A stretch of DNA of 64,000 nt from Chloroflexota bacterium (GTDB lineage: Bacteria; Chloroflexota; Dehalococcoidia; Lucifugimonadales; UBA3495): positions 12,746 to 76,745 of the forward strand of contig JAQBVF010000019.1 of assembly GCA_027623675.1 (NCBI GenBank). Direction: 5' to 3'. Shown here piece by piece: positions 1 to 64,000 of this stretch (positions are counted from its first letter, which is position 1; every line of letters begins with the position of its first letter). The notes beneath the pieces were generated by a model. It saw nothing but the letters and a program-made list of their open reading frames with translations. It ran no database searches and was not told the DNA's origin. The position numbers and the translations under genes are program-made.

Positions 1-1
1 G

Positions 2-460
2 CAGGCCGCCGAGGGTGGTTACGCCCATATCCAGGGCACCAAGCCCCAGACACTCTCCTACGGGCTGAACGACTCCCCGGCTGGGCTGGCCGCATGGATC
101 GTGGAGAAGTACCGCACCTAGAGCGACTGCGGCGGCGATGTGGAGACGCGGTTCACCAAGGATGAGCTGCTAACAACCATCATGATCTACTGGGTGACCC
201 AGTCCATCGGGTCATCAACCAAGCTGTACTACGAGACGCTCCGCAAACCCTGGAACCTGCAAGAGGGCGAGAGGATCCAGGCGGCCTGCGGCATCGCGGT
301 GTTCCCAGGAGAGATCAGCATCCCGGTCCGGGAGTGGGCCGAGCGGTCGTACAACGTGCAGCAGTGGACGGTCATGCCCAGCGGCGGACACTTCGCCGCT
401 CTGGAGGAACCGGACCGGCTGGTGGAGGATATTCGAAACTTCTTCCGGCCCCTTAGGTGA
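2..460 (+). CDS. epoxide hydrolase, C-terminal part (truncated by window start)
   Basis: Open frame from the window edge with QGTKPQTLSYGLNDSPAGLAAWIVEKY and C-terminal GGHFAALEEP, typical of microsomal-type epoxide hydrolases. Confidence 0.85.
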
Positions 461-547
461 CCCACCGCACCTGTTTACACCCTGATGCGACCCTGATGCG
501 GTCCCACATATTCAAGCCCGTTCTCTCGGGCCGGTTGCCCCGCTGAC

Positions 548-1823
548 ATGAGGTTCCTAAGACACTCCCGGTTCACGCCCGACTGGCTATTCACCTACAC
601 GGCGGTGATGCTGGTGATGGGGGTTGCCGTTAACTGGGGCGCCGGATTCACCCAATTCGCCCACAGTCTGACTTTGCCCTCCATGGAGGTCGATCTCAGC
701 CTCTCCCACACCAAGGCCGGTTTCGTGGTGACTCTAACCGCCATGGTCCGCATGACCAGCACCATCATCTCCGGCACCCTGGCGCCCCGCTACGGCAGCC
801 GGTTCATCATCGGCGTTGGAACGGCAGGGGCGGGCGGCGCCATGATCCTTTTGGCCTCTGCCCAGTCCTATCCGCTGGCCCTGCTGTCGGCGGCTCTGAT
901 GGGCGTGGGCACTGGAATGGCCCTCACTCCCATGATGGGGCTGCTCACGGGTTGGTTCCAGGCCAGCGACCGGGGTCTGGCCGCGGGCCTGGCGGCCACG
1001 GGAGGCAGCTTCGCCTTCATCTTCGCCGGGGTGATCGTGCCGTGGCTGGTCGGCCGGGACGCTGACGACGGTTGGCGCAACGCCTGGGCGGTCTTTGGCG
1101 CGCTTAGCATCGCAATCGGGCTGGTCTCCCTGCTATTTCTGCGGGAGCGGCCCAGCGCACAGGCGGCAGGGGCGCCGGAGCCCAACGCGCCGGAACCCCA
1201 AAGTCAAAGACAGGGCGCTTGGCCCATCGCCGCCTACAAGAACCCCATGATCTGGCTGATAACCTTTCTGGCCTTCAACTCCGGCTGGTCGCAGAACATC
1301 TTCACTTCGTTCTTCGGCGTCTATCTGAACCAGGAGCATGGCATCAAGCCTGACCACCGCCGGCCAACTGGTCATCTTGATCGGCGTCTTAAGCGTAACC
1401 AGCGGGGTATTCTGGGGGCGGCTGTCGGACCGGGTCAGCCGGGGACAGGGTTTCTTCTACTCTTTCTTGTTGCAGGGCGTGGCATTCGTGCTGATGGCGG
1501 CGTTTCCGGGGATGGTGAGCTTCGTGGTCGCCGCCGTTCTGCTGGGATTCACCCTGCGGGCCGCCTACACCATCTGTGCCGCCAGCGCCGGGGATTATGT
1601 GGCCGTTCAGTTCTCGGCCGCCGCCTTCGGGCTGATGTCGGTGGGAGCGGGCCTGGGCAGCGCCGTCTCGCCGACCGTGGGCGGGATGATTGCCGATAAT
1701 CTCAGCATGAACTGGACCTTCGCCCTGGCCTCTTTAAGTTCGATAACTGGCATGGCCGGCGCGGTGGTCTTGGACAAACAGCCGAGGGTGCCGCGGGAGT
1801 CCGCGCCGACCACTGCCCATTGA
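548..1823 (+). pseudogene. MFS transporter split by a +1 frameshift near 1346-1348 (or sequencing error)
   Basis: N-terminal TM helices in ORF 548; MFS sequence continues in the 1338 frame (SLTTAGQL...WGRLSDRVSR) after ..QEHGI; one extra base in ATCAAGCCTG. Confidence 0.8.
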
Positions 1824-1877
1824 CCCGACACTGGAGTCGGTGCCGGTGATGGTGACCGGAGACCGAGACCGGCAAGC

Positions 1878-2693
1878 TTAGACCTTGGGCCGCCAGGAGA
1901 CCACCCGAGGCTCGAGCGGCACCGCGCCTTTGATCGTGAAACCCTGGTCTCCCTCGACCAAGATATCGGGCAGCAAACCCTGGAGACGCTCCATCTCGGG
2001 AGTATCAGGGGTTAGATAGAGACGGCGGGCCAGTTGCTGTCGGGCCGCATCCAGGCTCTTGAAGCCGCGGCCCCGCGTTACGTGCACCACCTCCACGTCC
2101 GGCTCGACGCCCAATTGGCCCAGCACCTCCAGAAACTCAGGCAGGCTGGGCAGAGGCAGGCGCGGCACGCCGTGGACCATCTCCCAGATGGGATAGACCT
2201 GCGACTGGGGTGGCGCTTGGTACAAGACGACCATCACCCTCCCGGCGTGTTCCTCAAGCTTCCGGACGAAAGCCTCGATCTCCTGGACGGTGTAGAGGAC
2301 GTTGCAGCACAGGGCGGCGTCGGCTTTGGGCACCTGGGCATCCAGCCATTCCGCCTCCACCACCTCGACGTTGTCGACCTCAGATTCGTCGGCGACCTCC
2401 CGAAGCACCTGGCACATGGCAGGCGACGGCTCGACCGCGATGACCTTCTTGGCCTCAAGCGCCATGGGCAACGCGAACCGGCCGCCGCCCGCCCCGACGT
2501 CCAGAACAATCATCTGGGGAGTGATCTGCTCTCTTAGAAAGTTGACCAGCGGGTCATCGGTGCGCCGGGGGTCGGCCCGGAATTGCGCCGCAAAGTTCGC
2601 CCACGAGTCGGCGGGCGGATCACCCTTGCGCACGCTCTCCGATTGGGCATGCTCCAGTTTGATCATCTCGGTCCAGCGTTCGGTTGCGCTCAT
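1878..2693 (-). CDS. class I SAM-dependent methyltransferase
   Basis: VLDVGAGGGR motif I and VIAVEPSPAM; ATG at 2693 with GGA upstream. Confidence 0.85.
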   Translation of the reverse strand: MSATERWTEMIKLEHAQSESVRKGDPPADSWANFAAQFRADPRRTDDPLVNFLREQITPQMIVLDVGAGGGRFALPMALEAKKVIAVEPSPAMCQVLREVADESEVDNVEVVEAEWLDAQVPKADAALCCNVLYTVQEIEAFVRKLEEHAGRVMVVLYQAPPQSQVYPIWEMVHGVPRLPLPSLPEFLEVLGQLGVEPDVEVVHVTRGRGFKSLDAARQQLARRLYLTPDTPEMERLQGLLPDILVEGDQGFTIKGAVPLEPRVVSWRPKV

Positions 2694-2764
2694 GTGTCCT
2701 CCCGCGGCGGCAGGTTCGGGCCCAATCTTATTTTCCCAGGACGATACGGGTAGAATGTCCCTCA

Positions 2765-4066
2765 ATGAACACTCGCACACCAAGAAGCCTTTTGGCAATC
2801 ACTCTCGCCGTCCCGGTATTGGCGCTGGCCCTTGCCTGCGGCGGGATTGGGGCACAAGGAGCTACCACGCCATCCCGAAACACGGCTTCCGCGCCCACGG
2901 AGTCACCATCGGACTCGACGAGACCGCCCCAAGGCACGGAAACGCCGACGCTCCTGCCGATTGCCACTCCGCCCAAGGACCCGCATAACCCAACGGCGGC
3001 GCCCGATGCACTGACGTTAGAGCGGGTCTACGAAGACCTGGACTTCAGCCGGTTGACCAACCTGGTGCAGACCGGCGACAAGTTGTTCGTGACCGAGCAA
3101 AAGGGCCGGATCATCTCTTTCCCCATCGGCCAGGAAGCTGCCCATGCCGACGTGTACTTGGACATCCGGGACCGCGTGAGCGACGCCGGGAACGAGGAGG
3201 GCCTGCTGGGGTTGGCCTTCGACCCGGACTTCGATTCCAATGGTCACTTCTTCGTGTATTACTCGGCGGCGCAGCCTCGCCGGTCGGTGGTCTCGCGCTT
3301 CACGGCCAACGGGTCCATGGCTGACCCCGAAAGCGAGCTGGTGGTCATGGAGGTTCCCCAGCCGTTCCAGAACCACAACGGCGGCCAGATCGCCTTCGGC
3401 CCCGACGGCATGCTGTACATCGGACTGGGCGACGGCGGTTCGGGCGGCGACCCCCAGGGCAACGGCCAGGACCCATCCACCATGCTGGGGACGGTCCTGC
3501 GGATAGATGTTTCCGGAGTGGGTCCGGGCTCGGGTTACAGCGTCCCGCCCGGCAACCCATTCGTGGGCAACGCCGACGCCAGGGGCGAGATATGGGCCTA
3601 TGGGTTCCGGAATCCGTGGCGGTTCTCCTTCGACCGGCAGACCGGCGGCCTGTGGGTTGGGGACGTGGGCCAGAACAGCTTTGAAGAGATAAACCTGGTT
3701 TCGCCGGGCGGCAACTACGGCTGGAACACGCTGGAAGGCAGCCATTGTTTCTCGCCCCGCGCCGGCTGCGACCCCTCGGGCACGGAGTTTCCTGTCATAG
3801 AATACGGTTCGGACAAAGGATGCTCGGTTATCGGCGGGTACGTGTACCGGGGCGCAGACATCCCCTCCCTCGCCGGGACCTACCTCTACGGCGACTACTG
3901 CTCCGGTGAGGTGCACGGCTTTCGCTTCGAGCAGGGAAAGGCGGTTGCACGCTGGCTCCTGGTCGACTCCGGGGTCAATATCACCTCTTTCGGCGAGGAT
4001 GCCCAGGGAGAGATATACGCCCTTTCCGAAGAGGGCCGCATCTACCGGCTGAAAGCCAACCACTGA
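2765..4066 (+). CDS. PQQ-dependent sugar (glucose/sorbosone) dehydrogenase family lipoprotein
   Basis: Lipobox LALAC; EEGLLGLAFDPDF, NHNGGQIAFGPDGMLYIGLGDGG, WAYGFRNPWRFSFD. Confidence 0.9.
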   Translation: MNTRTPRSLLAITLAVPVLALALACGGIGAQGATTPSRNTASAPTESPSDSTRPPQGTETPTLLPIATPPKDPHNPTAAPDALTLERVYEDLDFSRLTNLVQTGDKLFVTEQKGRIISFPIGQEAAHADVYLDIRDRVSDAGNEEGLLGLAFDPDFDSNGHFFVYYSAAQPRRSVVSRFTANGSMADPESELVVMEVPQPFQNHNGGQIAFGPDGMLYIGLGDGGSGGDPQGNGQDPSTMLGTVLRIDVSGVGPGSGYSVPPGNPFVGNADARGEIWAYGFRNPWRFSFDRQTGGLWVGDVGQNSFEEINLVSPGGNYGWNTLEGSHCFSPRAGCDPSGTEFPVIEYGSDKGCSVIGGYVYRGADIPSLAGTYLYGDYCSGEVHGFRFEQGKAVARWLLVDSGVNITSFGEDAQGEIYALSEEGRIYRLKANH

Positions 4067-4181
4067 AAGCTGATTGTTGACCACTCAGCAGCTTGACTCT
4101 CCAGCTTGACACCCCCGCTTCCGCCGTGGTTTCCTTGGCCCCTACCAATGACCTGAATAGATACAACGATAGGGGGCGCAC

Positions 4182-5129
4182 ATGGCGGACAAACTGGTCG
4201 GAACAGCGGTCAAGGGCAGCACCATCGGAGAGGTCCAACGCAACATCCTGCGGGCCGAGGAGTTGGGCGTTCACGCCGCCTGGATGACCACCGGCGGGGC
4301 CAGCCTGGACAGCATCACCTGTTTCGCGGCAACCGCCGGCGCAACCAGCAGCATCAAGCTGGGCACATCCATCGTCCCGACCTACCCCCGCCACCCCCTG
4401 GTCACGGCGCAGCAGGCGCAGGTGGTCGCCCAACTGGCGCCGGGGCGTTTTCGATTGGGCGTCGGCCCCAGCCACCGCCCCACCATCGAGTCCATGGGCA
4501 TCCGGTTTGACGCTCCACTGGGCCATCTCAGAGAGTACCTGCGCATCCTGAAAGCCATCTTGCAGACCGGCTCGGTGGACTTCGGCGGCGAGCATTATTC
4601 GGCCCACGCCGCCATTCCGGGGCCACTGGACGTCCAGGTGATGGCCTCGGCCCTGCGGAAGGGCTCTTTCGAGCTCTGCGGCACGGAGGCCGACGGTGCG
4701 ATAAGTTGGATCTGCCCGCGTAACTACCTGCGCGATGTTGCTATCCCCGCCATGGAGAAGGGCGCAAAGGAAGCGGGCCGGGCCACGCCGCCGCTCATCG
4801 CCCACGCTCCCATCTGCGTCCACGACAACCCGGAAGAGGTCCGCGCGGCGGTGCGTGCCCAGTTCGGCCACCCCGGGCTGCCCTTCTACCAGAACATGCT
4901 GATCGCCTCCGGTTTCCCGGAAGCCAAAGAGGGCCGGTGGAGCGACGCCATGATCGACGGCGTTGTCATCTGGGGCGACGAGGAAACCTGCGCCCAGAGC
5001 GTTCAGGAATTGTTTGCCATGGGCGCCACCGAAGTGCTGGCCTCGCCCATAACCGCCGGGCCCGACCCCGCCGCATCATTGGACCGGACCATGCAACTGC
5101 TGGGCCAGGCGGCGGCTGCAGCCCGGTAG
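4182..5129 (+). CDS. LLM-class (luciferase-like), probably F420-dependent oxidoreductase
   Basis: IKLGTSIVPTYPRHP, GRFRLGVGPSH. Confidence 0.85.
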   Translation: MADKLVGTAVKGSTIGEVQRNILRAEELGVHAAWMTTGGASLDSITCFAATAGATSSIKLGTSIVPTYPRHPLVTAQQAQVVAQLAPGRFRLGVGPSHRPTIESMGIRFDAPLGHLREYLRILKAILQTGSVDFGGEHYSAHAAIPGPLDVQVMASALRKGSFELCGTEADGAISWICPRNYLRDVAIPAMEKGAKEAGRATPPLIAHAPICVHDNPEEVRAAVRAQFGHPGLPFYQNMLIASGFPEAKEGRWSDAMIDGVVIWGDEETCAQSVQELFAMGATEVLASPITAGPDPAASLDRTMQLLGQAAAAAR

Positions 5130-5231
5130 GTGGTCGCATGAGGTACCACGTCGCCAGACACCTGGCAAACCGGCCGATGCTGGTAAACTTGGCAGTGCGA
5201 TAACCTTAATGGATGGTGTGTTAAGGGAGCC

Positions 5232-5651
5232 ATGAGAGCGGGACGCAAAAAAATCAACCAAGCGGGTGCCGTTGCATTCAGACCCACGCCAAACGGACCT
5301 GAGTTCCTGCTGGTAACGTCTAACGATGCAGCACGCTCTTGGATATTCCCCAAAGGACACATCGAACCTGGCGAAACGCCGGTCCAAGCCGCAGTCAGAG
5401 AGTTGGCGGAAGAAGCAGGGGTAACGGCAGCGCCCCTTGGTTCGCTCGGCGTACTAGAATTCAAATCTAAAGGTGAATGGGCAGTGGTGGAGTATTTCCT
5501 CTGCCGGTTTACCCGTTCAATTCCAACCACTGAAGGGCGCAGTGTCTCTTGGCTCCCCTACCGGGAAGCGAATGACGCCATCGTCCATGACGATGCCAAG
5601 TCCATCCTAAGATCCGCCATGAAGGAAGTCCAACTCAGCCATATCAACTAG
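5232..5651 (+). CDS. NUDIX hydrolase
   Basis: Nudix box FPKGHIEPGETPVQAAVRELAEEAG. Confidence 0.9.
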   Translation: MRAGRKKINQAGAVAFRPTPNGPEFLLVTSNDAARSWIFPKGHIEPGETPVQAAVRELAEEAGVTAAPLGSLGVLEFKSKGEWAVVEYFLCRFTRSIPTTEGRSVSWLPYREANDAIVHDDAKSILRSAMKEVQLSHIN

Positions 5652-5663
5652 GTTTGGATAGGC

Positions 5664-6473
5664 ATGAAGACTACAGAGTTGTTCGTCGAGCAGGTTCTGA
5701 TTGGTTTCTTGGCATTGTTGCCGGTAGCGATCCTTTTTCACGATTGGTTTCTCGACGTGATTCCATTCGAGGATTCTCGTGTTTTCGTTCAATTCGCTAT
5801 CGGAGCGATCGGTCTCGGCGGCGCGTATCTGGTTGGCATCGTATATGACCGTTGTGCGGACACGATGTTTGGCGAACTCGAGCGATTCAAGAGGATCACG
5901 TTTCTCCAGGGAAGAAATCTTATCTCTGATTCAACCGTTGATCCTTTTCCAGAAGAGCAGTACCGGATACAAGTTCTAAAGAGTGAAGCAGCCTCAAGTT
6001 ATATGGATTACCTCAGGTCGAGAATCCGTCTGACGCGAGCTTTGGCGACAATATTGCCCGCGCTCACTTTTTCGATCGTTCTGATTCAGATTCGAGATGA
6101 ATCCTTGGATTGGGTATGGTTCGCATCGCTGATTCTGCTCGGCTCGGTTTACTCGTTTTCGATCCTGGCCAAAGTTCAGGCGCCTGGGTTTCGAAGATTT
6201 AGCGGGCATCGGCCTTTCCGCACAGATCGGGCTCAGGCATATCTATCAACAAAGCGTAGTTTATCGTGGTTTGCATTTCGTGAGCTGCAAACGTGGCTGT
6301 TCTTGGTCTTATACATAGGGTCGATTGGGGCTTCACTGGCAAGTGGAATGTACGTTTATGTAGCCTGGGCCAGCGCGGGGTTCGCCCTATGTCTGCTAGT
6401 CACTTGGTCTTGGTGGCGAATAACCAATACCTTCATGTCATTTGTTGAAGATTTTGCCAGATTTTATGAATGA
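5664..6473 (+). CDS. multi-pass membrane protein of unknown function
   Basis: 269-aa ORF with about 6 hydrophobic segments, AT-richer than flanks. Confidence 0.7.
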   Translation: MKTTELFVEQVLIGFLALLPVAILFHDWFLDVIPFEDSRVFVQFAIGAIGLGGAYLVGIVYDRCADTMFGELERFKRITFLQGRNLISDSTVDPFPEEQYRIQVLKSEAASSYMDYLRSRIRLTRALATILPALTFSIVLIQIRDESLDWVWFASLILLGSVYSFSILAKVQAPGFRRFSGHRPFRTDRAQAYLSTKRSLSWFAFRELQTWLFLVLYIGSIGASLASGMYVYVAWASAGFALCLLVTWSWWRITNTFMSFVEDFARFYE

Positions 6474-6715
6474 TTACCGCCGCAGGGTCGCCGCCTGAGC
6501 GAGGACCCCAACCGGTCGGTCATCCTGCTTGAGGCCCCATCTTACCTGCGCCCAACGTGGCCACCACCCAGCGCACGTCCGGCGCTGGAGCGATAATGAA
6601 AAGACCGTGGTCAGGGGCGACGTTCATCCGAGAACGGACGGGAATCCTGATATACTGGCGTCCAATTTGATGCTGGGCTGGGCCGGGGGTCAAAAAGCAT
6701 TACGGAGCAGAGAAT

Positions 6716-7192
6716 ATGGGAATCTTGAACGACGACATGAAGCGGGTGGTCCGGCAGCAGCGCATGGGGTTCATCGCCACCGTGTGCGCCGACGGCACCC
6801 CCAACCTCTCGCCTAAGGGCACGGCCACGGTCTGGGACGACGACCATCTGGTCTTCGCCAACCTGGGCTCGCCGATGACCATCGAGAACCTGGCCCACAA
6901 CCCAGCCTGCGAGATGAACATCGTGGACACCTTCCTGCGCAAGGGCTACCGGTTCAAGGGCACCGCCGAGTTGCTGACCAGCGGCGACCTATTTGAGGAG
7001 ATCAAAGACGCCTACACCACCGGCAGCCGCGGCATACAGCGCTCGGGGATACCAGCCAAGGGCTATGTGCTGATGACCGTGACCAAGACCGCGCCGCTGG
7101 TGTCTCCCGGCTACACCCCCGGCAAGACCGAAGCCGATATGCGGGAGGAGTGGACCGGCTATTGGGCCGGAGTGCAGGAAGCAAACACCTAG
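6716..7192 (+). CDS. pyridoxamine 5'-phosphate oxidase (PPOX)-like flavin/F420-binding protein
   Basis: FIATVCADGTPNLSPKG...TIENLAHNP...KGYRFKGTA. Confidence 0.85.
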   Translation: MGILNDDMKRVVRQQRMGFIATVCADGTPNLSPKGTATVWDDDHLVFANLGSPMTIENLAHNPACEMNIVDTFLRKGYRFKGTAELLTSGDLFEEIKDAYTTGSRGIQRSGIPAKGYVLMTVTKTAPLVSPGYTPGKTEADMREEWTGYWAGVQEANT

Positions 7193-7292
7193 GATCCAGT
7201 CCCACCTGGACCGCGTCCGGACCCGGCGCGGCGCATCCAAGTACCTGGCCCAATCGCCATTCGATCCATTAGCTGGGAATAGGAGTCCAACC

Positions 7293-7847
7293 ATGTCCTG
7301 GATAGAAGAAGTCTCAACCGAACTTCCCCCGGTGATCGCGTGCATGTCTATCAACAAATCGGCTATGGAAGCGGTGCAGAACCTGAATTCCTCCATCACC
7401 TTCGGCGCTTCCGCGTTGACCAGGGTCCAGGAGGAGGCCATCGCCACCGTTGTATCCACCACCAACCGGTGCCGTTATTGAGCCTTGGCCCACGGAGGGT
7501 TCCTCCGTCAGCATTCCGGTGACGCCGAATTCGACAATCACATCATGCACGACTACACCCAGGCCGCCCTGGACGACCAGACCAGGGGCATATTAGATTT
7601 CGCGGTCAAGCTCACCGAGGACCCGTCGGGCAGCAAGAAAGCGGACCTGGAGCATCTGCGCAGTCTGGGCCTAAGCGAGCAGCAGATACTTTCCACGGTC
7701 CTGATCACCTGCGTGTTCAACTTCATGAACCGGCTGGCCGACGGCCTAGGCGTGGAGATGCCGGACAACCGGGTGGAAGCCGCCAAACGGTGGCTGTCGG
7801 CCGACGCCCAGGCCATGGACTGGCTGATGACCCCCAAAGAACGCTAG
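7293..7847 (+). CDS. AhpD/carboxymuconolactone decarboxylase-like peroxidase, probable selenoprotein (TGA 7479-7481)
   Basis: Readthrough joins two in-frame ORFs as C-R-Y-[TGA]-A-L-A-H, matching the AhpD CxxCxxxH motif; C-terminal FNFMNRLADGLG. Confidence 0.85.
7492..7508 (+). promoter_or_regulatory. putative bacterial SECIS hairpin
   Basis: ACGGAG-GGTTC-CTCCGT starting 10 nt after the TGA. Confidence 0.7.
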
Positions 7848-7999
7848 CCGGCGCGCCGATGCGATCCGGTCACTTGGCGCCCCGACAAGCTCGATACCTG
7901 GCAGCCGCGAGATCGCAGGGCGTGAATGACCAGACTGGGCAGTCAGGTCAGACCCCAGCCGCCGTTCAGCCTCAAATTTTGCTATAATCCAAGCCTCGA

Positions 8000-8074
8000 G
8001 CGGGCGTAACTCAGGGGTAGAGTGCTTGCTTCCCAAGCAAGATGTCGTGGGTTCAAATCCCATCGCCCGCTCCA
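8000..8074 (+). tRNA. tRNA-Gly (CCC)
   Basis: Acceptor GCGGGCG/CGCCCGC, anticodon arm CTTGC-TTCCCAA-GCAAG, GTTCAAATC T-loop, CCA end; TGcTATAAT upstream. Confidence 0.97.
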
Positions 8075-9636
8075 AACTTCATCCGGGCCTATACAGGCGT
8101 ATCCTCCTCAAACCATTCCGGTAATAAAAAGAGGATGTACGAAAAGCGATACGACGCTTCGGACACCCTTTTCATAAACCTCTATTCCTGCGATTTCGCT
8201 GCAACTCCATTTCCAGACCCTGGCTTGCCTCAAATTAGATATACTAGCTAACCGGTTTCTCCACAAAAATCAGCACCGACCTTGGGCCAAGGGATTATTC
8301 TGCCGGCGACATTTCCTGTTCGACGGCAAACCAGCTCAACGGATTGGCAAAAGGGAGACGATCTCATGGCCTCTCCAATCTGCGGCGTTTGTGGCTATAA
8401 ATTTCCTGACACGGAATCGGCTAAAGGCCCATGTCCGAACGCGGGGAAGCACCGGGAAATTCGAAACCAGGAAACCATGGATGATTATTTTCAACGCCGC
8501 AATTTGTTCCGGACCCTGGACTCTGCAGGCGAAATTCTGAGGACGCGCAGATCAAAGAACCCAACAAATCGTGAGCCGAAGAACCCAGCGCCGGCTGACT
8601 CCAAACCAGCGGATAATCGAGCGGCTGATCCTGAGCCGGTCGACGGTGAATGGTCCAGCCTTCACCATTTCCAAGGGATGTCACCGAGGGAACTGGAATC
8701 TGAAAGACAGCGCACACTCAGGCAGATCGAGCAACGCGGTAAGCCGAAATGGATTATCAAAACTGTTGTGTCAGTGGCGGTTGTGGGGATCGTAGGATTG
8801 TTGGGATTCGCGGTTGGAGTCCAATTTTTGCCATTGGACGACCAACCCGAGAAGATGATTGATTCGGGCGCTTCTGGTGAAGCAGGAATTCCTACCGGGC
8901 CAAACTCAGACCTCCCAAAATCTAATAGTGCCGCAGTATTGGTACCTACCCCGACTCGAGCATCAACCCTCGCTCCTAGTGCCAAAGATCAACCAGCCAC
9001 TATGGAGCCAACCCTGACACTAAACGAAATTTTGGGCAAACTAGATCGAGGGGAGATCAGCGAGGCTGAAACAAAGCTGCTTTTGCTCCAATCATCAACT
9101 CCAGAAAAATCCAAGCCGGAATGCCGTATCAGCGTCCTAGTGTCGCCAACCTCCATAACCAAGATATCCTACACTTATGATTTCAACGTATTGAATAACT
9201 CAACTTCTGGCCAGCCAAGCTTCTCATGGTCATTTTTTGCTCCCACCGGTGTACGGTTCCCCAACCAGACTTTTCATTCCATACCAGACTCCAGTTGGTC
9301 ATTGTTGAAACTGCCCATCGACGGTCCCCCGTATGACGAATATAGGTTTACCACTGACTCCAACCCGATGCAGTCGAATGGGAGTTCGTTGGCCTTTTCT
9401 ATTGGGACTCGATCGACTCCGGTTTCCGGCGGAAGAGGAGTCATCTCATTCGCCGATGGAACGGTCTGCGAAATTCAGAATCTTCAAGTGCCTGGCGCTG
9501 CGACCGTTAACTAGGATCGTCGCGCCGATCTGCAGCTTGGATGTGAGTAGTCGATTTTTGGGCATGAAGAAGCCAGTTAGCAGAATCAAAGATGTCGTGG
9601 GTTCAAATCCCATCGCCCGCTCCAAACTTCATCCGG
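8039..9636. mobile_element. tRNA-Gly-anchored genomic islet bounded by 48-bp direct repeats
   Basis: 8039-8086 is identical to 9589-9636 (tRNA 3' half plus 12 nt); interior AT-richer; no integrase. Confidence 0.85.
8366..9514 (+). CDS. hypothetical single-pass membrane protein with N-terminal Zn-ribbon-like motif
   Basis: GGGAG RBS then ATG 8366; CGVC...CPNAGKH; one TM segment; Pro/Thr-rich linker. Confidence 0.65.
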   Translation: MASPICGVCGYKFPDTESAKGPCPNAGKHREIRNQETMDDYFQRRNLFRTLDSAGEILRTRRSKNPTNREPKNPAPADSKPADNRAADPEPVDGEWSSLHHFQGMSPRELESERQRTLRQIEQRGKPKWIIKTVVSVAVVGIVGLLGFAVGVQFLPLDDQPEKMIDSGASGEAGIPTGPNSDLPKSNSAAVLVPTPTRASTLAPSAKDQPATMEPTLTLNEILGKLDRGEISEAETKLLLLQSSTPEKSKPECRISVLVSPTSITKISYTYDFNVLNNSTSGQPSFSWSFFAPTGVRFPNQTFHSIPDSSWSLLKLPIDGPPYDEYRFTTDSNPMQSNGSSLAFSIGTRSTPVSGGRGVISFADGTVCEIQNLQVPGAATVN

Positions 9637-9799
9637 CGCACCTGGCGGACCCCTCGGACACCAACTTCCGCGCTAACATGGGGCTGGCAGATCTGCTGGC
9701 TAGGAGGCTACCGTAGTAGTTGTAGTGGGTGCGCCCGACCGGCGTGTACGCTGCACGGTTGCTGCCAGCCATCTTCGACGTGCCGGGAGTTTTGGTCAC

Positions 9800-10417
9800 A
9801 TGTCCCGATTATCAGCCTTTCTATTCGCGGCCCTCATGGTTGGCGCGATAGCCTGCGGGGGTTCCGCCACCGGACCCGCCTCAGCCACATCGCCCGCCAT
9901 TAACACTGGGGCCACGCCCACACCCGCTGCCGGCCCGACTACTGACGCGCCACTGGTGGCCCAGCCCAAACTCGGGACAAACGTGGGGGAGACGCTCCCG
10001 CCGTTCGAGTTCGCCCTGTTCGACGGCTCGGTGCGGTCAACCGCACAGCTAGCCAGCCAGGGGAGGCCGGTGTTCCTATTCTTCTTCGCCACCTGGTGAC
10101 CCGTCTGCCGCTCCGAGTTACGGAGCATGAAGGATGTCTACCCCGAGTACGCCGACAGGGTCGATCTCTACGCCGTGGGCCAAAGCCCTTTCGAGGACAT
10201 CGATTTGATGGAGGAGTACCGGATCGAGCAGGGCTACCCGTGGCCCGTGGCCAAGATCGACCCCAACGTGCTGAAAAGCCTGAATGTGTTCGTGCAGTCC
10301 ACCAAGATCGCGCTTAACGGCGACGGCGTGATCACCTACCGGGCCGGCTACGGCGACGGTGGCGTGGAGGTCTGGCGGGAGGTCTTTGAGAACCTGGTGG
10401 ACCCAGCCAACCGCTAA
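9800..10417 (+). CDS. thioredoxin-fold redoxin (TlpA/AhpC-like) lipoprotein, probable selenoprotein (TGA 10097-10099)
   Basis: Lipobox AIAC; GRPVFLFFFATW-[TGA]-PVCRSEL gives a UxxC motif; frame continues to TAA 10417. Confidence 0.88.
10110..10126 (+). promoter_or_regulatory. putative bacterial SECIS hairpin
   Basis: GCTCCG-AGTTA-CGGAGC starting 10 nt after the TGA. Confidence 0.7.
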
Positions 10418-10435
10418 GCAGACGGCTCGGCGTGC

Positions 10436-11161
10436 TTACTGGACGCGCCGGTAAACCAGATCGACCAAGCCGGCCGTTCCCGCTGCCGACTGCAGCCGGA
10501 AGACCGCGACATCCCGGGTGTCTCCGGTGATGCCGCCGGGTGTGGTGGACTTTTTGAAGGTCCACAGATACAGGTTGTACTTGTCGCTGATCAACGATTC
10601 AAAGCTGTTCGGCTCCGAATCCATGTACCCGTTGACCACCAGCGTATTGAAGTCGAGGGCCGTGAATTCGGCCAGGAACACCGCCAGGGTAACGTCCTTG
10701 CCGGTCCCGGTGAGCGGGTCGATGATCTGGAACGGTGTTTTGCCGTCTTTCGCGAAGAAAACCACACTCCTCACGCCGTCCGAAACATCGTCGGTGGCTG
10801 GGAACACGGCCGGATAGGCCAGGGTTCCGGCCACGCCAACACCGAAGGCCCTCTCCGGCCATAGCTTGGTGATCTCCTGTGTGACATTGTCGGAGGTGAC
10901 GGCCTTCAATCCCAACACATCATGGTCGAACCGGGAGATGATCCCGACGCCGCCCTGATCGGTGAAGAACTGGTTGGCCGCGTTGAATACCGTATCCGAG
11001 TCGTTCGCTACCTGGGCGTCGCGGCTCTCGTCGGTTGTTCCGGACACCGACGACGTGACGATGCCCGCCAACACGCCTACGATGGCCATCACGGCCAACA
11101 GTTCAATGAGGGTAAAGCCTCGGCTGTTGTTGAGAACAGCATCCCTGATTCTTTGAAACAT
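10436..11161 (-). CDS. type IV pilin / pseudopilin-like protein
   Basis: Class III signal RG|FTLIELLAVMAIVGVLA. Confidence 0.88.
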   Translation of the reverse strand: MFQRIRDAVLNNSRGFTLIELLAVMAIVGVLAGIVTSSVSGTTDESRDAQVANDSDTVFNAANQFFTDQGGVGIISRFDHDVLGLKAVTSDNVTQEITKLWPERAFGVGVAGTLAYPAVFPATDDVSDGVRSVVFFAKDGKTPFQIIDPLTGTGKDVTLAVFLAEFTALDFNTLVVNGYMDSEPNSFESLISDKYNLYLWTFKKSTTPGGITGDTRDVAVFRLQSAAGTAGLVDLVYRRVQ

Positions 11162-11361
11162 CTAGTTTGGTCCCCCGGTCAACCTGAATCTGACGCCGTC
11201 GGTGCGCGGCAAGCAGCCTTCGGTCTGGGTGCATTTCTTAGGGTTCTTGCCCTTAAGGTTAGGCCCGCCGGCCGGAAAAATCGCCGGTGACTGCCTGCAA
11301 TTCGGTTGGGGGAAAACCCGCAACCTGACCGGAACCCGCCAGATGTTTTGGCAAATGGGGG

Positions 11362-12042
11362 TTGAGTTTGACGGCCCCCGCGCACGGTGGTAGATTCTCG
11401 CCAGCCGGGACCAGCCTATCTCCGCCGGGACAGGGGGCCGGCCGGGATTGCTTGATGCCGGGAGATGCGGTGCCAGCCAAAGTTATCTGCAAGACCATCG
11501 ACTTGCTCCAATTTCCCGCGATCGCGGAGTTCATCTGGCATCTGCTAACGAGGGTCAGCCGGCTGACCGAAGACGAGACCGGCGCGGCTAAGCAGGTGCT
11601 TGGGGTTGAGGCCGTCCGGTTCGGCCGGGTCCGGGTGGCGGAAGGCCGGGTCCTGCGCCTGTTTTTCCGGCTGAACGGCTCCAGGGCTTTCACCCTGTTC
11701 CACACTCTCAACCTACCGGCGGAGGGGCGTCACTCCAGGGGAAATCTGGACCTGCTGGTGCACGAGATGGTCCACGTGCGGCAATTTGAATCGGTCGGTA
11801 CGATCTACATCTGGCAGGCTTTGAGGGCGCAAAAGGCCGAGGGATACAGCTACGGCGGTTGGGAAGGCCTGGCTGCCGAAAGGCCGGACGGGAAGCGGTT
11901 CAGCGGGTTCAACCGCGAGCAGCAAGGTCAGATCGCCCAGGACTACTACAACCTGGTCCTAACACCCGGCCTGCCCCAGGAAAACCCGGTCCGGCTGGCA
12001 TACCAGCCGTATATCGAAGACCTGCAGGCTGGAAGCATTTAA
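11362..12042 (+). CDS. HExxH zincin-like protein (DUF4157-like); true start probably later
   Basis: LLVHEMVHVRQF and FNREQQGQIAQDYY. Confidence 0.65.
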   Translation: MSLTAPAHGGRFSPAGTSLSPPGQGAGRDCLMPGDAVPAKVICKTIDLLQFPAIAEFIWHLLTRVSRLTEDETGAAKQVLGVEAVRFGRVRVAEGRVLRLFFRLNGSRAFTLFHTLNLPAEGRHSRGNLDLLVHEMVHVRQFESVGTIYIWQALRAQKAEGYSYGGWEGLAAERPDGKRFSGFNREQQGQIAQDYYNLVLTPGLPQENPVRLAYQPYIEDLQAGSI

Positions 12043-12160
12043 GCGGAACGTCCAAAGCCTGGGCGCCGGTCAAATTGACACGCCCAAGGGCGGATGCTAG
12101 CGTTTACCCCGATGCCCTGGGGCATGCCGAACAGACGACCACCAGACACACGGAGACGAT

Positions 12161-13201
12161 TTGAAGTTTAGTAATTTCCTCTTCCCCGAGAGCAAAACCC
12201 CGGAGGGTGATTTCGACGTCATCGAGGAGTCGCTGCGTGAGGCCGAACTGTCGGAAGAACTGGGCTACGACGTTATCTGGCTGGCGGAGCACCATTTCGA
12301 CGGCGGCTGCGCCTACGTGGACCCGACCACCTTCGCCGCGGCCATCGCCGCCCGCACCACGAAGATCAAGATCGGCTTTGCCGTCGCCCAGATGGCCCTG
12401 CACCATCCCATCAGGTTCGCCGAGCAGATCGCGCTGGTCGACAACATCAGCAAGGGCCGCATGATTGTCGGCGTGGGCCGGGGCACCGCTTACAACTTCT
12501 ACGAGTTCCGGGGGTTCGGCATCGACCCCGACGAAGCCCACGACATGCTGCTGGAAGTGGAAGATATCCTGGTCAAGGCCTGGACCACCAAGAACTACCA
12601 GCACGACGGAAAATACTGGCAGTTGGAATTGCCGGTGCTGCGGCCCCAGGTGTACCAGAAGCCCCATCCGCCGATGATCCGGGCGTGCTCAGGGCTGGAT
12701 TCCACTCTGGAGATGGCACGCGAGGGCCGCCCCTTCATGATGAACGTGCAGAGCGACGAGACCACGTTGGAGCGGATGGACCAGTACCGGGCCACGATGT
12801 CGGAGGCCGGGTTCGACGATGCAACGGTCGCCCGCAACGTGGCCGACTCGTGGGTCTGGCGCAACATCTTCGTGGCTGACACCGACGCCGAAGCCGAGGA
12901 AGTGGGGCTGCGTTACTTCCGCGACATGCGCGTGTATCTGCAGGAGAACCGGAACCGCATGAACACCGCCGGCGAGTTGGCGGCCCAGGCGGCTAGGATC
13001 ACCGGCTCGGCCAGGGACTCGCTGGAACACGGCGTCATCTGCGGCTCGCCCGATACCGTCAGTGAAAGGCTGCGGAAGGTGAACGACAGCGGAGTGGGCG
13101 GAGTGATCATCCATTTCCGCCTGGGCGCCATGCCCTACGACGTGAACGCCCACAGCCTAAGGCTGTTCGCCGAGAAGGTGGCGCCCAACTTCCGAAGCTA
13201 G
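12161..13201 (+). CDS. LLM-class flavin-dependent monooxygenase
   Basis: WLAEHHF, HHPIRFAEQIALVDNISKGR, QKPHPP. Confidence 0.92.
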   Translation: MKFSNFLFPESKTPEGDFDVIEESLREAELSEELGYDVIWLAEHHFDGGCAYVDPTTFAAAIAARTTKIKIGFAVAQMALHHPIRFAEQIALVDNISKGRMIVGVGRGTAYNFYEFRGFGIDPDEAHDMLLEVEDILVKAWTTKNYQHDGKYWQLELPVLRPQVYQKPHPPMIRACSGLDSTLEMAREGRPFMMNVQSDETTLERMDQYRATMSEAGFDDATVARNVADSWVWRNIFVADTDAEAEEVGLRYFRDMRVYLQENRNRMNTAGELAAQAARITGSARDSLEHGVICGSPDTVSERLRKVNDSGVGGVIIHFRLGAMPYDVNAHSLRLFAEKVAPNFRS

Positions 13202-13229
13202 GCGCCCGGCGATTGGTCCTGCGTGGAGG

Positions 13230-13679
13230 CTATTTCAGGCCCAGCAGCTCCACGGCGAACTTGAGGGTGGCGTTGGGTGGAATGACTCCACCGGCGCCCC
13301 GCGCTCCGTAGGCCAGGTCGGGGGGTACGATCAGCTCCACCTTGCCGCCGATATTCATGGTCGCCACGCCTTCGTCCCAGCCCTTGATGACCCGGCCCGC
13401 GCCCAGCGGGAACTCGAACGGCGTGCCCCGGTCAACCGAGCTGTCGAACTTGGTGCCGTCCAGCAGCCAGCCGGTGTAGTGGACCACTGCGGTCTGGCCC
13501 GCAACTGCCTGCTCTCCAGTGCCCACTTCCACTACCGTGATCTGTAAGCCGGATGCCGTGGTGGTTGTTTCTTGATCTGCCACTTTTACCTCTGTGCCTG
13601 GTTCTGATTCGGAGCCGGAGGACGACCCGCATGCGATCCCCACTGTCGCCAGGAACACCAATATCAAGAGCCACCGCAT
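13230..13679 (-). CDS. FKBP-type peptidyl-prolyl isomerase lipoprotein
   Basis: [33 protein letters not shown]. Confidence 0.95.
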
Positions 13680-13878
13680 GTCGTAAGCCTCCGTCTATAC
13701 CTGAGCCTATACCTGGACCGCGCCTGATGAAGGGCGAGACGCGATTGATCGCGCTCAACTCTTGGCCGGCCGCGCTCAAGATGGTAGCACACCTTTAGCG
13801 CCCGGAGCGCCGGTGGTGTATCGGATTGACCGCATTTGGACTATGATGTCACTTACTTAAATTTCGGAGGATACACCG

Positions 13879-14262
13879 ATGACCGACGATTTCAGACAGC
13901 GGGTAGAGGCTGCCAAGAAGCAGACGAAGTCCGTCACAGTTACCGAATCTCAGAAGCGGCTTGAGGCCAACCCCGCGGCCCTGATAATCGAGACCCGGCT
14001 CCGCGAGAACGTGCCCGTGGAAGAGCAGCACGAGAACGTGGTCTTCCTTTCTGTCGAGGACCTGGACGCTCAGGCAGAAGACCGGTCCAAGCTGGACCCC
14101 CGCTTGGCGGACCCCAACGTGGAGATCATCACGACTTGAAAACTTGGTAATAGGGCCGCCGTCGGCGCCCAGATACTCCAAGACATGGGATTCAACAACG
14201 TGACCTACATGGAAGGCGGCATGGCAGCCTGGAACGAGGCCGGCCTCCCAACAAAGAAGTAA
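13879..14262 (+). CDS. single-domain rhodanese, probable selenoprotein (TGA 14137-14139)
   Basis: IITT-[TGA]-KLGNRAAVGAQILQDMGFNNVTYMEGGMAAWNEAGLP; TGA sits at the active-site Cys of the rhodanese loop. Confidence 0.85.
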
Positions 14263-14329
14263 GAGCCGCTTAATCTGAAAGTAGATTGAATGGTCGAAAC
14301 ATTTATAGAGCCTTGGCAATGCCAAGGCT

Positions 14330-15892
14330 CTATATTATTTTCCCCAGCCTTTCTCGATTGAATCTTCCTGTAGCAGCGAGCAATCCCAGATTGAATCCCG
14401 TATCCCGTTGTTTGTTGGCTTGCGAGGACCACTCCTCGGCCAGACTCTTTAGTTCTTTGGCCGTAATCAACACTAGGTTACGGCCAAAATGCTGGGCGTG
14501 GTAGCGAATCGCTTCGGCTTCAGAATCTTCAGTGAACTCTGGGCCAATCACAAGAAATACTGGCACCGGCTTATCTGCGTGGTTCATGTACCCATCAAAT
14601 TGAGCGATATGGTCTCTCAAATTAACCGGGGATTCTTTAGATTTGTTATCCCACATGAGATAGTTCATCTGTAGGCTCAACAGGCCATCCGGATGAGCGG
14701 TGCCGCGTTGATGTAGGGGGGAATGATTCAGCAATTCCTCGAATAAGTAGGAGGTCGCATCTTCGAATTTAGATTCAATCTCTAGATCCTTGTCGATAAT
14801 GTGTTGGGCACGTAACTTGTCGTGGTCTCGGGCGGCAAGCTCTTCATAAAACTCGTACCAGGCCTCTCGCTCATCAGATTCGGCAACGATTCTGGGGCGA
14901 AGCTGATCAAAGTGCTCAATCACTCTCGCCACCCGTTCTTCAATAGCACCGTAAGCGTTGATGTTCAATTGCCGGCACCAGGTGGTTAGCTGGTCGCTAT
15001 TTAACCCAAACCTTGGGGAGTTGCTGGCGATCGCCTGTGACGCCGGAACATACCTGAGTACCCGTTCAACCAAAGTATCGATGTTGTCGTATCGTCCGAA
15101 CTCCACGTTGGCCCGGCTTAAGATTTCCGTGAGATGCGATTTTCTGCGTAACGGCCGATGCTCCATCAGTTGTCTGTAGCTCTCGCTCCTTAATTCAACC
15201 CCTGCAAACTTCCGAATGTTGATTGCTATCTCTTCTGGAATAATATCAAGGTCTGCGTCACCGTCTTGCCGGACTGAAAACAACAAGCCCAAACCCTGCA
15301 GGTGACGTCTCGCCTCGCCAATCTCAGTCCTCGTGTGAAGCAGATTTGATGCTTTCGGGAACTTCCCGAGTTTGGCCTCAAGAAGGCGGTGGTCGGATTC
15401 TGTGATGCCCAGCCTCGCACGTAGTTTCTTTAAGAGATTAACTTCATCTGCACTTTTGGCATCTTCGTTTTCCCAGGCAACACGTAGGACGAAGAAATAC
15501 AGATCCAAATCGCGATACCTGTGGGTGTCGTCATTTCCTGCCGCCAAATCGGATAGTTCAAGCTCGTTCGACCGATTGACCACCGATTGTTCGAAGGCAA
15601 TCACCTGTTCCTCTGAATGAGAACTTGGCAGTAGAAAATCGTATTGGTCCAACAATACATCAATCAACAAGACGTACGACAGGACTCGGAGGTCATTCCG
15701 AGGATTCTTGTACAACGCCTTTTCAAGATTCCCAGTAACCGTCTGTTCATGAAGGTACTGCGGCTTAACCTTGATTAAAGCCTCACGCAACTCGTCTTCA
15801 GTCAGTTGGCGGTGATCCACTACGTGGGCCCCGGCGATGCGCCGAAGGTCAGTTAATGTGCTAATCGCTTCTACGGCATCTTCGAATTTCAA
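14330..15892 (-). CDS. hypothetical protein with C-terminal PD-(D/E)xK nuclease-like domain
   Basis: 520-aa AT-richer ORF; FE...HPDGLL...WDNKSKE...VFLVIGPEF. Confidence 0.6.
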   Translation of the reverse strand: MKFEDAVEAISTLTDLRRIAGAHVVDHRQLTEDELREALIKVKPQYLHEQTVTGNLEKALYKNPRNDLRVLSYVLLIDVLLDQYDFLLPSSHSEEQVIAFEQSVVNRSNELELSDLAAGNDDTHRYRDLDLYFFVLRVAWENEDAKSADEVNLLKKLRARLGITESDHRLLEAKLGKFPKASNLLHTRTEIGEARRHLQGLGLLFSVRQDGDADLDIIPEEIAINIRKFAGVELRSESYRQLMEHRPLRRKSHLTEILSRANVEFGRYDNIDTLVERVLRYVPASQAIASNSPRFGLNSDQLTTWCRQLNINAYGAIEERVARVIEHFDQLRPRIVAESDEREAWYEFYEELAARDHDKLRAQHIIDKDLEIESKFEDATSYLFEELLNHSPLHQRGTAHPDGLLSLQMNYLMWDNKSKESPVNLRDHIAQFDGYMNHADKPVPVFLVIGPEFTEDSEAEAIRYHAQHFGRNLVLITAKELKSLAEEWSSQANKQRDTGFNLGLLAATGRFNRERLGKII

Positions 15893-16146
15893 CGCTCACC
15901 CTCAAATTATCCACAGTTCGATTCGGTCGGTGCTGTTACCCGATACCAAGAAATGCGATAGTGCCTCCAGAAAACACGGCGATTATATTCTAAGCGTAAC
16001 GGTAATGCACTTCAGCAATGTCCTCGAGGATATATTCCTTTCAAGATCTTTCGTATGAAACTGCCAAATATCTTGTCTTCGACCCGTTTGACGGTCGTGT
16101 CCCTTAGTGTTAGATTTTGCCGAAAGTCTTCCAATGGGGGGTGGCT

Positions 16147-16869
16147 ATGGCCGAGCGTGTCTGGGACAAGTACCTGACTGTTCAGGACCGGGACCATGTG
16201 GCGATGGCGGAGCACAAACCAGTGGGGTTCGGCGAGCGTCCGGCCCTGCTGCTCATCGACCTGTACCGCTGGGCCTTTGGCGACAGGCCCCAGCCCATCT
16301 TGGAAGCCACCAAAGACTGGCCGGCCAGTTGCGGCCTGGCCGCCTGGGACGCGATTCCTCCCATCCAGACGGTGCTGCAAGCCGCCCGGAACGCCGGGAT
16401 CCCCGTGATACACGCCACCGGCCGGGACGATGACGGCCTGGCTGGCTGGAGCACCGGACGCGAGGTCTATGGCAACTCGGACCGCAGCCCGGAAGCCCTG
16501 GAGCGTCGGAACCGGCGTAACGACATCATCGACGAAGTAGCGCCCATAGACGGCGAGCCGGTGATGCGCAAGAGCTCGCCAAGCGCCTTCTGGGGCACCC
16601 CCCTCATCGGACATCTGACCGCCCATAACGTGGACACGATCATCGCCGTGGGTGAGACCACCAGCGGCTGCGTCCGCGCCAGCGTGCTGGACGGTTGCAC
16701 CAACCGTTTCCGCATGATCGTGGTCGAGGAGGGGGTGTTCGACCGCCACGAAGCCGCCCACGCCATCAACCTGTTCGACATGAACCAGAAGTACGCCGAT
16801 GTGCTGCCCCTGGCGGATGTCCTGGAATACCTGGGCGAAGTGGGCGCCAGACGGGGCACGGCGGTCTAG
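16147..16869 (+). CDS. isochorismatase / cysteine hydrolase family protein
   Basis: PALLLIDL, KSSPSAFWGT, GETTSGCVRAS. Confidence 0.9.
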   Translation: MAERVWDKYLTVQDRDHVAMAEHKPVGFGERPALLLIDLYRWAFGDRPQPILEATKDWPASCGLAAWDAIPPIQTVLQAARNAGIPVIHATGRDDDGLAGWSTGREVYGNSDRSPEALERRNRRNDIIDEVAPIDGEPVMRKSSPSAFWGTPLIGHLTAHNVDTIIAVGETTSGCVRASVLDGCTNRFRMIVVEEGVFDRHEAAHAINLFDMNQKYADVLPLADVLEYLGEVGARRGTAV

Positions 16870-16968
16870 TATCCGGGTCCGCCCGCTCCGGTTGATTGGG
16901 CGTGCCGCCTGTGGTAAATTAGCTGTAATGATGCTGGCCCAACCGGCCGGCGATGCTTGGAGATTCGA

Positions 16969-17157
16969 ATGGCATATGTTACCCCTCGCGATGGCGAGAA
17001 CCCCGAGAGCCTGGTAAACCGGTTCCGGGCATCGGTCCAGCATTCAGGGATCCTGCGCGAACTGAAGGACCGCCGGTTCTTCCGCTCCAAGGCCCAGAAA
17101 GAGCGCTTGGCCGCCCAGAGGGCCGCACGCCGCCGCCGCCGCCAGAACCGCAGGTAG
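16969..17157 (+). CDS. rpsU: 30S ribosomal protein S21
   Basis: ENPESLVNRFRASVQHSGILRELKDRRFFRSK, Arg-rich tail. Confidence 0.9.
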   Translation: MAYVTPRDGENPESLVNRFRASVQHSGILRELKDRRFFRSKAQKERLAAQRAARRRRRQNRR

Positions 17158-17268
17158 GGCCGTAACCCTGCTCTCATCCGGGAGTGCGCGTGGGAGCACG
17201 TGGCTCCTGGCCATATGGAACAAGAGTTGCACCACCAAGCGGCGGCTTTGCAAGCCACCCGATTCTCG

Positions 17269-17296
17269 AAAGGCCGGTTAGCGGCCTTTTTTGTTT
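17269..17296 (+). terminator. rho-independent terminator after rpsU
   Basis: AAAGGCCG-gttag-CGGCCTTT followed by T tract. Confidence 0.65.
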
Positions 17297-17310
17297 GCCG
17301 CTCAGGCGCG

Positions 17311-17379
17311 TTGACAGCAATTTACACCACTGTTAAATTGGATTGGTTGCCCTTGGCACTTCACCCCGGCGACTACCAA
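17311..17379 (+). promoter_or_regulatory. sigma70 promoter followed by CIRCE-like operator
   Basis: TTGACA-N17-TAAATT (17311-17339); TTGGCACTT-N9-GACTACCAA (17353-17379). Confidence 0.55.
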
Positions 17380-17449
17380 CCCAACCCCGAGCGGCTGACA
17401 ACCGAACTTTAGCGACCGCCAAAGGGTAAGCACCTTCAGGAGATATTCC

Positions 17450-17821
17450 GTGCCTAGATACGATTACCGTTGCGAAAGCTGCAAGACCGAATTTGAACTG
17501 GTGCAGTCCTTCGCCGAAGCTGGAAAAGGCATCTGCCCGGAGTGTTCCGGCGCAGGCCAAAGGGTGTTCCACGCCGTCCCGGTCATCTACAAGGGCAGCG
17601 GTTTCTACACCACCGACTATGGCCGGCCCAAACCGCCGGTGGAGAGCAAGAACGGTTCCAGCGATAGCTCGTCGTCCACTAGTACGTCCGAATCCAAGTC
17701 GGACGCCACAACCAAGCCCTCCAGCGACAGTTCTGATTCGTCCACCAGCAGCTCAAGCAAAAAGTCCTCAGATTCCGGCAGCGCCCCCGCCTCCCCTTCA
17801 ACACCGGCCAGCTCCAGCTAG
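17450..17821 (+). CDS. FmdB family zinc-ribbon protein with Ser-rich tail
   Basis: MPRYDYRCESC...CPEC...YKGSGFYTTDY. Confidence 0.9.
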   Translation: MPRYDYRCESCKTEFELVQSFAEAGKGICPECSGAGQRVFHAVPVIYKGSGFYTTDYGRPKPPVESKNGSSDSSSSTSTSESKSDATTKPSSDSSDSSTSSSSKKSSDSGSAPASPSTPASSS

Positions 17822-17854
17822 GGCGGCCGTGGGCGCTCCCCGGAACCACCTCCC

Positions 17855-18334
17855 ATGAAGGCGTTGATCCAACGGGTAACCAAAGCGTCGGTTGCCGTCG
17901 ATAACGAAATCGCCGGAACGATTGGCCTCGGTCTCGTGATTCTGCTGGGCGTTGCCAAAGAAGACGAAGAGGCCGATGCCCAATACCTGACCGGGAAGAT
18001 AATAAATCTGCGGATTTTCGGTGACGATCAAGGCCGTTTCAACCTCTCCGCCCTGGACATTGGGGCGGAGATCTTAGTTGTGAGCCAGTTCACCCTCTAC
18101 GCGGACACCCGTAAGGGACGGCGTCCCGACTTCAACCAGGCGGCGGGGCCGGAGGACGCCAAGCGGCTCTACGAACACACGGTTCGGCTGTTCCGCGATG
18201 CCGGGTTAACAGTAGCCACGGGCAGGTTCCAAGAGCACATGAAGGTGGAATTGGAGAACGACGGCCCGGTGACCATCATGCTGGACAGCGCCGACCGGCA
18301 GCGCCCCCGTCGTCCTTCGACCAGCTCAGGATGA
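17855..18334 (+). CDS. dtd: D-aminoacyl-tRNA deacylase
   Basis: MKALIQRV, SQFTL, NDGPVT. Confidence 0.95.
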   Translation: MKALIQRVTKASVAVDNEIAGTIGLGLVILLGVAKEDEEADAQYLTGKIINLRIFGDDQGRFNLSALDIGAEILVVSQFTLYADTRKGRRPDFNQAAGPEDAKRLYEHTVRLFRDAGLTVATGRFQEHMKVELENDGPVTIMLDSADRQRPRRPSTSSG

Positions 18335-18338
18335 GCGG
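18312..18338 (+). repeat. REP-like repeat copy
   Basis: GTCCTTCGACCAGCTCAGGATGAGCGG, nearly identical to 36132-36158. Confidence 0.75.
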
Positions 18339-18401
18339 TAAACTCACCGCAGTAAACTCACCGCAGTAAACTCACCGCGGTAAAGTCACCGCGGTAAAGT
18401 C
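18338..18401. repeat. 14-bp tandem repeat, about 4.5 units
   Basis: (GTAAASTCACCGCR)n. Confidence 0.85.
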
Positions 18402-18471
18402 GATTTTGTCGGCTGATGGTGGGCTGGTCGGACCACACGTGTCAGGTTGATTCGAGCATTCAACTAACCCG

Positions 18472-19029
18472 CTACCTGAACCAGCCCATGCCGTGGAAGA
18501 AGCCCCTCAGATAGGCAATCTGCCCGCCGTGGGCCACGGTATCCCAGACCATCTGTCCCATGCACACCGCCACCGTGCGCGGCTCGGCGACCGGGCCCAT
18601 GACGATCTTCCGCTCCAGTTCCTCATCGGTGATGCCGGCCAGGAAGTTCCGGCAGTGGTCCTTCACCGCTTCGTAGTAGCCCAGTTGCACATCTTTGGAC
18701 GGCGGCTGCCATTGGGCAACCTGGGCCGAATTCCAACCCACTCCCCGGTCCTCTTCATCGGCGGGCATGCCAAACTTCTCGTGCCAGCCCTCGGACACCC
18801 ACGCCTGGGTCGAGTCGCGCAGGCGGGTGTGGATGAACATGTCGGTCACCCGGGTCAGGTGCCACAGTATCCAGGCCACGGAGTTGCATTGGTCGGTTGG
18901 CTGGCGCGACAACTGGGCTTCGTCCAGACCCTCCAACGCCCCGTCAATCATCTCCCAATTACGTTCCATCGCCAGGGATACCGGGTCAACTGGGCTAGCC
19001 ATGGGTTCCTCGCTTTGCGCAGCCATCAT
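18472..19029 (-). CDS. DinB family protein
   Basis: NSVAWILWHL...AHGGQIAYLRG. Confidence 0.85.
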   Translation of the reverse strand: MMAAQSEEPMASPVDPVSLAMERNWEMIDGALEGLDEAQLSRQPTDQCNSVAWILWHLTRVTDMFIHTRLRDSTQAWVSEGWHEKFGMPADEEDRGVGWNSAQVAQWQPPSKDVQLGYYEAVKDHCRNFLAGITDEELERKIVMGPVAEPRTVAVCMGQMVWDTVAHGGQIAYLRGFFHGMGWFR

Positions 19030-19058
19030 TGCCGCGATGAAAATCTCTTGATGATTCC

Positions 19059-19913
19059 CTAGTGGATCTCCAGGTCGAGGCTGATGTCCAAGGCGTTCAC
19101 CGAGTGGGTTAGCCCCCCGATCGAGATCAGGTCCACGCCGGTCTCGGCCACCGCCCGAACGGTGTCGTAGGTGATGCCTCCCGAGGCTTCCACGACCGCC
19201 CGATCGCCGATGACCTTCATGGCCTCCGCCATCTCGGGCACCGACATGTTGTCCAGCATTATGATGTGGGCGCCGGCCTCAAGGGCTTCTTGCACCTGGT
19301 CCATGGTTTCCACCTCCACCTCCACCTTGATGGTGTGGGAAGCGCGGGCCAAGGCGAGTTTGATCACGTCTTTCAGGCCCATCTCACGAAAGCGGTTGGC
19401 CTGGATGTGGTTGTCCTTGATCAGGATGCCGTCGGCCAGGTTCAGGCGGTGGTTGTGGCCGCCGCCCATGCGCACCGAGTATTTGTCCAGGTAGCGGTGG
19501 CCGGGAACGGTCTTGCGGGTGTCCACGATCCTGGCCTTCAAGCCCTGGACCGCCTGCACGTATCGGTTGGTGTCGCTGGCGATACCGCTCATCCGTTGCA
19601 TGAAGTTGAGCGCTATCCGCTCCGCCCGCAGTATGCCCGCCGCCGAACCGCGGACCACGGCGATGTCATCCCCGGGGGATAGCGGTGCGCCGTCTTGGAG
19701 TATCGCTTTGGCGTCCAATGTGGAATCCACCCGCAGGAACACTGCAATGGCCACGTCCACCCCGGCCAGCACGCCGTGGGCCTTGGCACGCAACATGCCC
19801 GTGCCCTGAATCTCGGGTGGGACCACCGCCTGGGTGGTGGGGTCGTTGAAGGTCTGGTCCTCGGCGACCGCTGCATCGATCAACGCAAATACGTCTGGGG
19901 GAAACTGGCTCAT
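19059..19913 (-). CDS. nadC: nicotinate-nucleotide diphosphorylase (carboxylating)
   Basis: DTRKTVPG, NHRLNL, IKDNH, IMLDNM, EASGGI. Confidence 0.97.
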   Translation of the reverse strand: MSQFPPDVFALIDAAVAEDQTFNDPTTQAVVPPEIQGTGMLRAKAHGVLAGVDVAIAVFLRVDSTLDAKAILQDGAPLSPGDDIAVVRGSAAGILRAERIALNFMQRMSGIASDTNRYVQAVQGLKARIVDTRKTVPGHRYLDKYSVRMGGGHNHRLNLADGILIKDNHIQANRFREMGLKDVIKLALARASHTIKVEVEVETMDQVQEALEAGAHIIMLDNMSVPEMAEAMKVIGDRAVVEASGGITYDTVRAVAETGVDLISIGGLTHSVNALDISLDLEIH

Positions 19914-19929
19914 GGAGACCCTTCTTCTG

Positions 19930-19977
19930 AGAAAATCGCCTAAGAAAATCGCCTAAGAAAATCAACTAAGAAAATCG
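19930..19977. repeat. 13-bp tandem repeat, about 3.7 units
   Basis: (AGAAAATCGCCTA)n just upstream of nadC. Confidence 0.8.
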
Positions 19978-20187
19978 GCTGGGGGCACCAGCTCGTCACG
20001 GACCGGGTGGTTCAGGCGCAATTGTACCGCAACCCGGAAAGAGGGGCCATAACCCACGTAGTGGGACCGCAGAGGAAAGGACGCCGAGAATCATGGCGCC
20101 AGCTCAGGGATGGGAAACGCGGTGAGAAGAACCCAAGGCGATTGAAATCTGATCAACCATGGAACTCGGCTGTGCCGGCCGCGCCGG

Positions 20188-21393
20188 TTACTTCAGGGCT
20201 AGCATCCGGTCCAGAGCGATCCGGGAGTCCCGTTTGATATCGTCTGGGACGGTGATCTGGTTGTGGACCGTGCCTTCCAGCAGCCCGTCCAGCATCCATA
20301 GCACGTAGGCCGGGTGGATACGGTACATGGTGGAGCAGGGGCAGGTGACCGGGTCCAGGCAGAAGACCGTCTTGTCCGGGTTGTTGATGGCCAGGCGGTT
20401 GACCAGGCTGACCTCGGTCCCGATTCCCCATTTGCTGCCGGCGGGGGCCGAGTTGACCTTTTCGCGGATGAACTCGGTTGACCCGACCCAGTCGGCCGCC
20501 TGAACGGTTTCCATGGGGCATTCGGGATGGACCAGGATGTTGATGTCGGGGTGAAGGGCCCGCGCCGCTTCGATCTGGCCCACGGTGAACCGGGTGTGGA
20601 CCGAGCAGTGGCCCTGCCACAGGACCATCTTGGACCGGCGGAGCTGCTCCGGAGTGTTGCCACCCAGTGGGCGGAACGGGTTCCAGACCACCATCTCGTC
20701 CAGGGGTATGCCCAGGTCCAGCGCCGTGTTGCGGCCCAGGTGTTGGTCGGGCAGGAACAAGACCCGCTCCGACCGCTCAAAGGCCCATTTAAGTACGGCC
20801 TTGGCGTTGGACGAGGTGCAGACGGTGCCGCCGTTCCGGCCGCAGAGGGCCTTGATGCCGGCGATAGAGTTCATGTAGGTGACCGGCAGGATGCCGCCGG
20901 GGCCCAGTACCTGTTCCAGGTCCTCCCAGGCGTCTTCCACGTCATCCATGGGCGCCATGTCGGCCATGGAACAACCGGCGGTGATGTTGGGCAGAATCAC
21001 CTTCTGATGGGGCGCGGCCAGGATGCAGGCGGTCTCGGCCATGAAATGCACGCCGCAGAAGATGATGTAGTCGGCTTCGGGACGGCTGGCCGCTTCCACG
21101 GACAGCAGGTAGGAGTCGCCCTGGAAGTCGGCGTACTTGATGACCTCTTCCCGCTGGTAGTGGTGGCCCAGGATGGTAACCGAACTGCCCAGCTTTTTGC
21201 GGGCTTCGCCGATGCGCAGGTCCAACTCATCAGCCGTGAGATGGAGATATTCCGTGGGAATATTCTGCCAACGAACATTGACAGACATCTCTTCGGCCAA
21301 GGGTTTGGACGGGAGTTCGTCTTCGGTTTTACAGAACGCCGAGTGCTCAAGCTCAGTGATGGGCACGCTAGGCCGGCGCCTTGAAACGGCCAT
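20188..21393 (-). CDS. nadA: quinolinate synthase
   Basis: LGHHYQR, FCGVHFMAET, AGCSMADMA, GHCSVH, CPCSTM; start overlaps miaB stop (TAATG). Confidence 0.97.
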   Translation of the reverse strand: MAVSRRRPSVPITELEHSAFCKTEDELPSKPLAEEMSVNVRWQNIPTEYLHLTADELDLRIGEARKKLGSSVTILGHHYQREEVIKYADFQGDSYLLSVEAASRPEADYIIFCGVHFMAETACILAAPHQKVILPNITAGCSMADMAPMDDVEDAWEDLEQVLGPGGILPVTYMNSIAGIKALCGRNGGTVCTSSNAKAVLKWAFERSERVLFLPDQHLGRNTALDLGIPLDEMVVWNPFRPLGGNTPEQLRRSKMVLWQGHCSVHTRFTVGQIEAARALHPDINILVHPECPMETVQAADWVGSTEFIREKVNSAPAGSKWGIGTEVSLVNRLAINNPDKTVFCLDPVTCPCSTMYRIHPAYVLWMLDGLLEGTVHNQITVPDDIKRDSRIALDRMLALK

Positions 21394-22703
21394 TAGTTCT
21401 TGCCTCTGGGGTTTACCAATTTGGCTTCTACAGCCAGAGTACCTTGCAGGGACCACGGGCTGGAACGCTCAATCTTCACTGTCACGAGTTGGCCTAGATA
21501 ACACGCTTCATCCTCGAAGAACACCAGCTTGTGGGAGCGTGTGCGCCCCTGCCATTTGCCTCGTTGGCGGCCCTCAACCAAGATCTCCTGGTAAGTGCCC
21601 ACCAATCGGGCGTTAATCTCAGTCTGAACTTCCTCTTGCAAACGGTCAACCCTCTGGCGGCGGCTGGTCTTCTCGTCCTCCGAGAGGCCGTCGTCCATGG
21701 TCCGTGATGCGATGGTGCCTGGCCGGGTGGAATATGCCGCGCAGTGCACCTTGTCCAAGCGCAGTTCGCTTAGCAGGTCCAACGTCTGCTGGAACTGTTC
21801 TTCAGTCTCGCCGGGGAAGCCGACGATGATGTCGGTGTTGATGGCGACCCCAGGCACGGTTTCCCGGATACGGCCCACCAATTCGATGTAATCGGCGCGG
21901 TGGTAATGACGCCGCATCTGGTCCAATACCTGGTCGTCGCCGGCCTGCACGGGCAGGTTTATGTGTTCGCAGACCTTGGGCAGGTCGGCCACGGCCTGGA
22001 TTATGTCTTGTGTCATGAACTTGGGGTGGGACGTCAGGAAACGAATCCGCTCGATGCCATCGATGTCATTCAGCCTGGCGAACAGGCCAGCCAATCCAGG
22101 ATTCTCCGGCAGATCGTGACCGTAGGCGTCAACCGTTTGGCCCAGCAGGGTGACCTCTTTCACGCCCCTGGAGGCCAGTATCTCAACCTCTTCAGCGACT
22201 TCTTCCACCGGACGGCTAACCTGGCGGCCGCGGCGGTAAGGGATGATGCAGAAGGTGCACATCAGGTCGCAGCCGTGGATTATGGGCACGTGGCAACTGA
22301 CGTCGGGCCTGGTGGGTGTCAGCGGGCCAACACAGCCCTCCCAGTCCACGCCCAGGCGGCCTCCCACCATCTCTAGCAGCGGCTCAAATTGCTGGGGCCG
22401 CATGAACACGTCAACGTAGGGGAACCGGCGGGCCAGGTCATCCGAATTGGGGCCAACCATGCAGCCCATGAGCGCCACGATGCGCTCCGGCTGTTGCTTC
22501 TTAAGGGGGGCCATCCAGGCAAGGTTGCTGGCAACCTTGTCTTCCGCGCCCTGCCGCACCACGCAAGAGTTGAGCACGATGACATCAGCATCGGTGGCTT
22601 TCTCCACCGCCTGCAACCCCAACTGGTCGAAGGCGGCGCCCAACCGTTCTGAATCGGCGGTGTTCATCTGGCAGCCGATGGTCCAGAGATAGTAACTGTT
22701 CAT
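21393..22703 (-). CDS. miaB: tRNA methylthiotransferase MiaB
   Basis: GCQMNTADSE, radical-SAM GCDLMCTFCIIP, DIIVGFPGET, TRAM domain. Confidence 0.95.
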   Translation of the reverse strand: MNSYYLWTIGCQMNTADSERLGAAFDQLGLQAVEKATDADVIVLNSCVVRQGAEDKVASNLAWMAPLKKQQPERIVALMGCMVGPNSDDLARRFPYVDVFMRPQQFEPLLEMVGGRLGVDWEGCVGPLTPTRPDVSCHVPIIHGCDLMCTFCIIPYRRGRQVSRPVEEVAEEVEILASRGVKEVTLLGQTVDAYGHDLPENPGLAGLFARLNDIDGIERIRFLTSHPKFMTQDIIQAVADLPKVCEHINLPVQAGDDQVLDQMRRHYHRADYIELVGRIRETVPGVAINTDIIVGFPGETEEQFQQTLDLLSELRLDKVHCAAYSTRPGTIASRTMDDGLSEDEKTSRRQRVDRLQEEVQTEINARLVGTYQEILVEGRQRGKWQGRTRSHKLVFFEDEACYLGQLVTVKIERSSPWSLQGTLAVEAKLVNPRGKN

Positions 22704-22866
22704 TTAAAAAGCTTGATGTAAGAAGCTTGATGCACGTTCTTAGGGAGGCTGCTATTGATTGAAATGATCTAGGTGCGGCGCTGGGTCTGGGTGGCGCCGC
22801 CTCACGGTCGGGACGGCCGAATCGCTAATCAGTTTCCGTTTTAGCGACGATTTATCGCCAAAATAA

Positions 22867-22959
22867 TGGCGGAGGGAATGGGATTCGAACCCATGAACCC
22901 GCTTTTGACGGGTTAAGCGCTTAGCAGGCGCCCGCACTAGGCCTCTATGCGATCCCTCC
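22867..22959 (-). tRNA. tRNA-Ser (GCT)
   Basis: Acceptor GGAGGGA/TCCCTCC-G-CCA, anticodon loop CT-GCT-AA, long variable arm. Confidence 0.97.
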
Positions 22960-23198
22960 CCTGCGCACCTTGAATGGTATCAAATGGGTCAAAACCCATC
23001 AAGGCCCGAATGGGAACGGCCCAAGAGACTGGCCAAGGTCGACGAACTCGCCCGGTGGTCAGTGGTAATCACTCCGTCGCGAGGCTAGAGGGTGTGCCGC
23101 CCCGGGCATTGTTGACCTTAATTGATTAAATTGGGCATTTACCCGAAAATATGATCGGTATACAGACATCCAGACCGGCAATCAGTACGATTTCGGTG

Positions 23199-23227
23199 TT
23201 GACACTCCTTGGAAGCGGTCATATGAT
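23199..23227 (+). promoter_or_regulatory. sigma70-type promoter for the Lrp gene
   Basis: TTGACA-N17-TATGAT. Confidence 0.55.
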
Positions 23228-23380
23228 TGGTTCAGAATCTCCGTTCCCTGCCAGGAACACCGGCAGATCCAACGGATTCAATAACAGTTTCGAGACATGG
23301 ACCTCCTGACGGCCCCGGCCAGACAGACCGGTGCACGCAGCCGAACAGGCGGGCCTCAATCCACGGAGTGTGACACCCAG

Positions 23381-23821
23381 ATGGACGAACTAGATCGGAA
23401 GATAATTGCCCTGCTGCAGCTTGATGGCCGGGCATCCAACGCCAAGATTGCCCGCGAAGTGGGCGTTAGTGAAGGCACCGTGCGCCGCCGTCTGCGCCGC
23501 CTGGTCGTGGACGACGTGGTCAAGATCATCGCCGTGCCCAACCTGGAAAAACTGGGCTACGCGACAACCGCCTTGATCGGCCTGCAGACCGGACCGGGCA
23601 AGTCGGACTCGGTGGCGGAGGCCATCGCCAGCTTGGACGAGGCCCACTACGTGGCCATCACCACGGGCGCCTACGACGTTTTCATCTGGGCCGGGTTGGA
23701 GTCTGCCGAGGGCCTGGGTACGTTTCTCCGGTCCAAGGTCGGAGTCATTGACGGCGTGCAGCGCACCGAGACCTTCGTGAACCTTTCGATCAAGAAGCGG
23801 ACCTACGGCCTGGTCCTCTAA
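23381..23821 (+). CDS. Lrp/AsnC family transcriptional regulator
   Basis: MDELDRKIIALLQLDGRASNAKIAREVGVSEGTVRRRL. Confidence 0.95.
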   Translation: MDELDRKIIALLQLDGRASNAKIAREVGVSEGTVRRRLRRLVVDDVVKIIAVPNLEKLGYATTALIGLQTGPGKSDSVAEAIASLDEAHYVAITTGAYDVFIWAGLESAEGLGTFLRSKVGVIDGVQRTETFVNLSIKKRTYGLVL

Positions 23822-23850
23822 ACGCAAGCTTCCGCGATGATTTAGCCACG

Positions 23851-23886
23851 AAAACCACCGTCAAACCAGCGGTGGTTTTTGATTTT
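23851..23886 (+). terminator. rho-independent terminator
   Basis: AAAACCACCG...CGGTGGTTTTT. Confidence 0.65.
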
Positions 23887-24068
23887 CCGCGTTATCGGAC
23901 ACTGTTATCGGGCAGGTTTACCGCCCGGTATCTCATCTGCTCCCGCATTCTTGCATTGGAACGGCGCTATGCTATAATTTGAGTGCCATTCGGCCAGACG
24001 CGTGCAGGCTCAAACCTTCGTTCCGGCACGCGCATCAGCCAATACTGAGTCAAGAGGAGCCCTTCACC

Positions 24069-24338
24069 ATGACCTACATCATCGCCGAACCTTGCGTGGG
24101 ACTTAAGGATTCGGCTTGTGTCGATGTTTGCCCGGTTGACTGTATCTATACCCGCGACCAAGACGATATGTACTACATCAGCCCCGATGAGTGCATCGAC
24201 TGCGCCGCTTGCGAGCCGGTCTGCCCGGTGACGGCCATCTTCGCCGAAGACGCGGTTCCCGCCCAGTGGCAGGAATATATCCAGAAGAACTACGACTATT
24301 TCAAGAACGTCGACCCTTCTGAACTCAAGCGCAAGTAA
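24069..24338 (+). CDS. fdxA: 7Fe (3Fe-4S/4Fe-4S) ferredoxin, FdxA type
   Basis: MTYIIAEPC..KDSACVDVCPVDCI...ECIDCAACEPVCPV; AGGAG RBS; TTGCAT-N16-TATAAT upstream (23951-23978). Confidence 0.92.
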   Translation: MTYIIAEPCVGLKDSACVDVCPVDCIYTRDQDDMYYISPDECIDCAACEPVCPVTAIFAEDAVPAQWQEYIQKNYDYFKNVDPSELKRK

Positions 24339-24425
24339 TAACCGACTCCGGTGGTGTCAGCCGGCGGCTCTGAATAACCCTCCCGGCTGATCACCCCCCA
24401 GAGTTAGCCTTGGGACCAGTAAAAG

Positions 24426-24462
24426 ATAAAACCTTTAAAGGGTGATCCTTTAAAGGTTTTAT
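24426..24462. repeat. perfect 16-bp inverted repeat containing two CCTTTAAAGG palindromes
   Basis: ATAAAACCTTTAAAGG-GTGAT-CCTTTAAAGGTTTTAT. Confidence 0.8.
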
Positions 24463-24656
24463 ATCGTCAGTCAGAGATGGCCCTCTGGCCCGGCGGAAAT
24501 GCAGCCATACTGGTTTCCGGGCCATTTTGGATTCAAGATGGCCCGTGTCAGCGGTCTTGAATCAGATACGCAGGGATTCCCAAGCCAGATCCTCAGGCCA
24601 AGCGACCGGACCATTCCTGAGGTGTTTGTGCCATCAATGCAAGATAGGAGCCTCAT

Positions 24657-26933
24657 ATGAACGTCGACTCAACGCCTCAGTTCGTCGAAGAAGCCTACAA
24701 GAAGATGGAGCGCAACCTTGAGGTCGTCCGATCGCGGCTCAACCGGCCGCTGACCCTGGCCGAGAAACTGCTTCTCGGTCACCTAGACGATGCCCAGGGA
24801 GCCGAGCTTGAGCCCGGCGATAGCTACATCATGCTTAACCCCGACCGCGTCGCCCACCAAGACGTGACTGGGCAGATGGCCATTCTGCAGTTCATGCAAT
24901 CGGGCCGCAGCGAAGTCGCCGTCCCCACCACCGTCCACTGCGACCACTTGATCCAGGCCCGCGTCGGCGCGTCCTCCGACCTTCAAGACGCCCTCAACGA
25001 GAATAACGAGGTCTACCAATTCCTGGAGTCGTCTTGCCGCAAATACGGCATGGGCTTCTGGAAGCCCGGCTCGGGCATCATTCACCAGGTCGTTCTTGAG
25101 AACTACGCCTTCCCCGGCTGCCTGATCATCGGCACCGACTCCCACACTCCCAACGCCGGCGGCCTGGGCTCATTGGCCATCGGAGTTGGGGGGGCTGACG
25201 CCGCCGACGTGATGGCCGGCCTGCCCTGGGAGGTCAAATACCCCACCCTGGTGGGCGTGCGCCTCACCGGCGAGCTCAGCGGCTGGACCGCCCCCAAAGA
25301 CGTGATAATCTATCTGGCCGGCGTGCTGACCGTGTCCGGCGGCACCAACGCCATCATTGAATACTTCGGCCCTGGCGTGAATTCCATCAGCTGTACCGGC
25401 AAGGCAACCATCACCAATATGGGCGCCGAATTGGGCGCCACCGGCGACGTCTTCCCCTTCGACGAGCGCATGGCCACCTATCTGAAGGCGACCCGCCGCC
25501 CCGAACTGGCCGAGCTGGCCGAGAAGTACAAGCACCTGCTCACGGCCGACCCCGAGGTGGAGAAGGACCCGGCCCAGTACTACGACCGCATCGTGGAGAT
25601 CAACCTCTCTGAGCTGGAGCCCCAGATCACCGGGCCCCACTCGCCCGACCGCGCCCGGCCCATCTCCGCTCTGGCCAAAGAGGCCAAGGAAGAGGGCTTC
25701 CCCGACAAGGTTAGCGCGGCCCTGGTCGGCAGTTGCACCAACTCGTCCTACGAAGACATGACCCGCTGCGCCGACATCGCCCGCCAGGCCACCGAGCACG
25801 GTCTCCACGCCGCTGCCGAATTCATGATCACTCCCGGCTCGGAGCAGGTCCGGGCGACCATCTCCCGCGATGGCCAACAGTCAGCCTTGGAGGCCATCGG
25901 CGGCATGGTGCTGGCCAACGCCTGTGGGCCTTGCATCGGTCAGTGGCGGCGCGACCAGATGCCGGAGGGCGAAGCCAACTCCATCATCACGTCATACAAC
26001 CGCAACTTCCCCAAGCGCAACGACGCCAACTCGGGCACCTTGAATTTCATAACCAGTCCCGAATTGGCCGTGGCCATGGGCTTGGGCGGAAGACTGAGCT
26101 TCAACCCCCTGACCGACACCCTCACCGGCGCCGACGGCAAGGAATTCAAACTGAACGCGCCCGGCCCCGCTCCGGAGGTTCCCGCCAACGGGTTCGACCC
26201 CGGCGCCGACCGCTACGTAGCGCCCCCCGAGGACGGCAGCGGCATCGACATTTCCGTGAATCCCGACAGCAACCGGCTGCAGGTACTGGAACCGTGGCCG
26301 GCATGGGACGGCAAAGACTTCACCGACATGCCCGTGCTGCTCAAGGCATCGGGCAAATGCACCACCGACCACATATCTCCGGCCGGGGCCTGGCTCCGCT
26401 TCCGGGGACACCTGGACAACCTGAGCGACAACATGTTCTTGGGGGCGGTTAACTCGTTCACCGACGAGCCTGGCACGGGCAAGAACCAACTCTCCGGCGA
26501 GCAGGTCCAACCCATCCCCGAGATCGCCCGGGAATACAAGGCGAAGGGCATTCCGTGGATCGCCATCGGCGACGGCAACTACGGAGAGGGCAGCAGCCGC
26601 GAGCACGCCGCCATGTCGCCACGGATGCTGGGCGCGGCAGCGGTGGTCACCCGCAGCTTCGCCAGGATCCACGAGGCCAACCTGAAGAAGCAGGGCATAT
26701 TGCCCCTGACCTTCGAAGACCCCGGCGACTATGACCGGATCAGGGCCGACGACCGCATCAGCATCATCGGTCTGTCCAGTCTGACTCCGGGAGTGCCGCT
26801 GGTCTGCGTGGTAACCCACGAGGACGGCGAAGAGGAGCGCATCAACCTGCGCCACACCATGAACCTCGGTCAGATCAACTGGTTCAAAGCCGGCTCCGCC
26901 ATGAACCACATGAAGAACATGGCTGCCAGCTAG
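24657..26933 (+). CDS. acn: aconitate hydratase (mitochondrial-type, 758 aa)
   Basis: HCDHLI, GTDSHT, GSCTNSSYED, NACGPCIGQW, GEGSSREHAA. Confidence 0.95.
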   Translation: MNVDSTPQFVEEAYKKMERNLEVVRSRLNRPLTLAEKLLLGHLDDAQGAELEPGDSYIMLNPDRVAHQDVTGQMAILQFMQSGRSEVAVPTTVHCDHLIQARVGASSDLQDALNENNEVYQFLESSCRKYGMGFWKPGSGIIHQVVLENYAFPGCLIIGTDSHTPNAGGLGSLAIGVGGADAADVMAGLPWEVKYPTLVGVRLTGELSGWTAPKDVIIYLAGVLTVSGGTNAIIEYFGPGVNSISCTGKATITNMGAELGATGDVFPFDERMATYLKATRRPELAELAEKYKHLLTADPEVEKDPAQYYDRIVEINLSELEPQITGPHSPDRARPISALAKEAKEEGFPDKVSAALVGSCTNSSYEDMTRCADIARQATEHGLHAAAEFMITPGSEQVRATISRDGQQSALEAIGGMVLANACGPCIGQWRRDQMPEGEANSIITSYNRNFPKRNDANSGTLNFITSPELAVAMGLGGRLSFNPLTDTLTGADGKEFKLNAPGPAPEVPANGFDPGADRYVAPPEDGSGIDISVNPDSNRLQVLEPWPAWDGKDFTDMPVLLKASGKCTTDHISPAGAWLRFRGHLDNLSDNMFLGAVNSFTDEPGTGKNQLSGEQVQPIPEIAREYKAKGIPWIAIGDGNYGEGSSREHAAMSPRMLGAAAVVTRSFARIHEANLKKQGILPLTFEDPGDYDRIRADDRISIIGLSSLTPGVPLVCVVTHEDGEEERINLRHTMNLGQINWFKAGSAMNHMKNMAAS

Positions 26934-26967
26934 GGCTTAAAAAGTCACGGCATAACGACTGGCAACG

Positions 26968-27005
26968 AAAAAGAGGCGTCCCTAATCAACGGGACGCCTC
27001 TTTTT
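26968..27005 (+). terminator. rho-independent terminator after acn
   Basis: AAAAAGAGGCGTCCC-loop-GGGACGCCTCTTTTT. Confidence 0.8.
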
Positions 27006-27011
27006 GCATAC

Positions 27012-27115
27012 CCGCTCATCCTCAGCCCCGTCGAAGGACCGCATCTGTCAAGTTCATCGCGGGGAGAGGGTTGGCTTGCCCCGAAAACGTGGTTCGACGG
27101 GCTCACCATGAGCGG
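27012..27115. repeat. inverted pair of REP-like repeats; right copy is an empty IS110 target
   Basis: CCGCTCATCCTCAGCCCCGTCGAAGGA (27012-27038) and GTGGTTCGACGGGCTCACCATGAGCGG (27089-27115). Confidence 0.8.
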
Positions 27116-27281
27116 GGTAGTACGCCATGGGCGGGTAAGACACCATTAGCGGGGTATTACACAATGAGCGGACGCGGGTGTCGATTGTTAAGTCGAAGAG
27201 ATATTGGGGGCTGGTTGGGCCAGAAAGGGCGTCCCGATTCAACTGGACGCCCTCTTTTTCATTACCGCTTAATTGGGCCGC

Positions 27282-27980
27282 TTACCCCAGGTCGTCGAGG
27301 CAGGCGTCGATGGGTTTGGCTAGGCAGGAGAAGATGGGGGTGTCCAGCAGGGTGAACGGGCGGGCTTTCGACTCCCTCAGGTCCATCACCAGGTCTAGGA
27401 AGTTGGATGGGTCGTCGGTCTCGAAGCCCAGCACGAACTCCTGGTCGTCCAACCCGAAGGAGTAAGCCGTGCTGATCTTTACATCGGGGTATTTATGGCC
27501 AATGACGAAGTGCTCGTTCATCAGGGATTGCCGTTCTTCCTTGGGAAGTTGGTACCAATCGTGAGTTTTAACGAAGGGATAGATGAACAGGTACTTCCGT
27601 CCGATGATGCGCATGGTCGAAGCGCCGGTGCCCTCCTGGCCCTCATGAACATGGTCGTCGATGTAGGGCGAGCGTCGGGTCATGGCCAGGTACGAATGGG
27701 GTGTGGTCAGGTACGGGGCCAGGTCGGTGTGGTTCAACCGCGCCATCAGTTCGTTGATGGCCTCCACCGACTCGCTCACCTTCCACAGCAGGAAGTCCAC
27801 ATCGCCCCGCGTGCCGACCAAGCTGTAGCTAGACATGGACACACGGTCGGAGAATTCGCTCAGCACCTCCGCGAATTGGGCCTTGCTGTCCTGTCGGTCC
27901 TTGACCGACAAGCCGCGCCAAGCGGGGTCCACTTTGAAGAATGAGTACTTTACGAAATCTCGTCTGACTTGCTCTGTCAT
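27282..27980 (-). CDS. chlorite dismutase family / coproheme decarboxylase (ChdC/HemQ-like)
   Basis: YPFVKTHDWYQLPKEERQSLMNEH, YSFGLDDQEF. Confidence 0.88.
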   Translation of the reverse strand: MTEQVRRDFVKYSFFKVDPAWRGLSVKDRQDSKAQFAEVLSEFSDRVSMSSYSLVGTRGDVDFLLWKVSESVEAINELMARLNHTDLAPYLTTPHSYLAMTRRSPYIDDHVHEGQEGTGASTMRIIGRKYLFIYPFVKTHDWYQLPKEERQSLMNEHFVIGHKYPDVKISTAYSFGLDDQEFVLGFETDDPSNFLDLVMDLRESKARPFTLLDTPIFSCLAKPIDACLDDLG

Positions 27981-28229
27981 GCAACCCTCTGCCACCGGGT
28001 GGCTGGGCGGGGGTTAGATTCTCCGGCCGCCCAAAAGAATAACGAATAGGGAACCTGTGGGTACCAAGAGCAATGATAGCAACGGCTAGCTGCCCGTGGC
28101 AACGTGATCCCCGGCGGAGCGAGGCGTGTCCCCGCAGACGTTGCTTTCCCATCTGGCGGTGCTACAATCTCCAAGTGCTCCCACCAGAGCAGAAATCGCC
28201 CGGACAACGGCAGTATTGAGGTTGTATAG

Positions 28230-29192
28230 ATGGTAGTTCTTGGCTCGGGGTCTTACAGTTACGATGTAGAAGAGGGTTGGGGCAAGCTCCCCGACGGCTG
28301 GTCCTTCAAAGAGTGCGCGGCGGTGGGCGTCGACGCTCAGGACAACGTGTATGTCTTCAACCGGGGCGAACACCCCATGATCGTCTTCGACAAGGATGGC
28401 AATTTCCTCAGGTCGTGGGGCGAAGGGGTTTATCCCCGGGCCCACGGCATCACCATGGGACCGGACGACAGCATCTACCTCACCGACGACGGCGACCACA
28501 CGGTCCGCAAGTGCAACATGGACGGCAGCGTCATCTTCACCCTGGGCATCCCGGGCAAGCCGTCGGCCTTCATGGGCGGCGACCCCTTCAACCGCTGCAC
28601 CCACGTGGCCCTGGACCCGCAAACCGGCGAGTTCTACGTGTCCGATGGCTACGGCAACGCCCGCGTCCACAAGTATTCGCCGGACGGCAAGCTGCTATTC
28701 TCGTGGGGCGAGTCGGGCACCGGACCGGGAGAGTTCAACATCGCCCACAACGTCTGCACCGACAAGGACGGCTGGGTGTATGTGGCCGACCGGGAGAACC
28801 AGCGGGTGCAGGTCTTCGACAAGAACGGCAAGTTCGAAACCCAGTGGAAGGACATGGCACGGCCCTGCGGCCTGTACATCGACACCAGGGGGGACACCAG
28901 CGGCGACCAGAAGGTCTACGTTGGTGAGTTGGGCGTGGCCATCGGCCCCAACAGCCAGGCGTCGGGTCTTGGCCCCAGGATCGGCATCATGGACCTGGAG
29001 GGCAACTACCTGGCCAAGCTTGGCGACGTTCCGGAAAGCGAAGAGCCCGGCAGCTTCATCGCCCCCCACGGAGTGACCATTAACTCCAGGGGCGACATCT
29101 TCGTGGGCGAGGTCTCCTGGACCCACACCGGAAGCCGACTCTCCCCGCCTCGCGAGGTGCGCTCCCTGCAGAAGCTGACCAAGAAGGGGTAA
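28230..29192 (+). CDS. NHL-repeat beta-propeller (peptidyl-alpha-hydroxyglycine lyase-like)
   Basis: YVSDGYGNARVHKYS, YVADRENQRVQVFD. Confidence 0.88.
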   Translation: MVVLGSGSYSYDVEEGWGKLPDGWSFKECAAVGVDAQDNVYVFNRGEHPMIVFDKDGNFLRSWGEGVYPRAHGITMGPDDSIYLTDDGDHTVRKCNMDGSVIFTLGIPGKPSAFMGGDPFNRCTHVALDPQTGEFYVSDGYGNARVHKYSPDGKLLFSWGESGTGPGEFNIAHNVCTDKDGWVYVADRENQRVQVFDKNGKFETQWKDMARPCGLYIDTRGDTSGDQKVYVGELGVAIGPNSQASGLGPRIGIMDLEGNYLAKLGDVPESEEPGSFIAPHGVTINSRGDIFVGEVSWTHTGSRLSPPREVRSLQKLTKKG

Positions 29193-29220
29193 ATTGGGGC
29201 GCTGAGTAACAGTGTTCCTA

Positions 29221-29460
29221 CTCTAACCCTCTCCTTTGGCCGGGGGAGAGAATATGTCCTTTCCTCCGTGCCCGGGGCTTGCCTCAAAACTGTCATTCTG
29301 ACGAGTGAAGCGAGGAAGAATCTTCCAATTTTCACCTTGGCAGACCCTTCGCCCTTCTCCGGAAGGACTCAGGGTGACACCCGAGTGGTGCTGCTTAAAC
29401 CTAAAACATTGTTGGACCAGCACTTTTGAGGCAACTCCCTCACATGGGGAGAGTTAGGGT
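29221..29460. repeat. nested inverted-repeat (MITE/REPIN-like) element
   Basis: TTGCCTCAAAA (29279-29289) / TTTTGAGGCAA (29424-29434); inner TGTCATTCTGA / TCAGGGTGACA; outer CTAACCCTCTCC / GGGAGAGTTAG. Confidence 0.6.
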
Positions 29461-29564
29461 GAACGCCATAGTTCTCATTCAGCCAAACTTAACCCCGAAA
29501 CAGCGCCGGTCGGCAAGCAGATGCCCATTCCCACCACCCCACCCAACACGGAGCAGACAGCCAC

Positions 29565-30254
29565 ATGGAGATAAGACTCGGCAGCTTGGTGCGTGACGCC
29601 CAGGAGGCCCAGGGAACGGCCATCATCATCGACGTTTTCCGGGCGTTTACCACGGCGGCCATCGCCTTCGACCACGGAGCCAAAGAGATCACCCTGGTGG
29701 CCGAACCGGAGGAGGCCCTGGAACTCCACCGCCGGGGCATCGGCGACTACCTGATGGGCGAGGTCGCCGGCAAACGCCCCGAGGGTTTCGACTTTGGCAA
29801 CTCGCCACATGAGATATCCCAAGCCGACGTGGCCGGCAAGACCCTGGTCCAGTCCACCAGGGCCGGCACGGTGGGGGTGGCGGCGGCGAAGAACGCGGCG
29901 GAGATATACCTGGGGTCGTTCGTGGTCGCCCAGGCCACCGTGGACGCCATCAGAAGTGACGCGCCGGACCTGGTTTCCATCATCGCCATGGGCGACCAGG
30001 GGGTGGTCCGCTCCGACGAGGACGAGCACTGCGGGATCTACCTGCGGAACCTGATGGAGGGGCGAAAGCCGGACTTCGAGGCGGTGAAGACGCTGATCCT
30101 GAAGGGCGGCGCAACCCAGAAATTCTTCGACCCCACCCAGCCCCAATACCACCCCGAGGACGTGACCCTGGCTTTGGAGGCAGACCGCTACCCCTTCGCC
30201 ATGAAGATCAGCCGGGAAGACGGACTGCTCGTTGCCCGGAAAGTCGGGGGTTAG
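29565..30254 (+). CDS. comB: 2-phosphosulfolactate phosphatase family
   Basis: IIDVFRAFTT, GFDFGNSP, EDEHCG. Confidence 0.85.
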   Translation: MEIRLGSLVRDAQEAQGTAIIIDVFRAFTTAAIAFDHGAKEITLVAEPEEALELHRRGIGDYLMGEVAGKRPEGFDFGNSPHEISQADVAGKTLVQSTRAGTVGVAAAKNAAEIYLGSFVVAQATVDAIRSDAPDLVSIIAMGDQGVVRSDEDEHCGIYLRNLMEGRKPDFEAVKTLILKGGATQKFFDPTQPQYHPEDVTLALEADRYPFAMKISREDGLLVARKVGG

Positions 30255-30255
30255 C

Positions 30256-31371
30256 CTAGAATCGGTCCAAGAGCAGATGCTCTGCCCCCGAGACGTCTGT
30301 TTTGCCGTCGGAGACCAGGTCAAACACGATGTGGGCCATCCCGGTGCTCCAGAGGATGCCCTTGCGGCCCGCCCCGGTGGCGACGTATAGGTTGTCCCAC
30401 CCGGTAACCTTGTCCACTATCGGCAGACCGTCGCCGGACAGAGGGCGCAAGCAGGCCGTCTGCTGTACCAGTTCGGCCTCGTACATGCCGGGAATCATCT
30501 TTAGCAAATCGCCCATGATACTGTCTCTGGCGGCGATCGTAACCGTCTCTTCAAACCCGGATTCTTCCTCGGTGGTGCCGGCCCAGATCAGCCCGTCCGG
30601 CTTGGTGGCCACGTAACTGTGGCTGTAGTTAACGGCCAGGTTCAGAGGCTGTTTCCCGGACCTTAGCCGCAGTATCTGTCCCTTGAGCGGCGTCACGGGT
30701 ATGTCCACGCCGCACCAGGCCCCGGCTTGCCCGGTCCAGGGGCCCATTGCCAGGATCACCACGCCGGCGTCGACGCGCCCGTTCTCCAACTGGACTCCGG
30801 TGCACCGGCCACCTTCGGTAATCAGACCGGTGGCTTGGCGCTGAATCACCTCCGCGCCGTGCCGCTCGGCGGCGCGCATGGCGGCCAGCACGAACCGGTA
30901 CGGCTCAAGCGCGCCCGGACTCTGCTCGTAGAGCGCGCCCAAACATTCGGGGCTAACCTGCGGCTCCAAGCGGCGGGCTTGGGCATTGTCCACCCACTCG
31001 ACGTGGAACCCGCCCACGGCCTTCATCCATTCGATGTTATTCTTGATCGCCGCGGCCTCGCCGTCTTCGAACGCCAGGTGCAGCCGGTCACGCAGCTCGA
31101 AGCCCACGTCAACGCCGGTCTGCTCTTGGAGTTCCCTGGCCAGGCTCCGGTGGCGGCCGTAGCACCACAGGCTGAACTCCAACAGCGGCTCGGGCATGCC
31201 GACGCCGGTCAACGGGTCCAAGCCTCCGAAGGCAAAGCCGGAGGCATGGCTGCCCACCGAGTCCTTCTCCAAGATCGTTACCTTGAAGCCGCGGCGGCCC
31301 AGTAGATAGGCGCTGAGGCAGGCTACGATTCCGCCGCCGATGATCACGACGTCGCGCGAATTGCTGGTCAA
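30256..31371 (-). CDS. FAD-dependent oxidoreductase (glycine oxidase ThiO/DadA family)
   Basis: VVIIGGGIV, PLKGQI, LRPLSGDGLP, ATGAGRKGI. Confidence 0.85.
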   Translation of the reverse strand: MTSNSRDVVIIGGGIVACLSAYLLGRRGFKVTILEKDSVGSHASGFAFGGLDPLTGVGMPEPLLEFSLWCYGRHRSLARELQEQTGVDVGFELRDRLHLAFEDGEAAAIKNNIEWMKAVGGFHVEWVDNAQARRLEPQVSPECLGALYEQSPGALEPYRFVLAAMRAAERHGAEVIQRQATGLITEGGRCTGVQLENGRVDAGVVILAMGPWTGQAGAWCGVDIPVTPLKGQILRLRSGKQPLNLAVNYSHSYVATKPDGLIWAGTTEEESGFEETVTIAARDSIMGDLLKMIPGMYEAELVQQTACLRPLSGDGLPIVDKVTGWDNLYVATGAGRKGILWSTGMAHIVFDLVSDGKTDVSGAEHLLLDRF

Positions 31372-31476
31372 ACTATCCTCTCTTGTCTTGCTTCCCGCCG
31401 GCCCTCTTTTCCACGGTCTGGTTGGAAGGGCCGATAGGGACTTTTATATCAGTTTCAGAGCTTACCACAGGCCTGA

Positions 31477-32319
31477 TCATAGACCCTTGAACCAGACCTC
31501 GAACCGGTCCAGATGGGCGTTGTCGCCGCGTACCGTCAGCCTGCCGGCGTTGATGCCGTCTGCCGCACTCAGGCGTCCGTAGGTGAACAGCAGGTAGTCC
31601 TGTTTCGACGCTACTAATGTCAGGTCGGCCCCGGATGCATCTCCGTCATCCACGTGGAAATCGTCCCCGGTTACGGTCATGTGACTGCGCCCAGATTCCA
31701 CGACGAATTTGTAGACCACCGGCTTGGATAATGGCGCCGACGGCCGGAAACACATCCTCAGCCACCGTGGCGTCATGTCCAGCAGCACCGGGACGCAATC
31801 GGCGTCGATCTTGGCATCGTTTTCGAATGCGGAGCGGATGTCCCAATCGTGGATGCCCAATTCCTGGATGCGCAGCTCCACGTAGGCCGCCGCCGTCATG
31901 GCCCCCCGGCGCGCGTGCCAGCACAGGGTGTCCCAAGAGCCGTCGGCAAAGGAGTCAAACTGGCTGTGGAGCGCTTCGTAGCTGGCGTCGAAAGACTCGA
32001 GGAATCTTCCGGCCAACTGGTTGCGGCGGTTGATGTCGCGTTGCGCGTTGGCTGCGGACAGCGCCGCTGGTCCCGCAGGCACGAACCCGGCCGGCGGGTT
32101 GGAGTCGCCGCCCCGGCCGCGCTCCATGCTCTCGGCCTGCCGTTCGGCGCCGCCGATCAGGTGGGCCACCACATCTCGGACCTGCCATTCGGCGCAGGCG
32201 CTGGGCAACTCCCACTGCGGTGGCGTCAACTCGCCCAGATACCCTCTTATGTTCGTGGCCAGTTGCTTGGCCACCGCCACACGCCGTTCGATCTCCGTTA
32301 GGCCGCTGGGCTTGGTCAT
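31477..32319 (-). CDS. maleylpyruvate isomerase (MDMPI) family protein
   Basis: PSACAEWQVRDVVAHL, ELGIHDWDIR. Confidence 0.85.
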   Translation of the reverse strand: MTKPSGLTEIERRVAVAKQLATNIRGYLGELTPPQWELPSACAEWQVRDVVAHLIGGAERQAESMERGRGGDSNPPAGFVPAGPAALSAANAQRDINRRNQLAGRFLESFDASYEALHSQFDSFADGSWDTLCWHARRGAMTAAAYVELRIQELGIHDWDIRSAFENDAKIDADCVPVLLDMTPRWLRMCFRPSAPLSKPVVYKFVVESGRSHMTVTGDDFHVDDGDASGADLTLVASKQDYLLFTYGRLSAADGINAGRLTVRGDNAHLDRFEVWFKGL

Positions 32320-32453
32320 GTCACCTGCTCCCCTCATGGCCGATGGCCGGTGGCGTCGATACCGGCGTTCTTGTACAATCACGCCATAATTCACACTAGA
32401 AATCTCGCCAGAAATCACCGCAGCAATCGCCGTCCCAAAAGGATCTTTCAGCC

Positions 32454-33680
32454 ATGAAATTGTGCTTCTTTCACCTGATGCCCTACCAGGACCTGCCCGA
32501 TAGCTTCGAGAAAGATTATCACAGCGTGTGGGTGGACGCACCCAACTCCCTTTTCAATCCCGAAAAGGCCCACCACATGTACAACGATTTCCTGGACGAG
32601 TTGGAGTACGCCGAGGCCATGGGCTTCGACGCCATCTGTGTAAACGAGCACCACGGCAATGCCTACGGAATGATGCCCTCTCCCAACCTGATGGCCTCGG
32701 CCATGGTCCGGGCGACGTCCCGGGCCGCCGTGGTGGTGCTGGGCAACAGCTTGGCCCTCTACAACCCGCCCATCAGGGTCGCCGAAGAGATGGCCATGCT
32801 GGACGTGATGAGCGGCGGACGGCTGATCGCGGGGTTCCCCCTGGGCACCGCCATGGACACCATCTTCGGCTACGGCCAGGTGCCCGTGACCCTGCGGGAG
32901 AAGTACCAAGAGGCCCACGACCTGGTGATGAAAGCTTGGAAGGAGCGGGAACCATTCTCGTGGAACGGCAAATACAGCCAGCTCCGTTACGTAAACATCT
33001 GGCCCCGCCCCTACCAGCAGCCCCATCCGCCCATCTGGGTGCCGGGCAGCGGCAGCCTGGAGACCTGGGACTGGACCATCAAGAACGACTACGTGTACTG
33101 CTATCTCAGCTATTCCGGATACAAGGTGGGCAAGACCATCTTGGACGGGTTCTGGGATGAGATGGAGCGGCAGGGAAAAGAGTTCAATCCCTACCACGCC
33201 GGGTTCCTCCAATTGGTCGCGGTGTCTGAGACCGACGAACAGGCCGAAGAGTACAAGGATTCCATCGAGTATTTCTTCAAGAAGAGCCTGCACATACCCG
33301 CCGGATTCGGCAACCCGCCCGGCTACCGCTCGGTCAGGACCAACGCCTCCCAGGCCGGTGCCACAACCACGGATTCCAGGACCAAGCAGCTCAGCGACTT
33401 CACCTGGACCGACTACCTGGAGGCCGGAAACGTTATCGTTGGCAGTCCGGAGACGGTGCGCCAGGAGTTGACCCACGCCATCAAGGAATTACGTGTCGGC
33501 AACCTGATGCTGCTCCTCCAGTTCGGCGACATGCCGAAAGAGCTGGCCATGAAGAACACTACCCTGTTCGCCAACGAGGTCATGCCTCACTTGAGGGACA
33601 TCTGGTCGAAATACGAGACCCGCTGGTGGCCCAAGAAGCTGAGCGGCGTCCAGACTGGCGGGCAGAGCGCGGGCCGGTAG
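32454..33680 (+). CDS. LLM-class flavin-dependent monooxygenase
   Basis: [35 protein letters not shown]. Confidence 0.92.
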
Positions 33681-33696
33681 TGAGAGCGGGCCAATC

Positions 33697-34578
33697 ATGA
33701 CTGCAGAAGCCATCTCCGCCCACGACCCCTATTCCCGGCAGCGTGTTGCCGCCGGCGGCGTCGAGATGGCCTACGTGGACGTGGGAGACGGCAGCCCGGT
33801 GGTGTTCCTACACGGCAACCCCACGTCGTCCTACCTGTGGCGCAACATCATCCCCCAACTTGAGTCCGTGGGCCGCTGCCTGGCCCCGGACCTCGCAGGC
33901 ATGGGCGAGTCGGGAAGCACACCCAACGGCGCCTACCGGTTCACCGACCACAGCTCATGCCTCGATCAATGGTTCGAGGCGATGGGCCTGACCAGCGATG
34001 TTACCTTGGTGCTGCACGACTGGGGTTCGGCCCTGGGGTTCCACTGGGCCAAGCGCCATCAACAGCGGGTGAAGGGCCTGGTTTACATGGAGGCCATCGT
34101 CCGGCCGGTGACCTGGGAGGAATGGCCGGACGCCGCCCGTCAGGTGTTCCAGGGATTCCGCTCTCCTGCAGGCGAGGAAATGGCGCTGGAGAAGAATGTC
34201 TTCGTGGAACGGGTCTTGCCGGGCAGCGTGCTCCGGGGCCTGACCGAGGCCGAGATGGAGGTCTACCGCCGTCCCTATCTCCAACCGGGGGAGTCGCGGA
34301 GACCCACCCTGACCTGGCCCAGGGAGATTCCCATCGAGGGCCAACCGGCCGACGTTACCCAGGTCGTGGCCGAGTACGCCGAGTGGCTGGCCGGCAGCCA
34401 GGTGCCCAAGCTGTTCGTCAACGCCGAGCCGGGAGCCATATTGACCGGACCGCAGCGGGAGTTCTGCCGCTCGTGGCCCAACCAGAGAGAGGTCACGGTC
34501 AAAGGGAGCCATTTCATACAGGAAGACTCACCGGTGGAGATCGGCCAAGCCATTGCCCAGTGGTATGGGACGCTCTAG
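33697..34578 (+). CDS. dhaA: haloalkane dehalogenase
   Basis: [17 protein letters not shown], nucleophile [32 protein letters not shown]. Confidence 0.92.
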
Positions 34579-34839
34579 TGGCCGGCCGTAAGGGAGTCCG
34601 TTATGGCAGAATTGCAAAGCCTTGGCCCGCCCCTCGTCCAGAATCTGTCGAAGGAACTGGCCCAGGAGAGCTTGGTCCGTCGACGTCTGCCACGAACGGG
34701 TGGCAAGTCCAGGCCCTTAACCATTCAACCGATCACCCAGAGCTTGTCAAAAAGCCTGTTCAAGCCGGTCTGATGGCCTGGACGCGAAACAACCTTGGCT
34801 TACCTATAGCGGTGGTTCGACGGGCTTGTATTATAGCGG

Positions 34840-34985
34840 CGAGAGAGGGGCGTAGAGACCGGCGACGGGCAAGGGCGAAAGAGCCCGGTGTTGAGATAGG
34901 GTCCCCCCTCCGTACCTGCAGAGTGCGAACAGCATCCTGGGCCAAAGAGCCCGCATCAGCAAGGTTGCAGCGCAGGCAACGGAAG
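34840..34985 (+). ncRNA. putative IS110 bridge RNA (ends approximate)
   Basis: Two stem-closed internal loops; guides CGACGGGC (34863-34870) and TGTTGAG (34889-34895) match the target; ACAGCATC (34929-34936) and GCAAG (34959-34963) match the donor junction. Confidence 0.85.
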
Positions 34986-35014
34986 GACCGCCCCAGGGAT
35001 AGTGAGGAGGAGTG

Positions 35015-36004
35015 ATGCACCAATACATCGGAGTGGACGTGGCCTCTGGGACTCTGGAAGTGGCGGCGGCCCGTCAGAAAAAGACCAAGCGGTTCCCCAA
35101 CACCCCAGGGGGTATCAGCGATCTTAGACTTTGGCTAGACCGGTTCGGCAGCTTGACTGGCCTGCACCTGGTGGTGGAGCCCACCAGCACCTACCACCAT
35201 CACTTGGTGGAATCCATGGCCCAGTGGGGTGTCCCTTACACCCTGATTAACCCAGCCAATACGGCGGCCTTCGCCAGGGTCCAGGGGCTGAGGGCCAAGA
35301 CCGACCCGGTGGATGCCCGCCTTCTGGCGGCCTACGGTGAGAGTCAACAACCGGCCCCCAGTCCGCACCCTGAGCAAGACCAAGAAAGCCTCAAGTCATT
35401 GCGCCGGCACCGGGAGTGGTTGGAGAAAGAGCGCCGGGCGGCTGGCAACCGCTTGGAAACGGCGGCGCGCTCCCCATGGACGTCACCTTCTGTGTTGGAG
35501 AGTCTGAAACGGACCATGGAGGGCCTGGATGAGGAACTGGGGCGTATCGCCGCGGAGGAGGAACGCGAGTTGACGGAGAAACCCGGCTGGTCCCAGGAGG
35601 TTAGTTGGCTCGGCACCATCCCTGGCATCGGCAAGAAGACGGCCATGATGATAGTCAGCGAACTGCCGCCGGTGTCCCGGTGTACCCGGTCCAAGTAGTG
35701 GGTGGCGTTTTGCGGGGTGAACCCGGAGCCCAGGGAATCGGGGAAAGCCCAATGGAGCAGGTTGTCGCGGAAGGGGTCGGCCCGCATCCGGGCGGTACTC
35801 TACATGGCGGCGGTGAGTTCGCTCAGGTGCAACCCAGAAACCATGGCGCTGTCGGCCAGGTTGAAGGAGAAGGGCAAGCCTGGCAAGGTGAGGATCTTGG
35901 CGGTGATGAACAAGCTGCTGCGGATCTGCTTTGGGGTGCTAAAGCACCAGCGGCCCTACGACCCTAGCTGGGGCCGGGCTTTGACCCCAGAATCAACTGC
36001 TTGA
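35015..36004 (+). pseudogene. IS110 DEDD recombinase with one in-frame TAG (35696-35698)
   Basis: YIGVDVA, VEPTSTY, AKTDPVDA (DEDD); IPGIGKK; after the TAG, WVAFCGVNP-PRESG and GSARIRAVLYMAA; GAGGAGG RBS. Confidence 0.9.
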
Positions 36005-36090
36005 CATCTATTACAGCATCTCACCACGAGCGGATGAAATGCGTCACAACAACGCCAAGTCAAGATAGACTAGATAGATAAATCCGCCTG

Positions 36091-36158
36091 CGCTCATGGT
36101 GAGCTTGTCGAACCACCGTTGCGCCGCTGAGGTCCTTCGACAGGCTCAGGATGAGCGG
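36091..36158. repeat. inverted pair of REP-like repeats
   Basis: CGCTCATGGTGAGCTTGTCGAACCAC and GTCCTTCGACAGGCTCAGGATGAGCGG. Confidence 0.8.
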
Positions 36159-36230
36159 CGGCGCTGACGCTGAACAACGCCAAGCGTAATCGCTGAAAGC
36201 TAAAGACTGACAGCTCGTAACGGAGAACAC

Positions 36231-37016
36231 ATGCCGGAGACCATGAACATATCCCTGAGGGGCGGCGATATCGAGGCCGTGGTGCTGAAAGACGGCAGCG
36301 GTCCGCCCCTGCTGTACCTCCACGGGGCCGTGGGGCAGAAGGGCTGGGCGCCGTTCTTGGGCGCCCTGGCCAAACAGTTCACGGTCTATGCGCCCTACCT
36401 TCCCGGCTATGGGAAGTCCAACGGCCTGGACAAACTGGACGATGTGACCGACCTGACTCTCCACCATTTCGAGCTTCTGGACGCCCTGGGCGTTGCCAAG
36501 GCCCATGTGGTGGGGCATTTCCTCGGCGGGATGATCGCCGCCGAGATGGCCGCGCTGTCGCCCAGTTATGTCGACCGGCTGGTGCTGGCCGCGCCCGCCG
36601 GCACCTGGCGCGACTCGGAGCCGGTGGCCGACCTTTTGTCCATGACCGCCAACCAACTGCAAGACAACCTATGGTCGTCGGCCTCCAGCTCCATGAGCCT
36701 GTCTCCCGCCGATTTCGAGGCCAACTCCCGCTTGAAGGCTGAGTTGGCCGCCGACCGGATGCAGGACCTGACCGCCGCCGGGAAGTTCCTCTGGCCCATA
36801 CCCGACCGGGGGCTGAAACGGCGGGCCTACCGCATCAAAGCGCCGACGCTGGTGCTGTGGGGCGAGAACGACCGCATCATTCCCCCGGTCTACGCCGAGG
36901 ACTTCACCCGGCTGATCTCCGGCGCCCAGGTGTCGGTCATCCCCAATGCCGGGCATCTGCTGATGATCGAACGGGCCGAGGTATTCGCCGCCTCCGTGGC
37001 GGATTTCCTGAGCTAA
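36231..37016 (+). CDS. alpha/beta hydrolase fold protein lacking the nucleophile (GHFLGG)
   Basis: LYLHGA, PGYG, GHFLGG, PTLVLWGEND, AGH. Confidence 0.85.
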   Translation: MPETMNISLRGGDIEAVVLKDGSGPPLLYLHGAVGQKGWAPFLGALAKQFTVYAPYLPGYGKSNGLDKLDDVTDLTLHHFELLDALGVAKAHVVGHFLGGMIAAEMAALSPSYVDRLVLAAPAGTWRDSEPVADLLSMTANQLQDNLWSSASSSMSLSPADFEANSRLKAELAADRMQDLTAAGKFLWPIPDRGLKRRAYRIKAPTLVLWGENDRIIPPVYAEDFTRLISGAQVSVIPNAGHLLMIERAEVFAASVADFLS

Positions 37017-37072
37017 CAGGGCCAGAACACGAAACAAAAAAACGCGGGCTTTCGGGCTTTACAGAGGTATTG

Positions 37073-37921
37073 ATGGCACTCCAACCCCATGACCAACTAT
37101 CGGCGCTGGAAAACCTGCTCCAGGAGATGGGCTCGGTGGTAACCGCATTCTCCGGCGGAGTGGATAGCACCTTGGTCGCCGTGGCAGCCCACCGCGTTCT
37201 GGGGCCCAAGGCCCTGGCGGTTACCGCTGTGTCCCCGGCCCTGGCCCGGCGCGAACTCGACGAGGCTGTCGGCCTGGCCAAACGGTTCGGGTTGGCCCAC
37301 CGGACCATCAGCACCAACGAGATGGACCGGGAAGGTTACGTGGCCAATTCTCCGAAGCGGTGCTACTTCTGCAAGACCGAGCTTTATGGTCAACTCGCCA
37401 GCCTGGCCGGCGCCGAAGACTACGCCTGGGTGGCCAACGGCGCCAACACCGACGACCAAGGCGACTACCGGCCCGGGATGGTGGCCGCGGCGGAGAACCG
37501 GGTGCGCAGTCCCATGGTGGAGGCCGGCCTGACCAAGGCCGATGTGCGCGCCATCGCCAAGATACTGGACATACCCATCTGGGACAAACCGGCCCAGCCC
37601 TGCCTTTCGTCGCGCATCCCCTACGGAACGCCGGTTACCATCGAGAACCTGTCGAAGATTGAGCAGGCGGAGGACTACCTGCGGGGCCAGGGATTCAAAG
37701 AGGTGCGCGCCAGGCACCACGACCGCCTCTGCCGCATCGAGTTGGCCGAGGACGAGATGGAACTGGCATTTCAACTACGGCACGAGATTGTCGCCTCCCT
37801 CAAAAAGATCGGTTACCTTTGGGTCTCGATGGACCTGGCCGGACTGCGTTCGGGCAGCCTGAACGACCAGTTGAATCTCCGGCCCCAAACAACAGGGACC
37901 GGGCAGAACGCTAAAACATGA
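37073..37921 (+). CDS. larE: ATP-dependent sulfur transferase LarE
   Basis: PP-loop AFSGGVDS, RCYFCK, DYRPG, WDKPAQPCLSSRIPYG, GSLN. Confidence 0.93.
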   Translation: MALQPHDQLSALENLLQEMGSVVTAFSGGVDSTLVAVAAHRVLGPKALAVTAVSPALARRELDEAVGLAKRFGLAHRTISTNEMDREGYVANSPKRCYFCKTELYGQLASLAGAEDYAWVANGANTDDQGDYRPGMVAAAENRVRSPMVEAGLTKADVRAIAKILDIPIWDKPAQPCLSSRIPYGTPVTIENLSKIEQAEDYLRGQGFKEVRARHHDRLCRIELAEDEMELAFQLRHEIVASLKKIGYLWVSMDLAGLRSGSLNDQLNLRPQTTGTGQNAKT

Positions 37922-39123
37922 GGATCGCCTATTTCCAGCCGATCGGCGGGGCCAGCGGCGACATGATGCTGGGCGCCCTGACCGACCTTGGCGTGCCCAT
38001 CGAGCATCTGGAAGCCCAACTGGCCATGCTGAACGTGGGCGGCTACCGCCTGGAAGCCCGCCAGGAGACGCGCTGCGAGATGCGGGGCACCTACTTGAAG
38101 GTCGAACTGGAAGACCAGACCCGCTACTCCCCCAAACACCTGTTGGCGACGGTGGCGGGCAGCAGCCTGTCTCAGGCGGTTAAAGAGCAGTCATGCCAGG
38201 TGCTGGATGCGCTGTGGCGGGCCGAAAGCCGCGTGCACGGTGAAGCACTCGACGTCTTGGAGCTTGAGGAACTGGGCAGCGTGGACACTCTGGTCGACGT
38301 TGTTGGTTCGGCCATCGGCTTCGAGTACCTGGGCGTGGAGGGGTTCCACGCCGCGCCGTTGGTCATCGGAAATTCGAGCCCTCCCCGCCGTGCCGGCGGC
38401 TATTCCAACCCCGCTCCGGCCACTCTGGAGCTGATCGCCGCCACCGGAGCGACGGTCGCTGCCGAAAACCCCATGTACGAGAGAGCGGGAGAACTGACCA
38501 CCCCCACCGGCGCCGCCCTGATCACCACCCTGGCCGCTTTCAACCGCCCCGCCTTCGCCGTGGACCGGGTCGGCCTGGGACTGGGGACCAAGGACCCGGC
38601 CGAGTTCCCCAACGCCCTCAGGGTCTGGCTGGGTGAGACGGCACCCGCGGAACAGGCAGGGCCGGACCTGGGCGTGCAGCAGGGCCAAGTGGTGTTGCTG
38701 GAAACCAACCTGGACGACGTCTCGGGGCTGGTATTGGGCTACACCCAAGAGCGGCTCTTCGCCATCGGCGCGCTCGACGTGTGGCACACCCCTGTCCAGA
38801 TGAAGAAGAACCGGCCCGGCGTGGTGCTATCGGCCCTGGTGCCCAAGGACATCGAAAGAGATGCGTCGGAATTGATCCTGCGGGAGACGCCCACGCTGGG
38901 CATCCGCACCCGCCTGGTCGACCGCTATGTGGCCGGCCGGGAGATGGTCACCATCCAGACCGGCCTGGGGCCCGTCGCCGTGAAGGTAAAGATGCTGGAC
39001 GGCCAAGCTATCGGCGCATCGCCGGAGCCTGACGACGTCCGGCGCATCGCCCTGGAAACCGGGACGCCATTTCAAGAGGTCTACCAACGGACCAGCGAGG
39101 AAGCACGAAGGCAGTTGCTTTAG
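37918..39123 (+). CDS. larC: nickel insertase LarC
   Basis: GASGDMMLGAL, GELTTPTGAA, ETNLDD, MKKNRPG, ETPTLGIR. Confidence 0.92.
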   Translation: MRIAYFQPIGGASGDMMLGALTDLGVPIEHLEAQLAMLNVGGYRLEARQETRCEMRGTYLKVELEDQTRYSPKHLLATVAGSSLSQAVKEQSCQVLDALWRAESRVHGEALDVLELEELGSVDTLVDVVGSAIGFEYLGVEGFHAAPLVIGNSSPPRRAGGYSNPAPATLELIAATGATVAAENPMYERAGELTTPTGAALITTLAAFNRPAFAVDRVGLGLGTKDPAEFPNALRVWLGETAPAEQAGPDLGVQQGQVVLLETNLDDVSGLVLGYTQERLFAIGALDVWHTPVQMKKNRPGVVLSALVPKDIERDASELILRETPTLGIRTRLVDRYVAGREMVTIQTGLGPVAVKVKMLDGQAIGASPEPDDVRRIALETGTPFQEVYQRTSEEARRQLL

Positions 39124-39217
39124 GCGGCGTCCCCCTGGAATCCAGATACGCCGGCATTAGCGTAAATCATTCCGTGGGGCCGCCTGTCGGGAACAAGGCG
39201 AGAACAGGAGAAACACC

Positions 39218-40024
39218 ATCGAAGAGAGCCGCTTGAGAGACCTTCTGGCCCGGTTCAAGGAGAACGGCATGAGCGTGGACGCTGCCGTGGAGCAGTTACG
39301 CGACCTGCCGTACCAGGACATCGGGTTCGCCAAGCTGGACCACCACCGCCCGCTGCGCACCGGCTGGCCCGAGGTCATATTCGGCCAGGGCAAGACGCCC
39401 GGACAGGTGGCCAAGATCGTCAGCGCCATGAAGGGGCGCGGCCACCCGGTCTTGGTCACGAAGACTGACCCGGACGCCTACCAGGCAGTGCTGCAAGAGA
39501 CGCCCGAAGCCGAGTTTCACCCGCTGCCCAAGGCCATCGTAGTTCCCGCGCCACGTGAGACGCCACTGCAACCTGGAATCGTGGTGGTGACCGCCGGGAC
39601 CGCGGACCTGCCCGTCGCCGAGGAAGCGGCCCTAACGGCGACGCTGATGGGCAATGACGTGACTTTGATCTCCGACGTCGGGGTTGCCGGGCTGCACCGG
39701 CTGCTGGACCAGTTGCCGGCGCTCCAAAAGGCCAGGGTGATCATCGCCGTGGCGGGAATGGACGCCGCTCTGATCGGCGTGGTGGCGGGTCTCGTTTCGG
39801 TCCCGGTGATCGCCGTGCCCACGAGTACCGGTTACGGCGCCAGCTTCGACGGCCTGGCCGCCCTCCTCAGCATGCTTAATAGCTGCGCCCCCGGAGTGGC
39901 GGTGGTCAACATTGACAACGGATTCGGCGCCGGCCATCTGGCCGCCAGCATAGTTGGAGTCAATACCTCCGCCGGCACAGCCGGGCTTAACACCTCCGGT
40001 GGCCAAGATGTTGCCGACGCTTAA
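39218..40024 (+). CDS. larB: NaAD carboxylase/hydrolase LarB (possible ATC start at 39218; TTG 39233 alternative)
   Basis: FAKLDHHR, PEVIFGQGKT, AGTADLPVAEEA, DVGVAGLHRL, PTSTGYGA, VNIDNGFGA. Confidence 0.93.
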   Translation: MEESRLRDLLARFKENGMSVDAAVEQLRDLPYQDIGFAKLDHHRPLRTGWPEVIFGQGKTPGQVAKIVSAMKGRGHPVLVTKTDPDAYQAVLQETPEAEFHPLPKAIVVPAPRETPLQPGIVVVTAGTADLPVAEEAALTATLMGNDVTLISDVGVAGLHRLLDQLPALQKARVIIAVAGMDAALIGVVAGLVSVPVIAVPTSTGYGASFDGLAALLSMLNSCAPGVAVVNIDNGFGAGHLAASIVGVNTSAGTAGLNTSGGQDVADA

Positions 40025-40214
40025 GCACGATTCCGGTGGCGGGAGACCTTTAGGGCGGGTGGATTTTCTCCGTGACTGCTAGATGGGGCTGCCTGGTCCT
40101 TGGACTGGTGTTCACGGTGTTCGTGCTGATGGGCCTGATCTTCGTCCGCGTCGGGGGAGTGCCTCTTTAGGCGAATATTCCTTCATCTTCGGCGCCGCGG
40201 GTCCCGCCTTCCAC

Positions 40215-40583
40215 TCACTCCCCTACCGCGTTCTCCAGGTGGTTTACCTCAAGCAGTTTGCCTCCGGAGTCCAGGTGGATGCTGACCAGGTCGATACGCC
40301 AGGCAGATCGCTCCAGGCCGCGTTTCTGCAGGTAGTCTTGGGCGGTGGCGATCAGGCGGCGGGACTTGGCGGCGGTGACCGATTCCTCCGGCGTGCCGAA
40401 GCCGGAGCCACGACGGGTGCGGACCTCGACGAACACCAGTTCGCCGCCTTGCCGGGCCACGATATCCACCTCGCCCCACCGGCTGCGGTAGTTGGTGTCC
40501 GACACCGTGTAGCCCTGGCCCTCAAGATACCGCCGGGCGTGCGCTTCCCCCCATTGGCCCAACCGTCCCCTGGGCGTGGTCAA
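40215..40583 (-). CDS. yraN: YraN family endonuclease-like protein
   Basis: LGQWGEAHARRYL, NYRSRWGEVDIVA, FVEVRTR. Confidence 0.9.
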   Translation of the reverse strand: MTTPRGRLGQWGEAHARRYLEGQGYTVSDTNYRSRWGEVDIVARQGGELVFVEVRTRRGSGFGTPEESVTAAKSRRLIATAQDYLQKRGLERSAWRIDLVSIHLDSGGKLLEVNHLENAVGE

Positions 40584-40585
40584 AC

Positions 40586-41224
40586 TCAGGGACCGGCCGG
40601 AAACAGCATGCTGGCTTGGGCCACCGGGGCGAAGGAACGGCGGTGGATGGGGCAGGGACCCAACTCTTGCAGCCGCGCGAAATGGGCCTTGGTGGGATAG
40701 CCTTTGTGCTTGGCGAAGGCGTATCCGGGATAGGTCTCTTCGGCCTCGACCATCAGCCGGTCGCGGGTGACCTTGGCCACGTTGGATGCGGCGGCGATGG
40801 AATAGCTGCGGCTGTCCCCTTTGACGATGGTGTCGTAGGTGTAGGGGCACTCGCGCACGTGGATGTAGTCAAGCAGGAGATGGCCCGGCTCCAATCCAAG
40901 CTGCCCCACGGCCAGGAGCATGGCTGCCAGGGCCGCCCGGCCGATGCCCATGACGTCGATATCCTCGGGGCTGACCATGCCGACGCCCACTGCCAGGGCG
41001 TTCTGATGGACGATATCGGCGGCCCGCTCCCGGCGGGTGTGGGACAGTTTCTTGGAGTCGTCCAGAAACTGCAGCCAAGGCTCGGTGCCGGTCAGGTCTG
41101 GTGGGAGTATCACCGCGGCGGCGACCACCGGTCCGGCTAGGGGGCCTCGGCCGGCCTCATCAACCCCGGCAACCAGCCGGATGCCACGGCTGAGAACGCC
41201 CGATTCCAGGGAAAGGTCCGGCAT
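40586..41224 (-). CDS. rnhB: ribonuclease HII
   Basis: GVDEAGRGPLAGPVV, DDSKKL, SIAAAS, KHKGYPT. Confidence 0.96.
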   Translation of the reverse strand: MPDLSLESGVLSRGIRLVAGVDEAGRGPLAGPVVAAAVILPPDLTGTEPWLQFLDDSKKLSHTRRERAADIVHQNALAVGVGMVSPEDIDVMGIGRAALAAMLLAVGQLGLEPGHLLLDYIHVRECPYTYDTIVKGDSRSYSIAAASNVAKVTRDRLMVEAEETYPGYAFAKHKGYPTKAHFARLQELGPCPIHRRSFAPVAQASMLFPAGP

Positions 41225-41251
41225 TGGCCACCTCGCGATCGCTTGAGGATA

Positions 41252-42376
41252 CTAGGTGGTGGCCGCGGGCCGGTTGTCCGGGACTCCGGGTTCGATGATC
41301 CCACCGCCCAACAGCACATCACCTTGATAGAATACCGCAGCCTGGCCCGGAGTTACCGACCTCTGGGGCCGCTTGAACCGGACGATCGCGCCATCGCCGC
41401 AGGGGTGAAGCGCCGCCGCAGCCTCGATGGACGTATAGCGTATCTTGACACCCACATCGATGCCCAGTCCCGGAGGCGCTTCCGGGGCCGCTCCCGATGG
41501 GTAGTGCATTCCGGAGACCCACATCTCGTCCTTGAGCAGGGCGTCTTCCGGGCCGATAACCACCCGCCGGGACTCCGGCTCCAGGCGAATAACAAACCTG
41601 GGCTCGCCCCCGGTCCCGTGTTTCTCTCCGATGCCCAGTCCGCGCCTCTGGCCGATGGTGTAAAACTCGATGCCCTCGTGCCGCCCCACCACCGTGCCGT
41701 CCAACTCGACGATATCGCCGGGGACCGTGGACAAACGCTGTTTGAGGAATGACTTGTAATCGTCCGAAGGAATGAAGCAGATATCTTGGCTGTCGGGCTT
41801 GGCCGCGTTCAGCAATCCGGCGTCCAAGGCCATCTGCCGTATCCGGTCCTTGGGGTATTCGCCCACCGGCATCAGGGTGCGGGCCAGCTCTTCCTGCCCC
41901 ATGCCGAACAGCACGTAGGACTGGTCCTTGGACGGATCAACGGCCTTCTTCAGGACCATTCCATCGGGGCCGCGCTCGATCCGGGCGTAATGGCCGGTGG
42001 CGACGTAATCGGCCTCCAACACGGCGGCCCGTTCCATGAGGTGGCCGAACTTGATCTTATCGTTGCAGGCGATGCAGGGGTGGGGCGTGCGGCCCAGTTG
42101 GTATTCCGACGTGAAGTAGTCGACCACCTGAGACTGGAACTCGCGTTGGGTGTTCAGCACGTAATGGGGGATCCCCAACCGGCGGCAGACCGAGCGCGCA
42201 TCTTCAACATCGTCCAGCGTGCAGCAACCCTGGTAGTTGGGGTCAAGGTCTTCGCCGTCCAGGTTGTACAGCTTGAGGGTGACGCCCACCACGTCGTAGC
42301 CCTGCTCTTTCATCAGCAGAGCGGCTACGGAGGAATCCACTCCTCCACTCATGGCTACGGCCACTTTTTCCGGCAT
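41252..42376 (-). CDS. mnmA: tRNA 2-thiouridylase
   Basis: AMSGGVDSS, TPHPCIACN, ATGHYA, KDQSYVL, DSQDICF, TPGQAAVFY. Confidence 0.97.
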   Translation of the reverse strand: MPEKVAVAMSGGVDSSVAALLMKEQGYDVVGVTLKLYNLDGEDLDPNYQGCCTLDDVEDARSVCRRLGIPHYVLNTQREFQSQVVDYFTSEYQLGRTPHPCIACNDKIKFGHLMERAAVLEADYVATGHYARIERGPDGMVLKKAVDPSKDQSYVLFGMGQEELARTLMPVGEYPKDRIRQMALDAGLLNAAKPDSQDICFIPSDDYKSFLKQRLSTVPGDIVELDGTVVGRHEGIEFYTIGQRRGLGIGEKHGTGGEPRFVIRLEPESRRVVIGPEDALLKDEMWVSGMHYPSGAAPEAPPGLGIDVGVKIRYTSIEAAAALHPCGDGAIVRFKRPQRSVTPGQAAVFYQGDVLLGGGIIEPGVPDNRPAATT

Positions 42377-42566
42377 GAATCTATAACGTCCCGTAATCCC
42401 GGCTAGAGTCTCAGACTAGCATACCCGAAACGGGCCGTACAATCGCCCGCTTCGGAAATGCGTTGATAAATCCGAAACGCCGTTTTGACAGTAGACTATT
42501 AGTGAGGGCGCGGCGTGGTATAACGTTTGAAGCCTTTGGGGCAACCGATTCAGGCACGGACGGCGG

Positions 42567-43406
42567 ATGGCGAATAGAGACCAAAGCGAATTTTCGGGAC
42601 AGCGATATTGCGGCAATTGCGGGGCGGCGGTTGTGCTTGGCTCCGCGGCCTGCGGCAACTGCGGCAGTCGCCTGGAGGTTGAGGGAGACGCCGCCGACCG
42701 TGTGGATGACATTTCCACCGGTTATGTCCCCTACTGCCGTGCCTGCGGGGTGCCGGTGGCCCGGGAAGCCGCGCTTCACTGCACCAAATGCGGGGTAACG
42801 CCGCTGTGCCGAGAGCACTTCTACCCGTCGACCCGTTCCTGCGCCCTATGCCCGCCGTTCGAACTGGAAGGTCCCGGCGGTCAGACCGCAGACACGCCGC
42901 TCGCGCGGCCCAGCGGCCCCTGGGCGCGGCCAAGGGCCACCGTGCCCTGCCCTAAGTGCGGCGCCCGCATCCGCCAGGGTGTTGACTACTGCCCCGATTG
43001 CGGTCACGAGCAGGAGGGTGCGGAAAAAGACGCCGAATACGCCGGATTCATGGTCCGGGCCGGAGCGGCCATCATCGACAGCCTGATCACCGGGATCCCG
43101 GCGGCGATCATCGCCAGCGTCACCGACATCCCGGCCTTCGGCACCATTCTCTCGGTGGTCTATTACGTGTTATTCACCTACCTCAGGGGCCAGACCCCCG
43201 GCAAGATGATTCTGAACATTCATGTTGTGGACGCAGAGGGGCACAAACCTGACCTGAAACAGGTCATCCTGCGTGAGGTGATCGGAAAAGCGATCTCAGC
43301 GCTGGCATTGCTCATGGGGTACCTCTGGATCATCTGGGACCCGAAGAAACGCGGCTGGCACGACTATATCGCCGGCACCTTCGTGGTCAAGAGGCGGCGG
43401 CACTAA
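42567..43406 (+). CDS. RDD family membrane protein with multiple N-terminal zinc ribbons
   Basis: Repeated CxxC pairs; YAGFMVRAGAAIIDS, GQTPGK, GWHDYIAGT. Confidence 0.88.
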   Translation: MANRDQSEFSGQRYCGNCGAAVVLGSAACGNCGSRLEVEGDAADRVDDISTGYVPYCRACGVPVAREAALHCTKCGVTPLCREHFYPSTRSCALCPPFELEGPGGQTADTPLARPSGPWARPRATVPCPKCGARIRQGVDYCPDCGHEQEGAEKDAEYAGFMVRAGAAIIDSLITGIPAAIIASVTDIPAFGTILSVVYYVLFTYLRGQTPGKMILNIHVVDAEGHKPDLKQVILREVIGKAISALALLMGYLWIIWDPKKRGWHDYIAGTFVVKRRRH

Positions 43407-43518
43407 GGCTGGCAACGGCGTCAGAATGCCGCCGGCGCTTGTGTCTGCTACACTGTCCCGCAACTCAAGAGCAGGCAACCCTTACAGGCAACCCTTAGTT
43501 GCCGCATGGAGGCCCTCA

Positions 43519-44469
43519 ATGGCAGTTACATTTGGCACCTCGCTACCCAGCCGGGGCGATATGGCCGGCCCGGAACAACTCCGCAGCGTGGCCCAGCGGG
43601 CCGAGGACCTGGGGTACGACCACGTTTGGGTCAGCGATCACATCGTTCTGCCCCAGAAGGTCGACTCCTTCTACCCCTACGCCGCCGACGGCGTTCCCAC
43701 GTTCAAGCCCAGCGAGCCTTATTACGAGCCATTGGCGGCCCTGAACTTCATCGCGGGCTGCACCCAGCGGGTCCGGCTGGGCACCCACGTGCTGATCATC
43801 CCCTACCGCAACCCGGTGCTCACGGCCAAGATACTGTCCACGCTGGACGTGTTGTCAGGCGGCAGGGTGATACTGGGCGCGGGCGTCGGCTGGATGGAAG
43901 AGGAATTTCAGGCCATGGGGCTGGACACCTTCAAGGAGCGCGGGGCGGTCACCGACGAGTACCTACAGCTATACAAAGAGCTCTGGACCAAGGACAACCC
44001 GTCGTTCCAGGGCAAGTATTACCAGATATCGGACAGCGGTTTCGAGCCCAAGCCGGCGCAGAAGCCCCACCCGCCCATCTGGATCGGCGGCCACACCGGC
44101 CCGGCCATCCGCAGGGCTGCCAAGTACGGGGACGGTTGGATGCCCATCGGCCTACGCCCGCCGGCCATTCTGGAACCGGAGGAACTGGCGGGCAAGATCG
44201 CCCGCCTGCGGAAACTGACCGTGGCAGCGGGACGGCCGGAAGACGCGGTGTCCCTGACCTTCAGCACCGGGGTGGCCTTCAACGACTCGGCCGGCAGTAC
44301 CCGTCCCATGATGCAGGGGCGGCCCGAGCAGATAGCCGCCGACCTGCGCCAGTATCAGGACCTGGGAGTAGCCAATTTCATCATCAACTTCCAGGGCGGC
44401 ACGGTGCCAGAGTTACAGGAAAACATGGAGCGGTTCTCCCGCGAGGTCATGTCCCTGATCCCGGACTGA
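43519..44469 (+). CDS. LLM-class F420-dependent oxidoreductase
   Basis: WVSDHI, GRVILGAGVGWMEEEF, PKPAQKPHPPIWIGG. Confidence 0.92.
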   Translation: MAVTFGTSLPSRGDMAGPEQLRSVAQRAEDLGYDHVWVSDHIVLPQKVDSFYPYAADGVPTFKPSEPYYEPLAALNFIAGCTQRVRLGTHVLIIPYRNPVLTAKILSTLDVLSGGRVILGAGVGWMEEEFQAMGLDTFKERGAVTDEYLQLYKELWTKDNPSFQGKYYQISDSGFEPKPAQKPHPPIWIGGHTGPAIRRAAKYGDGWMPIGLRPPAILEPEELAGKIARLRKLTVAAGRPEDAVSLTFSTGVAFNDSAGSTRPMMQGRPEQIAADLRQYQDLGVANFIINFQGGTVPELQENMERFSREVMSLIPD

Positions 44470-44618
44470 CCCGGCACGGTTCGTTGGGCATGTAGCAACG
44501 CAAAAAGGGGGCGTCCTGACACCGCCCTCCGCCAAGGCAAGCGCGGCGGTGCACCACCCGTCAGGCACATCAAAGATGCCCAAAAGATGCCCGCCACGCC
44601 ACTGTCTACGAGGGCTTC

Positions 44619-45473
44619 CTAAGCGACGGGCGCCTCGGTTACCCCGTATTTCTTCTCCAGTTCGTAGACGGCGTCCAGGCCCAGGAGACCGGCCACATCC
44701 CAACGGGTGCCGTAGCGCTCCGGGTCGACCGCACCGTTCTCCATCAACTCGGTGAACGACTCCTTGAGCTGTTTGTAGATCAGCCAGATGGTGCTGCCGC
44801 AGATCATGACCTTGTAGCCAAGGGCGTCCATCTCCTTGGTGTTGGCCAGGTCGCCGTTGTACATGCGGGGCAGGTCCGCCATGTCCCGGGCGTAATTCTC
44901 GATATCCTCGCGGCTCTTGATGCCGTCGACGAAAACCAGGTCCGCGCCTGCCTCGATATAGGCGTGGCACCGCTGGATGGTATCCTCCCAGCCGGTCACG
45001 GCGTAGGCGTCGCAGCGGGCGATCACGACAAAGTCGGGGTCCACCCGGGCGTCCAGTGCAGCCTTGATCTTCTGCACCGCTTCGGCTTGGGGAATCACCT
45101 GCTTCCCGGCGAAGAAACCGCATTTCTTGGGGAACAACTGGTCTTCGATATGGACCCCGGCCACCCCGGCGGACTCGTACTCGCGGATGGTCCGCTGCAC
45201 GTTCAGCGGGTTGCCGTATCCGGTGTCGGCGTCGCAGATGACCGGGATGTCCACCGCTCCGGCGATGTACTTGGCGTTGGCCACCATCTCAGTCATGGTC
45301 AGCAGTCCCACATCGGGGAAGCCGCGCTCGGCGGAGGTCCCGGCGCCGGTCATGTAGACGGCCGGCAGTCCCACCGACTCGGCGATCTTGGCATGGAAAG
45401 CGTTGAGCACGAATGGCGCCACGGTCAGCCGGTCCGAACTCAGCAATTGGCGTAATTTGGCAGTGGTTTTCAT
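44619..45473 (-). CDS. isocitrate lyase / PEP mutase family (PrpB/OAH-like)
   Basis: DADTGYG, HIEDQLFPKKCGF, IARCDA. Confidence 0.9.
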   Translation of the reverse strand: MKTTAKLRQLLSSDRLTVAPFVLNAFHAKIAESVGLPAVYMTGAGTSAERGFPDVGLLTMTEMVANAKYIAGAVDIPVICDADTGYGNPLNVQRTIREYESAGVAGVHIEDQLFPKKCGFFAGKQVIPQAEAVQKIKAALDARVDPDFVVIARCDAYAVTGWEDTIQRCHAYIEAGADLVFVDGIKSREDIENYARDMADLPRMYNGDLANTKEMDALGYKVMICGSTIWLIYKQLKESFTELMENGAVDPERYGTRWDVAGLLGLDAVYELEKKYGVTEAPVA

Positions 45474-45679
45474 CGGTTTGTCTCCTCTAAATCGGGGCGG
45501 TGCCCAGGCAGTCCCCAGGTTTGCAAGCATGATAACCCAGGGCCTGCTTGACCGCCACCGGGGACCCCGGCGGCCGACGATTCCGTCCGGGCGGCAAACC
45601 CTGGAGCCTGGTAACTCTGACGCCTGGTAAAATGAAAGCGGCGTCACAAGATCTAGGGCCAACGGGATTGGAGAACGAC

Positions 45680-46285
45680 ATGAATGACGTATACCCAGTA
45701 TCCCTGAGCGGTGAGCTTGATCCGCACCTGAGCCGGTGGCTCTGGCTGGTTAAGTGGCTCCTGGCCATCCCCCATTTCATCATCCTGGTCTTCTTGTGGG
45801 TCGCCTCCGTCTTCCTGTGGCTGGTAGCGTTATTCGCCATCACCTTCACAGGCAAGTACCCCAGAGGGATATTCGATTTCAATCTGGGGGTGATGCGGTG
45901 GACGTGGCGGGTGAGCTACTACACCTACGGCGCCCTGGGGACCGACAAGTATCCACCCTTCACCCTGAAGGACGCCGACTACCCGGCCAGGCTCGATGTG
46001 GAATACCCGGAGCAACTTTCCCGCGGCCTGGTGTGGGTCAAGTGGTGGCTGCTGGCGATACCCCATTACATCGTGGTGAGTTTCTTGCAGGGCGGCCCCG
46101 GACTGCGGAACGGCGGACTGACCTTCGTGCTGGTCATTTTTGCGGCTATCACCCTCCTGTTCACCGGACGTTATCCGGCCAGCCTCTTCTATCTAGTCAT
46201 GGGGTTTAATCGGTGGGCCCTTCGCGTGTTCGCGTATGCGGCCCTCATGCGGGACGAATACCCGCCGTTCCGCCTGGACCCATAG
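45680..46285 (+). CDS. DUF4389-type membrane protein (two internal repeats)
   Basis: Twice LSRxLxxVKW..LAIPH..FTGxYP..YPPF. Confidence 0.8.
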   Translation: MNDVYPVSLSGELDPHLSRWLWLVKWLLAIPHFIILVFLWVASVFLWLVALFAITFTGKYPRGIFDFNLGVMRWTWRVSYYTYGALGTDKYPPFTLKDADYPARLDVEYPEQLSRGLVWVKWWLLAIPHYIVVSFLQGGPGLRNGGLTFVLVIFAAITLLFTGRYPASLFYLVMGFNRWALRVFAYAALMRDEYPPFRLDP

Positions 46286-46672
46286 ACGAACATATCCGGC
46301 CGGGGCTACAGCTTAGTTATTCGGCTGATCCTGACGTCCTCAGTGCCGCAACGTGGGACGCTGCCCGGCGGTTACCAGGCAGCTCGATCTTTGACCAACG
46401 GGCCGGTGTGCTTTTGAACGTCGACTCATTCGGCGCTTTCATACCTTCCTCCGTGCCAGACATCTCAAGGGTTGACGATGGGGTATTCCGGGAAGGGTTC
46501 GGCCAGGTCAACCGCCCGAACCATCCCTGGTTTTCCCTGGCGGACCCGGCGTGGCCAAGTCCTCTACCAACGCCGCGTTAGCCCCCTGCGCTCGCCTCTT
46601 TTTCCCAATCCGACAGCGCCGTTGCACTTATGCAATAAGCTGGGCAAGACGACGTGAATGACACCGCGTTTC

Positions 46673-46710
46673 GTTACAGATTGTTTACTCTTTCGTAACC
46701 GGCAGGAAAT
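46673..46710 (+). promoter_or_regulatory. GlnR-like phased binding boxes
   Basis: GTTAC-n6-TTTAC-n6-GTAAC-n6-GAAAT. Confidence 0.55.
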
Positions 46711-46821
46711 ACCGGCAAGGCAACATGGACTGGCAGGCTGCGTATTCCTCGTTTATTAGACGGAACAGGGACAGGGCCGCCCGTTACCCGGCGCCGGCCA
46801 CGTATCACGGAAAACAGGTCC

Positions 46822-47499
46822 ATGAAAACACCATTAAAAGTTCTCACGCTGGGCTCGAATTGGGACCGCCTTGACCAGGCTTTTACCTTTCTGTCCAGCC
46901 AGGGAATCGTGGAGTTTGTTGGACCTGCCGATCGGGGGATCCATGACGCCGTGGCGCTGGAACGACCGTCTGTAATCATGATCAGTCCCGGTTACGATGC
47001 GGCCCGGCAGGCGCTATTGGAGCGGCGACCCGTTTCGCCGGACCGCCTGCCGCCAGTGCTGTTGTGCCTGGACCACGATAGTCTGGAAACCGATGAACTG
47101 TACGAATACGCCGACGATTTTCTGCTGGTCCCAAGCTCTGCCGCCGAGATCCAAAAGCGGCTGGGCCGGTTGGTCCTGGGCAAGCCGCCCGAACTGCCCG
47201 CGCATATGCTGCAACTGGGAACAATCACCCTGGACACACGCATCTACGAGGTCAGGGTAGCGCAGAAGCGGGTGGAACTGGCCTGGATGGAATTTCAGTT
47301 GCTCAGGTTCATGATGGAAAACTCGGGCCGCATATTCACCCGCGACGAGTTGTTGACCAACGTCTGGAGCGTGGACACCTTCGGCGGCACCCGGACCGTT
47401 GATGTCCACATCCGCAGGCTCCGGCAAAAGCTGGGGTTACACGGCAACACCTACATCAGAACGGTGGCCAACGTCGGCTACGGCCTGGTCGACGTCTAA
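46822..47499 (+). CDS. OmpR-type winged-helix regulator with atypical receiver (GlnR-like)
   Basis: EFQLLRFM..GRIFTRDELLTNVW..GGTRTVDVHIRRLRQKLG..TVANVGY; no canonical acidic pocket. Confidence 0.8.
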   Translation: MKTPLKVLTLGSNWDRLDQAFTFLSSQGIVEFVGPADRGIHDAVALERPSVIMISPGYDAARQALLERRPVSPDRLPPVLLCLDHDSLETDELYEYADDFLLVPSSAAEIQKRLGRLVLGKPPELPAHMLQLGTITLDTRIYEVRVAQKRVELAWMEFQLLRFMMENSGRIFTRDELLTNVWSVDTFGGTRTVDVHIRRLRQKLGLHGNTYIRTVANVGYGLVDV

Positions 47500-47603
47500 C
47501 GCCTCCCCCGCCCGTTTTCAGCACTATCCCCGGCCTATTTCAGAACCGCCCCCGGCTGCCCGCGCCACCGGCATCCCGCCCAGCCTCTCCCTAACCCAGT
47601 CAC

Positions 47604-47663
47604 GTTACATGGCGTTTACATAGGGTTTCCCGACCGGTAACCCAACGGTCATCGTTTCGTAAA
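47604..47663 (+). promoter_or_regulatory. GlnR-like phased binding boxes upstream of the nitrogen operon
   Basis: Six 5-mers at 11-bp period: GTTAC, TTTAC, TTTCC, GTAAC, GTCAT, GTAAA. Confidence 0.55.
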
Positions 47664-47733
47664 ACCCTTCGTGCATCCTGTTGATTGCGGCCCACCTAGT
47701 CGGGCGGCAGCGCACCCAGCATGGAGGTCCATC

Positions 47734-48090
47734 TTGAAAGAGGTCATCGCGTTCATCAGGCCAGACAAGTGGCAGGACACCCGTGAGGTTGCCTGCGCCT
47801 TGGGGGCCGAGGAGATCATGCATTGGCGGGTCCTGGGCCGGGGCCGCCAGCGCGGCCTGCGTTATCTGAGGCCTCTGACCGGCGGTGAAGAATGGGGCAT
47901 GCAGTTCCTGCCCAAGTGGATGGCCAGTTGGCTCATCGACAGCAGCCAGGTCGACGCTTTCGTATCCGCCATCATCCAGGCCAACAACACCAACAACTAC
48001 GGGGACGGCAAGATATTCGTCTGCCCGGTGGACGAAGAATCGGACGCGGCCCCGGCGGTTAAAACCCTCGACGCCCAAACGCGCCTTTAA
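47734..48090 (+). CDS. PII family protein, NifI2-like
   Basis: GGAGG + TTG; MKEVIAFIRP..VLGRGRQRG..FLPK..NNYGDGKIFVCPV. Confidence 0.85.
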   Translation: MKEVIAFIRPDKWQDTREVACALGAEEIMHWRVLGRGRQRGLRYLRPLTGGEEWGMQFLPKWMASWLIDSSQVDAFVSAIIQANNTNNYGDGKIFVCPVDEESDAAPAVKTLDAQTRL

Positions 48091-48116
48091 CGAAACGGGA
48101 TTGGATGGGATGCACC

Positions 48117-48764
48117 ATGAAACGTGAAGGGATCAACTACCCCAAATTCAAGGACCAATTCGCCCTGATGGACTTTGAAGCTGAACCATTGCCGGCGCTC
48201 TCCCTGTACCCGGTGCCCGAAGCATGCGACCTGAGCGATTGGACGTTAACGCTAACCGGGTTGGTGGGCGAACGCCGCACCATCGGCAGGGAAGACCTGC
48301 GCAAGCTGCCCAGGGTCCGCGAGAAGTCCCCCCTGGTCTGCCAGATCTTCAACTGGTCGGAGGAACCCGAGGTCGAGGGCGTTCGGTTGGTCGACCTACT
48401 GAAAGTGACCGGCATTGACGCGTCGGATGATGGCTACTTCGCCTTCTATTCCGCCGACGGTTTCTACTTCGAGGGCCTGCCCAGGGCCATCGCCAGGGAC
48501 CCCAGGACTCTCCTGGTCTTCGGCTTGGACGGCAAACCCCTGCCCACGGAATTTGGCGGGCCGCTGCGTCTGTGGGTGCCCTTCTTGCAAGGTTACAAGA
48601 GCGTGAAATGGGTCAATACCATACGAGCATTCAGGAAGGACCCGGTGGGCATAAAGCGGCTGCTGGGCCAGAGCCGCACCTCGACCTTGGGCGCCGTGGG
48701 GCAAGACCGGGCCGGCGTGATCGTTGCCAGGCCCAACAACGGGGAGGCCAGCGTTGAGATCTAG
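48117..48764 (+). CDS. molybdopterin-dependent oxidoreductase, sulfite oxidase/MsrP family, no export signal
   Basis: WTLTLTGLV, LVCQIFNWS (Mo-ligand Cys), GGPLRLWVPFLQGYKSVKWV. Confidence 0.85.
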   Translation: MKREGINYPKFKDQFALMDFEAEPLPALSLYPVPEACDLSDWTLTLTGLVGERRTIGREDLRKLPRVREKSPLVCQIFNWSEEPEVEGVRLVDLLKVTGIDASDDGYFAFYSADGFYFEGLPRAIARDPRTLLVFGLDGKPLPTEFGGPLRLWVPFLQGYKSVKWVNTIRAFRKDPVGIKRLLGQSRTSTLGAVGQDRAGVIVARPNNGEASVEI

Positions 48765-50061
48765 CGTCAGCGGTTCAAATCGGGCATCAGACTTGGAGTC
48801 TGGAGTTGGTCCCAAGGCCGAGGGCCACCTGCCCACGCTCATCGCGTCGTTCCTGCATTTCGACCTGAGCTTCATGATCTGGGTGCTGCTGGGGGCATTG
48901 GGCATCTACATCGCCGACAGCGCCGGGTTGACGCCCGGACAGAAGGGCTTAATGGTCGCCGTGCCCATACTAAGCGGCTCGTTGCTGCGCATACCGCTTG
49001 GTCTACTCAGCGACCGTATCGGCGGCAAACGCACCGGCATCGCATTACTGGCCTTCCTCTTCATCCCGTTAACTCTGGGTTGGCAGTCTGGCGATAACCT
49101 GCCGAGCGTGCTGATCGTAGGGTTGCTGCTGGGCACGGCCGGGGCGTCATTCGCGGTCGCTTTGCCGCTGGCCAGCCGGTGGTATCCCAAGGAGCGTCAG
49201 GGCCTGATCCTGGGCATCGCCGCCGCCGGCAACAGCGGTTCGGTGCTGTCCAACCTGGTGGCGCCACGGTTGGCCGAAGCGGTGGGTTGGCACAACGTTT
49301 TGGCCTTGGCGATGGTGCCCCTGGCCGTTGTGCTGACCGCGTTCCTGCTGATGGCCAAAGACAAGCCAGGTCCGAGGAGCAAGGCCGGGACCGGCCAATA
49401 TCTGGCGGCGCTGAAACAACCAGACCTATGGTGGCTGTGCCTGCTTTACGGAGTGACATTTGGCGGATACGTGGGGCTGAGCAGCTTCCTGCCAATATTC
49501 TTCCGAGACCAATACGGGGTTAGCGCGGTGCAAGCTGGTTATCTCACCGCCATCGCCGCCACCGTGGGAAGCGCGGTCCGCCCCCTGGGCGGCTATCTGG
49601 GAGACCGGTTCGGCGGCGTTAACGCTCTGTCGGTCCTTCTACTGATCATCGCCGGGTTCTACGCTTCGGCCAGCCTGCTCCCGACGCTCGGTCCGGCGGT
49701 GCTGCTGATCGTGATCGGCATGGCTTGTTTAGGTCTGGGCAACGGCGCCGTATTCCAACTCGTGCCCGGCCGGTTCCCAACTGAGATCGGTGTTGCCACC
49801 GGCGTGGTCGGCGCACTGGGCGGGCTCGGGGGATTCGCTCTTCCCATCCTGCTTGGCAACGCAAGAGAGGCCACGGGTTCTTTCGGCCCGGGACTCTTGG
49901 TCCTGGCGGGGCTGGCGATCGGTGTTGTATCGATATTAAGAGTCCTGGCCGGCTCCCGGGAGGGGTGGCGCAGGTCGTGGCAGGAACCTAGATCTCCCGA
50001 AGAACTGGACCTTTCTCCGGTGTCGGACCGCGTGCCGATGACGCCGTCCCTACGGTCTTAA
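48754..50061 (+). CDS. narK: nitrate/nitrite MFS transporter (NarK/NasA type)
   Basis: SFLHFDLSFMIW, GASFAVALPLASRWYP, GNSG, TFGGYVG, GLGNGAVFQLVP. Confidence 0.92.
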   Translation: MRSSVSGSNRASDLESGVGPKAEGHLPTLIASFLHFDLSFMIWVLLGALGIYIADSAGLTPGQKGLMVAVPILSGSLLRIPLGLLSDRIGGKRTGIALLAFLFIPLTLGWQSGDNLPSVLIVGLLLGTAGASFAVALPLASRWYPKERQGLILGIAAAGNSGSVLSNLVAPRLAEAVGWHNVLALAMVPLAVVLTAFLLMAKDKPGPRSKAGTGQYLAALKQPDLWWLCLLYGVTFGGYVGLSSFLPIFFRDQYGVSAVQAGYLTAIAATVGSAVRPLGGYLGDRFGGVNALSVLLLIIAGFYASASLLPTLGPAVLLIVIGMACLGLGNGAVFQLVPGRFPTEIGVATGVVGALGGLGGFALPILLGNAREATGSFGPGLLVLAGLAIGVVSILRVLAGSREGWRRSWQEPRSPEELDLSPVSDRVPMTPSLRS

Positions 50062-50112
50062 GAAAGACTCTTCCCATTAGATTCTCCGCGTGAGATTCAC
50101 CGAGGAAACCTG

Positions 50113-51675
50113 ATGAAAACAGGCACCAACCCCATCGAACGTCACAAAGCCGAGAAAGACGGCCTGGACATCCTGACTGAGATCGAGGAACTGGCCGCCC
50201 ACCACGGCGGCTGGGAGACGCTGGAACCGGGAGACCGGGAGCGTCTCAAGTGGATCGGCACATTCTTCCGCAAGCCCACGCCCGGCCGGTTCATGATGCG
50301 CATACGCATCACCAACGGACAGGCGACGTCGCGCCAGTTACGCGCCCTAGCCGAGGCCGCCCGCCGTCTGGGCAACGATACCTTGGACCTGACGACCCGG
50401 CAGCAGATACAACTTAGGGCGATCCAGATAAAAGATGTGCCCGAGATATTGGAGGCCCTGCGCGGGGTTGACCTCACGTCGCTCCAAACCGGGCTGGACA
50501 ACGTGCGGAACGTTAACTGCTGCCCTCTGGCCGGACTGACCGGCGCCGAACTGTTCGACGCTTCGCCGGTGGGCTTCGAGTACACGGACTCTTTCCTCAA
50601 CAATAAGGAATTCAGCAACCTGCCCCGCAAGTTCAACGTGACCATCACCGGCTGTTTGGAGAACTGCACGCACAGCGAGACCCAAGACCTGGGCATGACA
50701 CCGGCGGTGCGGCGGTCCGACGGCGTTTCCGGATTCAACGTGACCGTGGGCGGAAAGATGGGATCGGGCGGGATGACGGTGGCCCAGCCGCTGGACGCGT
50801 TCGTCGAACAATCGGAGGCGGCGCGTCTGGCGGCTGCGATCACCCGGCTCTTTCGTGACGAAGGGTCGAGGGAGCAGAGGACCAGGAACAGGCTGGCCTT
50901 CCTGATCCAAGACTGGGGTATTGGCCGGTTCAGGTCTGAATTGGAAATGCGGTGGGGAAAGCCGCTGGAAGAGGCCCAGGAGGATGCCAGGACCACCGCC
51001 GGCACGGACCACCTTGGAGTGCAGGCACAGAGGGCCCCGGGTTTAAGCTCCGTGGGGCTATCGGTCCCAACCGGACGGGTGACCAGCAGCGACCTAGACG
51101 GTCTGGCCCGCCTGGCCGACAGCTACGGCAACGGCGAGCTGCGCCTGACCACCGGCCAGAACATCATCCTGGCCAACGTCGCCGATGCCGGTCTACCGGC
51201 CCTGCTCTCCGAGCCGCTCCTAAAAGTATTCTCGCCAAACGCCCATCCGTTTCTCAGAGGTCTCGTCACCTGCACCGGGAAAGACTACTGCAATCTGGCG
51301 CTGGTCGAGACCAAGACCATCAGCCTGGGCCTGTCGGAGCGCTTGGCGCAACGTTTCCCCCTGGCGGGTACAACGTCCATCAACTGGTCCGGGTGTCCGG
51401 CCGGTTGCGGCAACCACCACGCGGCCGACATCGGCTTTCAGGGCGCCAAGGCCCGGATCAACGGCGAGATCGTGGATGCCGTCAGCATCTTCGTCGGCGG
51501 GCGGACAGGCCCTGACGCCAGGCCCGGAGAGAAGATCATGGAGTTGGTTCCGGTGTCCCTGCTGGAAGACGTGGTCCCGGTGATCCTCAGCAACCTGGAC
51601 ACTTTGCGCAGCCTGCATCGGGACAGCGAGGCGGAATCGCGGGTAGTCATGGTCCCGGCCATGCCGGTCATCTAA
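50113..51675 (+). CDS. nirA: ferredoxin-nitrite reductase
   Basis: TTRQQIQ, DNVRNV, NLPRKFN, siroheme/4Fe-4S motifs CTGKDYC and SGCPAGCG. Confidence 0.9.
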   Translation: MKTGTNPIERHKAEKDGLDILTEIEELAAHHGGWETLEPGDRERLKWIGTFFRKPTPGRFMMRIRITNGQATSRQLRALAEAARRLGNDTLDLTTRQQIQLRAIQIKDVPEILEALRGVDLTSLQTGLDNVRNVNCCPLAGLTGAELFDASPVGFEYTDSFLNNKEFSNLPRKFNVTITGCLENCTHSETQDLGMTPAVRRSDGVSGFNVTVGGKMGSGGMTVAQPLDAFVEQSEAARLAAAITRLFRDEGSREQRTRNRLAFLIQDWGIGRFRSELEMRWGKPLEEAQEDARTTAGTDHLGVQAQRAPGLSSVGLSVPTGRVTSSDLDGLARLADSYGNGELRLTTGQNIILANVADAGLPALLSEPLLKVFSPNAHPFLRGLVTCTGKDYCNLALVETKTISLGLSERLAQRFPLAGTTSINWSGCPAGCGNHHAADIGFQGAKARINGEIVDAVSIFVGGRTGPDARPGEKIMELVPVSLLEDVVPVILSNLDTLRSLHRDSEAESRVVMVPAMPVI

Positions 51676-51766
51676 AAATGATCCACTAGAGATAATCTGC
51701 CACGAAAAACGGCGATAATCGCAAATGGGGAATCATCACGAGGATTAATCAAGGAGGGATTCAATC

Positions 51767-52084
51767 ATGAAAATGGTCCGAGCAATCATCAGGCCCGACA
51801 AGGAAGCCGAGGTGGCTTCCGCGCTGGCCAAGGCCAATTTCCCGGCCTTGACCAAATGGGACGTGCTGGGGCGCGGCAAACAGCAGGGCGTACAGGTGGG
51901 CGGCCAGGTCTATGACGAGCTGTCCAAGTCCATGGTGCTGGTCGTGGTGGAAGATGACCAAGTAGACTCGGTGCGCCAGACCATCGAGGATGCGGCTTTC
52001 ACCAGCCACCCGGGCGACGGCAAGATCTTCGTGACCTCGGTGGATTCGGCCCACACCATCCGCACCGGGCAGGCCGGAATCTAG
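51767..52084 (+). CDS. PII family protein, NifI1-like
   Basis: MKMVRAIIRP..FPALTKWDVLGRGKQQG..YDELSK..GDGKIFV..TIRTG; short T-loop. Confidence 0.9.
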   Translation: MKMVRAIIRPDKEAEVASALAKANFPALTKWDVLGRGKQQGVQVGGQVYDELSKSMVLVVVEDDQVDSVRQTIEDAAFTSHPGDGKIFVTSVDSAHTIRTGQAGI

Positions 52085-52176
52085 GAGCCCGGCGGGCCAG
52101 ACTTGATCCGCGCACCCAAACTACGGGCTCAGGCACGGGCACAACCAAGTCTTACCCTCGGGTATAAATCCCGGGT

Positions 52177-52806
52177 TCAAACAACGTAGCTGGAAACGTG
52201 TTCCCAGCGCAGGTCGGCAGCCCAGCCGCCCTGGCCCCAGTCATCGCCGGCGGCTTCTGAGTGGTAGCGCAGCAGCTCCAGCCGCCAGGCCCGGGCCACC
52301 GTCGGCACGCCCACGTCGATCGCCACGCCTTTGGCAAATTCTAAGGCATCGGCCATGACCGTCGGCGGCAGCGACGCATGCTCCATGAGATGGATCTTGG
52401 GATGGAATCCGTCAGGCTCCGGCGGTCGCTCTGCGCCCGGCAATTCCCCAAGCAGATTGATGGCATCGCGATGGAGGGCCATTAGAGGGTGATTGGGGTT
52501 GGAAGCATCAAAGTCCAGATAGACTTCGCTGCCAGCGCCAGACCCGTTGCCGGTGGCCACGCCACGGCAATTGTTCGAGAAATGGGGACTGCGCTTCCGG
52601 CTGTCATCCGCCAGACGGGCCGTACCGTGGGCCAGCAGATCCAACACGGAGTCGGAGCACGGGAAATAGCCGACCACGCTCAGGCGCAGCATCTGCATCT
52701 CCGCCGCCCATGACGCGTACTGCCCGCAGATGATATTCCTAACGCGGTAGGCCCGCGCGGTGAACGCAGGCTCCATGACCAATTCGATGCCAAACCTTGT
52801 GGACAC
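52177..52806 (-). CDS. hypothetical protein, possibly degenerate 2H-phosphoesterase fold
   Basis: AGGAGGA RBS + GTG; FHPKIHL resembles the HxT/S motif region. Confidence 0.55.
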   Translation of the reverse strand: MSTRFGIELVMEPAFTARAYRVRNIICGQYASWAAEMQMLRLSVVGYFPCSDSVLDLLAHGTARLADDSRKRSPHFSNNCRGVATGNGSGAGSEVYLDFDASNPNHPLMALHRDAINLLGELPGAERPPEPDGFHPKIHLMEHASLPPTVMADALEFAKGVAIDVGVPTVARAWRLELLRYHSEAAGDDWGQGGWAADLRWEHVSSYVV

Positions 52807-52909
52807 TGCTTCCTCCTCACACTGGGACTCGGGAACCGCCCGCTGCAAGTCCCGCACACCGCCCCGGCCGGGTCAGGCCGGCGGCAGTTTCGATTTACTC
52901 TTACTATGA

Positions 52910-53449
52910 TCAGACTAAGGACAGGCGGTCCGCCAACGCAGCCAGGCCCGGCACTTCAAACTCCGGTTGGGAGCCGTCGGCGTCGACAAAGGGTATGCCG
53001 TAGCGGTTGACATAGGCCCCGGCCAGGCCCGCCGCCCTGGGCCCCGCGGATATCCCAGGCGTGGGCCGCCACGTGGAGCACCTGCCCGCTGGGACGGCCA
53101 AGCTCCTTGACCGCGTGTTTGTACACCCCGGAGTGGGGCTTCTAGTAGCCTGCCTGCTCGGCCGAGATCGCCCGGTGGACCGGGATGCCCAGTCCATTCA
53201 CGGCCCGTTCCAACGACACCAGGTCGCCGTTGGAGAGTACCGACATATCGTACTTGCCTTGCAGACGCGTCAGGTGCTCTTTGACGTCGGGGAACAGGGC
53301 CGGTGTCGCCTTGGTGCTCACCAGTTGCTCCACGTCATCCATGTTGTGGTCGATCTTGAGCTTGTGGAAAAGCTGGCTTCCAGGTCCATCAGGGTGCCGT
53401 ACAGGTCAAAGGTGATGGCGCTCACCGGTTCCAGGGGTAATTTCTGCAT
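52910..53449 (-). pseudogene. HAD-family type II haloacid dehalogenase pseudogene
   Basis: FDLYGTL motif I, then internal deletion/frameshift near 53365; LSNG; GY*KP (TAG 53142-53144); HVAAHAWD then a second frameshift. Confidence 0.85.
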
Positions 53450-53545
53450 CGGCCCTGCCTAGAAAAGTTTAGGATCCGCCTTGATTAGAGTCAACGGAAG
53501 AGTCAACAGACCAGTTGGCTCTTATCCGGCAAGCATGAGATTCCG

Positions 53546-53926
53546 TTAGCGGATAGCCCGGTCCGCAATCACCACGGTTAGGGCGATGAATGCCACCAGC
53601 CCCACGAGGGCTATGATGATTATCCACTGGGGCAGGGGCGTCGACGGCCGGTCTGTCTGGCCGTCCCCGTCCCACCCACGTTCCCGTTCCAGTATCTCTT
53701 TGGGCGGAACCTCCAGCACTTCCCTGGCCCGCATCACGTCCTCCTCGTAGACCAGCAGGTCGTGGGGCAGATTGTAGCTCGACCCCCAGAGGCCGGGGCC
53801 GCCGCGCAGGGAACGGACCAAACACGGGATGCCCTCCAGTTGCAGGCGCTGCTCCGCCATTCTGGCCGTGGGCTCGTTGTCGAAAACCGTCAGACTGATC
53901 TGTTTACCGGGCTGGTCGCGAGACAT
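53546..53926 (-). CDS. DUF2007-like small membrane protein
   Basis: EPTARMAEQRLQLEGIPC..LLVYEEDVMRAREVL; C-terminal TM. Confidence 0.75.
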   Translation of the reverse strand: MSRDQPGKQISLTVFDNEPTARMAEQRLQLEGIPCLVRSLRGGPGLWGSSYNLPHDLLVYEEDVMRAREVLEVPPKEILERERGWDGDGQTDRPSTPLPQWIIIIALVGLVAFIALTVVIADRAIR

Positions 53927-54048
53927 GCTGCCATTATAGTCGTTGAGATTGCGCGTTGTTTGCCGTATCTAGCCGATGGCGTCCGTAGGCGTAGATATGG
54001 GGTGCCTCCGTGACTAAGAAATGATATACTGTCGTCGCGCGCGGTTAG

Positions 54049-54135
54049 GCCGAGGTGGTGGAACTGGTAGACACGCGGTCTTGAGGGGGCCGTGGGCGAA
54101 AGCCTGTGTGGGTTCAAATCCCGCCCTCGGCACCA
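54049..54135 (+). tRNA. tRNA-Leu (GAG)
   Basis: GCCGAGG/CCTCGGC-A-CCA; anticodon loop TT-GAG-GG; variable arm. Confidence 0.97.
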
Positions 54136-54178
54136 CAACTGAAAGTCGGCCGGCAAACGCCGAACGTGTAGCGCACGG

Positions 54179-54254
54179 GGCGACGTAGCCAAGTGGTTAA
54201 GGCGGAGGTCTGCAAAACCTCTATTCGGCGGTTCGAATCCGCCCGTCGCCTCCA
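54179..54254 (+). tRNA. tRNA-Cys (GCA)
   Basis: GGCGACG/CGTCGCC-T-CCA; GAGGT-CTGCAAA-ACCTC. Confidence 0.97.
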
Positions 54255-54363
54255 TTCCCCCTTCGAAGACCAACCTCCCCTCATCCTCCGGTTCCTTTTA
54301 GACAGCGGACCACTTAACATCCAACCACCCAGGGGGTTATGCTCGTGTAGCCCCAGCCCAAAT

Positions 54364-54449
54364 GCCGGGATGGCGGAATGGCAGACGCGGCGGACTTAAA
54401 ATCCGCTACCTTAACGGGTGTGTGGGTTCGAGTCCCTCTCCCGGCACCA
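54364..54449 (+). tRNA. tRNA-Leu (TAA)
   Basis: GCCGGGA/TCCCGGC-A-CCA; GCGGA-CTTAAAA-TCCGC. Confidence 0.97.
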
Positions 54450-54468
54450 ATATACTCTGAGCGCAAAG

Positions 54469-54504
54469 AAGACCCCTGATATGCATCAGGGGTCTTTTGA
54501 TTTT
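54469..54504 (+). terminator. terminator after tRNA cluster (likely bidirectional)
   Basis: AAGACCCCTGAT-atgc-ATCAGGGGTCTT followed by T tract. Confidence 0.8.
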
Positions 54505-54521
54505 GGTTGGGGATTTCCCCG

Positions 54522-54728
54522 CTATTTCAAGTCTGAGGTGTCGTCGGAGTGGCTGCCTCTCAGGGCGCAATGGCCGCAGACCCGGCAGACCGGATGCAGG
54601 TTATTGTACTGAGGGTGCCGCTGCTTGCAGAACCCGGCGGAGTCGTCCTTGCAGCGTGGGCATCCCTCGCAAAAGCGCCCGCCAGTGCCTTGGGAGCGCT
54701 GTGTTTCTCTATCTGTGACTGTAACCAT
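54522..54728 (-). CDS. small Cys/His-rich putative metal-binding protein
   Basis: CEGCPRC...C...H...HPVCRVCGHC; converges on the tRNA terminator. Confidence 0.5.
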   Translation of the reverse strand: MVTVTDRETQRSQGTGGRFCEGCPRCKDDSAGFCKQRHPQYNNLHPVCRVCGHCALRGSHSDDTSDLK

Positions 54729-54951
54729 CTATGAACCTGCCAGCGGTAGTGGAAGTGTCTATATCGTAGCCGATTTGCCGGAGAATATCACAAGTTAAAC
54801 CGCGGGGCACCAACTTGGCAGCCCTCTCTAGGGAATCTCACGCGGGTGCCCGGCCTGAACCCTGCTCCCGCTAGCGCCGACCTTCCCACTGGGCCGGTCA
54901 CTGCCAGCCGACCCTCGGCAGCTCCCACTCCCGCAATGCCCCAGCCACGGC

Positions 54952-55284
54952 TTAGTCGGAAAGTATCACGTACACGGCGGCCGACGGAGTGAGGTCGAGG
55001 TGGGCGTGGCCCTTTCCCGTGGTGTCTTCCATAAGCCGAACGTCACCGGCCCGGAGCACCTGTTTGGAGCCGTCACTGGCCGTGATCTGGACTTCTCCGG
55101 ATAGATGAATTATCAGCCGGCGCTCGGGCAGCGGGTGGAAGTCCATATCTCTGGAACCGTCGAACTCCTGCAGCTTGACCTCGCTCAGGTTGGTCAGCGC
55201 ACCCAGCTCCGGCCGGTCCTCCAACCGCAATTCCTCGATATGACTCTCGCCGTCGCCGCTGGTAAAAACTCGGTACATCCCCAT
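54952..55284 (-). CDS. cupin-domain protein
   Basis: DGESHIEE, DFHPLPERR, GDVRLMEDTTGKGH. Confidence 0.85.
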   Translation of the reverse strand: MGMYRVFTSGDGESHIEELRLEDRPELGALTNLSEVKLQEFDGSRDMDFHPLPERRLIIHLSGEVQITASDGSKQVLRAGDVRLMEDTTGKGHAHLDLTPSAAVYVILSD

Positions 55285-55480
55285 CTGGCATCTCCGCTTA
55301 ACATCTCGGTATCGTGGACGCCGGCCTCCACCGGCCAGCCGGGCTATTATGCCAGATGACGGCGAAGGGGAACCGGATGTTTGGCCCGGATCGCTGGCCC
55401 GCTGAAAATCGCTTCACACTCCCGGAGGCCAAACCTCCCTTGCCCTTGATTGAACGCGCCACTGACTCGACAATAGCTAG

Positions 55481-56938
55481 ATGCGCCTACCAACGATCTG
55501 GACGCTTGCCCTGATGGGGACTGCACTGCTCCTGGCTGCCTGTCAGCAGGGGGATGCTGCGTCGACCCCAGCCACGCCTGTCGCCGCGATCGTTGCAACG
55601 TCGCCACCGGCGCGGACCGGCGTGCCGGCGCCCAAGGAGTCCGCTCCAACCAGGCCGCCGCCCGCCTCGCCGGCAATCACCCCGGCGCTCTCCCTCGTGC
55701 CTACACCGACTCCCGGAGCGCTGCCGGCCCTCACTCCGTACCGGCCGCCTTGGCCTACGCCCACTCCAATGCCGACGGCATCGGCGGCCCCCGGTCCGAC
55801 GGCCACCCCGGCCGTAGAAGCCTGCCGCGTGTCCTACCCGACGCGCATCATCTCCGGCCCCGCCGTGCCCGACGAGCCGCAGGACGGCGACCGGGTGTTC
55901 CGGTCGCTAACTGTGCACCCATCTGATCCCGACACCATATTGCTGGGCACGGAGCGGAACGGCTTCATGTTGAGCAGCGACGGCGGGGCCACCTGGTCGC
56001 GGCAGCGGGCTGGGATGCGCTCGGCAGGTTGGGGCTACGCCGAGATATGGGACATCGATATCGCCGCCGGCAATCCGGAGATCATCATGGCAGCCACGCT
56101 GGGGTCCCCCGGTCCCGCCGCCGGACCCTACGTCGACGGCGGGATCTACCGGAGCAGCGACGGCGGCCAATCTTGGGCCCAGCTGAATTGCGGCTTCGCC
56201 ACCTCGCGGGTGGTGTCCATCCGCATCGACCCGTCGAACCCGGACGTGGCGGTGGCCGGACTGGAAGGTGGTTGGCCGTCGTTCACCGGCGAAGGCGCCG
56301 ACCAATACTTCCCCGGCGGGATCTACCGCACCGAGGACGCCGGCCAGAACTGGAGCCGGGTGTCGGTGCACCCCAACGACGGCAAGAATGGCTACGTGGT
56401 CATGCGCAGGACGAGCGGCAGCCGGCCCCAATTGGTCACATTCGGAGCGAACCGCGATAACGCCAGCGAAAACCTGGGGTTCATGCGCAGCGACGACATG
56501 GGACGCAACTGGGAGTTCTTCGCGCCCGATCTCCGCACCAGGGCCGTCAGGGACTTTGGTCTGTCGGCCGACGGCCAGACGATCTACGTGAACGAGGATG
56601 GCTCGTATTTCGGTTGGGTTTCTAAAGACGCCGGCAAGACCTGGAGCGAGAGTCCCATCCACCAGGTGAACGGGCCCATCGCCGTTTCGCCCGACGACCC
56701 GGATCTGGTGATCTTCGGCTCGCCGGGCGACATCCGCCGGTCCACCAACGGGCTGGATTCGATCACGGTCGTACTAGCGGGCGTGGAGACAATCCGGGAG
56801 ATCGTTTTCTCACCCACCGACCCAAACGTCGTCTACGCCGAGGCCGATGGGTACATCCTCTACCGCAGCGACGACGCCGGCCTCACTTGGCGTCTGCTGG
56901 TCAGGGGAAGGGACGAGGTTTTGAACGCCCAGCCGTAG
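55481..56938 (+). CDS. BNR/Asp-box repeat beta-propeller lipoprotein (VPS10/YCF48-like)
   Basis: Lipobox LLAAC; Pro/Thr linker; repeated SxDxGxTW. Confidence 0.85.
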   Translation: MRLPTIWTLALMGTALLLAACQQGDAASTPATPVAAIVATSPPARTGVPAPKESAPTRPPPASPAITPALSLVPTPTPGALPALTPYRPPWPTPTPMPTASAAPGPTATPAVEACRVSYPTRIISGPAVPDEPQDGDRVFRSLTVHPSDPDTILLGTERNGFMLSSDGGATWSRQRAGMRSAGWGYAEIWDIDIAAGNPEIIMAATLGSPGPAAGPYVDGGIYRSSDGGQSWAQLNCGFATSRVVSIRIDPSNPDVAVAGLEGGWPSFTGEGADQYFPGGIYRTEDAGQNWSRVSVHPNDGKNGYVVMRRTSGSRPQLVTFGANRDNASENLGFMRSDDMGRNWEFFAPDLRTRAVRDFGLSADGQTIYVNEDGSYFGWVSKDAGKTWSESPIHQVNGPIAVSPDDPDLVIFGSPGDIRRSTNGLDSITVVLAGVETIREIVFSPTDPNVVYAEADGYILYRSDDAGLTWRLLVRGRDEVLNAQP

Positions 56939-56998
56939 GGGCCGCAGCCGGGAACAGCACTGTTTACTCCCTTTTGGTTCCAATATAGAATCATAGCC

Positions 56999-57436
56999 AT
57001 GGGTTTTCCCATCAGACACCGACGTTTGACCGACCTCATTAGGCGGGGCCTCTCTGTCGCCCTTATCACTGCGGTGTTTCTGACGTTTCTCGGTCCGGCC
57101 ATGGACCACCACTTCGCCGAACGCCAGCATACCCACACCCACGTCTACCTGACCGGCGAAGCAGCCAGCCAGGGGCATCCCGGTCTGCACCCATTTGAAC
57201 TGTCCCATTCCCACTCCGCCTTTCCCGGGGATGCTGCCGGCCTAGACGGCATCTTGTACCAGACGTCGGACGACGGCGCCGGCAATCTCGGCACCCTAAC
57301 TGTTGCACCGGCCATCATGGGAGGCTTTAATCACTCTCTTTACGGGGGAGATTATCTGTCTCTGGCGATCCCACCCAGCGAAGGCGGCTTGCCCGAAGCC
57401 TTCGTTACTCCTCCCACCCGACCTCCCCGAGCTTAG
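56999..57436 (+). CDS. His-rich hypothetical membrane-anchored protein
   Basis: N-terminal TM; DHHFAERQHTHTH, HSH; C-terminal PPTRPPRA. Confidence 0.7.
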   Translation: MGFPIRHRRLTDLIRRGLSVALITAVFLTFLGPAMDHHFAERQHTHTHVYLTGEAASQGHPGLHPFELSHSHSAFPGDAAGLDGILYQTSDDGAGNLGTLTVAPAIMGGFNHSLYGGDYLSLAIPPSEGGLPEAFVTPPTRPPRA

Positions 57437-57514
57437 CGACTAACCCCACGTTCCTTCCGTCATTCCCTTTTCCGTTGCCGGCCGCTTCAGTCCGATTTCT
57501 GACCCGATCGGGCT

Positions 57515-58123
57515 ATGTCTTTCCGATACGCAGCGGCTGGTGGAAAACGAAATCCCATATCTGTCGTTTGGAGATTGATTCGATTGGCTACAAAGATCTG
57601 TTTGCTTTTGGGCGTCATTTTACTGATGTCCGCTGCGGTGGCGTCACCTCTGCGGGTGGGCCAGGCTTCGGCCAATGGGGCAACCCGCCTCATCATCAAC
57701 GACGTTGAAGAAGGCCCCTACCTGTTTCGGGTCGGCATTCTGCCGGGCAGCCCCAAGGTGGGCAATCTGCACCTGAGCATCCTGATCCAACCTGCCGATG
57801 GAGACGCTCCGATCGACGACGGTCAGATAATCGTCATGGCCACCGGTCCGGAAGACGGAATGACCGCAGGACCGGTGCCGGCGAGCAACTCACCCCTCAG
57901 CCCCCAGGTGTTTTCCGCCGACATCTCCCTGACTGCTCTTGGAGCCTGGAGCATGACGCTGGAGACAACCAGTAAGCTCGGTCCGGCGACCCTGGTGGTG
58001 CCTCTACAGGTCACAGAGGCAGGGGGATTTAACCTGCTGATAGTGGTTGTCGTATTCGTGATAGTTGTGATCGTCGCAGCATTGGGATGGTCACAGGTGC
58101 AACGTAATCGGCGGCCTACCTAA
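57515..58123 (+). CDS. YtkA/FixH-like Ig-fold membrane-anchored protein
   Basis: Signal/TM, PGSPKVGNLHLSI..GAWSMTL, C-terminal TM. Confidence 0.6.
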   Translation: MSFRYAAAGGKRNPISVVWRLIRLATKICLLLGVILLMSAAVASPLRVGQASANGATRLIINDVEEGPYLFRVGILPGSPKVGNLHLSILIQPADGDAPIDDGQIIVMATGPEDGMTAGPVPASNSPLSPQVFSADISLTALGAWSMTLETTSKLGPATLVVPLQVTEAGGFNLLIVVVVFVIVVIVAALGWSQVQRNRRPT

Positions 58124-58142
58124 TATTTAATCGGAGCGCAAA

Positions 58143-58856
58143 ATGAATCTCAAAAAAACAAGATTGATTGCCCTCACGCTATTCGTGGGGATGCTGGCCA
58201 TGGTTGCCGCGGCGGCCTGCGGCAGCGGCAGCGAACCCGAGGATGTTGATATACCGGTGACCATCAAAGACGGCAAGATGAGCCCGGCAACCATCAAAGT
58301 GAAGCAGAACGACACGATCACTCTCAAGATCGACGCCGACGTACCGGGTGAGTTCCACCTCCACACCTACGACATAGAATCCGACATCCACGGTGACGAG
58401 ATTACGGACTTTGTTTTCGTCGCCGACGCCACGGGGCGGTTCCGTATCACCTACCATCCGGCGAGTGAAAAGGTTGGCCACGGCAGTCTTTTCCAGTCTG
58501 AGGAATTGGCCCCAGGTGAAACGTTCACCTACCTGGTCGATGACCATCTCTCTAGTGAAACGGTGCCCTTCCATAGCCACCTGCGCCCGGCGCTGGCTGG
58601 CTCCATCATCGTCTCCCAACCCGCTGGGCAGGTGGCCACCGCCGCGATCGCCTATAACGACGACGAAGTCGAACCCCACGAGGTGATCGTGGGGCCTGGA
58701 ACAGTCATCACCTGGACCAACAACAGCTCGGTCCCACAGACAGTGATCAGCGGCCTCCACGCAGATATGGCGATGGATGGCCACGGAGGAGAGGACGAGC
58801 ACGGCGACGGAGAGACCGAGATCGACCTAGGGTTCATGGAGGTCCAGCCAAGGTAA
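58143..58856 (+). CDS. cupredoxin-like lipoprotein
   Basis: Lipobox AAAC; PATIKVKQNDTITL, EFHLHTYD, VGPGTVITWTN; His/Met-rich tail. Confidence 0.7.
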   Translation: MNLKKTRLIALTLFVGMLAMVAAAACGSGSEPEDVDIPVTIKDGKMSPATIKVKQNDTITLKIDADVPGEFHLHTYDIESDIHGDEITDFVFVADATGRFRITYHPASEKVGHGSLFQSEELAPGETFTYLVDDHLSSETVPFHSHLRPALAGSIIVSQPAGQVATAAIAYNDDEVEPHEVIVGPGTVITWTNNSSVPQTVISGLHADMAMDGHGGEDEHGDGETEIDLGFMEVQPR

Positions 58857-58908
58857 ACGCGACCAACCTAAGCATCGGTTGGTCGTGATCCTTGGGTGGG
58901 AAACCAGA

Positions 58909-60450
58909 ATGTATAAATCAAAGATATTCCTCCCCGCTGCGGCCGCAGCGGGGAGCTTAGTTGCCTGGCCGGCCTACGCCCACGGGTTTGGCGAGCGGAC
59001 AGAACTGCCGGTGCCGCTGGGGTTCTTCCTCATCGGAGCGGGACTGGCCGTGGCGCTGTCGTTCGTCTTCATCAGCGTCCTGGTAAAGGTTGGCGGCGAA
59101 GGAACCTACTGGCGGTTCAACCTGCTTGGCTCAGGCTGGTCGCGGGCAGGGCTGACCTCGCCGGTGCTGCTGCTGCCGATCAAACTGCTTTCGGTGTTCT
59201 TGACCGGACTGGTCATCGCAACCGGTTATGCCGGCGATCCGAGCCCCGTGCTCAACTTCAGTCCCACCTTTGTTTGGATCATCTGGTGGGTCGGCATGGC
59301 CTTCACCGTGGCGTTGTTGGGCAACATCTGGGCGTTGGTCAATCCCTGGAAGATCCTGTTTGGCTGGGCCGAGGGCATGTACCAGGCAGCCCGTCCCGGC
59401 CGGTCTCTGTCTCTAGGCTTGGAATACCCCAGAGGTTGGGGGATCTGGCCCGCCCTGATTTTGTTCATCTTGTTCATATGGATACAAGACGCCTATCCCA
59501 AGTCCGACGTACCCAGCCAAGTCGCCACCATGACCATTCTCTACTCGGTAATCACACTTGGGGGGATGGCGGTCTTTGGCCGGAACCAGTGGCTGCGGCA
59601 CGGCGAGGCGTTCACCGTCGTGTTCGGTCTCCTGTCCCGGTTCTCACCCACCGAGGTGCGGGTCGCCAACGAAGCAGCATGTCTGGCATGTAGCGCCGAA
59701 TGCCGCGATCTGGACGGCGAATGCATCGACTGCTACGAATGTTTCGAGATGTCAGGCCAACGGGAACTCAACCTGAGGCCGTACGCCATCGGGTTGGGTC
59801 GAAACGAACTGGTAACCAACGACGTTTTGGCCTTAGTGGCTCTGATGTTGGCCACGGTGACATTCGATGGGTTCAGCGCCACATCGGCCTGGGCGGAGTT
59901 TCAAACCTTCGTGATCGATCTCTTCGGAACGGGTGGAGGCGATGTCTTCAACAGTTTGACCCTGGCGGACACTCTCGGTGTAGCGCTGGTTCCGGTGGGA
60001 TTCTTCCTGGTCTACCTAATCTTCTCCAAGCTGATGGCCAGTTCAGTCCAAGGTGAAGTGGGCGCCATGGAGTTGGCCCGGGTGTTCGCTTTTTCCCTGA
60101 TCCCCATCGCTTTGGCCTATAACATCGCCCACTTCGTCACGTTGTTGGTGGTACAGGGCCAACTGATCATTCCATTGGTGTCTGACCCATTCGGCTTGGG
60201 TTGGGACCTGTTCAACACCGCGGAGTACACGTTGGATATCAGCGTGATCAACGCGCGGGTACTGTGGTTCTTGTCTGTGGCCTTGATCGTGTTGGGACAC
60301 GTGCTAGCGGTTTATCTGGCTCACAGAGTCGCGATCAGGACCTTCAGCGACCGGGCCGCAGCCATGAATAGTCAATACCCCATGCTGGCTCTGATGGTGG
60401 TATACACCGTTATTAGCCTTTGGATCATCGCCCAGCCGATCGTCCAATAG
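58909..60450 (+). CDS. polytopic membrane protein with Cys-rich loop
   Basis: Signal ending AYA|HG; about 11-12 TM; CLACSAEC...CIDCYEC; PIALAYNIAH. Confidence 0.8.
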   Translation: MYKSKIFLPAAAAAGSLVAWPAYAHGFGERTELPVPLGFFLIGAGLAVALSFVFISVLVKVGGEGTYWRFNLLGSGWSRAGLTSPVLLLPIKLLSVFLTGLVIATGYAGDPSPVLNFSPTFVWIIWWVGMAFTVALLGNIWALVNPWKILFGWAEGMYQAARPGRSLSLGLEYPRGWGIWPALILFILFIWIQDAYPKSDVPSQVATMTILYSVITLGGMAVFGRNQWLRHGEAFTVVFGLLSRFSPTEVRVANEAACLACSAECRDLDGECIDCYECFEMSGQRELNLRPYAIGLGRNELVTNDVLALVALMLATVTFDGFSATSAWAEFQTFVIDLFGTGGGDVFNSLTLADTLGVALVPVGFFLVYLIFSKLMASSVQGEVGAMELARVFAFSLIPIALAYNIAHFVTLLVVQGQLIIPLVSDPFGLGWDLFNTAEYTLDISVINARVLWFLSVALIVLGHVLAVYLAHRVAIRTFSDRAAAMNSQYPMLALMVVYTVISLWIIAQPIVQ

Positions 60451-60914
60451 CTAACCCGGGACCGGCATCCCCCGCAGAAACGCGGCTAACCTACAGGCAA
60501 TGGGCCGTAGGGGCATCTTGATTCAATCGGGATGCCCCAACGGCCCAATCCCATCCACCTTGACGCTGCCGGTGGTGGTCTTTAGAATCAGGAACAAGAT
60601 TAGCCGCTGAAATGGCGTTCGTGGGTGAGAGATATGCGCAGGTTCTTGATTCCGTTGGTGTTCGTGGTCCTTTTGACCGTTGCCGCGGTTGTACCTGCGG
60701 CGGCCAATTCGCCGGTGGAAGCCCCGGCACATTCCGCTCCCAGTTGCAGTTCTATCTAGCACCTGCTGGTTCCCGCTAGCATTGCCTGGCCCCGGCAATC
60801 TCCGTGGCTTCCTCTCCGGCAGGCGGCAAAGCTGCCGGAACAACGGCGGATAAACACAGATATCCGGTCCCGGTTCACGCTATGTGGGCGGGGCCTTTTT
60901 TTGGGCGTTGCACA

Positions 60915-61643
60915 TTGGAAGAACTCATCAAGATTGCCGCCGTCGTCGTGGCAACGGCCATCGGCTTCACCATAGCCGGGGTGGCCGGGTTCGGCGGCGG
61001 AGTGGTGGCGCTGCCGGTGCTGGTATGGGTCTTCGGCGTGCGTGAGGCGATCCCCATCCTGTCCATCTCCCAGTTGTTCAGCACCGTATCCCGCGTTTGG
61101 CTACACCGGGATGGGATCAACTGGCCGGTGGTGCGCAATTTCGCGTTGGGTGGTGTGCCGCTGTCCGTGGTCGGCAGCTTCCTCTTCGTGTCCATAGACA
61201 CGTCGGTGCTGGTCCGCATACTGGGAGTGATGATGCTTCTGTTCGTGGTCTACACCCGGATGCCGGTGGGCCGCGACTTCAACATGAAACTGTGGGGGTT
61301 CGTGCCCCTGGGGGCCACAACCGGGTTCGGCTCGGCCTTTCTGGGCATCCCCGGCCCCTTTTCCGCCGTCTTCTACCTGGCCTACGGGCTGGCGGCCAGC
61401 TCATATATCGGCACATCTGCCTTGGGTATGGGGATGATACAGATACCCAAGTTAATCATATTCGGCTCAAATGGCCTTTTCACACCGCGGGTCCTGCTGC
61501 TGGGCATCGGCCTTGGCGCCATCGCCGCCGGCTCCGCCTACGTGGGCAGAGTCATACTAAAGCGCGTACCGGAGCAGGTTTTCCCCAGGATCATCACCGC
61601 CATGCTGCTGATCTCCGGCGTGATATTCCTGATCAAGGGGTAA
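60915..61643 (+). CDS. sulfite exporter TauE/SafE family
   Basis: GVAGFGGGVVALPVL, GIPGP; highly hydrophobic. Confidence 0.85.
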   Translation: MEELIKIAAVVVATAIGFTIAGVAGFGGGVVALPVLVWVFGVREAIPILSISQLFSTVSRVWLHRDGINWPVVRNFALGGVPLSVVGSFLFVSIDTSVLVRILGVMMLLFVVYTRMPVGRDFNMKLWGFVPLGATTGFGSAFLGIPGPFSAVFYLAYGLAASSYIGTSALGMGMIQIPKLIIFGSNGLFTPRVLLLGIGLGAIAAGSAYVGRVILKRVPEQVFPRIITAMLLISGVIFLIKG

Positions 61644-61853
61644 TGCTTACCGAGCGCATATCGGCGTAATCCTCGGCAATCCTTGTGTTACTTCCATGTC
61701 TCTGCCGGGCCTTTACCGGGCCTTTACCTTGCTTCTGGCGTGCCTACGGACCCGATGCTTCCGTAACTTTCGCGTAATTCTTCGCGGCGTAACATGGAGC
61801 CGACTGACTAAGTTAGCGTCTATATCCATACCATTTCGCCCAGCCGAGGGATC

Positions 61854-62267
61854 ATGACAACAACCTTACATCGGCCCGTGAACAGCCTGGCCCCAGTCGC
61901 GGAGCCACTCTCCGATAGCTCAGCGCCCAAACGCCGCAGCCGGGACCGCCAGCCATTCACCCCCGAACCGGTAGAGGCGACGGTATATTGGTGGTTCACC
62001 GATGAAGGGCGGACAGCCTGCATGGAGAACCAGTTCTCGACCGTGCCGGCGACGGCTATCCGGTTCCGTTGCATCGGCACCAGCAGCGCCAAGTACCCCA
62101 AGCGGTTCCGGGTGGACCTGGCCCAGGCGATAGACCAGATCCCCGAACTGAACAAGCGGGAGCTTAAAGCGCTGGGCACAGCCATAGCCGATTCCCTGAC
62201 CCGCTCCTTGGGCGTGGAAGTGGTGCCGCTGTCGCCAGACGTTATCGACACCGTTATCGACGCCTAG
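61854..62267 (+). CDS. hypothetical protein
   Basis: GAGG RBS, host-like codon usage, followed by a terminator. Confidence 0.6.
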   Translation: MTTTLHRPVNSLAPVAEPLSDSSAPKRRSRDRQPFTPEPVEATVYWWFTDEGRTACMENQFSTVPATAIRFRCIGTSSAKYPKRFRVDLAQAIDQIPELNKRELKALGTAIADSLTRSLGVEVVPLSPDVIDTVIDA

Positions 62268-62287
62268 CGTCCTTGAAACAAGTAAAC

Positions 62288-62321
62288 AAAAAAGCCCCGA
62301 TGATTTATCGGGGCTTTTTTT
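62288..62321. terminator. bidirectional terminator
   Basis: AAAAAAGCCCCGAT-gattt-ATCGGGGCTTTTTTT between convergent genes. Confidence 0.85.
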
Positions 62322-62358
62322 GTTGGCGGTTAGAGCCAATTTCCGGGGCGCACACGCT

Positions 62359-62814
62359 CTACTTCGCGGCGGCCAACACCCGGCTAAAAACCCGTTCCAC
62401 CATGACCGCCTCTTCTTCGCTGATGTGACCCAAGAACACCTCCCAGGCGTTTTCGGAGTGGTCCGGTCCCACTTGGGCCATAATGTCCAGGCCCTTCTGG
62501 CTGATCACCGCGTAGTACCCACGCCGGTCCCTCGGGCATTGTTCCCGCACCACCAAGCCTTCGCCGATCATACGGTCCACCAGCCGCGTGATGCCGCTGC
62601 GGGTCAGGAGCACCGCCTCCGCTAGTTCGCCCATGCGCAGACCGCTCTCCGGCCCCTCGGCCAGTTGCACCAGAACATCCCACCACGCCAATGGCAGGCC
62701 ATGCTGCTCCTGCATCCGGCGCTCCAAGTGTTTCACAACAGTGGAGTGGGTCTTCAGGAACGACCGCCACATCTGGAGATACTGCTGCTTCTTCCGATCA
62801 TCGGCAGAGGTCAT
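62359..62814 (-). CDS. MarR family transcriptional regulator
   Basis: GLRMGELAEAVLLTRSGITRLVDRM..GLVVR..DRRG. Confidence 0.93.
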   Translation of the reverse strand: MTSADDRKKQQYLQMWRSFLKTHSTVVKHLERRMQEQHGLPLAWWDVLVQLAEGPESGLRMGELAEAVLLTRSGITRLVDRMIGEGLVVREQCPRDRRGYYAVISQKGLDIMAQVGPDHSENAWEVFLGHISEEEAVMVERVFSRVLAAAK

Positions 62815-62827
62815 ACCTAGATTATAG

Positions 62828-62859
62828 GTTTCATTAGTTGGACAATCAACTATTGAAAC
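62828..62859. promoter_or_regulatory. palindromic operator, probably MarR autoregulatory
   Basis: GTTTCATTAGTTG-gacaat-CAACTATTGAAAC (12/13 paired) just upstream of the MarR start. Confidence 0.6.
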
Positions 62860-63449
62860 TGCAACTTAGTGCCGCCAAATGGGAAGAATCGGCAAGATAT
62901 CATGGAGTTGAGGGACGTTTTAACCTCAACCCAGGCACCGGCAAAGCACAGATGCGTACGATCCAAAAGTAACCAAGATCCCGCAAACCGGTGAGATTGG
63001 CCGGTACCGGCAACTAGACGTTGACGGGTCCGGGCCCGGCGGGGCCTACGATTAGAAGGTTTGCCGCAACATCCCACTGGCGCGCACGGTACCGGCTAGG
63101 AATCGTATCGGTATTTTGACTAGCGGGAATCACATTGCACAGGGCTTGGGGGGTGGCGCCGGCTACCGAACTGGGCGGCCAGAACGCCGAGGCACGGCCT
63201 GCTTCCTCGACCCTCCGGGGCTTCGCCAGCATGGAAGTGGCCTCGCCGTCCTGAGCAACAGACATCGTCAAAACGAACCGCGAGCTTGCGGAATATCAGT
63301 AATGGATGGCGCGGGGGATGCCGCCGGCGGTGAAGCGAATTTTATTCATTCCCGCAACCTTTTGCTGCTAGCTTGGTCACCAGGAAATCAACAGAGGGGT
63401 TTACCATGGGAATGAGTTAAATTTCATTACTCTAGAGTGGGAGGGGGTC

Positions 63450-63947
63450 ATGGCAAGATTGGAAGATCCAACCCTTGATGATAGGCTCGGGTTCGCCCCC
63501 TATGTATCCGGGATTGAAAATATCATTCGCAATGCCCCTCCCTTTGATTTGCCTTTCTCGGTTGGTGTCTATGGGCCGTGGGGAGCCGGGAAATCTTCAT
63601 TCATGTTGCAGTTAAAACACAATTTGGAAATGAACAATTACCAGACTTTGTGGTTCGATGCTTGGAAATATGACAGCATCGCCGACGTTCGAAGCGCTCT
63701 TATCCACCGTATCTTTCAAATGATGAGCGAGATATCTAAAAACATTGAGTTCGACATCCAGCTTGCTAAATTTGCCCAACAGACTTCAAATGGATTTTTG
63801 AAACTCCTGAGGCACTCAACCATAACACTTGGAGCGTTTGGGAACGGGATTACAATCCCGCTATCTTCTCCAGATAATACAGGAATGAATCAGAACGCTT
63901 ATTTTGAGGTGGACCCCATCATTAAGACAGGATTGGGGCAGGATTAA
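63450..63947 (+). pseudogene. KAP-family P-loop NTPase, N-terminal fragment
   Basis: DDRLG..VGVYGPWGAGKSS (Walker A), WFDAWKY; ends before any Walker B; AT-rich. Confidence 0.75.
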
Positions 63948-64000
63948 GTGAGGGTCCCGCTGTGTTTCCAAAGTCTACCAATTCTCTGCCTGGCAGCCAC

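Follow-up and report, generated by a model that had tools for sequence, protein, structure and literature searches.

A stop-interrupted IS621-like insertion sequence of the IS110 group with a predicted bridge RNA matching its REP-like target in a Chloroflexota-like genome

Some insertion sequences of the IS110 group choose their targets by means of an RNA that they encode themselves. In a 64-kb stretch of DNA from a Chloroflexota-like host (the whole stretch is called the window below), an element of this group interrupts a repeat of the host genome, and two questions arise from it: was the element led to this site by its own bridge RNA, and is this copy still able to move? The original prediction, drawn from the sequence letters, had described an element bounded by CT dinucleotides whose removal restores a host REP-like repeat, a left end with the two-loop architecture of an IS621-type bridge RNA, guides that match the flanks and the ends of the element, and a TAG codon in the recombinase frame. 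Its coordinates were all correct when checked base by base, and each of these features was found again, the TAG being codon 228. The analysis reported here leads us to conclude that the element is very probably an IS621-like member of the IS110 group which entered a REP-like copy at a CT under the guidance of a bridge RNA, and that the copy has most likely been disabled recently and is non-autonomous. Every defining feature of an IS110-group bridge-RNA element that can be read in a sequence is present, except for an intact reading frame. The features are listed in Table 1.

Table 1. Positions of the features of the element and its target within the 64-kb window
Feature	Position	Strand	Basis or remark
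Left half of interrupted REP-like repeat (left target, LT)	34812..34824	+	Equals intact genomic copies
CT core, left junction	34825..34826	+	Read in sequence
Candidate -10-like hexamer TATTAT	34829..34834	+	Promoter only when right end is joined
Predicted bridge RNA gene (extent of covariance-model match)	34844..34984	+	Model R1
Target-binding loop, closed by 34857-60/34900-03	34857..34903	+	RNAalifold columns 31-35 with 76-80, 95.6% of cells paired
Left target guide, 7 nt + C equal to left flank; ninth base A versus core T	34863..34871	+	Sequence, alignment
Target-loop hairpin GGGC-GAAAGA-GCCC	34873..34886	+	Columns 49-52/59-62, 100% paired, 2 of 4 pairs compensatory
Right target guide, complementary to CT + 6 nt of right flank, 7/8	34888..34895	+	Sequence
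Putative target-loop handshake guide AU	34896..34897	+	Complementary to donor positions 6-7 (AT, 36018-19)
Donor-binding loop, closed by 34915-19/34972-76 and 34924-27/34967-70	34915..34976	+	RNAalifold
Left donor guide	34929..34936	+	Identical to right-end 36013-20
Donor-loop hairpin GGGC-CAAAGA-GCCC	34939..34952	+	Columns 117-121/131-135, 95.6% of cells paired
Right donor guide, 9 nt AU-CA-G-CAAG	34955..34963	+	Can pair discontiguously with CT-TGTAT, one G-T wobble
Putative donor-loop handshake guide GU	34964..34965	+	Poor fit to target positions 6-7 (GG)
IS110 recombinase gene, DEDD RuvC-like and Tnp domains, stop-interrupted	35015..36004	+	Pfam and PDB matches
In-frame TAG, codon 228 from ATG 35015	35696..35698	+	Frame and alignment with relatives
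Candidate -35 hexamer TTGACA, overlapping the stop codon	36001..36006	+	Circle-junction reading
Left donor, last 7 nt of right end	36013..36019	+	Sequence
CT core, right junction	36020..36021	+	Read in sequence
Right half of interrupted REP-like repeat (right target)	36022..36033	+	Repeat comparison

The element spans 34825-36021 and measures 1195 bp when one CT is counted. Its layout is that of the IS110 group, with a long non-coding left end (34827-35014, 188 nt), a short right end of 15 nt, the dinucleotide CT at both, and no long terminal inverted repeats. When the element is taken out, 34812-24, a CT and 36022-33 join to give an intact host repeat, as comparison with other copies in the genome makes clear. 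In the relatives described below, TGTAT is directly preceded by CT in 18 of the 19 that have their left end, L054 being unplaceable. The element is present as a single copy, together with a distant relative, in an assembly of 48 contigs with a completeness of 91%. Fragmented and incomplete assemblies such as this one often lack repeated elements. Contigs of the metagenome runs contain neither a joint that skips the element nor a circle junction, although those of run X3 do not cover 34600-35047 and prove nothing in this respect. Among the sequencing runs listed for this stretch, none is an RNA run. When 400 genomes of the order were searched at the DNA level, one relative with 67% identity came to light, the remaining matches being short, and protein searches with the recombinase found one other genome among 400 of the order (E 1e-60) and none among 400 of the phylum (E 1e-70).

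The interrupted repeat belongs to a genuine family, as had been predicted for the target. A degenerate pattern of this REP-like family occurs 60 times in the genome and twice in a reversed-genome control, and its copies fall into two subclasses, one with GG..CC and one with CC..GG in the stem, and such a joint change is what a hairpin would lead one to expect. Examples are found at 36087-36160 of the window and at position 43487 of contig C16. Of the 15 positions specified by the two target guides, the occupied site agrees at 14, the mismatch being one base of the right guide, and the sole genomic site that agrees at all 15 is the copy on contig C16, which is empty (0.006 such sites expected by chance). 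The summed contig depths over 36056-36167 are about 43-650 in three metagenomes; as these depths run from tens to hundreds, the repeat is widespread in those communities. An inverted pair of REP copies at 36051-36162 also gives a weak match to the Rfam family AaHKsRNA41 (24.8 bits against a gathering score of 97).

The left end by itself gives little sign of a structured RNA. Its single-sequence minimum-free-energy fold is no better than those of shuffled sequences (z -0.03), and a search of 34000-37000 against 4227 Rfam families at E values up to 10 left it without a match, although Rfam 15 may lack a family for bridge RNAs. Both results, along with a genome that is GC-rich and full of REP copies, would suit another reading, namely that the left end is an ordinary 5' untranslated leader and that the matches between its loops and the flanks are coincidental or are mere pieces of the REP-like repeat. 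This reading meets its difficulties when relatives are compared. The comparative set consists of 20 loci from a metagenome scan and a genome search (recombinases 42-61% identical), and their left ends align over the whole non-coding region as a constant scaffold with four variable blocks. RNAalifold, applied to 18 sequences, gives a fold with two large internal loops; a stem closes each loop and a hairpin lies at its center. It has 26 pairs, 11 of which show compensatory changes. The share of paired cells is 94.0% versus 85.7 +/- 0.9% in column shuffles (none of 500 as high), the covariation score is 0.284 versus 0.141 in shuffles, and the pairing falls to 18-44% when the 3' partners are slid by one to three columns. 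Compensatory changes are found in 8 of the 11 pairs of the donor-loop helices (columns 91-97/158-164 and 101-105/152-156). An outer helix (columns 24-28/83-87) is pairable and has no compensatory changes, and it is only a possible part of the RNA. The stems GACC/GGTC and CCTGC/GCAGG and the GGGC-NAAAGA-GCCC hairpin in each loop, on which the proposal of an IS621-type architecture had been founded, are all present. In addition, a covariance model (R1) built from 17 relatives only, with the sequence of the window left out, scores the left end at 87.7 bits (E 5.7e-20), compared with 12.6 bits for the runner-up in the 64-kb window. Thus, the predicted RNA structure is supported by comparison with relatives and not by folding energy.

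The loops of this RNA carry the matches to DNA that a bridge RNA would need. Loop 1 contains CGACGGGC at 34863-70, which is identical to 34818-25, that is, to the left flank and the C of the core, and loop 2 contains ACAGCATC at 34929-36, which repeats 36013-20, the final seven bases of the element followed by C. On the right side of loop 1, TGTTGAG at 34889-95 had been proposed to be complementary to the right flank at six of seven positions, which it is, and extending it by one base (34888-95) gives a reverse complement at seven of eight. The proposed GCAAG at 34959-63 can likewise pair with CT-TGT if one wobble is allowed. When the 185-nt left end was shuffled 200000 times, 2854 of the shuffled sequences contained the target 8-mer, 471 the donor 8-mer and 5 both of them, whereas none contained the two 8-mers along with a seven-of-eight match to the right target.

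The guides were also compared among relatives, for which the original prediction had expected guides and targets to vary together. The insertion sites of the relatives differ widely in sequence, and in each of them the left flank of the element recurs as the 5' block of loop 1. For the left guide, the mean agreement is 6.33 of 7 with the cognate flank versus 3.32 with non-cognate flanks (18 elements); for the right guide it is 4.38 of 6 versus 2.42 (13 elements in which the right flank is present). In neither test did any of 20000 permutations reach the observed guide/flank sum, although these permutation figures overstate the significance because the relatives are not independent of one another. 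The statistics were computed without L046 (a duplicate of L045), L053 (its left end is cut by the end of the contig) and L054 (its left end cannot be aligned), and they count L052 as 0/7 owing to a 1-nt insertion that shifts the column window, whereas by eye it is 7/7. Four distinct target classes are present, each matched by its own guides. The guides therefore change together with the flanking DNA even where the targets are unrelated. On these sequence comparisons, the reading of the left end as a plain leader with chance matches is already contradicted by the covariation of guides and flanks, by the pairing and compensatory changes in the stems and by the match to the independent covariance model, and it disagrees with the absence of the combined matches from the shuffles; we consider it exceedingly improbable. 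None of the 17 relatives compared has the same target guide as the element in the window, which thus has a specificity of its own among them. The left flanks of L045, L048, L051, L056 and L058 contain perfect GC-rich palindromes, hairpin repeats of the respective hosts, and each element is inserted at the 3' foot of the palindrome; repeats of this kind may be where the clade as a whole usually lands.

At the core, the left target guide reads CA, whereas all 17 readable relatives have CT. In IS621, pairing to both core bases is strongly preferred, as stated in the accessible text of PMC11208160, and from that point of view the change might be taken as damage. However, the relatives show free variation (C, T or A) at the second core position of their donor guides, which weakens such an interpretation, and the corresponding donor-guide base of IS621 is described as unpaired in the accessible portion of PMC11208158. 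The weight to be given to the CA is uncertain. The two handshake dinucleotides in Table 1 were assigned after the scheme described in the same portion of PMC11208158, which concerns positions 6-7 of the non-cognate DNA.

A bridge RNA must also be transcribed, and the ends of the element suggest how this may happen. When the right end is joined to the left end, the sequence TTGACA-N17-TATTAT is formed, and no sigma-70-like site was found in the DNA of the linear, integrated form. Among the 15 aligned rows that have a right end, TTGAC at the 17-nt spacing is found in 14, the exception being L056 with TTGATC, and a -10 hexamer that starts with TAT follows in 14 of 15 circle-junction rows, with the left end of L054 unplaceable. 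Judged by its sequence, TTGACA-N17-TATTAT is a putative junction promoter of the kind described for IS110 elements. By analogy, the element belongs with IS621 and would be expected to work as IS621 does. In an excised circle, the TTGACA of the right end and the TATTAT of the left end would form a promoter, and this junction promoter would transcribe from the left end a bridge RNA of roughly 145-160 nt, which the recombinase would presumably bind. [quoted passage not shown] The DEDD/Ser recombinase would then exchange strands at the CT.

The protein that would carry out this reaction is readily recognized. The gene encodes both domains of the family, the N-terminal DEDD RuvC-like domain (PF01548; 4.3e-20, 72.5 bits versus a cut-off of 29) and the C-terminal Tnp domain (PF02371; 9.5e-21, 74.4 bits versus a cut-off of 21.3), and among solved structures it matches ISCro4 (9t56; E 1.4e-43) and IS621 (8wt6; E 1.5e-40). 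Residues D8, E55, D97, D100 and S242 are invariant in an alignment of nine sequences. Many full-length homologues of about 325 amino acids were found, the closest being P0001 and P0002 with 82% and 71% identity, respectively, and one homologue bears a SAR202 name. The nearest relatives come from metagenomes. A scan of the genome contigs for the peptide pattern revealed only relatives with 26-32% identity, and these were left out of the guide test. The catalytic serine, Ser242 in the motif ESGK, is encoded but lies downstream of the in-frame TAG, which precedes it by 14 codons, so that the frame is interrupted. At the position of the TAG, eight of eight aligned full-length relatives have a serine or a threonine.

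As the TAG depends on a single base, it could in principle be an assembly or sequencing error of a metagenome-assembled genome, with the element being intact in the organism. The independent groundwater metagenome X3 contains a related variant that would fit this idea, for a diverged contig of that run (5 differences in 88 nt; the variant is ~94% identical) has C at 35697 and reads TCG, a serine codon. However, the contigs of runs X1 and X2, which are possibly the source of the DNA, have A as the only letter listed at 35697. Furthermore, X3 also contains near-identical fragments from the interior of the element (35080-36023) that include the TAG, such as record 19 with one difference in 417 nt. 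The TAG is not an artefact of the source assembly, and an element that is intact in its host is highly unlikely. The presence of the allele in a near-identical contig from an independent study suggests that the stop may be recent, or that it is tolerated.

Tolerance of the stop deserves some attention, as the element could be functional in spite of it, either by read-through or by producing two polypeptides, a 227-residue piece with the RuvC domain and the coiled coil and a Tnp piece initiated at GTG 35702. The open reading frame from this GTG, which is one codon past the stop, spans the complete Tnp domain with Ser242. The sequence past the stop shows no further decay: identity to P0001 is 181/227 (80%) before it and 85/97 (88%) after it, and the only change at a position that is invariant among the relatives lies before it. 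The recurrence of the allele in a different study points in the same direction, and the accessible text of PMC11208158 describes the active site of IS621 as a composite, formed in trans by RuvC and Tnp domains that belong to different protomers. Nevertheless, no suppressor tRNA with the anticodon CUA is found among the 50 tRNAs that ARAGORN predicts in the whole assembly, no Shine-Dalgarno-like sequence is visible before GTG 35702, the eight aligned relatives are all single polypeptides, the diverged X3 variant has a sense codon, and the X3 contigs with the TAG may stem from the same population as the window. One recent nonsense mutation accounts more simply for all of these observations, and we regard a functional element with this stop as quite improbable. 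By analogy with the composite active site of IS621, one could envisage a natural split bridge recombinase, in which a RuvC/coiled-coil piece and a separately initiated Tnp piece with the catalytic serine would assemble in trans. If true, it would explain both the recurrence of the allele in an independent sample and the undecayed downstream part; even so, it seems distinctly improbable.

We therefore return to a bridge-RNA element that has most likely been disabled recently. The TAG before the catalytic serine, the CA in the left target guide and the mismatch of the right target guide together suggest that this copy is probably not autonomous, and a disabled copy could move only if a recombinase were supplied in trans. 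The mismatch has a parallel in wild-type IS621, which also has one mismatch to its commonest natural target according to the accessible literature on that element. The original prediction of a "fully readable" bridge RNA was overstated, in view of the CA core in the left guide, the right-guide mismatch and the single copy in the assembly. Its further claim of an RNA-guided recombinase orthologue with its own target specificity holds in part: this is an IS110 element with an IS621-type RNA and a target guide unique among the 17 relatives, but the TAG precedes Ser242 in the recombinase. The closest relative from a reference genome (L003/L067; genome G162, contig C61; 58-59% protein identity) has an in-frame TGA in its recombinase. 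As this relative is also stop-interrupted, broken copies seem to be common in the clade.

The likeness to IS621 of E. coli, as far as this element is described in the accessible parts of PMC11208160 (Durrant et al. 2024) and PMC11208158 (Hiraizumi et al. 2024), extends well beyond the two shared Pfam domains and the direct match to the solved recombinase. Both elements have a long left end, a short right end and a CT core; in both RNAs the target loop comes first and the donor loop second, with a central hairpin in each; and the right donor guide shows the discontiguous pairing of nine bases on seven that these two papers describe. The putative handshake dinucleotides, AU and GU, are those of IS621, whose wild-type handshake fit is also imperfect. 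A circle-junction promoter, putative here, and a REP element as target are further features in common. Compared with the IS621 donor oligonucleotide printed in the accessible portion of PMC13396178, the donor 14-mer has one difference in 14 positions, and that oligonucleotide agrees with the IS621 donor to which the original prediction had likened it. In contrast to IS621, a separate 5' stem-loop is not evident here, and the target-loop stem seems to be extended instead (columns 24-28/83-87); the right target guide has 8 nt, compared with 4 in IS621 as described there; the target is another repeat, in a Chloroflexota-like host; and this copy has the nonsense codon and the CA core in its left target guide. 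A blastn search with the left end found no similarity in 5426 E. coli genomes.

Other systems resemble the element in fewer respects. The ISCro4 bridge recombinase (PDB 9t56) is the best match among solved structures, over residues 3-319, and the likeness concerns the protein sequence. ISPpu9 and ISPpu10 of Pseudomonas putida, as described in the accessible parts of PMC12288879 and bioRxiv 10.64898/2026.03.19.712850, are IS110-family elements that lie in REP or conserved intergenic repeats, and they are likened here by description. In the latter source, the hairpin structure of the target is proposed to be recognized alongside its sequence. IS1111-group elements with a seekRNA have a recombinase of the same family and the same RNA-guided logic; in contrast to the left-end RNA found here, however, their guide RNA lies in the right end and they have long subterminal inverted repeats, according to the accessible text of PMC11208160. 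Durrant et al. 2024 (PMC11208160) state in that text that bridge RNAs were predicted in thousands of orthologues, and the clade of our element may already be among the Supplementary Data of that paper. With regard to IS110 bridge RNAs in Chloroflexota, the literature search returned only a preprint in which non-coding RNA is mapped with language models.

The known mechanism, described in 2024, is left unchanged by this element. What it adds is a further natural element with a bridge RNA, in a Chloroflexota-like host, and a clade of roughly 50-60%-identical relatives with very clean covariation of guides and targets. The right target guide of this clade is longer, and its 8 nt bring the specified target positions to 15. 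Bridge-recombinase engineering draws on natural diversity of this kind.

The same genome contains a second element of the IS110 group (L002, ~1360-2480, minus strand), located on contig C23 at about 103230-104400, and its right-end junction recurs on contig C7 near 11125 (minus strand). Its recombinase is 33% identical to that in the window, its left end matches model R1 at 45.1 bits, and its guides match its own flanks by eye. It lies in the other REP-like subclass, where it occupies another CT and is oriented the opposite way. Hence, a single family of hairpin repeats is the target of two distinct IS110 lineages in this genome, which differ in the position and the orientation of their insertion. 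Finally, ARAGORN detected a tRNA-Sec with the anticodon UCA at 60570-60666 of one contig of this genome, and its presence suggests that the host probably makes selenoproteins.

Follow-up and report, generated by a model that had tools for sequence, protein, structure and literature searches.

A predicted SUOX-fold molybdenum protein linked to narK, nirA and PII genes: a candidate assimilatory nitrate reductase

The operon and its molybdenum protein

The window, which is the whole stretch of 64,000 nucleotides that was analysed from a contig of a SAR202-type marine bacterium (Chloroflexota), contains an operon in which genes for a NarK-family transporter and an assimilatory nitrite reductase are joined by the gene for a molybdenum (Mo) protein. 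The gene order PII - Mo - narK - nirA - PII, as given in the first-pass annotation, holds on the forward strand. The relevant features are as follows.

46822..47499, forward strand: OmpR/PhoB-type winged-helix regulator without a recognisable receiver (PF00486 Trans_reg_C, 83.8 bits)
47734..48090, forward strand: PII-like protein 'a', of a divergent subfamily (PF00543, 46.2 bits; cut-off 25)
48117..48764, forward strand: Mo protein, 215 aa, single predicted SUOX-fold domain (PF00174), candidate assimilatory nitrate reductase
48793..50061, forward strand: NarK-family nitrate/nitrite MFS transporter (TIGR00886, 268.3 bits; PF07690, 146.7 bits)
50113..51675, forward strand: NirA, ferredoxin-type assimilatory nitrite reductase, siroheme/4Fe-4S (NF007125, 517.9 bits; PF01077, 178.6 bits; PF03460, 132 bits)
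51767..52084, forward strand: PII-like protein 'b', resembling canonical GlnB/GlnK more closely; its T-loop is short (PF00543, 87.9 bits; cut-off 25)

The longest open reading frame for the Mo gene spans 48105-48764 (forward strand), and an internal ATG at 48117 gives a 215-residue form that matches the MKREG... start shared by all close homologues. Similarly, the start of PII-like 'a' at 47734 agrees with the MKEVIA... start of 27 homologues. The start of narK is uncertain, with in-frame TTG codons at 48724, 48754 and 48793 that result in a 41-nt overlap with the Mo gene, an 11-nt overlap or a 28-nt gap, respectively. The overlap originally described for narK is thus start-dependent, and only the longest narK frame gives 41 nt; whichever start is used, the two genes are packed tightly on one strand. 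TIGR00886 and NF007125 are the best NCBIfam rows for NarK and NirA, but both proteins score below the curated cut-offs (311.7 for the TIGR00886 subfamily and 594 for NF007125). The regulator has no Pfam match to PF00072, its best NCBIfam rows (PhoB and NblR) are far under their cut-offs, and a homologue lies upstream in just three of 80 related loci (L009, L011 and L012); it is possible that it controls transcription of the operon. A scan of the locus for sigma-70 promoters gave 0 sites, and the two terminator-like sites present are fewer than the shuffled mean.

The Mo protein matches PF00174 (Oxidored_molyb) with 87.6 bits over residues 36-179, relative to a Pfam cut-off of 24, and no other Pfam domain was found in it at E <= 0.01 (215-219 aa). 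Its AF2 model (pLDDT 84.3, pTM 0.83) has 45 PDB matches in Foldseek at E <= 0.001, the best of which are all Mo domains of the sulfite oxidase family, including sulfite oxidases, YedY and the Mo domain of Pichia nitrate reductase. All 60 aligned family members share the Cys of the motif LVCQIFNWS (C75 in the 215-aa numbering), and the pterin-binding stretch GGPLRLWVPFLQGYKSVKW is invariant or nearly so across the same 60 sequences. R3, K10, N79, W80, K180 and R181 also belong to the invariant residues. In a profile alignment, C75 falls opposite Cys98 of plant sulfite oxidase (1ogp), within LQCAGNRR, which we take to be the Mo ligand; retention of the ligand Cys, as proposed in the first-pass annotation, is therefore upheld. 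As judged by the PF00174 match, the predicted fold and the conserved Cys, the protein belongs to the SUOX-fold family. Its N-terminus (MKREGINYPKFKDQFALMDFEAEP), read by eye, has neither a twin-arginine motif nor a hydrophobic stretch, which agrees with the original description of a protein lacking a Tat or Sec signal, and a cytoplasmic location is predicted.

Beyond the ligand Cys the protein departs from sulfite oxidase. CQIFNWS is shorter than, and stands in place of, the Arg-rich CAGNRR loop, and the profile alignment to 1ogp sets CQIFN-WS opposite CAGNRRTAMSKVRNVRGVGW, such that a CAGNRR-type Arg loop is absent. In sulfite oxidase and eukaryotic nitrate reductase this loop supplies an anion-binding Arg. 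Since the loop is replaced, and since the best named family (MsrP) is matched at just 50 bits, the pocket is not readable as a nitrate site. The protein falls in a tight, separate clade, with 23 representatives at E <= 1e-30 versus 7778 at E <= 1e-3, and scores lowest on PF00174 among the six SUOX paralogues of its own genome. In the Protein Atlas it matches solely generic 'molybdopterin-dependent oxidoreductase' clusters. The NarB/NasA domains PF04879, PF00384 and PF01568 are absent from it in Pfam searches, and all three were recovered at a control locus (L110).

Linkage to nitrogen genes and distribution relative to NarB

The first-pass annotation had suggested that linkage of homologues to narK and nirA be examined. 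In a collection with one genome per species, 80 loci were retained from 124 stretches, distributed over Chloroflexota (52), Nitrospirota (25), Thaumarchaeota (2) and Lindowbacteria (1). NirA-like genes are present in 67 of the 80, NarK-like genes in 63, at least one of these in 72, and PII genes in 69. Among the 58 loci flanked on each side by 5 kb or more, the counts are 56 for nitrite reductase, 49 for NarK and 53 for PII, and both NarK and nitrite reductase accompany the Mo gene in 49. Synteny is thus near-universal in four phyla, and it is kept even though the type of nitrite reductase changes, from plain NirA to NirA with a C-terminal Rieske domain (L067) to NirB-like FAD/2Fe-2S/siroheme proteins of about 1050-1150 aa (L063, L068, L074, L077 and L079). 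The archaeal clusters are minimal (NirA - Mo - NarK - MoaA), and L060 has the order NirA - NarK - Mo - siroheme synthase; at L011 and L012 the Mo and PII genes lie ~1 Mb away from the NirA-NarK pair. Two NarK subtypes adjoin the Mo gene, both members of TIGR00886 (229-301 bits), and the same two subtypes adjoin canonical NarB (NirA-NarB-NarK at L110; NirA-NarK-NarB at L204). Therefore, the Mo gene holds the slot of NarB in the module. The related loci compared share no electron-donor gene within the cluster, and the Mo protein itself is without a second redox centre.

A tight coupling of the Mo protein to a dedicated PII protein, which was not part of the earlier annotation, is also apparent. 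In 48 of 52 Chloroflexota loci the Mo gene is immediately preceded by the gene for PII-like 'a', and in 16 of the 80 loci the two proteins are joined, with the PII domain following the Mo domain at its C-terminus. Such fusions occur in Nitrospirota, and five loci were confirmed by Pfam. A homologue of PII-like 'b' directly precedes narK in Nitrospirota (for instance, 10025-10342 relative to narK at 10339-11592 in L063). A complex prediction with three copies of PII-like 'a' and the Mo protein scored 0.00, a value obtained without controls that counts neither for nor against binding.

The claim that the window has no bis-MGD reductase proved correct, with 0 PF00384 matches on its contig (C43). 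Across all contigs of the genome, which is 91.4% complete, the PF00384 search gave two matches (contigs C17 and C26) and no NarB, NasA, NarG or NapA. One matching protein is NAD-type formate-dehydrogenase-like (FdhA/NuoG-like) and is encoded behind NuoE- and NuoF-like genes; the other is exported, carries a Tat signal and is ActB/QrcB-like. The same type of FdhA-like gene is also present in NarB-bearing genomes (e.g., G374 and G160) and is thus not the substitute reductase. Inspection of all PF00384 matches in each of 20 cluster-bearing genomes likewise gave no intact NarB or NasA (0/20), so that the genome search proposed in the first-pass annotation found no canonical assimilatory enzyme here and no intact one in these carriers. 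Other family members were found in some of these genomes: NapA in G407 (979 bits), a type-II DMSO-reductase-family protein with a Tat signal (about 1160-1215 aa) in G005, G408, G116, G175, G235, G212 and G407, and probable NxrA fragments in a Nitrospira genome (G409). The exported enzymes of some cluster-bearing genomes could produce nitrite outside the cell.

The distribution was also compared in a sample of 401 genomes of the class, of which 67 were NirA-positive (NirA at >= 447 bits). NarB was present in one of the 10 Mo-positive NirA genomes, and that copy is frameshifted, versus NarB or NasC in 37 of the 57 Mo-negative NirA genomes (Fisher p = 0.0016, with related genomes non-independent and thresholds set after the scores were seen). 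The Mo gene and NarB thus show a complementary distribution. The remaining 20 of the 57 Mo-negative genomes have neither, and the absence of a canonical reductase alone is therefore not diagnostic. However, a NarK-family match (E <= 1e-30) is missing genome-wide from 16 of these 20, and so NarK accompanies a Mo enzyme of either kind. At all nine inspected loci of NirA-only genomes NirA is solitary, one of them keeping remnants of NarB and NarK. Joint decay is seen in G054, where only fragments are left of the genes for the Mo protein, NirA and PII.

For this census, NarB was identified with a protein query from a NirA-adjacent NarB gene, combined with classified PF00384 searches. Use of the NasC model NF047855 by itself was rejected, since formate dehydrogenases score 430-590 bits with it versus 540 bits for a true NarB; many of the formate dehydrogenases that match have an in-frame TGA. 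Seven genomes with NF047855 scores of 630-663 bits (G066, G090, G109, G402, G178, G140 and G366) were excluded as probably FdhF-like; all lie outside the NirA-positive set, and the cross-table is unchanged. Very long frames around NirA in G156, G371 and G263 were rejected as fusions, and in a 1438-aa frame at L112 the Pfam matches are confined to the NirA part. Fused forms of at least 416 aa were considered as a clue to the electron donor and also rejected: eight of 8000 candidates pass E <= 1e-20, none of them in the Mo-protein clade. These eight are distant (32-41% identity), and three carry the cytochrome-b-type domain PF01292.

Comparison with known systems

By identity, the closest solved structure is YedY/MsrP of E. 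coli (1xdq and 1xdy, 27-28%), which is also the best NCBIfam row. Like the Mo protein, it consists of a Mo domain only, with no dimerisation domain, and in YedY, as in the Mo protein, the ligand Cys is followed by a short stretch of the C-x-x-x-W-S type. In contrast, MsrP is Tat-exported and receives its electrons from the membrane haem protein MsrQ, whereas the Mo protein has no Tat signal, lies between PII and NarK genes instead of next to MsrQ, and scores 50 bits on the MsrP model NF003767, relative to a cut-off of 207.

Eukaryotic nitrate reductase has a Mo domain of the sulfite oxidase family. The Mo domain of the Pichia angusta enzyme (2bih and 2bii) has the same fold as that predicted here (Foldseek E 2e-8; profile E 2e-6) and a Cys-ligated Mo-pterin; if our reading is right, the reaction would be the same too, as would the place in a NarK/NRT2 - nitrate reductase - nitrite reductase pathway. 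However, the Mo protein has no dimerisation, cytochrome b5 or FAD/NAD(P)H domains, and the identity is 18-20%. Among named families, MsrP/YedY and the sulfite oxidases come nearest to it in sequence and fold comparisons, and it has no specific kinship with the eukaryotic Mo domain. Since the eukaryotic enzyme is not the nearest relative, the fold would have been recruited independently; eukaryotic nitrate reductase derives from eukaryotic sulfite oxidase according to a paper on its origin (PMC6400420).

With NarB/NasA/NasC the likeness is one of position, partners and distribution: the same operon position, NarK subtypes and NirA partners are seen (L110 and L204), and the occurrence is complementary. 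The fold and cofactor are unrelated, since these enzymes are of about 720 aa and carry bis-MGD and a 4Fe-4S cluster. A 2026 paper (PMC13381448) places the prokaryotic assimilatory enzyme in the DMSO reductase family, and an unusual assimilatory reductase, MSMEG_4206 of M. smegmatis, is described in another (PMC7816997). A review (PMC7759655, citing Kappler 2008 and Workun et al. 2008) points to members of the sulfite oxidase family that are cytoplasmic, consist of a single subunit and are uncharacterised. Like these, the Mo protein has a single Mo-pterin domain, lacks a signal peptide and any haem or flavin domain, and is without an assigned function, but it differs in forming a narrow separate clade with fixed NarK, nitrite reductase and PII partners. 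A literature search that covered few subscription journals returned no description of a SUOX-fold prokaryotic nitrate reductase, of a NarK/nitrite reductase/Mo/PII cluster or of a Mo-PII fusion.

PII proteins control transport and assimilation in other systems, such as GlnK-AmtB and cyanobacterial nitrate uptake and reduction. As in GlnK-AmtB-type pairs, the small PII genes here are adjacent to, or translationally coupled with, their would-be targets; the difference is that one PII subfamily is dedicated to the Mo enzyme and fused to it in 16 loci.

Candidate function and alternative explanations

Taken together, the operon slot, the absence of a canonical reductase and the conserved synteny support the earlier idea of a non-canonical nitrate reductase, for which the Mo protein is a candidate. 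It is probably a minimal, cytoplasmic, Mo-only assimilatory nitrate reductase that replaces NarB/NasA and is gated by a dedicated PII protein. In the proposed mechanism, NarK would bring nitrate into the cell, and the Mo centre (Cys75 plus the pterin dithiolene) would take one oxygen from nitrate, going from Mo(IV) to Mo(VI) and releasing nitrite, which NirA would convert to ammonium. Because the Mo protein has no second redox cofactor, an external one-electron donor would re-reduce the Mo centre, most likely the ferredoxin from which NirA is also supplied; where the nitrite reductase of a lineage carries a Rieske or flavin/2Fe-2S module, this module is a possible donor. PII-like 'a', whether adjacent or fused, may switch the Mo enzyme according to energy and carbon/nitrogen status, and PII-like 'b' may act likewise on NarK, on the model of GlnK-AmtB. 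What the enzyme reduces, what supplies its electrons and how the two PII proteins regulate the system are given here as we infer them.

Several other functions were weighed against this one. The cluster could instead serve nitrite or other nitrogen compounds, with the Mo protein reducing a toxic or side-product N-oxygen compound and not nitrate, in the manner of mARC/YcbX-type Mo enzymes; the compound might be hydroxylamine escaping from six-electron nitrite reduction, an N-hydroxylated base, or nitrite itself, which would be reduced to NO. The nearest named relatives are indeed YedY/MsrP-type S- and N-oxide reductases, the protein lacks the anion-binding loop known from sulfite oxidase, NarK-family carriers, going by the family name, can also move nitrite, nitrite-rich lineages (Nitrospira and relatives of Nitrosopumilales) carry the cluster, and NirA without any nitrate reductase is common (20/57 genomes). 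Yet such an enzyme would be expected to occur independently of NarB, and near-exclusion is observed instead. Additionally, most NirA-only genomes (16/20) are also without NarK, NarB clusters use the same NarK subtypes, and a detoxifying enzyme would be unexpected in the minimal NirA-Mo-NarK-MoaA clusters. We therefore regard this function as unlikely.

A sensory role, in which the Mo/pterin domain detects nitrate, nitrite or pterin and signals through PII to NarK and the nitrite reductase, would account for the PII fusions (16/80) and adjacency (48/52), and for the lack of an evident electron-donor partner; SUOX-like proteins that bind only pterin do exist (PruR; 7kom, 7rkb and 7kou, matched by the model with Foldseek E values of 2e-6 to 2e-5). 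This appears improbable, since the ligand Cys and GGPLRLWVPFLQGYKSVKW are (nearly) invariant in 60 sequences, the model matches catalytic sulfite oxidases and YedY far better (E about 1e-10) than it matches PruR, moaA lies within the archaeal clusters, and mutual exclusion with NarB is predicted for the replacement of an enzyme, not for a sensor. It is very improbable that the protein oxidises sulfite or reduces methionine sulfoxide in the cytoplasm and simply happens to be encoded alongside nitrogen genes, for instance to shield siroheme NirA from sulfite. Its best matches are sulfite oxidases (1ogp, E 1e-14; chicken sulfite oxidase, E 6e-11) and MsrP, SUOX paralogues are many in SAR202-type genomes (six in its own), and the archaeal clusters have a TauE sulfite-exporter-family gene nearby; but the linkage in four phyla is to NarK, nitrite reductase and PII and not to sulfur genes, the clade is tight and separate, the protein has the lowest PF00174 score of the six paralogues, and it has neither a dimerisation domain nor the Arg loop that binds sulfite.

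Returning to nitrate reduction, we lean narrowly towards a broader reading, in which the Mo protein represents a second class of prokaryotic assimilatory nitrate reductase, of ~215 residues and SUOX fold, independent of the eukaryotic enzyme, with its own PII protein, and missed by narB/nasA surveys. The NarK - nitrite reductase - Mo - PII cassette would then be mobile, travelling among Chloroflexota (with SAR202, abundant in the deep ocean, among them), Nitrospirota, Thaumarchaeota and Lindowbacteria.

In the deep ocean and in groundwater, fixed nitrogen is present mainly as nitrate, and which organisms can assimilate it is currently judged from narB/nasA genes. If the proposed function is true, several uncultured lineages have been mis-scored as non-users of nitrate, among them SAR202-type Dehalococcoidia, non-nitrifying Nitrospirota (e.g., Manganitrophaceae) and some relatives of Thaumarchaeota. 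The Mo protein would be the first prokaryotic nitrate reductase beyond the DMSO reductase family, and a natural parallel to the eukaryotic Mo domain. It would also be the smallest nitrate reductase known, useful to enzymology and engineering, and would provide a new case in which a PII protein is reserved for one metabolic enzyme and fused to it.

The operon and its surroundings

The sulfite-oxidase-family Mo protein is encoded within six closely packed genes, all on the plus strand of the window. The gene set and order described in the first-pass annotation (PII, Mo protein, NarK, NirA, PII) were confirmed by domain matches.

Genes of the operon, with coordinates in the window, strand and domain match
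46822-47499, +, OmpR/PhoB-type winged-helix regulator without a recognisable receiver domain
47734-48090, +, PII-like protein 'a' (PF00543, 46 bits)
48117-48764, +, Mo protein, 215 aa (PF00174, 87.6 bits)
end at 50061, +, NarK-family MFS carrier (TIGR00886, 268 bits)
50113-51675, +, ferredoxin-type nitrite reductase NirA (NF007125, 518 bits)
51767-52084, +, PII-like protein 'b' (PF00543, 88 bits)

Translation of the Mo protein begins at ATG 48117, a start shared by all close homologues, and direct reading of its N-terminus shows no twin-arginine motif or hydrophobic leader. An overlap between its gene and narK had also been described; the tight packing stands, whereas the overlap itself hinges on which of three in-frame TTG candidates (48724, 48754 or 48793) is the narK start. 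The closest Mo-protein homologues (87% identity) are labelled SAR202 cluster or Dehalococcoidia, and the host is thus a SAR202-type Chloroflexota.

The regulator is an atypical orphan at the operon head, with no receiver-domain match in its N-terminal half, and is kept only in the three nearest loci. The genes on the 5' side of the operon encode a luciferase-like monooxygenase at 43426-44469, a DUF4389 membrane protein at 45548-46285 and, on the minus strand at 44619-45662, a member of the PEP-mutase/isocitrate-lyase family. The window also has a tRNA cluster at 54049-54449 (tRNA-Leu(GAG), tRNA-Cys(GCA) and tRNA-Leu(TAA)), with tRNA-Gly(CCC) and tRNA-Ser(GCT) at 8000-8074 and 22867-22959. Its G+C content is about 0.62, falling to 0.50 at 14-16 kb and 0.54 at 8-10 kb.

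Fold and family of the Mo protein

An AlphaFold2 model built from an alignment of 60 family members was confident (pLDDT 84.3, pTM 0.83), and the best matches of a fold search with it were all sulfite-oxidase-family Mo domains. These included chicken and plant sulfite oxidase (E ~6e-11 to 2e-10), YedY (1xdy and 1xdq; 27-28% identity, E 2e-10 to 1e-9), Thermus sulfite oxidase, SorA, SoxC and a Pichia nitrate reductase fragment (2bii; E 2e-8). The family profile matched PDB sequences of plant sulfite oxidase (E 1e-14), YedY (1e-9) and nitrate reductase (2e-6). In the profile alignment, the invariant Cys75 (LVCQIFNWS) aligns with Cys98 (LQCAGNRR) of plant sulfite oxidase, and the 13-residue Arg-rich loop that follows the sulfite oxidase Cys is missing. 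GGPLRLWVPFLQGYKSVKW, the pterin-binding stretch, shows little or no variation across family members. No dimerisation, haem, flavin or Fe-S domain was found by Pfam, and the best NCBIfam row, MsrP, reached 50 bits, below its cut-off of 207.

When the family profile was searched against 1.84 billion representatives, 7778 SUOX-type proteins were found at E <= 1e-3 and just 23 at E <= 1e-30, and among full-length proteins scores dropped from ~330 to ~130 bits; by these sequence scores, the family is a narrow clade. A 2020 review (PMC7759655) names an 'uncharacterised, single-subunit, cytoplasmic' sulfite-oxidase-family group, and the Mo protein is a member of it. Sulfite-oxidase-family enzymes are unusually numerous in the genome of origin (G000): five more PF00174 proteins (open frames of 206-422 aa, 142-206 bits) lie on contigs C5, C13, C3 and C45, the last of which carries a tandem pair (13949-14491 and 15578-16120).

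Gene neighbourhood and the PII link

Homologous loci were collected by a pattern and tblastn scan with one genome per species, and neighbouring genes were called by tblastn with the proteins of the window as queries. The best 80 of 124 stretches were kept: judging by record title, 52 from Chloroflexota, 25 from Nitrospirota (including Manganitrophaceae and Troglogloeales), two from Thaumarchaeota/Nitrosopumilales and one from Lindowbacteria. Among these best 80, a nitrite reductase was called in 67, a NarK-like gene in 63, at least one of them in 72, both in 58 and PII in 69. Synteny with narK and nirA was borne out by the 58 loci flanked by 5 kb or more on each side, of which 56 have a nitrite reductase, 49 NarK, 49 both and 53 PII. 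In L011 and L012, the two exceptions among these, a NirA-NarK pair interrupted by frameshifts or stops lies about 1 Mb off on the same contig. Of the six other loci with neither gene, five end less than 1 kb past the downstream end of the Mo gene; the remaining one (L070) has flanks of 2.7 and 4.5 kb, and its genome encodes NirA on another contig.

Pfam analysis of 68 neighbouring ORFs from 12 loci showed that the Mo gene and NarK are constant and the nitrite reductase type varies.

Nitrite reductase variants beside the Mo gene
plain NirA
NirA carrying a Rieske domain at its C-terminus (L067)
NirB-like, Pyr_redox_2, BFD 2Fe-2S and siroheme, 1041-1151 aa (five loci)
NirB-like, gene adjoining the Mo gene (genome G092)

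In L063, L068, L074, L077 and L079 (at ~8.7-12.2 kb in each locus), the nitrite reductase is a single chain that combines a Pyr_redox_2/Rubredoxin_C flavoprotein with a BFD-like 2Fe-2S domain and a siroheme part of two NIR_SIR lobes; these 1041-1151-aa proteins appear to be NirB-like enzymes in which the NirA-type body is duplicated. The NirA-Rieske protein (651 aa, L067:3961-5916) is from a Thaumarchaeota MAG with moaA and a TauE-family gene downstream of narK, and L084 has the same gene order. The archaeal cluster order is NirA - Mo - NarK - MoaA, and that of L060 is NirA - NarK - Mo - siroheme synthase. Two NarK subtypes with ~25% mutual identity (both TIGR00886, 229-301 bits) occur beside the Mo gene, and both are also found beside canonical NarB (L110 and L204). 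In L111 (1631-2257; G175, contig C39), a gene for a MobA-like molybdenum cofactor guanylyltransferase lies directly upstream of PII - Mo - NarK - NirA - PII, an unexpected neighbour should the Mo protein use plain Mo-MPT. This gene may be there for the bis-MGD enzymes of G175, or it may hint at a dinucleotide cofactor.

PII-like 'a', with conserved T-loop (GRGRQRGLRY...FLPK) and GDGKIF motifs, adjoins the Mo gene on its upstream side in 48 of the 52 Chloroflexota loci, and is fused in frame to the Mo-domain C-terminus in 16 loci (15 Nitrospirota, one Lindowbacteria). Pfam confirmed the fusion in five loci (PF00174 plus PF00543, 367-395 aa), and one of the two top full-length representatives in the profile search matches the fused proteins in length (381 aa). 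In Nitrospirota, narK comes straight after PII-like 'b', and in L063 the two overlap by 4 nt. By a Rosetta-stone argument from fusion and adjacency, PII-like 'a' would act on the Mo protein.

Canonical reductases, proposed function and alternatives

The lack of a canonical nitrate reductase noted for the window extended to the whole assembly (3.07 Mb, 48 contigs, 91.4% complete), in which neither of two PF00384 proteins is NarB/NasA-like. One (940 aa) has a NuoG-type 2Fe-2S/4Fe-4S module at its N-terminus and matches Fdh-alpha best (503 bits; NasC just 323 bits); its gene lies behind NuoE-like and NuoF-like genes, as those of NAD-linked formate dehydrogenases do. The other (773 aa) is QrcB/ActB-like with a TRRNFL Tat motif. 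A control NarB adjoining NirA in a relative (L110; 720 aa; Fe4S4, Molybdopterin and Molydop_binding domains) scored ~535-540 bits on the NasC and NasA models alike.

Every PF00384 match was examined in this and 19 further cluster-bearing genomes, and an intact NarB/NasA was found in none of the 20. NCBIfam scans omitted L103, L128 and L129, whose open frames are those of L097, L123 and L126; four paralogues of G221 and G235 were classified by NCBIfam and the others by local BLASTP against nine references. Several findings count against a simple reading of this absence. G175 has a second cluster, NirA-NarK-NarB, in which a frameshift splits NarB between residues 142 and 143; a periplasmic NapA (979 bits) is encoded in G407 (Lindowbacteria); G409 (Nitrospira) has two contig-end fragments, possibly NxrA; and G001 has one split 677-aa PF00384 frame left without a class. 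Additionally, a Tat-signal type-II DMSO-reductase-family protein of ~1160-1215 aa, which may be an exported NarG/NxrA-like enzyme, occurs in seven genomes (TIGR03479 285-348 bits and NarG 139-162 bits, where listed).

Copies of the ~1160-1215-aa type-II protein
L093 (G005)
L117 (G408)
L158 (G116)
L186 (G175)
L199 (G235)
L156 (G212)
L123 (G407)

Its SRRDFL Tat-type leader was read in L093 only, and the copies of two Thaumarchaeota MAGs and of several Dehalococcoidia MAGs with the Mo cluster share 54-64% identity. G221 and G235, from one Dehalococcoidia family, have a large expansion of hydroxylase-type Mo enzymes, with 13 and 20 PF00384 matches, respectively (L154, L159-L166, L177-L198), mostly tandem paralogues of ~940-1050 aa; L154, the one scanned, passed TIGR03479 (1014 bits) and is ethylbenzene dehydrogenase alpha subunit-like (882 bits).

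A class sample of 401 genomes was searched with the Mo profile, NirA, the NasC model and a NarB protein, with thresholds chosen after clear score gaps were seen: NirA at least 447 bits (next score 367), NarB-type at least 630 bits and 51% identity (next 538 bits, 41%), and NasC-type at least 712 bits. The Mo gene was found in 13 genomes, NirA in 67, NarB-type in 37 and NasC-type in 10.

NarB/NasC among the 67 genomes with NirA
Mo-positive (n=10): 1 with (G175, frameshifted), 9 without
Mo-negative (n=57): 37 with, 20 without

The difference (Fisher p = 0.0016) is overstated because related genomes are not independent, and the 20 NirA-only genomes matter because reductase absence by itself is thereby not rare. 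A NarK-family match (E <= 1e-30) is absent genome-wide from 16 of these 20, the others being G033, G038, G056 and the fragmented G126, and NirA stands alone at all nine NirA-only loci inspected, one of which carries short NarB and NarK remnants. NarK therefore accompanies a Mo enzyme, be it NarB or the Mo protein. Identity to the NirA of the window is 44-48% at the NirA-only loci versus 63-77% in Chloroflexota Mo loci.

Three Mo-positive genomes lack a strong NirA match: G092 has a NirB-like enzyme in place of NirA; in G054 (L203) the Mo, NirA and PII genes are reduced to fragments together; and in G136 (L202, identical to L054) the whole cluster is present with each gene frameshifted, which may be decay or long-read error. 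L203, L132 (6620-7115, G386; the remnants next to an intact NirA) and, if its frameshifts are real, L202 may be grouped as decaying nitrate-assimilation modules.

The original proposal of a non-canonical bacterial assimilatory nitrate reductase is supported as far as computation reaches, and nitrate reduction is considered moderately likely as the function of the Mo protein. Nitrate would be imported by NarK, the Mo(IV) centre would remove one oxygen atom and release nitrite, and NirA or the NirB-like enzyme would convert nitrite to ammonium. Since the Mo protein lacks a second cofactor, two electrons would have to be supplied from outside, one at a time. Ferredoxin is an economical guess for the donor in the window because NirA needs it already; in other lineages, the Rieske and 2Fe-2S/flavin modules on nitrite reductases are candidates, by analogy with NasG, the Rieske protein of Paracoccus. 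PII-like 'a' would switch the Mo enzyme, and PII-like 'b' the NarK carrier. The same protein could instead be an accessory N-oxide or hydroxylamine reductase, which is unlikely, or a sensor domain, which is more doubtful still; an unrelated sulfur or repair enzyme is highly improbable, and the small remaining probability falls to none of these four readings.

In the literature searched, which covered few subscription journals, no description of a sulfite-oxidase-fold prokaryotic nitrate reductase was found. A July 2026 paper assigns the prokaryotic assimilatory enzyme to the DMSO reductase family (PMC13381448), and in a paper on the origin of eukaryotic nitrate reductase, bacterial sulfite oxidases serve solely as an outgroup (PMC6400420). 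The Mo protein is no specific relative of eukaryotic nitrate reductase. It shares the fold and, as a candidate, the chemistry already known in eukaryotes, whereas the role, architecture and regulation of the candidate enzyme would be new in prokaryotes.
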